Below are positions 1 to 24,000 of a stretch of DNA of 24,000 bases, piece by piece. The translations under genes and the position numbers were made by a program. How positions within the stretch are numbered: position 1 is the stretch's first letter; every line of letters starts with the position of its first letter. The notes beneath the pieces are model-generated. The model saw only the letters and a list, made by a program, of their open reading frames with translations. It did not search any database and was not told the origin of the DNA. The DNA lies in the NCBI GenBank assembly GCA_934590165.1, contig CAKTOO010000005.1:82431-106430 (forward strand), in the 5' to 3' direction. This stretch comes from an uncultured Dysosmobacter sp. (GTDB lineage: Bacteria > Bacillota > Clostridia > Oscillospirales > Oscillospiraceae).

Positions 1-886
1 ACTCGCCGCCCTGTTCACAGGTTCCTTTGCATGCGGTACCCATCTCTTCGACGATGGGAGCGTAGAGGGATTTAATGCGAGTCTCAAGTGCTTTTACCTG
101 AGCATCTAAGGCTCTCTTTTCCTCTTTGAGTGTCAGGATCTCCTTGAGGTTCACCACAAACTTGCGGTCAAGATCCACGGTCGGTTCAGACTTGTCAGCG
201 GGGCCAAAATAGCGACGCAGGGACTCCAGAACTGCATCAGGCTTTTCGACCAGAGGCGGTTCCACACGGGCCATAACGTGATCGTTCCAGAATGCCGACA
301 ACTCCATGATTGTGTTTTCTTCTTCCTCAAGGTCACGTTCAATTTTTTGCCATACAAAGTCATTCTCATTATTTGAGAACAGACAGGCAATGAATGCAAC
401 ATCAATGTTCATCACCGACATGTAGTGGCGAACCTGCAGTTCATAGTGGCGAGGGACTGCGCCGTTTGCCCACTTGAATTGCATATCATAATGCGCCGTT
501 TTGCACTCAAGGATGGCCTTGCGTCCATCCGGCAGGGTTACAAAGCGATCCACATCGGCGATCAGGAATGGGAAAAAGGGGTGTTGGTACATCCAGTGGT
601 CTTCATACACAGATAGTCCTGTCTTCTTCGCGAAGATTTGAGCTACCACATCTTCGAGCAAATGCCCAATCTGGAATGTGATGCTTTTGTCCGGTCCATC
701 ATCTGACATGACGACCCCAATTTTGTCATAATAAAGGTCTCGTGCCGTGCGATATGGAGAGGAATTAAGGGCGACAGCTACATCGCTGCCGCCAATTCCT
801 TTTCGCCTCCAACTGAGCCATTGGTCCTCCGTCAGAGTTGTGATGTCCACCAATCTGTTTGGCGTGTAGTTCAGGTTCAGCCCCAT
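1..886 (-). CDS. YqaJ-like viral recombinase-family exonuclease (PD-(D/E)XK), C-terminus runs off the left window edge
   Basis: Translated by hand; it is absent from the ORF track because it has no stop codon in the window. ATG at 886-884, 4 nt after the stop of the upstream ORF (890). The protein begins MGLNLNYTPNRLVDITTLTEDQWLSWRRKGIGGSDVAVALNSSPYRTARDLYYDK. It also contains ...FLIADVDRFVTLPDGRKAILECKTAHYD..., a D...ExK nuclease motif typical of the YqaJ/lambda-Exo fold. Confidence 0.75.
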   Translation of the reverse strand, partial: MGLNLNYTPNRLVDITTLTEDQWLSWRRKGIGGSDVAVALNSSPYRTARDLYYDKIGVVMSDDGPDKSITFQIGHLLEDVVAQIFAKKTGLSVYEDHWMYQHPFFPFLIADVDRFVTLPDGRKAILECKTAHYDMQFKWANGAVPRHYELQVRHYMSVMNIDVAFIACLFSNNENDFVWQKIERDLEEEENTIMELSAFWNDHVMARVEPPLVEKPDAVLESLRRYFGPADKSEPTVDLDRKFVVNLKEILTLKEEKRALDAQVKALETRIKSLYAPIVEEMGTACKGTCEQGGE

Positions 887-889
887 AGC

Positions 890-1432
890 CTACACCTCTT
901 CGCAGCGGTCAAACCCATGATTGCCGCATTCCGGGCATTCCTGATCATCAGGATCCTCGAATGAGGCAAAGCTCGTTGTCTCTCCACAATGCCGGCACTT
1001 ATAAGCAAGTAGATCTTTTTCAGTGTGCTCAACCGCCCCCGTGTCATCACAGGTAATGTGTTCCTCAAAACATATTCCCGGCTCTGAGGTCTGGATCGTG
1101 ACGGATACCCCGTCTTCTGCACAGGCCTCTGAGAGAGTCAGGCACTCACTAGGAGAATTCTGAGGATATCCACCGATCAAGCAACTGTATGCTGACCATG
1201 CGAACGACGCGACAAACGAGTAACTTGCTTTGGCATCGACGGCAGGCTCGGAGAATTCTTTCATAGCCTCATCAATGAATGTCTGTCTTTTCGACTGGAT
1301 GAAGCTCCGTGCAAAGTAACGCTTGCCTGGAATGGTTGAGGGATCGTCCTCGCTGACAAACCGTTCAATGAACGACTTAATGCCATCCCGTGTACCGGTG
1401 ACACTTACATACCCAAACGCCCAATTAGGCAT
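890..1432 (-). CDS. Hypothetical protein with C-terminal CxxC...CxxC zinc ribbon; MPNW N-terminus resembles DUF1281/Api92-like ferredoxin-fold proteins
   Basis: 180-aa ORF tightly packed in the minus-strand operon. N-terminus is MPNWAFGYVSVTG. C-terminus carries KCRHCG...ECPECG. The family assignment is from memory of the MPNW motif only. Confidence 0.6.
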   Translation of the reverse strand: MPNWAFGYVSVTGTRDGIKSFIERFVSEDDPSTIPGKRYFARSFIQSKRQTFIDEAMKEFSEPAVDAKASYSFVASFAWSAYSCLIGGYPQNSPSECLTLSEACAEDGVSVTIQTSEPGICFEEHITCDDTGAVEHTEKDLLAYKCRHCGETTSFASFEDPDDQECPECGNHGFDRCEEV

Positions 1433-1444
1433 AATCTATCCTCC

Positions 1445-1705
1445 TTATTCTTCAAAATCAGTATTGTAGTGCTCGACAATCTCAGTCGGCTCGTCAGATG
1501 CACAGTTGCCGTAGACAACAGTCTGAAGTGCTTCCTTGTCTGGATCGTATTCTACGCAAGCCAGGATCGCTGTAGCGCCATCCTTGCGTACATAGTCGAT
1601 GAAAACGCCTGGATAGTCTGCTGCACAGTCAGTCTTATCGTGCTTAGCGTAAATCGCGAGTTGTCCTACTGGCGTATCAACAATAAAATGCCGAGTCTTT
1701 TCCAT
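1445..1705 (-). CDS. Hypothetical small protein
   Basis: ORF 1445..1711 trimmed to the ATG at 1705, which is preceded by AAGGAG (reverse complement of 1716-1721). It overlaps the stop of the upstream ORF by about 29 nt. No recognisable motif. Confidence 0.55.
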   Translation of the reverse strand: MEKTRHFIVDTPVGQLAIYAKHDKTDCAADYPGVFIDYVRKDGATAILACVEYDPDKEALQTVVYGNCASDEPTEIVEHYNTDFEE

Positions 1706-2249
1706 ATTCAATCCGCTCCTTATTTTCGGTGATATCTTTCATGACTGAATCCATAGCGGAGAGTACTACCTCAACTCCCTCGAAGATGTGGTCACTATCT
1801 AATGCCCACATCATGTCATGGAATTCGCCGTCTGGCGTGTAGACAAAGCACTCCCACCAGTTGTTGTGTTCCATATCGAGTCGATACCGTTTATGCGTAT
1901 CGCCAATGGCAGCATATAAGGCATGGTCCGTCTTCAGATATGGCAAAACATCAACGCCAAAGCGTCCAGAGTTACTCTTATCTTTGACATAGAGTAATTC
2001 TGTACCATCACTCTTATCGTAAAGTGTGGCGTAGATATCTCCGCAGGCGTGGATGGCAAAAACACACCCGCGCACCTTGATAGATACCACCAGGCCGCCG
2101 TACCAGAGGGAAGAATACTGCTTACGGCAAATCGGCTGATGGAACTCAACTTTGATAGGTTGATGTATCCTTCCAATCTGCTTTCTGATGTGCCAGCAAA
2201 GGAGTAGACGCTGTAAGGCGCTGATGCCTTCGAAGGTTATATTCTTCAT
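1677..2249 (-). CDS. Hypothetical protein
   Basis: 190-aa ORF with ATG at 2249, 17 nt after the stop of the upstream 383-aa ORF. It sits in the same operon. No recognised domain. Confidence 0.6.
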   Translation of the reverse strand: MKNITFEGISALQRLLLCWHIRKQIGRIHQPIKVEFHQPICRKQYSSLWYGGLVVSIKVRGCVFAIHACGDIYATLYDKSDGTELLYVKDKSNSGRFGVDVLPYLKTDHALYAAIGDTHKRYRLDMEHNNWWECFVYTPDGEFHDMMWALDSDHIFEGVEVVLSAMDSVMKDITENKERIEYGKDSAFYC

Positions 2250-2265
2250 GGGGGATCACCGCCTC

Positions 2266-3417
2266 TTACCACGTAAAGTCACCGGGATGATCATACTCAT
2301 GCCAGTTCACATTCAAGGCACGGGATACGATCTCCTCCAGCTGAGCGATCCTCAGCCCAGAGGCACCGTCACACTGCGCAGAGAAGATCACATCGCTCAT
2401 CTGCATGAAGAGTTCATAGGCCGTGCAAGGACTGTCTCCATGAATTGCTACGAAATAGTCCATAGCTTCATAGGAGGCTTTCTTTGGGGCCTTGATTCTT
2501 TTCAGGACACGCATGAGTGTTGTGACGGGATAGCGGATCTCGATGTTCATAAGCTGCACTTGCTTGTCCAGTGCCTTTTCAAACTGCGCATAGACCAATC
2601 TGAGCTGTTCCTCAAAATACTGCATATCCACGCCATTCTTGTGTTCGGTGCGAATGGAGTACCCCAATGGAACAATACGGCTCTCGGCACCAACCAGAAA
2701 GATCGGATAGAGATTTGCGCCGCTCATGCCCACATCGGAGGTGGAAAAGCGCAGCGCAGGAACCATTTTCTCAGTTTGCAAGCCTTTGGCAGCAATCTCC
2801 CTATGATATGTATCGAGAAGCTTGTCTGCCTGCCCATCCAGACGCCAGATTGCTGTCGCAATGGAGTGATCGAAGTGGGCTGTCATAAAAGTGTTTCCGG
2901 GATACTCACGGTTGAGAAAGTCGCTCGTTGCCTTAAATAGAGGTAGCATCTCCATAACGGTGTAGTCTTTCGGATCGCCACCATGTACTGCCGATACCTT
3001 CTCATCTGCGATTTTGATCAGGCTGTCACCGGAGGCGACGCCCATGCAGTAGTTGAGGATCTCAGCGAATACCGTCTTGGAAACTTTGTTGAGTGCATGC
3101 CCAGAGATGCGGGCTCGCTCGAGAACTGTTTTGATCGCGCAGGAACGAACCGGATAGTCCTTACCATCCACCTTCAGCAGGAGGCTGGTATTCTCCATTG
3201 TGTCTTCGAGAATCTCAGCGGCACCATTGTGGTCATAGATCTGCATGTACAGATTCCCAAGCGTGGAGCCTCGTTCCACCGGTTCGAACTGTAGTTCTCT
3301 GGATGGAGCGGTCATCCATTTGCTGCGGGCTTTCCGGTCACTCAGGAATTGAAAAAAATCCCCAGGCTCCGTAAAGCTACGACTGAAGTTGTCCGTGAAT
3401 ACTTTGCTTTCTGTCAT
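2266..3417 (-). CDS. Hypothetical protein, possibly DUF932-like (phage/plasmid-like protein family)
   Basis: 383-aa ORF with an AAAGGTGG RBS before the ATG at 3417. The internal segment ALRFSTSDVGMSGANLYPIFLVG resembles the xNSxDGSxA core of DUF932, but the match is weak and motif-level only. The longer of two overlapping antisense ORFs was chosen. Confidence 0.6.
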   Translation of the reverse strand: MTESKVFTDNFSRSFTEPGDFFQFLSDRKARSKWMTAPSRELQFEPVERGSTLGNLYMQIYDHNGAAEILEDTMENTSLLLKVDGKDYPVRSCAIKTVLERARISGHALNKVSKTVFAEILNYCMGVASGDSLIKIADEKVSAVHGGDPKDYTVMEMLPLFKATSDFLNREYPGNTFMTAHFDHSIATAIWRLDGQADKLLDTYHREIAAKGLQTEKMVPALRFSTSDVGMSGANLYPIFLVGAESRIVPLGYSIRTEHKNGVDMQYFEEQLRLVYAQFEKALDKQVQLMNIEIRYPVTTLMRVLKRIKAPKKASYEAMDYFVAIHGDSPCTAYELFMQMSDVIFSAQCDGASGLRIAQLEEIVSRALNVNWHEYDHPGDFTW

Positions 3418-3671
3418 TTGCTTGTTCCACCTTTCAAATAATTATTTCTCAAACCCGCTAAAGCGGCATTTGGACAAAAAAAGAGCACCTTGATCTGAAA
3501 TTCAAATCAAAGCGCAAAATGAGAGGCGAAACATATTGTTCGCCCAGAAGTGCCAATATGAATTGGCTCACAGCTTATGAAGCTCCGCATCGGAGATGAA
3601 ATCTAATAAGTACGGAGACAGGATACCATTAGATCCATCCATTCGCCAGAATACCCATTTCTGCTTTCTGG

Positions 3672-3704
3672 ACAAAAAGGCGCTAATCCATTTGGATTAG
3701 CGCC
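3672..3704 (-). terminator. Rho-independent terminator after the 3714..4205 gene
   Basis: Perfect 11-bp stem GGCGCTAATCC (3679-3689) / GGATTAGCGCC (3694-3704). The A-run at 3672-3678 gives a U-tract on the minus-strand transcript. Confidence 0.75.
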
Positions 3705-3713
3705 TAAATCACA

Positions 3714-4205
3714 TTATTTGAACTTAAATAGTTTCAAGCCAACCACTATTGGGGAAGCAAGCTCGGCCTCCATATGGCGAGTACATTCCTCCATCTCTGA
3801 AGCTACCTCACTAATTACCATATGCGTATGATCCGCATTCCATCCGCATAGGAGAAAGCTACCCCGCTCCGTCAACTCGACTGTACGCCATATGGGGCAA
3901 CTGCCATCGAACTTGATAGAGCAGCCGATCATCTTACAGTGCAATGGCATTGTAGGCTCCGGAACCCTCATAACCACGCAAGCTCGGTCAGCAGAATGGA
4001 AATCCGTTACAGTAAAGTCGGCAGAAGAATATTCAACGAAATCTTTTGTGCCTTTCGCATCCGGCTCGATATAGTTATACGCTGTTGCCAAAAGCTCGCC
4101 TCTCTTTTCTATCGCATATTGGATGAAGCGTTTCGGCTGAGCGTAAAAGGTGTATGGCAAATGCTCATGTTCGTTATAGTACCTCTGCAATGCAGCGCTA
4201 TACAT
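3714..4205 (-). CDS. Hypothetical protein
   Basis: ORF 3714..4286 trimmed to the ATG at 4205 (MYSAALQRYY...), which has a strong RBS GAGGAGGGAG 5-6 nt upstream. The longer version would overlap the upstream gene. Confidence 0.6.
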   Translation of the reverse strand: MYSAALQRYYNEHEHLPYTFYAQPKRFIQYAIEKRGELLATAYNYIEPDAKGTKDFVEYSSADFTVTDFHSADRACVVMRVPEPTMPLHCKMIGCSIKFDGSCPIWRTVELTERGSFLLCGWNADHTHMVISEVASEMEECTRHMEAELASPIVVGLKLFKFK

Positions 4206-4243
4206 TTTCTCCCTCCTCACAAGTTTTTCCGATATCATGGGCT

Positions 4244-4540
4244 CTAAAATAGATCCTTCAACGGCACCTTTCGTTCCACAAACCAACGGCCGATCGTATT
4301 GCCCGTTAGATTAGTGGATCGTTCAAAATAGAGATATGTTCTTGCACCATTGACCTGGATGGTGTAACGATCGCCTTGCCCGCCGGCTTTTGCAGCATAG
4401 GCAGGACGAATATCAATCACGCGGTCTATTTCATATTTCTGGCCATCTTCCCAGATGATTTCCCTGGGCAGCATTGTCCCATCCGAACGATGCTCTACAA
4501 AAACGGTCACATAGACCTTATAAGCCTCACCTGGCAGCAT
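4244..4540 (-). CDS. Hypothetical small protein co-transcribed with ImmA
   Basis: ORF 4244..4624 trimmed to the ATG at 4540 (MLPGEAYKVY...), 2 nt after the ImmA stop codon, which suggests translational coupling. No recognised motif. Confidence 0.55.
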   Translation of the reverse strand: MLPGEAYKVYVTVFVEHRSDGTMLPREIIWEDGQKYEIDRVIDIRPAYAAKAGGQGDRYTIQVNGARTYLYFERSTNLTGNTIGRWFVERKVPLKDLF

Positions 4541-4542
4541 AC

Positions 4543-5091
4543 TTAACTCAACGGCTGCTCCAGATCTCGCTTGAGGAAATCCCCATGCGCGATATACGGA
4601 GCTATGATTCTTACACCTTGGCATTGTAGAATCCGGAGCTTGAAGTCCAGTAACTCAGGTGGCACATACAAACACTTCGCTGTCTGGTAAAAGTCCATTT
4701 GCATCTCTAGTGATTCTATGACTGCGTCATCGCTGAGCATGAACTCCGCAGCAAACACATTTGCCTCATACTCCATTCGGTTTGTATCCTCAAACATTGC
4801 AAACTCATGGAAAGTGTTAATGGCCGAATCGCTGTGGAGAACTGCATGCCCTAGCTCGTGCGCAATGATAATTCGTTGAATGCTGTCGGGCAAATCGCTG
4901 TTGATCACAATCAGTTTGCACCGAGAAGAAACTAGGAAAAAGCCCTTGCAGGAACGGGGGCTCTTTCCCATTGGGCGCTCCATCACCTGGATATCCAAGT
5001 ACTTGCAGATCTCATACGGGTCATCCGTCTGATATTTCTTTTTCAATCGGCTTACTTCCTGCCTAATCGTCATCGTCAGCAATCCACTCAC
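4543..5091 (-). CDS. ImmA/IrrE-family zinc metallopeptidase (anti-repressor protease)
   Basis: HEXXH motif in IIAHELGHAVLH, with a downstream EYEANVFAAEFLM-type segment. The gene sits directly downstream of an XRE repressor, as in ImmR/ImmA modules. The start is ambiguous: GTG at 5091, TTG at 5082 or ATG at 5073. Confidence 0.85.
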   Translation of the reverse strand: MSGLLTMTIRQEVSRLKKKYQTDDPYEICKYLDIQVMERPMGKSPRSCKGFFLVSSRCKLIVINSDLPDSIQRIIIAHELGHAVLHSDSAINTFHEFAMFEDTNRMEYEANVFAAEFMLSDDAVIESLEMQMDFYQTAKCLYVPPELLDFKLRILQCQGVRIIAPYIAHGDFLKRDLEQPLS

Positions 5092-5177
5092 CTCACTTCA
5101 GAAAGTAGTTTTCTATGATACAGCCTGACAGTACCACAAGGGTTGTCCAAAAATCCGTACACTCAGAATATTCCTGC

Positions 5178-5615
5178 TTACTTTTTGTAGTCTTTACGGG
5201 TGAACTTCTCGCTGGCTCGCTGCTTATTTGCAAAATACGCCTCAGTGACTGCTTGGAAGAAAAGCTCCTTATCCTGCTCAGGGACATCTCCACCAGCAAA
5301 GAGAGCACGCGTTTGTGTCAGCAGCTGCTCTACATCAGTTGCTCCTTTACGGCCATAGGCTGCTCTTGCGCTCTCGATGTATGGTGCCTCTTCAAGTCCA
5401 TAGTTGGGATCTACGATCTCATCGTTGCTTAGATATGCCGTGGAAACACCCAGCACCTCTGCCAACCTCTGAAGATTCACACCGCGAGGCATTACACCTT
5501 GTTTTTCGTATTTGGTAATCGTGCGCAGCGTGACACCAATCTTATCGGCCAGTTCTGTTTGCGTAAGGCCCAGATGCGTGCGGCTCTCTCGAATCTTTTC
5601 ACCAGTCGTCTTCAT
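5178..5615 (-). CDS. XRE-family helix-turn-helix repressor (ImmR-like)
   Basis: N-terminal HTH IRESRTHLGLTQTELADKIGVTLRTITKYEKQ. GAGGAG RBS before the ATG at 5615. Divergently oriented from the polymerase operon. Confidence 0.85.
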   Translation of the reverse strand: MKTTGEKIRESRTHLGLTQTELADKIGVTLRTITKYEKQGVMPRGVNLQRLAEVLGVSTAYLSNDEIVDPNYGLEEAPYIESARAAYGRKGATDVEQLLTQTRALFAGGDVPEQDKELFFQAVTEAYFANKQRASEKFTRKDYKK

Positions 5616-5658
5616 AACCGTCTCCTCTCGCAGGTTTGGAAAGTTTTTGAAAGTTCTA

Positions 5659-5688
5659 TTGACAAACCATTTTCTGACCTGCTATTTT
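5659..5688 (+). promoter_or_regulatory. Candidate sigma-70-type promoter for the polymerase operon
   Basis: TTGACA at 5659-5664, an 18-nt spacer, then TATTTT at 5683-5688. The -10 element is weak. Called by eye only. Confidence 0.3.
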
Positions 5689-5694
5689 GTTATT

Positions 5695-5796
5695 AGAACT
5701 TATTGGAACTTAATAGAACTCGATTGGAACTTTAGGCTCATTATATTCTGCGAACTGGAACTTGTCAATAGGAACTTTTAGGAACTTGATGGAACT
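5695..5796 (+). repeat. Array of 8 direct RGAACT(T) repeats phased at about 10 bp (putative operator/iteron array)
   Basis: RGAACT copies start at 5695, 5705, 5715, 5726, 5757, 5771, 5781 and 5791. A partial copy CGAACT lies at 5751 and an inverted copy AGTTCT at 5652-5657. The array lies between the XRE start (5615) and the polymerase start (5824). Confidence 0.7.
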
Positions 5797-5823
5797 AATT
5801 CTTAAAGGCTATGGGCAGGAGGT

Positions 5824-7077
5824 ATGCCGAATATGGACGGTCGAGTTGTATTGCATAGTGACCTCAACAATTGCTATGCGAGTATTGAATGTATGCTGCA
5901 TCCGGAATTGCGCGGAAAGTACATTGCGGTTTGCGGCAGCGCAGAGGATCGACATGGGATCGTTCTTGCGAAGAACCAATTGGCAAAGCAGTGTGGGGTG
6001 AAGACAGGTGAAGTGATTTGGGAGGCACGCCAGAAGTGTCCGCAACTGACGATTGTAGAACCGCATATGGACCAATACTTGAAATTCTCCAAAATTGTCC
6101 GCTCTATCTACTTGCGATACTCTCCGGAAGTCGAGTCATTTGGCATTGATGAGAGCTGGATCGAGCTGACGGGGTCCCCGCTTCTCCAGCAGAAAACTCC
6201 GCTTGAAATCGCCAACGAGATTCGGACTACTGTGAAAGAAGAAGTCGGACTCACCGTTTCCATTGGCGTCAGCTTCAATAAGATTTTCGCGAAACTCGGC
6301 TCAGACATGAAAAAGCCAGATGCCGTGACTGTCATAACGCGGGAATCCTTCAAAGATCAGATCTGGCCGCTCCCCGTATCAGACCTGCTCTATGTGGGGC
6401 GAGCAACGACGGAAAAGCTTCGGCTCTACGGGATCCGTACCATCGGAGATCTGGCCCAAGCAGATCGGGCAATGCTAATTCGCCGGCTTGGCGTCAATGG
6501 TGAAAAGCTGTGGGTGTTTGCCAATGGACTGGATCAATCGCGCGTTATGCCATGCGACTACGAAATCCCCATCAAGAGCGTGGGGCACGGAATCACCTGC
6601 ACGGCAGACCTGCGTACAAATGAAGAGGTTCGACATGTTCTGATGGAGCTCTCACAGGAAGTGGGAGCAAAGCTGCGGAAAAGCAAACTGGCTGCCACGC
6701 GGGTCCGCATCAGTATTCGCGACAGCACACTGTCTCAGAGAGAGTACCAAGGGAAGCTGGAATTCCCAACTCAAAGTTATACAGAGATTGCTGCAGCTGG
6801 CTTTAATCTGTTCTGCCGGCGTTATCCATGGCCTGCGGATGTTCGATCTCTGACGATTAGCGCGATCGACCTGATCCCCTCGGATACACCAATTCAGCTC
6901 GATCTCTGGTCTGACTTTGAAAAGCATAATAAGCGTTTAACTTTGGAACGCACCGTGGAAGATATCCGCCATCGCTATGGGCTCGGTATGATCAATTTTG
7001 CGGCACTTACCTTTGGATTGAAAATGCCGACACATCGTGAGATCGAATATAAAATGCCATCTGTTATGTATCACTAA
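5824..7077 (+). CDS. Y-family DNA polymerase (DinB/UmuC, ImpB/MucB/SamB family)
   Basis: GGAGG RBS. The N-terminus VVLHSDLNNCYASIECMLHPELRGKYIAVCG matches the D-x-N/D-x-F/Y-ASVE catalytic motif. Further matches include SIDESWIELTG and the SIGVSFNKIFAKLGSDMKKPD palm motifs. Confidence 0.9.
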   Translation: MPNMDGRVVLHSDLNNCYASIECMLHPELRGKYIAVCGSAEDRHGIVLAKNQLAKQCGVKTGEVIWEARQKCPQLTIVEPHMDQYLKFSKIVRSIYLRYSPEVESFGIDESWIELTGSPLLQQKTPLEIANEIRTTVKEEVGLTVSIGVSFNKIFAKLGSDMKKPDAVTVITRESFKDQIWPLPVSDLLYVGRATTEKLRLYGIRTIGDLAQADRAMLIRRLGVNGEKLWVFANGLDQSRVMPCDYEIPIKSVGHGITCTADLRTNEEVRHVLMELSQEVGAKLRKSKLAATRVRISIRDSTLSQREYQGKLEFPTQSYTEIAAAGFNLFCRRYPWPADVRSLTISAIDLIPSDTPIQLDLWSDFEKHNKRLTLERTVEDIRHRYGLGMINFAALTFGLKMPTHREIEYKMPSVMYH

Positions 7078-7090
7078 GGAGGGACAGATT

Positions 7091-7441
7091 TTGATAACCA
7101 AAGTTGAGGAATTCCGGGACAAGCATACTGTCTCGGTCAACAGCAAGGGCGATATCCTTATCACAGGCTTCACCAACGCGAAAAATGAGAAGTGCTTCTG
7201 CATTATGGCAGACGGCCATCGCTATCATGAGTATGGCATCTCCACCGGCAGCCTCCTTCTCTGCCAGCGCGGCGCCGCCATCAATGACGGAGACCTCATC
7301 ATCGTGAAAGAGGACGGAGCTTTTACTATTTATCTTTATCTGAAAGACCGCAAAATCAAGGAGGATGGCGATAAGCGCATTCTCCATAACAAGTCCAAGG
7401 CCTACGCCAAAGTGATTGGCTCGTTCAACTTCTTTGAGTAA
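7091..7441 (+). CDS. UmuD'-like S24-fold protein lacking the Ser-Lys catalytic dyad
   Basis: ORF 7037..7441 trimmed to the TTG at 7091, 7 nt after AAGGAGGG. CIMADGHRYHEYGISTGSLLLCQRGAAINDGDLIIVKEDGAFTIYLY aligns by eye with UmuD [46 protein letters not shown]. In that alignment GDSM is replaced by ADGH. Confidence 0.5.
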   Translation: MITKVEEFRDKHTVSVNSKGDILITGFTNAKNEKCFCIMADGHRYHEYGISTGSLLLCQRGAAINDGDLIIVKEDGAFTIYLYLKDRKIKEDGDKRILHNKSKAYAKVIGSFNFFE

Positions 7442-7466
7442 TCAGGTCTGGCAGAAAGGACGGATC

Positions 7467-8009
7467 ATGAGCAAATTCCAAAACTACCTGAAAACATTTG
7501 ACATTACCAGTACGCTGACCGAGGAAGATATTGAAAAGACGATGGCATTGCTCCAAATCTATGGGCCCACCGTTAGACGGACAGCCGCAAGAATCGATGA
7601 ATTTGAGGAAGAGTGCTATGAGAGCCGGCGGCAATCCATCTCAGACTTCATCAATTTAGCCATCGACTATGATCGTGACACCGATCGCAAACGCATTTCG
7701 GACCGTTTGGCGGAGATGGGGCACAGCATGGAGCTGCTTTCCGTTATGGAAGAGGCATTGGTGTTAGTGAAGGACACCCCGCCGAACGGCGGCACCTACT
7801 ATAGCATCCTGCAGGCCCGCTACTTTGATGTCTACTGCACTTCCAATGAGGATGCCTTCCTGAATCTGGGGATGTCCTCGTCTACTTACTATCGTCACAT
7901 CAAGCCGGCGATTCGAGCATTTGCCGCAAACCTCTGGTGTGTTGTCATCCCTGATCTGATCATCAAGGAGCATATCCAGAATAATGGGAGTCAGGTGGGA
8001 GTCTCATGA
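7467..8009 (+). CDS. Putative transcriptional regulator with C-terminal sigma-70 region-4/ArpU-like HTH
   Basis: ORF 7416..8009 trimmed to the ATG at 7467 (AAAGGA RBS). The C-terminal LGMSSSTYYRHIKPAIRAFAANL is a typical HTH of ArpU/DUF1492-type late regulators. Motif-level call only. Confidence 0.5.
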   Translation: MSKFQNYLKTFDITSTLTEEDIEKTMALLQIYGPTVRRTAARIDEFEEECYESRRQSISDFINLAIDYDRDTDRKRISDRLAEMGHSMELLSVMEEALVLVKDTPPNGGTYYSILQARYFDVYCTSNEDAFLNLGMSSSTYYRHIKPAIRAFAANLWCVVIPDLIIKEHIQNNGSQVGVS

Positions 8010-8117
8010 GAGTCAAATGAGAGATAAAATGATGGAAAATAGAGAGGAGATTGGAAGCCAAGCGAAATTGTAGTGTAGAGAATCACCCCTTATAATGGAT
8101 TATGCTGAAGCACCTAT

Positions 8118-8152
8118 AGCCTCTCGGGGAATTTCCCCCGAGAGGCTTTTTT
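8118..8152 (+). terminator. Rho-independent terminator
   Basis: 12-bp perfect stem AGCCTCTCGGGG (8118-8129) / CCCCGAGAGGCT (8135-8146), followed by TTTTTT (8147-8152). Confidence 0.85.
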
Positions 8153-8188
8153 GATCCCCGCGTGCAACAGCCAATACTGGAACAAATT

Positions 8189-8224
8189 GCCGACCATTCT
8201 CGCATGAGAGTGGCCGGCTTTTTT
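8189..8224 (+). terminator. Second, tandem rho-independent terminator
   Basis: 13-nt arms GCCGACCATTCTC (8189-8201) / GAGAGTGGCCGGC (8206-8218) with one A.C mismatch and one U.G wobble. Followed by TTTTTT (8219-8224). Confidence 0.6.
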
Positions 8225-8332
8225 GTTGCCTTGACTGGGAGCATGATCCATGTCCGGCGCTGGCAATCGGGCTCGTGGCCCGCCTTCAAGTCGTTCGTCC
8301 GCATCCGCAAACGAAACGACTTGGAGGTAAAA

Positions 8333-8737
8333 ATGAAAACTATCAGAATCAAAGACTACTATGGTATTTATCAGGAAATTCCTGTCAGCGATGAGCTGTA
8401 TGAAGAATGGCGCGCTCTTCAGAATGAAACGCAGCGCGTCCATCGCAAAGAAGTATATCACCGTGATTGGACACCAATCGAGGATCTTTTCGAAATGCCG
8501 AAGTCTTATGAGCAGAACCCGATGGAAGATACGTTGCTGTGGGATGAGCAGGTCGCTGCGCTGTATGCAGCGATCGCACAACTTACCCCGATCCAGCAGC
8601 GCAGGATCCACATGCTGATGGAGAATATGACGATCCGTGAGATTGCCCGTCAGGAAGGGTGCCATATGAACGCAGCTCTGAAATCTGTCAACGGTGCGCT
8701 CAAAAAGCTCCACGATCTTCTGAAAGACTGGGCATAA
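8333..8737 (+). CDS. Small sigma-70 family protein (region 4 HTH), mobile-element type
   Basis: ORF 8162..8737 trimmed to the ATG at 8333, after a GGAGG RBS. LTPIQQRRIHMLMENMTIREIARQEGCHMNAALKSVNGALKKL is a sigma-70 region 4.2-like HTH. Confidence 0.65.
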   Translation: MKTIRIKDYYGIYQEIPVSDELYEEWRALQNETQRVHRKEVYHRDWTPIEDLFEMPKSYEQNPMEDTLLWDEQVAALYAAIAQLTPIQQRRIHMLMENMTIREIARQEGCHMNAALKSVNGALKKLHDLLKDWA

Positions 8738-8862
8738 ATGCCTAAAGGGAAAACATTTAGTGTAGTTGTTGTTCTATGAGAACACTATGCGTAATTACTT
8801 TTAGATGCTTCGAGTGCGACATCACACGCACTTTGTTAAACGAAATGAGGAGGTTCCAATCC

Positions 8863-9789
8863 ATGATTATCTCTGTCGATCACGGCAATAAATCGATCAA
8901 GACCCCGAACGCGCTTTTCACCTCCGGCCTGATTTCGTCCGAAGGGCTGCAAGGATTCAAAACGGACTATATCGGCTGGAACGGGCGCTACTATACGCTG
9001 ACAGAACAGCGCATTTCTTATCTGCGCGACAAAACCGAAGACGAGCGGTTCTATGTCCTGACTCTCTTCGCTATCGCCAAGGAACTGGAACGGCGCAAGG
9101 CAGCTGAAACGCTGGATCCGATTGACATCACGCTCCTGATTGGATTGCCCCCAGCGCACTATGAACAGCTCCACAGTCGCTTTGAGCAGTACTTTCTGCG
9201 GCGCCGTGAGGCCATTGACTTCGAGTACAATGGAAAATACTACTCGATTCGCATCAGCAAGGTTCTCAGCTACCCTCAGGCATTTGCGGCTGCTGTAACA
9301 CAGTACAGTACGCTCAAGACCTATTCTGTTGCCTACATCATCGACATCGGCGGCTTTACCATTGACGTGCTCAAGCTGCGGAACGGACGTCCTGACCTGG
9401 CGGTGGTCGAAAGTTTTGAAAAGGGGGTCATCACCCTCTACAACAGCATTACAAGCAAATGCAATGCGCTCTATGCCCGGATCTTGGAGGACTGCGATAT
9501 TGATGAGGTCATTCGCAATCAGCCTACTGTCCTTCCTGGTGAAGTGCAACAGCTGATTCGCAGCATGACAGGAGAGTTTCTTTCGGAGTTCTATAACTTC
9601 CTTCGTGAGCGCGGCATCGATGTAACGACCAGCAAATGCGTGTTTGCCGGTGGTGGCTCTCTTCTCCTTCGAGGAATGATCGAGAGGGCAAATAAAGTAG
9701 CATTCCCCATTTTCATCGAAGATATTCATGCCAATGCACGCGGCTATGAACTCCTCTATCAGAGTGAGGTAGCGTCGAATGGGCAGTAA
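8863..9789 (+). CDS. parM: ParM/StbA-family actin-like segregation ATPase
   Basis: ORF 8776..9789 trimmed to the ATG at 8863 (GAGGAGG RBS). Actin-fold motifs are MIISVDHGNKSIK (phosphate 1), YIIDIGGFTIDV (phosphate 2) and VFAGGGSLLL (adenosine). Confidence 0.8.
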   Translation: MIISVDHGNKSIKTPNALFTSGLISSEGLQGFKTDYIGWNGRYYTLTEQRISYLRDKTEDERFYVLTLFAIAKELERRKAAETLDPIDITLLIGLPPAHYEQLHSRFEQYFLRRREAIDFEYNGKYYSIRISKVLSYPQAFAAAVTQYSTLKTYSVAYIIDIGGFTIDVLKLRNGRPDLAVVESFEKGVITLYNSITSKCNALYARILEDCDIDEVIRNQPTVLPGEVQQLIRSMTGEFLSEFYNFLRERGIDVTTSKCVFAGGGSLLLRGMIERANKVAFPIFIEDIHANARGYELLYQSEVASNGQ

Positions 9790-10117
9790 TAGTAAGTCTC
9801 GTGTTGTGCTCCAGTTCAATGAAATGGACTTTCGACACCGGCGCGCACTCGATATTTTACGGCAACGACCACGCAGCATGTCCGAATTGGTCGTCAATGC
9901 GATCCTGCACTACACAAGCTGCCCAGAAGCGGCCAACGAGTTTGGCCGCGACTGGGTGGTGAGCATCGTCAAGGATGTCGTTCGCGAGATGGTCACAAAT
10001 GGAGAACTCCAAGCTGTATCACAACCCACGTCCCCAAAGCCGGAGAGTCCAACGCTGGCGGCTGATGATCTTGCGGATCTCGGTGGTGTCATGGGGATGT
10101 TCCGGTCGAAGGAGTAA
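9779..10117 (+). CDS. Putative ParR-like ribbon-helix-helix adaptor
   Basis: The start overlaps the parM stop (ATGGGCAGTAA). The N-terminus SRVVLQFNEMDFRHRRALDILRQRPRSMSELVVNAILHY has a beta-strand/helix/helix RHH pattern. The C-terminal tail is acidic and disordered-looking. The position matches parMR operons. Confidence 0.45.
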   Translation: MGSNSKSRVVLQFNEMDFRHRRALDILRQRPRSMSELVVNAILHYTSCPEAANEFGRDWVVSIVKDVVREMVTNGELQAVSQPTSPKPESPTLAADDLADLGGVMGMFRSKE

Positions 10118-10121
10118 GGCC

Positions 10122-10736
10122 ATGAGCAATAAGAAATTTGGATATGCTCGTGTATCCACAGCTGAGCAAAATGAGGATCGTCAGGTTCTTGAATTGCTCG
10201 AGTACGGCATTGAAGAGCGTGATATCTATGTGGACAAGCAGAGCGGCCGTAGTTTTGAGCGAACAAACTACATGTCACTACGAAATAGCATTTTGCGTAA
10301 TGGCGATATCCTGGTCGTTAAAAGCATTGATCGTTTTGGCCGTAATTACTCTGGAATTCGCACCGAGTGGGAATATCTTACCAAAACGCTTGGTGTGGAC
10401 ATCGTCGTTCTGGACACTCCCATTCTGGATACGACCCGATACAAAGATCTACTCGGTAGTGTAATCACGGATATTGTCCTCGCCGTACTATCTTTCGGCG
10501 CTCAGCTGGAAGTTGATACCAAGTCGAAGGCACAGGCGGAAGGGATTGCCGCCGCGCATCTAAAGGGTGTCAAATTTGGGCGGCCAAAGTGCTCTGTAAA
10601 GGACTGGGATATCTATTATCCCAAGTGGAAGCAAGGAGAAATCACAGCTGTCGAGTGCTATAGGCAGTTGGGCGTCAGCGCATCGACATTTTATCGGTTG
10701 GTGCATAAGTTTGAGTCGGAGGGAAAAGTACGATGA
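10122..10736 (+). CDS. Small serine recombinase (resolvase/invertase family)
   Basis: ORF 9975..10736 trimmed to the ATG at 10122. FGYARVSTAEQNEDRQ carries the catalytic Ser. VVKSIDRFGRN is present, and the C-terminal HTH is LGVSASTFYRLVHKF. Confidence 0.9.
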   Translation: MSNKKFGYARVSTAEQNEDRQVLELLEYGIEERDIYVDKQSGRSFERTNYMSLRNSILRNGDILVVKSIDRFGRNYSGIRTEWEYLTKTLGVDIVVLDTPILDTTRYKDLLGSVITDIVLAVLSFGAQLEVDTKSKAQAEGIAAAHLKGVKFGRPKCSVKDWDIYYPKWKQGEITAVECYRQLGVSASTFYRLVHKFESEGKVR

Positions 10737-11140
10737 AGCGCTGTATTATATATGCAAGAATTGGTGGACCAGCTTCGGAGGTAAATAACAGCCTTATGCA
10801 AGCACAGCTGGCCGGACTCCGTGCAGCCGCAGAAGGCCTCGGCTTAGAGGTCGTGGCAGAGCTTCCAGTTTTTGAGCATGGTAATGATGGGAACCGGCAA
10901 AGCATCAAGACGTTGGCTCGGGATAGGCGGCATGGCCTTTACGAATGTGTGCTGGTAAAGAATTTGTCACGCTTGGCCCGTGGAGAGGCCATTCTCGAAG
11001 TTGGCCGCAAATTCGCAAGTGCCGGGCTTTCGGTCTACACACCTTCCGGTCGTGCTGAACTGATTCCGCCCGTTTATGCCTTCTACTCCAGATATCACAC
11101 GGAAGGAGGTCCTGCATTTGGCTCGCGAAACCAAAAATGA
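10733..11140 (+). CDS. Degenerate resolvase N-terminal-domain paralog (catalytic Ser absent)
   Basis: ATGA start/stop overlap with the resolvase gene. CIIYARIGGPASE occupies the position of YARVSTxxQ, with Ser replaced by Gly. VLVKNLSRLARG occupies the position of vlvxxlDRlaRn. No DNA-binding domain is present. Confidence 0.5.
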   Translation: MKRCIIYARIGGPASEVNNSLMQAQLAGLRAAAEGLGLEVVAELPVFEHGNDGNRQSIKTLARDRRHGLYECVLVKNLSRLARGEAILEVGRKFASAGLSVYTPSGRAELIPPVYAFYSRYHTEGGPAFGSRNQK

Positions 11141-11309
11141 GGATCGAAAGCAAAGGATTCGTGACGCTTTCCAAGAGGGTCAAGCAGTAGAACGGATGCC
11201 AGCTCGCTATGTTGTAATATCAGAGGATATTACAGGCGATAGAGTTTTGGCAAAATTCCAACTCATTCAGTTCAAGGAGGATATTGATGTGTCAAGAACC
11301 CACACTTAA
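11076..11309 (+). CDS. Questionable ORF (possible frameshifted or truncated remnant abutting the IscB element)
   Basis: 77-aa ORF overlapping the previous CDS by 65 nt in another frame. It has no RBS and no motif. It ends exactly where the hairpin-rich noncoding region begins. Confidence 0.2.
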   Translation: MPSTPDITRKEVLHLARETKNEDRKQRIRDAFQEGQAVERMPARYVVISEDITGDRVLAKFQLIQFKEDIDVSRTHT

Positions 11310-11610
11310 ACGCAAAAGCGTTTTGAAGTGGTGCTTGTGGGAAAACTACAAGCCTGATTGACTACCCTAAGTGTTTCGAACACTACGTTACTTGAGAATG
11401 TATAGGCACCTGCGGGCGTTCGTCCGAACCCGCCGCTCTGCGGCATACGATTAAAAGCTCTGGGGGTAAGGAGCGGTGTCGTATGTAAGAAAACCTCAGG
11501 ATAACATTGGGTACGGACACCTGACCTGCGTGATTGGCTCTACCGGTCATACAGGCGCGGCTTCTATATTAGCCGCATCAAGATTATCGGAAAGAGGGCA
11601 TTGACATGCC
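11310..11610 (+). ncRNA. Candidate omegaRNA (IscB guide-RNA scaffold); 5' end and guide position not resolved
   Basis: No ORF of 60 aa or more in any frame across 11310-11563. Stems are dense: GCTTGTGG/CTACAAGC (11333-11353), AGTGTT/AACACT (11370-11384), GCGGG/CCCGC (11412-11433) and CATACGA/TCGTATG (11444-11485) enclosing GCTC/GAGC. Further stems are TGACC/GGTCA (11522-11549), GCGGCT/AGCCGC (11557-11576) and GGCAT/ATGCC spanning the iscB ATG (11597-11610). The location is where IscB omegaRNAs are encoded. Confidence 0.6.
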
Positions 11611-12901
11611 TGATAAGGTCTATGTTATCAGCCGGCTCGGACATCCGTTGATGCCCTGCTCTCCGGCAAAAGCCCGTCATCTTCTGGATGACAAGAAAGC
11701 AAAGGTTGTCAAACGGACGCCTTTCACTATCAGGCTCCTCTATGGGAGCACTAAGTATATTCAGCCGGTCATTCTCGGCGTGGATGCAGGAAGCAAGACC
11801 ATTGGTCTGTCGGCAAGTACGGTGAAGGAGGAATTGTTTGCTGCTGAGGTAATGCCACGGAATGACGTGGTGGAAAACCTCTCCACGCGAAGAGCGTTCC
11901 GCCGAGCACGCCGGAACCGTACCACACGGTATCGGGAACCTCGTTCTGATAATCGTGTGCGTAGCAATCACGAATGTTGGCTTGCACCTTCTGTGAAAGT
12001 TAAAATTCAGGAGCATATTACTTCTATCAAGAGGGTATGTACTATCCTGCCTGTCAGCAAAGTGGTCATTGAGACTGCAGAATTCGACCTTCAGCTCCTC
12101 AAAGCTATTCAGGACGGAAAGCCTATCCCAGAGGGCGAGGACTATCAGAAGGGCGAAATGTACGGTTCTTATAATGTTCGTCAGTACGTCCTCTGGAGAG
12201 ATAACTACACCTGCACCTGCTGCGGAGTCAAGGGCACGGACAAGAAGCCAGTCAAACTGCATGTCCACCATTTTGAGAGCCGCAAACACGGTGGGAATGC
12301 TCCGGACAACTACGGCACGCTCTGCGAGGATTGCCACAAGAAGTTTCACCTCGGCATCATTATCGATGAGATGCTCAAGACGCGCAAGCGCCGCTCCACG
12401 AGAGACGCCGCCTTTATGGGCATTATGCGCAAGACACTGATGCAGAGACTCAGAGCAGAGCTCTCCATCCCTGTCGCAGAGACGAAGGGCTACATCACAA
12501 AAGCAACCCGCGAGAAGCTGCTGGTACTTCCGAAGAGCCACACTAGCGATGCTCTGGCAATTGCACAGGGTAGACACGGCTTTAGTATTAAGGCGCACAC
12601 CTATGTAGAACCGGCAAACCACATCTACACGGTCCGCCCGGTACGGCATCATAACCGCCAGCTCCACAAAGCCTCTATCCTGAAGAGCGGTATCCGAAAG
12701 CGCAATCAGGCATCTAAATATGTCTTTGGTTTCCGACTCTACGATAAGGTTCTCTATCAGGGAAAAGAGTGTTTCGTGTGGGGGCGGAGAACAAGCGGAA
12801 GCTTTCTTCTTCGAACAATTGACGGTATAAAGGTCAAAGACGGTGTAAGTTGCAGAAACCTCACTCTACTTGAACGAAGCAGCAATTACCTTATTGCGTA
12901 A
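11606..12901 (+). CDS. iscB: IscB RNA-guided nuclease (OMEGA effector; split RuvC with inserted HNH, PLMP N-terminal domain)
   Basis: 431 aa with AGAGGG RBS. PLMP motif in GHPLMPC (aa 12-18). RuvC-I is ILGVDAGSKTIG (D60). The Arg-rich bridge helix is RRAFRRARRNRTTRYR (aa 95-110). RuvC-II is VVIETAEFD (E156). HNH is CTCCG...HVHHF...N...CEDCHKKFH (aa 203-248). RuvC-III is KSHTSDALAIA (H312, D315). The C-terminal segment is GFRLYDKVLYQGKECFVWGRRTSGSFLL. Confidence 0.85.
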   Translation: MPDKVYVISRLGHPLMPCSPAKARHLLDDKKAKVVKRTPFTIRLLYGSTKYIQPVILGVDAGSKTIGLSASTVKEELFAAEVMPRNDVVENLSTRRAFRRARRNRTTRYREPRSDNRVRSNHECWLAPSVKVKIQEHITSIKRVCTILPVSKVVIETAEFDLQLLKAIQDGKPIPEGEDYQKGEMYGSYNVRQYVLWRDNYTCTCCGVKGTDKKPVKLHVHHFESRKHGGNAPDNYGTLCEDCHKKFHLGIIIDEMLKTRKRRSTRDAAFMGIMRKTLMQRLRAELSIPVAETKGYITKATREKLLVLPKSHTSDALAIAQGRHGFSIKAHTYVEPANHIYTVRPVRHHNRQLHKASILKSGIRKRNQASKYVFGFRLYDKVLYQGKECFVWGRRTSGSFLLRTIDGIKVKDGVSCRNLTLLERSSNYLIA

Positions 12902-12985
12902 ACAATAGAGAAGAGGAAAACTATCGATTCCTCTCCCTACCCATAGAGGTGTGGGATTCTTATCTAAAATCCAGACAAATAAAAA

Positions 12986-13018
12986 ATGGCCTTCGGTATG
13001 TGTTGTACCGGAGGTCAT
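12986..13018 (+). terminator. Hairpin downstream of iscB (terminator and/or right-end structure)
   Basis: 13-nt arms ATGGCCTTCGGTA (12986-12998) / TACCGGAGGTCAT (13006-13018). The two G.U wobbles pair only in the plus-strand RNA. Followed by TCGTTT, a weak U-tract. Confidence 0.5.
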
Positions 13019-13124
13019 TCGTTTACGTACCATTTCAGTACGACAAATACCATAATGCTCATTTCTGATTTTCTGCCATCCCTCTATACTGTGAGAAAGT
13101 ACAGGATAGGTAGGAGAAGATCAA

Positions 13125-13457
13125 ATGAGTACGAGATTGCAAATCATGGGCAGCCGGATTCGGACTGCAAGGCAGTTCCGCCGCCTCACTGGTGAACAGC
13201 TCGCTGAGAAGATCGGTATTGCTGTAGACTCGCTTCGACACATAGAAAATGGAGTCCGATCACCAAGTTTCCAGCTCATTGAGCGCATCTCGGATATTCT
13301 AGACGTTTCACTCGACTACTTAGCTGGGAAGACGGATTCTCCTCTGGAGCATAGAGTTCGCAAGGAACTTGAAAACTCTGGACTAACGAAGGAGCAAGAA
13401 GATGCCATTGTTGAGTTGGCATTAAACTCGATCCCGATCATCAAAAAACACATTTGA
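13125..13457 (+). CDS. XRE-family HTH transcriptional regulator
   Basis: GGAG RBS. HTH is IRTARQFRRLTGEQLAEKIGIAVDSLRHIENGVRSPS. Confidence 0.85.
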   Translation: MSTRLQIMGSRIRTARQFRRLTGEQLAEKIGIAVDSLRHIENGVRSPSFQLIERISDILDVSLDYLAGKTDSPLEHRVRKELENSGLTKEQEDAIVELALNSIPIIKKHI

Positions 13458-13461
13458 GCAA

Positions 13462-13497
13462 TGCACCTGTCGATCTGGCAGGTGCAATTTTATTTTT
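13462..13497 (+). terminator. Rho-independent terminator
   Basis: Stem TGCACCTG (13462-13469) / CAGGTGCA (13479-13486), followed by ATTTTATTTTT. Confidence 0.75.
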
Positions 13498-13552
13498 CAT
13501 TCTTCCTTAATCCGACTGTTTTCGCGCTTTCTCTCATGTAATATGTACTTAC

Positions 13553-13570
13553 TTGATACGATTGTATCAA
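13553..13570. promoter_or_regulatory. Inverted repeat, putative operator
   Basis: TTGATAC-GATT-GTATCAA is a perfect 7-bp inverted repeat. It lies between a TAATAT hexamer (13539-13544) and the GGAGGG RBS of the 13593 gene, just downstream of an XRE regulator gene. Confidence 0.4.
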
Positions 13571-13592
13571 ATCTGTACGGAGGGATGAAGAC

Positions 13593-14243
13593 ATGACAGT
13601 ACAAAACGCATTAGAGGAAATGAAAGAACGCGCATTTGCCCCTGCTTTTCAAAAGTATTTGTTCGATACATACAAGGTACTGGCGCAAACAGATTTTTCC
13701 GAAGAGGAAAAGGACTACACAGCGGCTGAAGACTATTTTACCACCACATTGGAGCAGTCCGAGAACGAGATCCTAAGCCAGATCAAAACCAATTACGAGG
13801 CAAAACTGCGGTATGCATCCCGGTATGCTTTCAACGCAGGCCTGTATTCTGGGTTCGTCCAGCACTTTTCCAATCAAGATCTTGTTGTCGATGGATTTGA
13901 AAAGCATCTCATGCAAGATCTCTTTGAGATGCCTGGTATGCAGCGCCATACTCTGTTTTTGCAGATGCATGACGAAAACCAGAAGCTTATCGAGCAGCTC
14001 GAGATTGATGGTGATGAAGAGCGACGAGAGCATTTGACCTCGATTGAGTGTGCGTGGGAGCAACGCGTTCATTGGGCGGCCTGCCACAGCTTCTACTGCG
14101 GTTATCGCGCTGCGGTCAAAGTTCTTACTGCTGTTGAGGGCGTGAGCACCTTTGACATGATTCCACACACCTTGCTGTTGGAATATCACTTGGGATATAC
14201 GAAGTCCTATGACCAAACGGAACAGCAGCATATTGATAGATAG
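13593..14243 (+). CDS. Hypothetical protein
   Basis: 216-aa ORF with GGAGGG RBS. No recognised motif. Confidence 0.65.
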   Translation: MTVQNALEEMKERAFAPAFQKYLFDTYKVLAQTDFSEEEKDYTAAEDYFTTTLEQSENEILSQIKTNYEAKLRYASRYAFNAGLYSGFVQHFSNQDLVVDGFEKHLMQDLFEMPGMQRHTLFLQMHDENQKLIEQLEIDGDEERREHLTSIECAWEQRVHWAACHSFYCGYRAAVKVLTAVEGVSTFDMIPHTLLLEYHLGYTKSYDQTEQQHIDR

Positions 14244-14318
14244 CGGAGTTGAACGGCAGTAGCACAATACAAAGGGGCAATTCAATAGATTCTCAATGAC
14301 TTCACATGAATGACATGA

Positions 14319-14370
14319 AAAGACACGCCAATCTGCGGGAATGATTTATCCCATAGATTGGTGTGTCTTT
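14319..14370 (+). terminator. Long hairpin downstream of the 13593 gene (probable terminator)
   Basis: 16-bp outer stem AAGACACGCCAATCT / AGATTGGTGTGTCTT with one G.U wobble, plus an inner GGGA/TCCC stem. Flanked by an A-run on the 5' side and TTT on the 3' side. Confidence 0.5.
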
Positions 14371-14397
14371 CGCTTCGACTATAATACTAAAGGCTGC

Positions 14398-14423
14398 GAG
14401 GTGTCCGTTCTTTCGGACACCTC
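14398..14423 (+). promoter_or_regulatory. Leader hairpin whose 5' arm duplicates the downstream Shine-Dalgarno region (possible attenuator or SD-sequestration switch)
   Basis: Perfect 10-bp stem GAGGTGTCCG (14398-14407) / CGGACACCTC (14414-14423), followed by TTCTTGT. The real RBS GGAGGTGTCG at 14464-14473 repeats GAGGTGTC. A TATAAT hexamer lies at 14380-14385 just upstream. Confidence 0.4.
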
Positions 14424-14476
14424 TTCTTGTATGCTTGCGGTAGAGTTCGAAGAAAGAACTACCGGAGGTGTCGAAG

Positions 14477-16099
14477 ATGTATGTGCTCGTTGATATGGAA
14501 TGGATCTCGAATCAGCGTGGTAATCATTGGCCAACACAGTTGGCCGCTGCCCGCGTAGATGCGCAATGGAATACAGTTGATACTTTTTCCGTGCTATTTC
14601 GCCCGAGAGACTTCTCCTTGCAGCAATGGGGGCATATGGCTTTTTCCGGCTGGAGCAGGGAGCAGTTCCTCGATGGAGAAAGCCTTTATGCTGGATTGGA
14701 CGCTTTCCGCCTTTGGCTGCAACCAGAGGATACGATATGCTGGTGGCATCAGGAAGCAAGTGACCTGTTCAATATGTTCTCCAAGGTATCCGGTGTTCCT
14801 GATATGACTCAGCACGTCGTGTTGCTCTGTGATTACATTTACGGTTACTTAGCAGGACAGGAGGCGTCTGTTGGTAGCCCTTATAAGATCTGTGCGGCGC
14901 GCAATATCGTCACACCTTCTCCAGCGCACTGCTCCGTCAACGATGTAGCAACCATGCAACTGCTTGCGCAGGTCATTGGCTTTGAGCAGAAGTATTTACT
15001 TGAGCCACCGAAAAGATGGAGCAAAGACGCAATGGCACAGAAAGGTTCTTCTGCCTATAAGCTGCTCTATGATCCTCAGGCCAAGCTCCTTCATAAATCC
15101 GACTGTGAGTTACTACCTGATGATCGCCATTTCCCAGCGTTCCTCACATTCAAGCTTCCAATTCGCCGCAAGTACAAGCCTTGTAGCTGCTGCAGGGATG
15201 AATTCTTAGATGCGCTGTGGGATCGCAATCAAGACTCTATCGCTCGCTCTGAATATAACTATGTCTACTCCAAGCAGTCCAAAATCTTTCACACCAGGAA
15301 GTGCAGTCATGTTCTGCTGGCCTATGATATTCAGGGAACCGTTTCCTACGACACCTGCCTTAAAAGCGGGCGACGCCCTTGTAAGCACTGCAATCCGGAG
15401 CCGATTGAGCACAAGACGATTGCTTTTCCGGTACTGCCAAAGAAGCCGCAAGCCCCTCAGGAGCGTTCTTTGAGCAAGGACGAGCAAAGTGCCATCGGAC
15501 GCTTTAATCGTGCTAAACAGGAGCGTGAAGCTGCATTCAAGAAAGGCTCCCTTTCCGATGCTGAGAAAAGCAACATTATGGCACTCTCGCAGCCAGGGCT
15601 GGCATTCTGGGCAAGTAAAGGGTATCGCACATTCCACCGCAGGAACTGCTCTCAAATCTCAGGCCTCAACCAACTGGTCGGCTTTCCTCGTTATCAGGAT
15701 GCTGTCCGCGCAGGGTACTGCCCATGCCGGCACTGTAAGCCAAGTCCGAAGCAAGATGTCGTCTATTCAATTCCCATCACCAACAAAAAACGTGCGGGAG
15801 AAAGCGTCGAAACCCTGGTGCAACTCTGTACGGAGCACTGCCTTCCATTTCACCACGACAATCGATACTTCGAGATGCAGACAATGGTGGGCAAGTGGAA
15901 AATTGATATGGACTTACGGCCAGTCCGACTGGAACACATAAATCTCGTCTCTCAGCCGGAGAACACAAAGAAATATCATGTGCAGCCCCGTCTGTTCCTC
16001 TCCTTAAAGGATACATTCGATTACATTATGCGACATGATAATGCCCTTATAAAACGGATCGAAGGGACAAGCCAGGAAGTACAACTTCAAATGGGATAA
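14477..16099 (+). CDS. DEDDh (DnaQ/RNase T-like) 3'-5' exonuclease fused to three Ada-type zinc-binding modules
   Basis: Trimmed to the ATG at 14477, 6 nt after GGAGGTG. ExoI is VLVDMEW, ExoII is EASDLFNMF and ExoIII is HCSVNDVATM (H-x4-D). Three repeats of the Ada_Zn_binding pattern FH-x3-C...PC-xx-C follow. They are LLHKSDC...KPCSCC, IFHTRKC...RPCKHCNP and TFHRRNC...CPCRHCKP. Confidence 0.7.
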   Translation: MYVLVDMEWISNQRGNHWPTQLAAARVDAQWNTVDTFSVLFRPRDFSLQQWGHMAFSGWSREQFLDGESLYAGLDAFRLWLQPEDTICWWHQEASDLFNMFSKVSGVPDMTQHVVLLCDYIYGYLAGQEASVGSPYKICAARNIVTPSPAHCSVNDVATMQLLAQVIGFEQKYLLEPPKRWSKDAMAQKGSSAYKLLYDPQAKLLHKSDCELLPDDRHFPAFLTFKLPIRRKYKPCSCCRDEFLDALWDRNQDSIARSEYNYVYSKQSKIFHTRKCSHVLLAYDIQGTVSYDTCLKSGRRPCKHCNPEPIEHKTIAFPVLPKKPQAPQERSLSKDEQSAIGRFNRAKQEREAAFKKGSLSDAEKSNIMALSQPGLAFWASKGYRTFHRRNCSQISGLNQLVGFPRYQDAVRAGYCPCRHCKPSPKQDVVYSIPITNKKRAGESVETLVQLCTEHCLPFHHDNRYFEMQTMVGKWKIDMDLRPVRLEHINLVSQPENTKKYHVQPRLFLSLKDTFDYIMRHDNALIKRIEGTSQEVQLQMG

Positions 16100-16174
16100 T
16101 TGTTGTTTTCCACTCCTTCTATCCGTAAATACCGTTGGGGAGTGTATCCCCAGATGCTTACAAAGGAGTGAAAA

Positions 16175-17092
16175 ATGATGACGCGAGAAGAAGCGGAGAA
16201 AGAGCTAATTGCTCTGCTGCAAGAGGCGGAAGGTGGGCCTTCTTACTCCATGGGAGAAGTGGACGCTTATATGCGTGAGCTGCTGCATCCAAAAAACCAG
16301 ATCTACCTGACAGGCGATACGCACGGTCGGTTTGAGCGGATCATCTCTTTCTGTGAGAGGCAGCAAGTTCAACCTGAAAGCACCTTCATTATCTTAGGGG
16401 ATGTCGGATTGAACTACTATGGGGATGGGAGAGACAGGCGAGGCAAAGATGCGCTGGCACAGATTCCAATCACGTTCTTCTGCATTCACGGCAACCATGA
16501 AATGCGCCCATCTGAAGAGTTGGGCTATCAGGTGAAAGAGTACCACGGTGGGAAAGTATGGGTTCAGCCTGAGTATCCAAACCTCGTATTTGCCATTGAC
16601 GGCGAGATCTATGATTTCTTTGGCCATTCCTGTATTGTCATTGGAGGTGCGTATAGCGTCGATAAATACTACCGATTGGCAAGAGGCTATAACTGGTTTG
16701 AAGACGAGCAGCCGTCCGATGAAATCAAGGAGAAAGTTGAGCGTGTGCTATCTGAGCGTGATTGGAAGATCGATGTTGTGCTGTCGCACACCTGCCCGCT
16801 CAGGTACGAGCCGACCGAAGTATTTCTATCCATGATTGACCAGTCGAGTGTGGATAAGAGTACCGAGCAATGGCTTGATACGATCGAGTCAAGGTTGCAC
16901 TACGAGCGCTGGTACTGCGGTCACTATCATACGGACAAGGAGATCGACAAGATCCGTTTCATGTTTCAGGACTATGCGCTGCTGCCGCATCAGATTTCCC
17001 TTTCTGCGGAGAAGGAAATGGTCCGCCGGATGCAGCGGCAGGCCGAGATTGTCAAGGCGCTGGGTCTGGTGGATGAGACTCCAGAGCAATAA
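16175..17092 (+). CDS. Calcineurin-like metallophosphoesterase (Ser/Thr phosphatase-like)
   Basis: AAAGGAG RBS. Motifs are LTGDTHGR, ILGDVGLNY, IHGNHE, VIGGAYS, LSHTCP and CGHYH. Confidence 0.8.
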   Translation: MMTREEAEKELIALLQEAEGGPSYSMGEVDAYMRELLHPKNQIYLTGDTHGRFERIISFCERQQVQPESTFIILGDVGLNYYGDGRDRRGKDALAQIPITFFCIHGNHEMRPSEELGYQVKEYHGGKVWVQPEYPNLVFAIDGEIYDFFGHSCIVIGGAYSVDKYYRLARGYNWFEDEQPSDEIKEKVERVLSERDWKIDVVLSHTCPLRYEPTEVFLSMIDQSSVDKSTEQWLDTIESRLHYERWYCGHYHTDKEIDKIRFMFQDYALLPHQISLSAEKEMVRRMQRQAEIVKALGLVDETPEQ

Positions 17093-17105
17093 GAGGATTT
17101 ATAAT

Positions 17106-17714
17106 ATGAGCACATATTACGATTTTATGGTCGAGGCCAAGTACAACGGCAAATGGTACAACATCGACCTACATACAAAGGATATTGACGGAAAGCTGCG
17201 GCATCAATATCTTGCAACCTTTTCCCGCAGCTTCATTGGCCAATTGGAAAATCTGATCGACGGTGCATGGAGGATTGGTTTTGATGATCTGGCGGAAAGC
17301 ACACAGAATCTCTTGCTATCCAGTACTCCTGCAGAGTGTGAAGATAGCGTTCGGCTGGAGCAGTTCTATGTTGCCGGCAATCTAGCAGATTTTGAGAAAC
17401 TCCTGAAGGCGCCATATCAGAACGAATACTATGTGACACGGAATCAGATTGCAGCATATGAGTCGCATGAGATCGACGACATCTGTGAGTATTTGACTGT
17501 TCATGAGTTACTTGAGCTACCCTACACAGCTCGCAACGAGTATGTCCTATATCGTTGGAATGATGTCTTTGGGAATACAGAGAAGATCCGATCAATGGTA
17601 GATCGCCTGCGGTACCAGATCGAGTGTTTCAACGAAGCGCTCCCCTATGAGGCAGGTCAGTCCTACGGAGATCGTGCGGCTTCGCAAGTCCGTGTGATTT
17701 ACCGGATTTCATGA
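17106..17714 (+). CDS. Hypothetical protein
   Basis: ORF 16836..17714 trimmed to the ATG at 17106 (MSTYYDFMVEAKYNGKWY...), 14 nt after the preceding stop. The upstream part of the ORF overlaps the phosphoesterase gene out of frame. Confidence 0.6.
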   Translation: MSTYYDFMVEAKYNGKWYNIDLHTKDIDGKLRHQYLATFSRSFIGQLENLIDGAWRIGFDDLAESTQNLLLSSTPAECEDSVRLEQFYVAGNLADFEKLLKAPYQNEYYVTRNQIAAYESHEIDDICEYLTVHELLELPYTARNEYVLYRWNDVFGNTEKIRSMVDRLRYQIECFNEALPYEAGQSYGDRAASQVRVIYRIS

Positions 17715-17727
17715 GGAGGTATAGCAC

Positions 17728-18333
17728 ATGAACTACTTCATTGGAGACCTCCATCTCTTCAACCGGAATCAGACAGGTGAGGGTGTAAACTATGACAGAA
17801 GGCCGTTTGCCACCGTTGATGAAATGCACCGGTATATCCTCGAGCATTGGAACGCTAAAATCACCAACGGAGACACCGTTTATATCCTTGGGGATATGGC
17901 CATGCGGGGAAAAAATGAAGCACTCATTGCATTGGTCGCACAGCTCAAGGGGCGAAAGATCCTGTTCCGAGGAAATCACGATGATCTGTCTGATTATCGG
18001 TATCAGAAGCTCTTCGCTGACATCACCGATTATCGTGAGATCAGCGAAAGTTTCGACGGGCAGTCGTATAAGCTCTGCTTGATGCACTATCCCATTCTGA
18101 TGTGGAATGGGCAGCATCGCGGATCGATTCTTCTCTACGCCCATACTCATAATACTGTGGAAGAGGCATTCTTCCAGAAATGCGTCAAAGAGCTCAACGA
18201 GAATAAGAAGCTGAATGTTCAACAAGGAATGCCTATTCGCGCCATCAATGTTGGCTGCATGATGCCGTATATGAATTATGAGCCAAGAACACTCAAGGAA
18301 ATTCTCTCCGCACAGAACGCAAGAAAGGAATAA
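17728..18333 (+). CDS. Metallophosphoesterase-family protein (second, shorter paralog type)
   Basis: Motifs are FIGDLHL, ILGDMAMRG, FRGNHDD, LMHYP and YAHTHN. Confidence 0.75.
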   Translation: MNYFIGDLHLFNRNQTGEGVNYDRRPFATVDEMHRYILEHWNAKITNGDTVYILGDMAMRGKNEALIALVAQLKGRKILFRGNHDDLSDYRYQKLFADITDYREISESFDGQSYKLCLMHYPILMWNGQHRGSILLYAHTHNTVEEAFFQKCVKELNENKKLNVQQGMPIRAINVGCMMPYMNYEPRTLKEILSAQNARKE

Positions 18334-18338
18334 GGCCT

Positions 18339-18686
18339 ATGTTACCGAAAGAGCTATTCCTCAGCACGCTAGAGAAGATTCAAAAGCAAGAAGCTCGGAT
18401 TGACGAGTTTAATACCGCGCTATCAAAGATCTGCGATGGGTTCCCTGTGTTTGATTCGGAGAATCAGTACCTGATTGCGCTCCGGGAGCTGCTGAAATAC
18501 ACAATGCAAGATCAATATGACTACATCGGGTGGTGGCTGTATGAAGCACCGGATGCTGGATACACAATCTGGTGGGATGATGAGGACGGTAAAGAAACCC
18601 GCGTGGACTTGACAGAGCCTGGTGCGCTCTATGACTATCTGGTGGAGTATGCCGCGCCGGAAGAAGTTCAGGGGGATGAGTCGTGA
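18339..18686 (+). CDS. Hypothetical acidic protein
   Basis: 115-aa ORF placed 5 nt after the previous stop. The C-terminal half is Asp/Glu/Trp-rich (WWLYEAPDAGYTIWWDDEDGKE). Confidence 0.6.
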   Translation: MLPKELFLSTLEKIQKQEARIDEFNTALSKICDGFPVFDSENQYLIALRELLKYTMQDQYDYIGWWLYEAPDAGYTIWWDDEDGKETRVDLTEPGALYDYLVEYAAPEEVQGDES

Positions 18687-19084
18687 GTACACAATACTCT
18701 GTTGTTAATACACGGATCATTGAAGAAGCCGCTGAATTCCAGGGAAAGGCCTCAGCAATTCAAGCAGAATGTCTCCGAATGGTGCGTGAGGCCTCTGTAT
18801 CTGCTGACTTGCAGGAGGTCAAGGAATATCTCATAGACAAGCTTTCTGACCGTGCGCTATTCTCTGTTGAGGAACCAGAGGGGACATCCATTGTGATTGG
18901 AACGGCAAGAGCGGGCCATTTTTCATGGCGTGCTGAGAATGGATTCCATGACTTTGACTCAGTCCTGCGTTGGCTCCAGTCACATCCGGACTTTACAATC
19001 TGTGATGAGTATGGAACAATCAAAACGGCAGAAGAATTCAAGCAGGTATTAGACTGGTGCGGGATTAAATCTCCTCATAGTTAG
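18683..19084 (+). CDS. Hypothetical protein
   Basis: 133-aa ORF with a GTG start overlapping the previous stop (GTGA). No recognised motif. Confidence 0.55.
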   Translation: MSTQYSVVNTRIIEEAAEFQGKASAIQAECLRMVREASVSADLQEVKEYLIDKLSDRALFSVEEPEGTSIVIGTARAGHFSWRAENGFHDFDSVLRWLQSHPDFTICDEYGTIKTAEEFKQVLDWCGIKSPHS

Positions 19085-19199
19085 ATTGCACGCAGAAATT
19101 TCAGCCTTTTAACCACAAGTTGAATGACAAATGCCAAAGCTTGTGATATAGTACAGTCAGAAACCAAGAACAACTACTTTACAGAAAGGACGCAGCACC

Positions 19200-19334
19200 A
19201 TGAAGACCATTTCTTCCGCTATCTTCTATATGAGCGAATGGCAGGCTATCTTCCAGTGTGAGGAATATAGCTTCAGCGAAGCATGCCCATATCAAGATAA
19301 GCAGAAGAATTTGATTGGAATGAGTAACTGTTAG
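19200..19334 (+). CDS. Possible small ORF (44 aa, 3 Cys)
   Basis: Found by hand and below the ORF-track cutoff. ATG at 19200 is preceded by AAAGGA 9 nt upstream. The protein is MKTISSAIFYMSEWQAIFQCEEYSFSEACPYQDKQKNLIGMSNC. A strong terminator follows at 19377. Confidence 0.3.
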   Translation: MKTISSAIFYMSEWQAIFQCEEYSFSEACPYQDKQKNLIGMSNC

Positions 19335-19376
19335 ACTGGCAGAGCATTTGCCTGTAACTCCTTCCCTGAATCATTG

Positions 19377-19412
19377 AAGCCGCTTGTCTTGTGTATAGAC
19401 AAGCGGCTTTTT
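19377..19412 (+). terminator. Rho-independent terminator
   Basis: 13-bp perfect stem AAGCCGCTTGTCT (19377-19389) / AGACAAGCGGCTT (19397-19409), running into TTTTT. Confidence 0.85.
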
Positions 19413-19457
19413 CATGCCTATGAGTTCAAATGATTTGAAGAGGAGGTGTCATTCGAA

Positions 19458-19694
19458 ATGGGGTTCCCGACGATCGACTTAATGCGCACTGGCGCAAATA
19501 TTGTGCGGCTACGGAAAGCAGCAGGCCTCACCGTACATGACCTGCAAATGGTGTTCGGCTTCAATTCCCCGCAAGCTATTTACAAATGGCAGAATGGAGC
19601 TGCGTTGCCGACGGTAGACAATCTAATCGTTCTTGCGGCGCTGCTGCATGTCCGCATCGACGATATTCTCGTTACCGACAACGCCGTCGCTTAA
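19458..19694 (+). CDS. XRE-family HTH regulator
   Basis: ORF 19446..19694. The preferred start is the ATG at 19458, 11 nt after AGGAGG. HTH is IVRLRKAAGLTVHDLQMVFGFNSPQAIYKWQNG. Confidence 0.75.
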   Translation: MGFPTIDLMRTGANIVRLRKAAGLTVHDLQMVFGFNSPQAIYKWQNGAALPTVDNLIVLAALLHVRIDDILVTDNAVA

Positions 19695-19696
19695 AT

Positions 19697-19717
19697 GCGA
19701 GAAGCTCTGCTTCTCGC
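19697..19717 (+). other. Perfect 9-bp hairpin between the XRE gene and the first tRNA
   Basis: GCGAGAAGC-TCT-GCTTCTCGC begins 3 nt after the TAA stop. No U-tract follows. Its function (processing or weak termination) is unknown. Confidence 0.4.
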
Positions 19718-19722
19718 CATAC

Positions 19723-19799
19723 GGTCCGCTCGTCTAAATGGTTAGGACACAGCCCTTTCACGGCTGCAATGACCGGTTCGAGTCCGGCGCGGATCTCCA
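19723..19799 (+). tRNA. tRNA-Glu (anticodon UUC)
   Basis: Hand-folded. Acceptor GGTCCGC/GCGGATC with one G.U. D region is TCGTCTAAATGGTTAGGACA. Anticodon stem CAGCC/GGCTG with loop CTTTCAC. T-loop is TTCGAGT. CCA is encoded. There is an A.C mismatch at the top of the T-stem. Confidence 0.8.
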
Positions 19800-19805
19800 A
19801 AATAA

Positions 19806-19880
19806 TGGGATATGGCCAAGCGGCTAAGGCACCGGCCTTTGACGCCGGCACCGTTGGTTCGAATCCAACTATCCCAACCA
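19806..19880 (+). tRNA. tRNA-Gln (anticodon UUG)
   Basis: Acceptor TGGGATA/TATCCCA, with U1-A72 typical of bacterial tRNA-Gln. D region is GCCAAGCGGCTAAGGC. Anticodon stem CCGGC/GCCGG with loop CTTTGAC. T arm is GTTGG-TTCGAAT-CCAAC. CCA is encoded. Confidence 0.9.
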
Positions 19881-19881
19881 T

Positions 19882-19958
19882 GATACGGTACTCAAGAGGT
19901 TGAAGAGGACAGCCTGCAAAGCTGTTAATCGTCGGTTCGAATCCGACCCGTATCTCCA
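19882..19958 (+). tRNA. tRNA-Cys (anticodon GCA)
   Basis: Acceptor GATACGG/CCGTATC. Anticodon stem ACAGC/GCTGT with loop CTGCAAA. T arm is GTCGG-TTCGAAT-CCGAC. Discriminator is U and CCA is encoded. The D arm CTC-AAGAGGTTGAA-GAG is unusually Ser/Leu-like. Confidence 0.8.
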
Positions 19959-19962
19959 ATAT

Positions 19963-20039
19963 GGTGCCTTCGTCTAATTGGTCAGGACGCAAGCCTCTCA
20001 AGCTTGTAATGCTGGGTTCGAGTCCCGCAGGCATCACCA
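19963..20039 (+). tRNA. tRNA-Glu (anticodon CUC)
   Basis: Acceptor GGTGCCT/AGGCATC with one G.U. Anticodon stem CAAGC/GCTTG with loop CTCTCAA. T-loop is TTCGAGT. CCA is encoded. There is a C.C mismatch at the top of the T-stem. Confidence 0.8.
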
Positions 20040-20048
20040 TCATCATAT

Positions 20049-20123
20049 AGGGGTATAGCTTAACTGGTAGAGCAGCGGTCTCCAAAACCGCCCGTGGGTG
20101 TTCAAGTCGCCCTATCCCTGCCA
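20049..20123 (+). tRNA. tRNA-Trp (anticodon CCA)
   Basis: Acceptor AGGGGTA/TATCCCT. D region is TAGCTTAACTGGTAGAGCA. Anticodon stem GCGGT/ACCGC with loop CTCCAAA. T arm is GGGTG-TTCAAGT-CGCCC. Discriminator is G and CCA is encoded. Confidence 0.9.
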
Positions 20124-20129
20124 TTTTAT

Positions 20130-20205
20130 TGGGGTGTCGCCAAGCGGTCAAGGCACCGGTCTCTGACACCGGCATTTGTTGGTTCGAATCCAACCACCCC
20201 AGCCA
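20130..20205 (+). tRNA. tRNA-Gln (anticodon CUG)
   Basis: Acceptor TGGGGTG/CACCCCA. Anticodon stem CCGGT/ACCGG with loop CTCTGAC. T arm is GTTGG-TTCGAAT-CCAAC. CCA is encoded. Confidence 0.9.
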
Positions 20206-20210
20206 TACTT

Positions 20211-20296
20211 GGAGAGTGAACCCAGAAGGTCTGGGGACCGCCCGCTAAGCGGATCGCACTGCATGGTGTCAGATTCGAGTTCTGCGCTCTCCGCCA
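20211..20296 (+). tRNA. Non-canonical long-variable-arm tRNA, anticodon GCU (Ser-type), with an apparent 8/4 acceptor/T-stem geometry
   Basis: Hand-folded. The 8-bp acceptor is GGAGAGTG/CGCTCTCC with no U8, followed by an AA linker. D stem is CCCAG(A)/(T)CTGGG, 5-6 bp. Anticodon stem is (A)CCGC/GCGG(A) with loop CCGCTAA, which puts C at position 33. The variable arm is about 16 nt with GCAC/GTGT pairing. The 4-bp T stem is CAGA/TCTG with loop TTCGAGT. Discriminator is G and CCA is encoded. Confidence 0.6.
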
Positions 20297-20299
20297 TAT

Positions 20300-20387
20300 G
20301 GGTCAGTACGCGTAGTTGGCGAGCGCAGCGGTCTGTAAAACCGTGACATAAGAAACATCGTTGGTTCAATTCCAACCTGGCCCACCA
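20300..20387 (+). tRNA. tRNA-Tyr (anticodon GUA), long variable region
   Basis: Acceptor GGGTCAG/CTGGCCC with one U.G. Anticodon stem GCGGT/ACCGT with loop CTGTAAA. The 15-nt variable region GACATAAGAAACATC has little self-pairing. T arm is GTTGG-TTCAATT-CCAAC. CCA is encoded. Confidence 0.75.
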
Positions 20388-20392
20388 CCAAG

Positions 20393-20424
20393 AAGAGGGA
20401 TACCCTTAACAGAGTATCCCTCTT
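20393..20424 (+). terminator. Hairpin after the tRNA array (probable terminator, weak U-tract)
   Basis: 11-bp perfect stem AAGAGGGATAC (20393-20403) / GTATCCCTCTT (20414-20424), followed by GCCATTTG. Confidence 0.55.
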
Positions 20425-20503
20425 GCCATTTGTAAGAGATAATACTACAATGATATTAGAATCAAAGAAACTTCTCATATTGCATCTTGAAGGAGACCAT
20501 GCC

Positions 20504-21631
20504 ATGAATACCTCTAATCTCAACACGCTCATTCAGCGTTACGAGGATAACTTTGAGTGGATCAACAACAGGGAGAACGATGAGATTTTCAAGTGGCGTG
20601 CTGTCCGCTGCTTTCAGGATGTCTGGTTCAACGAGGCAGCAGAGGATATGACATTTGCAGAGAGATTCAAAGCTGCTACAAAAGAGTGTTCTGTGCTGCT
20701 CGATAATGGTCAGGTATCCCCCACGAACGGGATCGTGAAGATGGCTGAGCAAGAACCCGATGAGGTTGAGCGACTTTTTATCGATGTCCTTTTCGCAGAC
20801 GACCAAGGCGATCTTCAGTTGCGGCAAGACCATGTTGAAGAGTTCCTAGATGGGATCGAAGCCGTCCGTGAACGCACATTCCCGAGTTACTGGAAGTACG
20901 GGCAGGACCGTCACTGTGCTTTTACTTATTTGGCGCTTTATGCCCCGGAAGAGAACTATATCTACAAGTACAGCGAAGCCGAGGAGTTTGCGAAACATAT
21001 CGAGTATGGTATTGATATTGGTTCTGGACAAACCTTCAAGCTAAGCGCTTATTATGGGATGTGCGATCTGGTTGTTGACGCTCTTCGTACACGCCCGACA
21101 CTCCTTGAAAAGCATTGGGCTCTCTGTGGAGATGAATGTTATCATGATGACAGTCTGCACCTTCTCGCCTTCGATGTTATTTATTGCTCTCGCGCCTATA
21201 ATTTCTATCAGGGCATCTATCATATCCCCAAGTCAGAAAGCACCTCTGCCTATAGTAAGGAGCAACTCCGCCTGAAGGAAGAGGCGAAAGTGCAGGAAAG
21301 AATTGATAGCCTCGAGGAGCGGATTCAGGCCAAGGACATTGAATTGGACAAGTTCCGATCAATCTCCTTACTGAATGTTCGAGTAACACATAAGCAGTAT
21401 GGGACAGGCGTTGTCATCGCCCAGAAGGAAAACACCATCAAAGTTCGATTTCCGGAAGACCAAGAGAAGTCATTCATCATTCACTCCAAGTTCCCCGCAC
21501 GCCCCACATTTGAAGATGACGAACAGGTTGTAGCGGCCTTTACTGAGTATGCCCGACTCACAAAGGAAATCCAGGGGCTGAAAAAGCTTCTTGAAATAGA
21601 AAAGACAAAGGTACAAACTACCATATTATAA
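20504..21631 (+). CDS. Hypothetical protein with C-terminal coiled-coil and small beta (Tudor/DUF3553-like) module
   Basis: ORF 20423..21631 trimmed to the ATG at 20504, after AAGGAGA. The C-terminus VTHKQYGTGVVIAQKENTIKVRFPEDQEKSFI resembles the small beta-domain found at UvrD/PcrA C-termini. That resemblance is weak and motif-level only. Confidence 0.6.
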   Translation: MNTSNLNTLIQRYEDNFEWINNRENDEIFKWRAVRCFQDVWFNEAAEDMTFAERFKAATKECSVLLDNGQVSPTNGIVKMAEQEPDEVERLFIDVLFADDQGDLQLRQDHVEEFLDGIEAVRERTFPSYWKYGQDRHCAFTYLALYAPEENYIYKYSEAEEFAKHIEYGIDIGSGQTFKLSAYYGMCDLVVDALRTRPTLLEKHWALCGDECYHDDSLHLLAFDVIYCSRAYNFYQGIYHIPKSESTSAYSKEQLRLKEEAKVQERIDSLEERIQAKDIELDKFRSISLLNVRVTHKQYGTGVVIAQKENTIKVRFPEDQEKSFIIHSKFPARPTFEDDEQVVAAFTEYARLTKEIQGLKKLLEIEKTKVQTTIL

Positions 21632-21660
21632 GACTATATCAATTAAAAAGAGGTGAGAGC

Positions 21661-23256
21661 ATGAGCGTGACTGTATCTGACCTGCTGAAGCTTCCATCCC
21701 TGCGGCAAGCAAAAGTCGTTGGTGGAACAGGGGGACTTCAAAAAGTCGTTTCGTCGATCTCCGTGTTGGAGTCCACAGACCCTACCGTCCTCATCAATGA
21801 GGTGTTTCCACATGACAAATACTCCGGCAGCGAGATCGTCATTACCGGCTTTCTCAACTGTGTGAATGACATCGACCTGCAGTGCTCCAACCTCCTGAAG
21901 CTGATCGGCGGCGGCGAAGTGGGCCTCGTGCTGTACTATGTGGGCGTGTATCTCCCCTGTGTGGACCAGCGGCTCATTGATATTGCCAACGAGCACGATT
22001 TCGTCCTCATCTGTATGCCGGAGGGGCAGCGGCATCTGCGTTACAGCGATCTTATTACGGATGTCATGGAGTGCATCTACCGGGACCGTTCGGCAAGCAG
22101 CTCCCTTGTGTCAGACATTCTCGCCCGGATATCCTCTGCCCCGCACCATCAGCAGACGGTGGGTACCGCGCTACAGATGCTCTGCGCGGAACTGGGGTGT
22201 TCCGCCGTGCTGAGCACCCACGAGGGGAACATCCTGAATCTCGCAACCTGGCCCAGTGGTATGGAAGAAACGATCCGCGAGGGAATCGAGCGCTGTCTGC
22301 CGCTTCCGTCAGAGCAGGCTTGTCTGCCTTGCCCTTTCCTTTCGGATGCTGAGATGTCCTGCATCCCCATTCGTTCGGATCTGGCACAGCCACTTCAGCT
22401 GACCTTGATCAAGGTGGGTACGCCATTGAGCACACAATTAGCGGAGCAGGCGGCAGACACGATAAGAATCTGCATCAATATTTGGGGGCGGCAGCATGGC
22501 GCAGTCGCGATCCACGAGCTGGTGCGGGCCATTTTGCAGGACGAGCCGCTGAAGATGCGGCGTCTGGCCGAGATCTTCCATGTGGACGCGGCGGCACTCC
22601 ACGAGCTCTGGATGCTGTGCGGAGCGGATGCCAACGAGGTAGAGGCCCGCATGGAGCAGGATCTCTCCCTTGCCAGACAGTGTGCGGATTCTGTCGTCGG
22701 AGCAATCTTTGAAGGACAGCCGGTCATGTGCCTGAGCACGCCGCATTCCCTGCGGGAAACCGAGAGCGTGATGCAGGAGCTTCTTTCCACCGCTTTGAAG
22801 ACCAGTCCGGATGCGGTCGTTGTCCGATGCAGCGGATTGTCCAATACGACAAGCTGCCGGAGAGCATATTTGTTAACACTTGACAATTTGGCGGATGCAA
22901 AACGCATTTTCCCCCACAAGAAGCTGTTCCTTCAAGGGGAACTGGAACTGGCGGCTTCCTGCCGGAAACGCATCAGCGAGGGGGAAGCCGCTGCCATTCA
23001 GCGCATCCTGCCCCTCTCTGTGTTGCAGTCTGACGAGGAGTATCAGGATCTGCTCTACACCGCCTGTGTTTACCTTTTAGACTGCGACAGCAGCGTTACC
23101 AGGACGGCGGAGCGGCTGTATCTGCACAAGAACACCATAAAGTATCGACTGCAAAGGATCTCTGACCTTTTGGGGTACCGCCTTGGGAAAATGCCGGAGA
23201 CCATCGATCTTTACCGCGGCGCGGCTATCTACCGGCTGCTCCATGAGGTGCATTGA
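21661..23256 (+). CDS. PucR-family transcriptional regulator
   Basis: The N-terminus MSVTVSDLLKLPSLRQAKVVGGTGGL is a typical PucR/purine-catabolism regulator N-domain. The C-terminal HTH is SVTRTAERLYLHKNTIKYRLQRISDLLG. Confidence 0.85.
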   Translation: MSVTVSDLLKLPSLRQAKVVGGTGGLQKVVSSISVLESTDPTVLINEVFPHDKYSGSEIVITGFLNCVNDIDLQCSNLLKLIGGGEVGLVLYYVGVYLPCVDQRLIDIANEHDFVLICMPEGQRHLRYSDLITDVMECIYRDRSASSSLVSDILARISSAPHHQQTVGTALQMLCAELGCSAVLSTHEGNILNLATWPSGMEETIREGIERCLPLPSEQACLPCPFLSDAEMSCIPIRSDLAQPLQLTLIKVGTPLSTQLAEQAADTIRICINIWGRQHGAVAIHELVRAILQDEPLKMRRLAEIFHVDAAALHELWMLCGADANEVEARMEQDLSLARQCADSVVGAIFEGQPVMCLSTPHSLRETESVMQELLSTALKTSPDAVVVRCSGLSNTTSCRRAYLLTLDNLADAKRIFPHKKLFLQGELELAASCRKRISEGEAAAIQRILPLSVLQSDEEYQDLLYTACVYLLDCDSSVTRTAERLYLHKNTIKYRLQRISDLLGYRLGKMPETIDLYRGAAIYRLLHEVH

Positions 23257-23270
23257 TATTCAAGATAAGC

Positions 23271-23317
23271 AGCGCTTCACTCTTTGTCCTTTAGGACAAA
23301 GAGTGAAGCGCTTTTTT
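23271..23317 (+). terminator. Rho-independent terminator
   Basis: 19-bp perfect stem AGCGCTTCACTCTTTGTCC / GGACAAAGAGTGAAGCGCT with loop TTTA, followed by TTTTTT. Confidence 0.9.
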
Positions 23318-23352
23318 CTGCCCATACGACAATATTCTTTCATGCGTTGAAG

Positions 23353-23361
23353 TGCTATACT
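23353..23361 (+). promoter_or_regulatory. Candidate extended -10 promoter element for the permease gene
   Basis: TGCTATACT (TGn + TATACT) lies about 57 nt upstream of the ATG at 23418. No good -35 element was seen. Confidence 0.4.
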
Positions 23362-23417
23362 TTCCCCATTCTTTGGTTCGGCCTCAGAATATACCCAAGA
23401 GAAAGAGGTGTTTTTCT

Positions 23418-24000
23418 ATGAGTGAAAACAACAGTGGGTTCAAGATCGACGAATCGCAGCGGCAAAGCTGGCTGTCCATCGCGGCAGTCTGGGCGGGCGG
23501 CATGATCTGTGTGCCCTGCCTGATGATCGGCGGCGTGCTGGCGGGCGGCGGCTTGAGTCTGGGGCAGATCGTGCTGTCCATTCTCATCGGCTACGGCCTC
23601 ATCTGCGCCTACATGATCTGCATCGGCATGCAGGCCTGTGATACCGGCCTTCCTGTTTCCGTGATGGCCTCCGGCGCGCTGGGCGAAAAGGGCGCGCGCT
23701 ACATCATCAGTACGCTCCTTGCCATCGCCTGTGTCGGTTGGTTCGGCATTCAGTCCGCTACCTGCGGCAGCGCCTTTGCCAGCATGGTGGCCAGTATGCT
23801 GGGAACGGAGGCCTCTCCGGTCTTCGTCACCGTCAGTTCCATCATTTGGGGCGTTATCATGCTGCTGACGGCCTGCGTGGGCTTCAAGGGCCTCAAGTGG
23901 CTCAACTACATCGCAGTACCTCTGCTGGTCATCGTCTGCCTGTACGGCCTCATTGCGGGCATCACCGCTCATGAGGGCGGCAATGCCATTGCAAACTACG
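23418..24000 (+). CDS. NCS1-family cytosine/purine permease (CodB-like), 3' end runs off window
   Basis: Translated by hand; no stop codon falls in the window. AAGAGG RBS. The protein begins MSENNSGFKIDESQRQSWLSIAAVWAGGMICVPCLMIGGVLAGGGLSLGQIVLSILIGYGLI. It continues ...ACVGWFGIQSATCG..., which parallels CodB TM1-TM4 including the VGWFG motif. Pairing with a PucR regulator is a coherent context. Confidence 0.8.
   Translation, partial: MSENNSGFKIDESQRQSWLSIAAVWAGGMICVPCLMIGGVLAGGGLSLGQIVLSILIGYGLICAYMICIGMQACDTGLPVSVMASGALGEKGARYIISTLLAIACVGWFGIQSATCGSAFASMVASMLGTEASPVFVTVSSIIWGVIMLLTACVGFKGLKWLNYIAVPLLVIVCLYGLIAGITAHEGGNAIANY

Follow-up and report, generated by a model that had tools for sequence, protein, structure and literature searches.

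The window, by which we mean the whole 24,000-nucleotide stretch of DNA that was analysed, holds an iscB gene preceded on the same strand by a structured RNA and by the remnant of a recombinase ORF, and followed by a hairpin-bearing end and a short flanking motif (Table 1). IscB is the nuclease from which Cas9 descends, and it is carried with its own guide RNA on small mobile DNA. A sequence-only reading had placed a complete locus of this type at 11310-12901; the core of that locus stood up to our analysis, not its span, which leaves out the guide, 19 nt at the start of the scaffold and the hairpin-bearing far end. Indeed, the RNA begins about 20-35 nt upstream of 11310 (11291 for the scaffold, about 11275 with the guide), and the element runs about 85 nt past the stop codon at 12901, to about 12985.

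Table 1. Features of the IscB element and of its immediate flanks (nucleotide positions in the window, residues in the 431-aa protein).
Feature	Position	Strand	Remarks
Remnant recombinase ORF, 63 aa (77 aa from 11076)	11118..11309	+	last 19 nt inside the element; otherwise outside
Putative omegaRNA guide AGGAGGATATTGATGT	11275..11290	+	flanking DNA directly outside the element; also part of the 3' end of the remnant recombinase ORF
omegaRNA scaffold (HEARO)	11291..~11580	+	first base is the transposon end, guide side ("RE", TnpA convention)
Two extra scaffold hairpins beyond the Rfam model	about 11526-11580	+	covariation
iscB gene, 431 aa	11606..12901	+	ATG start; AAAGAGGG ribosome-binding site ~8 nt upstream
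PLMP motif GHPLMPC	residues 12-18		
RuvC-I GVDAGSKTIG	residues 58-67		D60
Arg-rich bridge helix RRAFRRARRNRTTRYR	residues 95-110		
RuvC-II VVIETAEF	residues 153-160		E156
HNH: CTCCG, HVHHF, CEDCHKKFH	residues 203-207, 219-223, 240-248		zinc site C203/C206/C240/C243; H221/H222, N235, H248
RuvC-III KSHTSDALAIA	residues 310-320		H312, D315
C-terminal segment GFRLYDKVLYQGKECFVWGRRTSGSFLL	residues 375-402		
Far element end ("LE", TnpA convention)	12902..12985	+	sub-terminal hairpins; break against IscB-free alleles
Far-end hairpin AGAGGAA...TTCCTCT	about 12912-12934	+	
Far-end hairpin CCCATA...TGTGGG	12940-12955	+	
Target/transposon-adjacent motif ATGGC (GCCAT on the − strand)	12986..12990	+	first bases of the right flank

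The protein follows the IscB domain order, namely PLMP, RuvC-I, Arg-rich bridge helix, RuvC-II, HNH, RuvC-III and a C-terminal beta-barrel (about residues 372-425), and all the motifs that the sequence-only reading had listed in the 431-aa ORF were found again at the very residues proposed. Its identification as an IscB was likewise upheld by the comparison suggested there with profiles of IscB, Cas9 and plain HNH families: the curated NCBIfam equivalog guided_IscB (NF040563) was matched with 315.5 bits for a cutoff of 175 (3.5e-94; residues 5-319 on model positions 1-312 of 314), and the Cas9d model and the HNH-type models discussed below stayed far under their cutoffs. The top sequence matches in the PDB were all IscB chains, OgeuIscB (7xht) being reached at 3.6e-33 with the single sequence and at 9.7e-49 with the family profile, and membership of the family is thus established. 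In Pfam, the protein matched RRXRR (1.8e-54) and HNH (1e-5; residues 203-248, 26 bits for a cutoff of 21.4). These two labels are all that its precomputed annotation gives, and its cluster of 1366 members is named by no source that we searched; as had been anticipated, routine annotation would miss the system.

The alignments also bear on activity. In the PDB sequence search, D60, E156, H221/H222 and H312/D315 align with the motifs of OgeuIscB; the RuvC residues D60, E156 and H312/D315 lie opposite GIDPG, VVLE and PKDHYLDA of the solved IscBs and are kept in all nine of the copies compared. GHPLMPC is aligned to GKPLMPT of OgeuIscB-type chains, with P14, L15, M16 and P17 invariant in a 22-sequence family alignment (A2), and H221/H222, N235, H248 and the four cysteines of the HNH domain are conserved both in the family alignment and in the copies. 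A helix is predicted at residues 88-104, a region aligned to that of the bridge helix in OgeuIscB. The catalytic residues, taken to be intact in the earlier reading, do appear so from their alignment to OgeuIscB and their invariance in the clade. Compared with five independent copies, iscB has a dN/dS of 0.08-0.14, and compared with L011 one of 0.23, and none of the 12 key residues differs; the gene is under strong purifying selection.

Two neighbouring identities were considered and discarded. The HNH domain sits between RuvC-II and RuvC-III, the feature that separates IscB from IsrB, and its presence excludes the latter. As for Cas9 or Cas9d, the Cas9d model gave 16.8 bits for a cutoff of 375 and the protein is only 431 aa long; the Rfam search found no CRISPR-related RNA family in the window, and neither a CRISPR array nor a REC insertion was found.

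Modelling the structure was less rewarding. The full-length AlphaFold model is weak (mean pLDDT 49.8), as no homologue below 72% identity was available for it, and its fold matches in the PDB to IsrB, Cas9d and Cas9 are to be taken as indicative. The C-terminal barrel itself, a candidate TAM-interacting domain, is predicted with a pLDDT of 75-93; its best fold match in the PDB, a modest one, is the IsrB complex 8dmb (probability 1.00, E = 0.017, 64 columns), OrufIscB comes at rank 21, and Tudor/SH3-like domains score similarly. Searched as a 101-residue profile, the C-terminal region gave no sequence match to PDB chains at E ≤ 10. Both the weak full-length model and this C-terminal domain unmatched in solved chains count against the interpretation that we defend below.

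The covariance-model search proposed in the sequence-only reading recovered an omegaRNA above the gathering score: Rfam family RF02033 (HEARO) matches 11291-11525 with 101.3 bits (gathering score 83; 4.2e-20) over model positions 1-211 of 211, ending 80 nt before the iscB start codon, and this arrangement of HEARO upstream of iscB is repeated in 9 relatives. The match is full-length and its helices are kept, several of them with compensatory changes in relatives, which establishes the family of the RNA as well. It differs from the model in a 19-nt insertion in the first hairpin, in a score at the low end (101 bits versus 122-148 for L014, L017 and L019-L021), and in about 55 nt of extra conserved hairpins downstream; such hairpins beyond the HEARO model were noted for the family by Meers et al. 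(10.1101/2023.03.14.532601). RNAalifold on 12 copies predicted 65 pairs, 29 of which show compensatory changes, the extra hairpins included. A long-range pairing that it also proposed, between CCCU (about 11369) and the iscB ribosome-binding site, was rejected, as it shows zero covariation and conflicts with the Rfam pairing. The leader folds with a minimum free energy of -114.7 kcal/mol (z = -3.9; none of 100 shuffled sequences was equally stable), and several stop codons interrupt every forward frame of 11291-11605. Of the structured, ORF-free leader described earlier, the structure therefore holds, but not the strict absence of an ORF, the last 19 nt of the remnant ORF (end at 11309) overlapping it. 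A promoter scan upstream of the omegaRNA gave nothing above chance, which fits read-through transcription.

One has to consider at this point that the protein could be a stand-alone HNH homing endonuclease or a restriction-type nuclease working without any RNA partner, the upstream structure being an unrelated leader. Its HNH region does bear a weak similarity to ZorE, to a phosphorothioate-dependent restriction enzyme and to McrA-type proteins; however, these matches span only residues ~190-290 and reach 17-21 bits for cutoffs of 130-600, whereas solved IscBs can be aligned over the split RuvC, the PLMP motif and the bridge helix alike, and HEARO is matched in full by a leader whose pairs covary. 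With scores so far under the cutoffs, we rejected this possibility, which is effectively refuted and to which we grant next to no probability.

To delimit the IscB unit, we used 16 copies related to it, together with several alleles of this neighbourhood that lack IscB. On the guide side, homology with L012, an 85%-identical copy in another genome, begins at 11290/11291, i.e., at the first base of the scaffold; compared with the IscB-free alleles, the DNA specific to the window spans 11289-12984 and breaks off on the right at 12984/12985. Among 15 copies, no conservation is seen in the 40-45 nt that precede the scaffold, so the position of the guide is variable in sequence; we placed the putative guide there following Meers et al. 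(10.1101/2023.03.14.532601) and assumed a length of 16 nt from characterised IscBs. Directly after the element, 12 of 13 contexts carry ATGA or ATGG (ATGR) and the remaining one ATGT. ATGR is the reverse complement of a TTCAT-type motif, and ATGAA that of TTCAT exactly, the motif common to GstIscB, as its TAM, and to TnpA (10.1101/2023.03.14.532601). At the same site, the IscB-free alleles L031 and L035 read AGGAGGATATCGATAT, which matches the guide at 14 of 16 positions, followed by ATGAA. We looked for a target-site duplication, and no direct repeat flanks the element. These empty-site-like alleles hold at the element position a 579-nt stretch with a 190-aa gene, so that a deletion or an allele replacement must have accompanied or followed the insertion.

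The ~1.7-kb element from 11291 to ~12985 is, in our opinion, very probably a non-autonomous insertion sequence of the IS200/IS605 family that encodes the RNA-guided DNA endonuclease IscB together with its omegaRNA. How it would work, from transcription, complex formation and cleavage to homing, and with which exact guide length and exact TAM, we infer as follows. Transcription of the omegaRNA would start upstream of it, probably at the recombinase genes that point the same way, whose transcripts would read through into it; the first ~16 nt of the RNA, copied from the flanking DNA (about 11275-11290), would serve as the guide, and the scaffold (11291 to ~11580) would bind IscB. The complex would recognise DNA matching the guide with an ATGR(N) motif at its 3' side, and both target strands would be cut, by the HNH and RuvC sites. 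Such a target would exist only without the element, either at the "donor joint" after excision or in an empty allele, so that cleavage would trigger recombinational repair from an element-bearing copy, restoring or spreading the element. To move, the element would depend on a Y1 TnpA transposase from another source. Speaking against this reading are the flank itself, which is ATGGC and not ATGAA, the lack of a simple empty site among the IscB-free alleles, and the state of the far end.

The structure of that end was examined by folding each copy and searching for stems, as the MAFFT alignment was out of register and RNAalifold consequently gave no pairs. In seven relatives, the far end forms one long interrupted hairpin, whose outer stems (6-11 bp) vary in sequence yet remain complementary; in the window, L045 and L011, the outer stem is gone, only a 6-7 bp GATTCC/GGGATT stem is kept, and the spacing from the structure to ATGG is about 20 nt instead of 5-10 nt. 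The far-end hairpin of the window copy thus looks partly decayed. One may then wonder whether the element is a fossil, i.e., an immobilised IscB element inherited only vertically or with a plasmid, in which nuclease and RNA may still work without any transposition or homing. As regards identity, this is a sub-case of the interpretation above, from which it differs only on present-day mobility. The exact protein was found in one context only, on at least 23 contigs, so the window copy may no longer be mobile; sister copies have a damaged omegaRNA, L011 having lost its 5' two-thirds and L013 carrying a 9-nt deletion in a conserved helix that brings its score under the HEARO threshold. Neither the 24-kb window nor the gene calls of L001, a locus of 21 kb, include a Y1 (HUH) TnpA, which could be seen as another sign of immobility, but only ~1.5% of iscB genes have a nearby TnpA and its absence is therefore normal (10.1101/2023.03.14.532601). 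Also speaking against a fossil are the strong purifying selection on an ORF that keeps all its catalytic residues, the full-length HEARO match, the ATGR motif (ATGG) at the flank, and a guide that still matches the IscB-free alleles at 14 of 16 positions beside ATGAA. We regard immobilisation as possible, though rather doubtful.

The surroundings of the insertion sequence are themselves prone to rearrangement. The remnant ORF upstream is, from its alignment, what a deletion has left of a 353-aa large serine recombinase: positions 10000-11207 of the window correspond to 1108-2315 of L031 and positions 11196-11288 to 3189-3281, a split match that implies an internal deletion of ~873 nt between ATGCCAG(C/A)TCG repeats. 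Around the element, the genes are plasmid/ICE-like, and this neighbourhood was met again in many samples. Megablast of 9500-14500 against plasmid and phage collections returned no match, hence no annotated close relative there. The sequence-only reading had seen the locus as cargo inside a larger mobile element. Plasmid/ICE-like, recurrent surroundings are indeed what we found, which supports that view in part; rather than passive cargo, the IscB unit is a non-autonomous IS in its own right, nested in these surroundings. The IscB clade to which it belongs counts thousands of relatives.

The constancy of this context suggests another idea, that of a domesticated IscB, which the plasmid-like element would have recruited to serve the host or the plasmid, for instance by excluding competing insertion-free alleles, and not to maintain the transposon. 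The gene is always found at one and the same junction in a plasmid/ICE-like module that is widespread, purifying selection persists despite the decayed IS end, and the alternative alleles, with an intact large serine recombinase and the 190-aa gene, offer a near-match to the guide (14/16) beside a canonical ATGAA. Yet ordinary homing, whose very targets are empty alleles, would look no different; the two guide mismatches, one of them near the TAM, may prevent cleavage; a co-conserved partner gene is absent; and the same clade is present in many unrelated chromosomal contexts. We therefore find domestication improbable.

Another thought concerns the origin of the guide, which may be rewritten by deletions running outward from the omegaRNA-side end to the next TAM-like site. 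The window, L011 and L045 have a common far-end junction and two different guide-side junctions, and at both of the latter the DNA missing relative to other alleles starts with ATGA(A/G), a TTCAT-like end on the TnpA strand. TnpA would cut such a pseudo-site and join it to the element end, deleting the DNA between them; if true, a deletion would provide a new omegaRNA guide in one step. A metagenome scan with the lineage-specific 20-mer TCTAAAATCCAGRCAAATAA retrieved two true copies with junctions identical to those of the window, no new junction variant, and five further 20-21-nt matches in unrelated DNA that we judged to be chance from a rough estimate for the collection size. With no new junction variants in that scan, we also dropped the idea that the stretch containing TCTAAAATCCAGRCAAATAA is a separate element. 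Guide rewriting of this kind strikes us as unlikely.

The insertion sequence that we favour is a genuine yet ordinary IscB example, from a Clostridia genome of the human gut, where it lies in plasmid-like DNA. It brings no new principle, since IscB and the HEARO omegaRNA, like the part they play in keeping IS200/IS605 transposons in place, are already established. What it offers is a small orthologue of 431 aa, apparently intact, from a clade of Oscillospiraceae that is abundant in the human gut, and a clean natural example of the geometry of guide, element end and TAM, with which an empty-site-like allele can be compared. It also shows an IS lodged at a junction prone to recombination, within a plasmid-like module that is widespread.

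Among known systems, the closest in organization is the GstIscB element of Geobacillus stearothermophilus, an IS605-family element that we compared by its published description (Meers et al., bioRxiv 10.1101/2023.03.14.532601). Both have an omegaRNA upstream of iscB bounded by one transposon end, a guide derived from the flank and a hairpin end past the stop codon; both are non-autonomous, lack tnpA and are co-oriented with the upstream gene, and the ATGR(N) flank of the window is the reverse complement of TTCAT. They differ in their host (gut Oscillospiraceae, not Geobacillus), in looser motif positions 4-5 here (ATGAA, ATGAT, ATGGA, ATGGC) and in the decayed look of the end hairpin in the window copy.

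At the protein level, OgeuIscB from a human-gut metagenome (PDB 7xht, 8csz, 7utn) has the same domain order, the same catalytic motifs and the same HEARO-type class of omegaRNA. It is longer (496 aa versus 431 aa), ~30 of its residues after the bridge helix are skipped by the alignment, and this alignment ends at residue ~361 of our protein, whose C-terminal domain is shorter and could not be aligned by sequence. Together with a putative TAM of ATGR instead of the NWRRNA of OgeuIscB, this shorter and divergent domain could interest genome-editing screens. IsrB (PDB 8dmb) matches the N-terminal PLMP/RuvC/bridge-helix part at 1.4e-22 and ranks first among the fold matches of the C-terminal domain, but it lacks the HNH domain present here. 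Finally, Cas9d (type II-D Cas9) matches in its HNH/RuvC core, but it is ~740-780 aa long and comes with REC lobes and CRISPR arrays, neither of which accompanies the 431-aa IscB of the window.

The 431-aa product of the gene in the window's element, a non-autonomous IS200/IS605-family unit, is an IscB. Each motif listed by the sequence-only reading was found by script at the residues it had given, the catalytic D60, E156, H312 and D315 included, and Pfam places RRXRR at residues 5-183 (1.8e-54) and HNH at residues 203-248 (1e-5). Among the NCBI curated models, the “RNA-guided endonuclease IscB” equivalog scores 315.5 bits for a cutoff of 175 bits, and no other model comes near its cutoff; the protein falls far under those of ZorE, phosphorothioate-dependent restriction enzyme and Cas9d. 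The top solved structures by sequence are all IscB chains (11hr, 4.6e-35; OgeuIscB 7xht, 3.6e-33, for the single protein; 6.6e-50 and 9.7e-49 with a 22-sequence family profile), with IsrB and Cas9d-type proteins ranking below them among PDB matches. The equivalog score and these chains thus bear out IscB, as opposed to a plain HNH family. Nine copies with 73-91% identity keep every one of the twelve residues for catalysis and zinc binding (12/12). Comparison with five independent copies puts the dN/dS of iscB at 0.08-0.14, and comparison with L011, a copy in a cultured isolate, at 0.23; selection therefore maintains the gene.

The weak point of the identification is the C-terminal domain. The curated IscB model stops at residue 319 and the PDB sequence alignments at about residue 361; a profile of the last 101 residues found no counterpart among solved chains at E <= 10. 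AlphaFold had few homologues to work with and modelled the whole chain poorly (mean pLDDT 49.8), but placed a beta-barrel at about residues 372-425 with confidence. Among PDB folds this barrel resembles most the IsrB-omegaRNA-DNA complex 8dmb (probability 1.00, E = 0.017, 64 columns, 26% identity); OrufIscB and Cas9d rank lower, mixed with generic Tudor/SH3-like barrels. We tentatively read this predicted barrel as a shortened, divergent TAM-interacting domain (TAM, target/transposon-adjacent motif).

Upstream of the gene, the structured leader without ORF that had been proposed largely holds up, although a remnant ORF overlaps its first 19 nt: the 315 nt from 11291 to the start codon contain several stops in each of the three forward frames, and their fold (MFE -114.7 kcal/mol) is far more stable than those of shuffled controls (z = -3.9). 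The search with omegaRNA covariance models returned HEARO at full length, above the gathering score of 83, and the same match stands at the same position in nine relatives; this family was later proved to be the IscB omegaRNA (Meers et al., bioRxiv 10.1101/2023.03.14.532601, and another source). In an alignment of twelve copies, from scaffold start to start codon, 29 of the 65 consensus pairs hold pairing via changes on both sides. Two of the covariation-supported hairpins (~11526-11580) lie outside the Rfam model, which is without downstream elements according to Meers et al. (bioRxiv 10.1101/2023.03.14.532601). We infer that this RNA is transcribed, probably by read-through from upstream genes, which fits the finding of no promoter-like site above chance before it.

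Features of the window and their positions
Feature	Position	Strand	Details
HEARO omegaRNA	11291-11525	+	RF02033, full-length match, 101.3 bits
iscB ORF	11606-12901	+	431 aa, ATG start, AAAGAGGG ~8 nt upstream
Far end, hairpin-bearing	12902-12985		equivalents in L012, L014, L015, L017, L018, L019, L048, L055 (loci from other assemblies)
ImmA/IrrE metallopeptidase with XRE repressor	4546-5615		divergent from UmuC/UmuD-like genes
UmuC-like (IMS family) and UmuD/LexA-like (Peptidase_S24)	5824-7441		
ParM-like partition protein			neighbour gene; phrog_691, 1.2e-29
Two resolvase-family genes			neighbours of the element
XRE, 110 aa	13125-13457		
Metallophosphatases			neighbour genes
PucR-type regulator			neighbour gene
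Tight array of seven tRNAs	19723-20387		Glu-TTC, Gln-TTG, Cys-GCA, Glu-CTC, Trp-CCA, Gln-CTG, Tyr-GTA

The homology of L012 (an 85%-identical copy from another Oscillospiraceae genome) to the window begins only at 11290/11291, exactly where the HEARO match starts. Over the 40-45 nt before the conserved GTCAAT/GTCAAG start, 15 copies are mutually unrelated, as is expected where flanking DNA supplies the guide, presumably 16 nt long. At the other end, the 60-75 nt past the stop codon form one long interrupted hairpin in seven relatives, whose outer stems vary yet stay complementary (GGGCTGT/ACAGCCC, GGGCGA/TCGCCC, GCTGGCGC/GCGCCAGC, CGGCAA/TTGCCG, CTGCGGATACC/GGTATCCGCAG); it has no family in Rfam and is probably the TnpA-recognised end. 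An alternative GGAGG...CCTCC hairpin overlaps it. A few bases further, ATGA or ATGG is found in 12 of 13 contexts, and ATGT in one.

The same neighbourhood occurs without IscB in L030, L031, L034, L035 and L039, relative to which the window-specific DNA is 11289-12984. The window reads ...AAGGAGGATATTGATGT up to its left junction and GTCAAG... past it, then ...AAAAA up to its right junction and ATGGCCTTCGG past it, and L031 reads ...AAGGAGGATATCGATAT followed by ATGAACGC at the equivalent site; the IscB-free allele therefore matches the window guide at 14 of 16 positions, with ATGAA directly next. The best-supported reading is the published mechanism, in which IscB would be loaded with an RNA made of a flank-derived 5' guide and the scaffold, and the complex would cut guide-matching DNA followed by ATGR; the two together would be present nowhere but at donor joints or empty sites, and recombinational repair would then restore the element, giving IscB a putative homing role.

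A serious rival is that the window copy combines a fossil end with a live nuclease, and four observations make it so. The copy is no simple insertion: its place in the IscB-free alleles is taken by 579 nt (a 190-aa gene), and a 63-aa ORF ending at 11309 is what remains of a large serine recombinase of 353 aa (window 11076-11309 against L031 2226-3287), ~873 nt being gone between two ATGCCAG(C/A)TCG repeats. The window, L011 and L045 (a copy with an 86%-identical IscB) lack the end hairpin's outer stem, and their spacing to ATGG is ~20 nt instead of 5-10 nt. The window's exact protein has a single context in every occurrence found. Lastly, two sister copies have a damaged omegaRNA. In L011 (Hominicoprocola fusiformis CLA-AA-H269, L011 1-1725, iscB 91% identical), which has the window's downstream flank, homology begins only at window-equivalent 11467; DNA adjoining thioredoxin and thioredoxin-reductase genes takes the place of the guide and of the first two-thirds of the omegaRNA, which leaves the last third, and no HEARO match was found in this locus. 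L013, which comes from a MAG and shares the window's junctions, misses 9 nt (TACGTTACT, ~1060-1075, alignment columns 127-137) forming one strand of a conserved long-range helix, and its omegaRNA scores under the Rfam threshold.

Near the recombinase remnant, a 135-aa “resolvase” has YARIGG where the adjacent 204-aa resolvase has YARVST, and may be catalytically dead. L026 and L029, from two NCBI genomes, have an inverted resolvase-like gene with 74% similarity to this ORF beside the same XRE module (3253-3379 against window 11080-11206), which hints at a recombinase-driven rearrangement of the junction.

L045 has its right junction in common with the window; on the left it is flanked by the last part of a 112-aa gene (L045 1145-1185 against window 10091-10125), without the two resolvases or the remnant of the recombinase, and in the window the same left-flank sequence is followed by ATGAG. 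There are thus two distinct guide-side junctions for one far-end junction, and the missing DNA starts with ATGA each time. Deletions that start at the element end and stop at the next TAM-like site might therefore exchange guides. This stays speculation, since there are two junction types and a sequence scan turned up no others.

The window lies on a 440-kb contig of a Hadza gut metagenome, and the relatives come from Oscillospiraceae and other Clostridia. ImmA/IrrE-XRE with the UmuC/UmuD-like genes forms an SOS-responsive control module of the kind typical of mobile elements. The assembly collection has the exact 110-aa XRE protein indexed in ~55,000 blocks, and what lies to the left of its module varies: resolvases in some cases, rubrerythrin/desulfoferrodoxin genes in others, or genes for RepA_N and a T4SS coupling protein. 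The XRE/216-aa module therefore belongs to a modular mobile element that is very widespread in the gut. Given this module, the plasmid/ICE-like neighbours and the absence of detected phage structural genes in the neighbourhood, a larger plasmid/ICE-like element around the IscB unit is plausible but unproven. Of the earlier description as cargo inside a larger mobile element, the surroundings are thus kept as plausible, and “cargo” gives way to a nested IS. The tRNA array sits in this otherwise plasmid/ICE-like-looking region.

IscB, HEARO and their role are already established, and the window IscB is an uncharacterised, unnamed orthologue of a known kind; guide change by deletion is the only potentially new idea at the locus. 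According to Meers et al. (bioRxiv 10.1101/2023.03.14.532601), a TTCAT beside the left end is common to GstIscB and TnpA, few iscB genes (about 1.5%) have a tnpA nearby, and IscB elements show a bias towards the orientation of the upstream gene. The window fits this pattern in all three respects: the ATGAA of the IscB-free allele is the reverse complement of TTCAT, no Y1 transposase was found among the called genes of L001 (the window's own 21-kb neighbourhood) or in domain scans, and the genes upstream of the element are on the same strand.

Follow-up and report, generated by a model that had tools for sequence, protein, structure and literature searches.

The window, i.e. the whole stretch of 24,000 nucleotides analysed here, carries an iscB gene on its forward strand (11606-12901). 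It encodes a protein of 431 aa with a PLMP motif, a RuvC domain (RRXRR) and an HNH domain. Pfam recognized RRXRR (1.8e-54, residues 5-183) and HNH (1e-5), the N-terminus contains HPLMPC, and the IscB chains of the PDB matched at E = 4.6e-35 to 3.6e-33, the latter being the value for OgeuIscB. The catalytic motifs were aligned (GVDAG/GIDPG, VVIETAEF/VVLELNRF, HVHHF...CEDCHKKFH/HYHHV...CEEHHRLVH and PKSHTSDA/PKDHYLDA); they hold the counterparts of the catalytic residues of RuvC-I, -II, -III and HNH in OgeuIscB. The 431-aa IscB is common in human gut metagenomes and its cluster at 90% identity has 1,366 members. The identical protein was always found in the same context. The locus is present, for instance, in the Hadza gut contig ERZ4559772 NODE_2, and the relative L001 is represented by Hominicoprocola fusiformis CLA-AA-H269.

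Directly 5' of iscB, on the same strand, lies a hairpin-rich stretch which a sequence-only reading had proposed as a candidate IscB ωRNA. As stated there, 11310-11563 contains no ORF of at least 60 aa; the longest have 55, 46 and 42 aa. Rfam matched 11291-11525 to the HEARO family (RF02033) with 101.3 bits, compared with a gathering score of 83 (E = 4.2e-20). The match covers the full length of the model (positions 1-211 of 211). The RNA family has been shown experimentally to be the guide RNA of IscB (Meers et al. 2023, bioRxiv 10.1101/2023.03.14.532601; Kato et al. 2022, PMC9640706). The scaffold extends from 11291 to about 11577, and the same order, ωRNA then iscB, was seen in about 50 related loci. 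Because the HEARO score exceeds the gathering score, the structure covaries and an iscB ORF follows directly downstream, the stretch is, judged by sequence, the ωRNA (HEARO) of a small transposon-borne IscB nuclease, and the proposal was borne out. The kind of RNA is already known; the concept is not new, as a known RNA family was re-identified beside its known partner protein. HEARO RNA and the IscB ωRNA of OMEGA systems reportedly go back to Weinberg et al. in 2010 and Altae-Tran et al. in 2021. The structured RNA begins 19 nt upstream of 11310, the start given earlier, within the tail of an ORF at 11076-11309.

The genes upstream are co-oriented with the ωRNA, and no sigma-70-like promoter was found just upstream of it on the + strand. 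Together this fits the orientation bias described by Meers et al. (2023, bioRxiv 10.1101/2023.03.14.532601). Nearby, a recombinase gene is reduced to a remnant by an internal deletion. The left flank had no match among viral contigs, megablast of 10700-13500 against GenBank phages had none either, and a synteny probe for viral contigs, the HTH protein encoded downstream, returned distant matches only and was set aside.

Fold and covariation of the ωRNA

The minimum free energy of the fold is -116.4 kcal/mol vs -95.2 +/- 5.1 kcal/mol in shuffled sequences (z = -4.15; 0 of 100 shuffles were as good). For covariation, 25 non-redundant homologous loci were aligned with MAFFT and pairs were counted explicitly, with slid and shuffled controls. 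In these homologues 87.3% of the cells pair, compared with 35-40% in the slid controls. Compensatory changes were present in 49 of the 75 pairs. None of 500 shuffles reached these values. G.U cells exceeded A.C cells by 133 to 44; therefore, the structure is that of an RNA read from the + strand. Every helix of the ωRNA forms in the window copy, and RNAalifold found helices 4 and 5 unguided. Folding and compensatory changes at homologous loci, which the sequence-only reading had named as checks, thus both upheld its claim.

The scaffold is predicted to be ordered into guide-adaptor domain, nexus stem, central stem, pseudoknot hairpin and pseudoknot, stem-loop 3, linker and two terminal hairpins. 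From the guide to the terminal hairpins this is the order of elements in the OgeuIscB ωRNA (PDB 7XHT, 7UTN; PMC9640706), although the scaffold is longer here (about 286 nt vs 206 nt). All parts are on the + strand. The guide-adaptor domain (11291-11362), delimited by the Rfam alignment and the pair counts, is three-way and has 72 nt, whereas that of the OgeuIscB ωRNA is a single hairpin of 43 nt. It is closed by GUCAA (11291-95) and UUGAC (11358-62; helix 1), which pair in 100% of the cells. Hairpin a (helix 2, 11303-07 with 11326-30) has an inner AAACGC/GCGUUU stem; 93% of its cells pair and four of five pairs covary. Compared with the HEARO model, hairpin a carries an insertion of 19 nt. Hairpin b (helix 3, GCUUGUGG/CUACAAGC, 11333-53) pairs in 66% of the cells, a low figure that in this indel-rich region of the MAFFT alignment is probably caused by misaligned indels.

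The nexus-stem domain (11365-11511) is closed by CCC (11365-67) and GGG (11509-11; helix 4, 98.7% of the cells pair). It encloses a stem-loop at 11370-84 (helix 5, AGUGU/ACACU, 93.5% of the cells), which is extra with respect to the OgeuIscB ωRNA, and a central stem of 10 bp (helix 6, 11387-96 with 11495-505; 87% of the cells, six of ten pairs covary). The nexus pseudoknot hairpin (11406-11441) consists of helix 7 (GCA/UGC, 11406-08 with 11439-41, 100% of the cells) and helix 8 (CUGCGGG/CCCGCCG, 11410-16 with 11429-35; 93% of the cells, six of seven pairs covary). Its loop GUCCG (11422-26) pairs with the 3' strand CGGAC (11514-11518) to form the pseudoknot (helix 9), the counterpart of the nexus pseudoknot stem of OgeuIscB (PMC9640706). 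It pairs in 100% of the cells of 25 sequences, and three of five pairs covary (GUCCG:CGGAC, AUCCG:CGGAU, GCCCA:UGGGU, CACCU:AGGUG and others). Stem-loop 3 (11443-11486) has an outer stem GCAUACGA/UCGUAUGU and an inner stem GCUCU/GGAGC; in helix 10 seven of eight pairs covary, and helix 11 pairs in 85% of the cells.

A single-stranded linker follows the 3' strand of the pseudoknot and leads to two hairpins beyond the 3' end of the Rfam model, the counterparts of terminal hairpins 1 and 2 of the OgeuIscB ωRNA. That RF02033 lacks such downstream elements has been remarked before (Meers et al. 2023, bioRxiv 10.1101/2023.03.14.532601). Terminal hairpin 1 (11525-11555, from the minimum free energy fold; CCUG/CAGG and GUGAUUGG/CCGGUCAU) pairs 11525-28 with 11552-55 and 11530-37 with 11543-50, and is longer than in the OgeuIscB ωRNA. 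All 25 homologues have a hairpin at this position, variable in length and sequence, with compensatory changes in locus L002. Terminal hairpin 2 (helix 12, GCGGCU/AGCCGC, 11557-11576) pairs in 88% of the cells, and four of six pairs covary. Both terminal hairpins were found in all homologues. In front of the ORF are a ribosome-binding site (GAAAGAGGG, 11590-98) and, just 3' of it, a hairpin GGCAU/AUGCC (helix 13, 11597-11610), which may sequester the iscB start codon. It pairs in 84% of the cells, a figure to be read with the unreliable alignment at 11597-11610 and the coding constraint on AUGCC in mind; GGCAT is invariant in 11 close loci.

All complementary arms listed by the sequence-only reading were located where it had put them. 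GCTTGTGG/CTACAAGC (11333-11353) is hairpin b, AGTGTT/AACACT (11370-11384) is helix 5, CATACGA/TCGTATG with the enclosed GCTC/GAGC (11444-11485) lies in stem-loop 3, GCGGCT/AGCCGC is terminal hairpin 2 and GGCAT/ATGCC the start-codon hairpin. For others the letters are right and the pairing is not. GCGGG/CCCGC (11412-11433) is present, yet its proposed extension TTC/GAA is not a conserved pairing and competes with the pseudoknot; GCCGC/GCGGC (11432-11444) is incompatible with two covarying helices; and TGACC/GGTCA (11522-11549) is in the wrong register, as the conserved terminal hairpin 1 pairs otherwise. For these three, the covarying alternatives were adopted as the functional pairings instead. 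ACCTGCG does occur twice (11408 and 11524), but it is not conserved in relatives; as a direct repeat it is probably due to chance and was rejected as a meaningful feature. The closing stem GUCAA/UUGAC, the nexus stem, the 10-bp central stem and the pseudoknot had been missed.

Boundaries of the element, TAM and guide

The whole non-autonomous IscB element, as delimited by homology edges, comprises 1,688 bp (11291-12978, + strand). Between independent insertions, 11291 (GTCAA) is the exact limit of conservation: 29 distinct, unrelated 5' flanks all adjoin GTCAA, or ATCAA in a few loci, and the alignments with L002 and L017 begin at 11288-11290. The alignment of related iscB loci, also suggested in the sequence-only reading, thus gave a sharp edge. 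At the other side the flanks of the relatives diverge just 5' of an ATGAA-type motif. Accordingly, the right edge of the window copy would lie at 12978/12979, as locus L001, at the same insertion site, has ATGAA at that position. ATGAA follows the right end in about 21 of 31 independent insertions; the remainder includes one-base variants, and ATGAC, ATGAT and ATGGA occur in relatives. The window itself has ATAAA at the TAM position (12979-12983, + strand). Among the about 31 insertions ATAAA is confined to the window lineage, and it is present in all nine readable copies with an identical protein. The TAM of GstIscB is TTCAT, the reverse complement of ATGAA (Meers et al. 2023, bioRxiv 10.1101/2023.03.14.532601). 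Target duplication is absent: the flanks GATGT and ATAAA differ, and a homologous unoccupied site was identified.

About 70 nt past the stop codon are conserved in relatives and form the distal end with putative subterminal hairpins (12902-12978), the left end in the TnpA convention. The sequence-only reading had placed the left end beside the ωRNA; in that convention it is the right end (Meers et al. 2023, bioRxiv 10.1101/2023.03.14.532601). In relatives the top-strand DNA of the distal end folds into a nested hairpin with an outer GGCAA/TTGCC and an inner CCC..GGG stem. In the window the outer stem is degenerate; an inner stem of 4 bp and a different hairpin are left (z = -0.86). A Y1_Tnp (TnpA) domain was absent among the 25 window ORFs of at least 110 aa scanned with Pfam. 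This was to be expected because most iscB elements are non-autonomous, an iscB gene with tnpA in its vicinity being the exception (about 1.5%; Meers et al. 2023, bioRxiv 10.1101/2023.03.14.532601). With ATAAA as TAM, a degenerate outer stem and no TnpA among the scanned ORFs, homing of the window copy may be impaired.

Because conservation begins exactly at GTCAA, the guide is predicted to be the flank just outside the element, AGGAGGATATTGATGT, of about 16 nt (11275-11290, + strand). A flank-derived 5' guide and conservation that stops at the transposon end are shared with HEARO RNAs, as are the position upstream of iscB on the same strand and the helices. For IscB a guide of 16-17 nt is sufficient (Kato et al. 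2022, PMC9640706). AGGAGGATATTGATGT occurs once in the window. At the host junction interrupted by the element, 11275-11290 also supplies C-terminal codons and the Shine-Dalgarno region. The sequence-only reading had recognized the ωRNA, yet its guide lay one structural domain too far downstream: 11295-11365 belongs to the guide-adaptor domain, whose sequence and fold are shared between loci, and the Rfam alignment, conservation and pairing counts across homologues ruled this stretch out as guide. Its idea that the guide predicts the homing target holds with 11275-11290, for which related contigs contain an unoccupied target plus TAM. Unoccupied homologous sites, i.e. target and ATGAA with one mismatch to the guide, came from a single viral contig and from 46 stretches of metagenomes, mostly human gut. 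The common unoccupied allele is AGGAGGACATTGATGT followed by ATGAA, with the mismatch at position -9; site L058 reads ...GGAGGACATCGATTT|ATGAA. The exact empty site with the window's own right flank (…GATGT|ATGAA|AAATGGCC) was absent among 88 metagenome matches, in which the homologous junctions carry a different downstream gene.

A probable guide RNA for the adjoining IscB and its alternatives

We are highly confident that the region is best explained as the ωRNA of a non-autonomous IS200/IS605-type IscB element (11291-12978), which would guide the element's own IscB. By analogy with published work on other IscBs, the following steps may be envisaged. The ωRNA is probably transcribed by read-through from the co-oriented upstream genes. 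Between its predicted ends, about 16 nt of flank (11275-11290) would serve as 5' guide, joined to a scaffold that runs from 11291 to about 11577 (about 286 nt). To this scaffold the 431-aa IscB, product of the gene directly downstream, would bind. The resulting RNP would then cleave guide-matching DNA with an ATGAA-like TAM directly after it, be it the site emptied by excision or an allele at a homologous site that is unoccupied. Repair by recombination could afterwards restore the element or copy it. The closest parallel is the ISGst IscB element of Geobacillus stearothermophilus (Meers et al. 2023): it is a non-autonomous IS605-type element with the ωRNA at RE and the TAM adjoining the other end, the inferred ATGAA mirrors its TTCAT, targeting of the donor joint would follow the same logic and the element is co-directional with the upstream gene. 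Different are the host, here gut Oscillospiraceae or Clostridia and viral contigs, the ATAAA of the window copy, and a 24-kb window without TnpA among its scanned ORFs. OgeuIscB, a homologous protein (496 aa vs 431 aa here), has NWRRNA as TAM, compared with the inferred ATGAA-like motif.

Could the structure serve something other than a guide RNA? It might be a cis-acting mRNA leader (5' UTR) that controls only the translation of iscB. The region runs unbroken into the iscB ORF, no separate terminator was found between terminal hairpin 2 and the ATG, and the conserved GGCAU/AUGCC hairpin is able to cover the start codon. However, the match above the curated threshold is to a family of experimentally proven IscB guide RNAs, the pseudoknot, linker and terminal hairpins, which contact the protein in the OgeuIscB structure (PMC9640706), are conserved, and conservation ends sharply at the transposon end instead of at a promoter. 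We consider a mere leader very unlikely. Even less credible is that the arms are DNA hairpins of the transposon end which TnpA recognizes on single-stranded DNA. Such subterminal hairpins are present at IS200/IS605 ends, and the ωRNA region coincides with the transposon right end over its first tens of nucleotides (Meers et al. 2023, bioRxiv 10.1101/2023.03.14.532601). Yet the covarying structure of about 290 nt is far longer than a transposon end and includes a long-range pseudoknot, and the excess of G.U over A.C cells fits a + strand RNA, neither DNA nor the opposite strand.

A different question is whether the window copy still moves. It may be a fixed, immobile relic: RNA and nuclease would be intact, but the copy could neither leave its own site nor home back to it. 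In that case the RNP would lack a cognate donor joint and act at most on unoccupied alleles in related elements. We regard this as a distinct possibility that falls somewhat short of probable. ATAAA, private to this lineage, is fixed in every readable identical copy, and single-base changes in the TAM abolish cleavage by GstIscB (Meers et al. 2023, bioRxiv 10.1101/2023.03.14.532601); the present IscB may, however, have a TAM specificity of its own, and relatives tolerate one-base variants. The lost outer stem, the deleted recombinase remnant next door and the invariable context of the identical protein point the same way. No TnpA was seen among the scanned window ORFs; another part of the host genome could, however, supply one. 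Against a relic, the full-length IscB with its catalytic motifs and the complete set of ωRNA helices suggests that selection has continued or that the element arrived recently. Rather unlikely is a further reading, in which the IscB-ωRNA module has been immobilised or domesticated and acts mainly against, or homes into, competing relatives of the host element instead of preserving itself where it sits. The window's own TAM and TnpA-side end would then have decayed while its RNA and nuclease, the same in many gut samples, stayed intact. The guide matches the unoccupied junction of recombinase and next gene in related mobile elements with one non-seed mismatch.

For the guide-RNA reading, the practical yield consists of boundaries at nucleotide level (guide 11275-11290, scaffold 11291 to about 11577, element end 12978) together with an inferred ATGAA-type TAM and a natural target for a compact IscB of 431 aa. 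Possibly this may help screens of small IscBs for genome editing; the value is modest. As a smaller possibility, the GGCAU/AUGCC hairpin at the start codon might couple IscB translation to folding or processing of the ωRNA.

The ωRNA and its covarying fold

The sequence-only reading had proposed an ωRNA at 11310-11620, a noncoding segment dense in hairpins in front of iscB. All complementary arms which it named were present in this segment at the positions given, and an ORF of 60 aa or more was absent within 11310-11563 (longest 55, 46 and 42 aa). Folded as RNA, 11291-11620 yielded -116.4 kcal/mol compared to -95.2 ± 5.1 kcal/mol for dinucleotide-preserving shuffles (z = -4.15); none of 100 shuffles folded as well. 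The hairpin-dense segment is real and beyond chance. The Rfam model RF02033 (HEARO) matched at full length (11291-11525) with 101.3 bits, above its gathering score of 83 (E = 4e-20). HEARO is the RNA now named IscB ωRNA (Meers et al., 2023; bioRxiv 10.1101/2023.03.14.532601). With this match over the gathering score and an IscB ORF next downstream the ωRNA call was borne out. By the family's own threshold the RNA is a member of a curated family and is already known.

The structure was examined in 25 non-redundant ωRNAs. Unguided RNAalifold returned 26 pairs, 20 with compensatory changes. The full structure tested comprised the Rfam consensus, the pseudoknot, a second terminal hairpin and a start-codon hairpin. 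It passed the covariation check: standard pairs were present in 87.3% of 1,815 cells (alignment-column pair by sequence), and 35-40% of cells paired when the 3' partners were slid by 1-3 columns. Both sides changed in 49 of 75 pairs, and none of 500 shuffles attained any pairing or covariation measure. The pseudoknot, GUCCG at 11422-26 with CGGAC at 11514-18, was paired in 100% of cells, its variants including AUCCG:CGGAU, GCCCA:UGGGU, AUCCU:AGGAU and CACCU:AGGUG. G.U cells outnumbered A.C cells (133 vs 44). This assigned the structure to + strand RNA rather than to DNA or the opposite strand. Some of the originally suggested pairings had to be abandoned. TGACC/GGTCA is in another register than terminal hairpin 1 and was without support in the related locus L002; TTC/GAA and GCCGC/GCGGC clash with covarying helices.

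The model RF02033 does not contain the downstream structural elements (Meers et al., 2023). In the OgeuIscB structure a single-stranded linker comes after the pseudoknot and leads to terminal hairpins 1 and 2 (Kato et al., 2022; PMC9640706), and the window ωRNA has the same 3' layout. Terminal hairpin 1 is located at 11525-55 (11525-28 : 11552-55 and 11530-37 : 11543-50). A hairpin was found at this position in 25/25 homologues, varying in sequence and length from a 5-bp GNRA or UUCG hairpin up to a 14-bp stem. Terminal hairpin 2 at 11557-76 (GCGGCU/AGCCGC) is conserved and covarying (GUGGCU/AGCCAC, ACAGCU/AGCUGU, GCAGCU/AGCUGC). As both terminal hairpins are present, the scaffold extends from 11291 to about 11577. 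At about 286 nt it is longer than that of OgeuIscB (206 nt), in part due to a 72-nt three-way guide-adaptor domain with a 19-nt insertion compared to the Rfam model, in part to an added stem-loop at 11370-84 and to the long terminal hairpin 1.

At the iscB start a hairpin can form between GGCAU (11597-601) and AUGCC (11606-10). GGCAT was invariant in 11 close loci; analogous xCAU...AUGx pairings occurred in more distant clades, with 84% of cells paired in a region where the alignment is unreliable. The AUGCC arm is also under coding constraint. Possibly the hairpin limits IscB translation as a translational attenuator.

Scaffold start, guide and unoccupied sites

Related loci were retrieved by IscB protein: 15 were in gut clostridial genomes, mostly of Oscillospiraceae, and 42 in viral contigs. 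With a profile of the upstream region, the ωRNA was detected ahead of iscB in about 50 of these loci. The conserved block opened with GTCAA in every locus (ATCAA in a few), and the sequence 5' of it was unrelated between loci (29 distinct flanks). Therefore, the scaffold starts at 11291, 19 nt further upstream than the 11310 assumed initially and within the last codons of ORF 11076-11309. Nucleotide homology of the window with the loci L002 and L017 begins at 11290 and 11288, respectively, in agreement with the first Rfam model position, 11291. In IscB systems the 16-17 nt immediately preceding the scaffold make up the guide (Kato et al., 2022). Thus, the predicted guide is AGGAGGATATTGATGT at about 11275-11290. 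The guide window initially considered (11295-11365) belongs to the scaffold, where it makes up the guide-adaptor domain.

Synteny of the viral contig L058 with the window covers positions 7187-11206 and 13084-13528 of the latter; L058 is devoid of IscB. Its upstream gene codes for a 383-aa serine recombinase with the C-terminus ...FKEDIDL*, and its unoccupied junction reads AAGGAGGACATCGATTT, followed by ATGAA and TGC. Joining the window flanks generated AAGGAGGATATTGATGT followed by AT(G/A)AA; this restored the same reading frame, with a stop codon in the same position. Scanning metagenomes for GGAGGAYATYGATKTATGAA gave 88 stretches, mostly from human gut, 46 of which had the same junction as L058. 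Most of the 46 carried AGGAGGACATTGATGT plus ATGAA, which differs from the guide of the window by a single mismatch (position -9), i.e. outside of the guide seed from -8 to -1 (Kato et al., 2022). The expectation that the guide predicts the homing target held for 11275-11290, as seen in L058 and the 46 metagenome junctions. The predicted target is the stop/start junction at which, in a family of gut mobile elements, a recombinase gene meets the gene that follows. An empty site bearing the right flank of the window itself was not found among the 88 metagenome stretches.

Several related loci were peculiar. L001 (Hominicoprocola fusiformis contig JAJEPY010000140.1) shares 94% identity with the window from 11467 on, and its positions 1-1586, 5' of this part, are all unrelated to the window. 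It has an intact iscB and is without the guide and the 5' 176 nt of the scaffold; a rearrangement may lie behind this, or a chimeric assembly. L003, which shares the insertion site of the window element, has a 9-nt deletion at about 1036 (TACGTTACT), aligned to window 11385-11393. With most of the 5' strand of its central stem gone, the L003 ωRNA is probably defective. In several viral contigs, two IscB-ωRNA elements with differing flanks lie 2-3.5 kb apart (L035, 2137 and 4268; L042, 906 and 4275; L040; L024).

IscB, the distal end and the TAM

The iscB gene (11606-12901, 431 aa) matched Pfam RRXRR (1.8e-54) and HNH (1e-5) and has an N-terminal HPLMPC motif. The protein matched solved IscB chains (OgeuIscB 7XHT, E = 3.6e-33), against which the RuvC-I, -II, -III and HNH motifs were aligned and intact. 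It is a typical IscB. The exact protein is already in public collections from 29 contigs; its 90%-identity cluster has 1,366 members and is unnamed.

Conservation ran about 70 nt beyond the iscB stop codon, and the flanks of about 31 independent insertions diverged directly before a short motif: ATGAA in about 21, ATGAC in 4, ATGAT in 3, ATGGA in 2, and AAGAA and TTGAA in 1 each. Therefore, the window element spans 11291-12978 (1,688 bp), and the TAM position next to the element end is 12979-83. The measured TAM of GstIscB is TTCAT, given on the 5' side of the transposon left end, and the ωRNA abuts the right end (Meers et al., 2023). Reverse-complemented, TTCAT reads ATGAA, which fits with an ωRNA at the right end. 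A Shine-Dalgarno-like GGAG or GAGG was present 4-18 nt before the insertion point in 10 of the 29 distinct flanks (loci L002-L055; background 8.3%, binomial p = 7e-5). As the TAM ATGAA is itself a start codon plus AA, many of these elements sit between the ribosome-binding site of a gene and its ATG.

In the window the TAM position reads ATAAA, as it does in 9/9 readable copies encoding the identical IscB; L001, at the same insertion site, has ATGAA (about 3096-3100). Through this one G-to-A change, excision by TnpA as well as self-targeting by IscB could be blocked. In relatives, the top-strand DNA folds into a nested hairpin beside the TAM (outer GGCAA/TTGCC, inner CCC..GGG); in the window the outer stem is lost. 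A Y1 transposase was absent among the 25 window ORFs scanned; iscB elements normally have none nearby (Meers et al., 2023). The TAM reading ATAAA, the degenerate hairpin at the distal end, the decay of the neighbouring gene and the occurrence in a single genomic context make it possible, though somewhat less likely than not, that this copy is a fixed relic.

Directly past the TAM lies an inverted repeat at 12986-13020 (GGCCTTCGGTA...TACCGGAGGTC), with an A-run in front of it and a weak T-rich tail behind. It resembles a bidirectional terminator that would serve the operon upstream; in L058 the hairpin at the corresponding position is a different one.

Proposed mechanism and genomic neighbourhood

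By analogy with published IscB systems, read-through from co-oriented upstream genes would supply an RNA with a flank-derived guide. A sigma-70-like site was not found directly upstream of the ωRNA, and an orientation bias is reported for such elements (Meers et al., 2023). IscB would bind the scaffold and cut an empty, TAM-flanked site matching the guide, after which recombination would either re-establish the element or copy it.

The element is placed exactly at the stop codon of ORF 11076-11309 (77 aa), an internally deleted remnant of the 383-aa serine recombinase which is intact in L058 (3649-5098). About 290 aa are gone between ...ERMPAR and ...ISEDITGD, and a 135-aa Resolvase-N ORF (10733-11140) overlaps the remnant in a different frame. 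Seven tRNA genes are arrayed on the + strand (19723-20384, Rfam). Together with ParM-like, UmuC/UmuD-like, IrrE/XRE and two resolvase genes in the neighbourhood, they suggest a phage, a plasmid or an integrated mobile element. The identical locus is present on a 439,855-bp gut metagenome contig.
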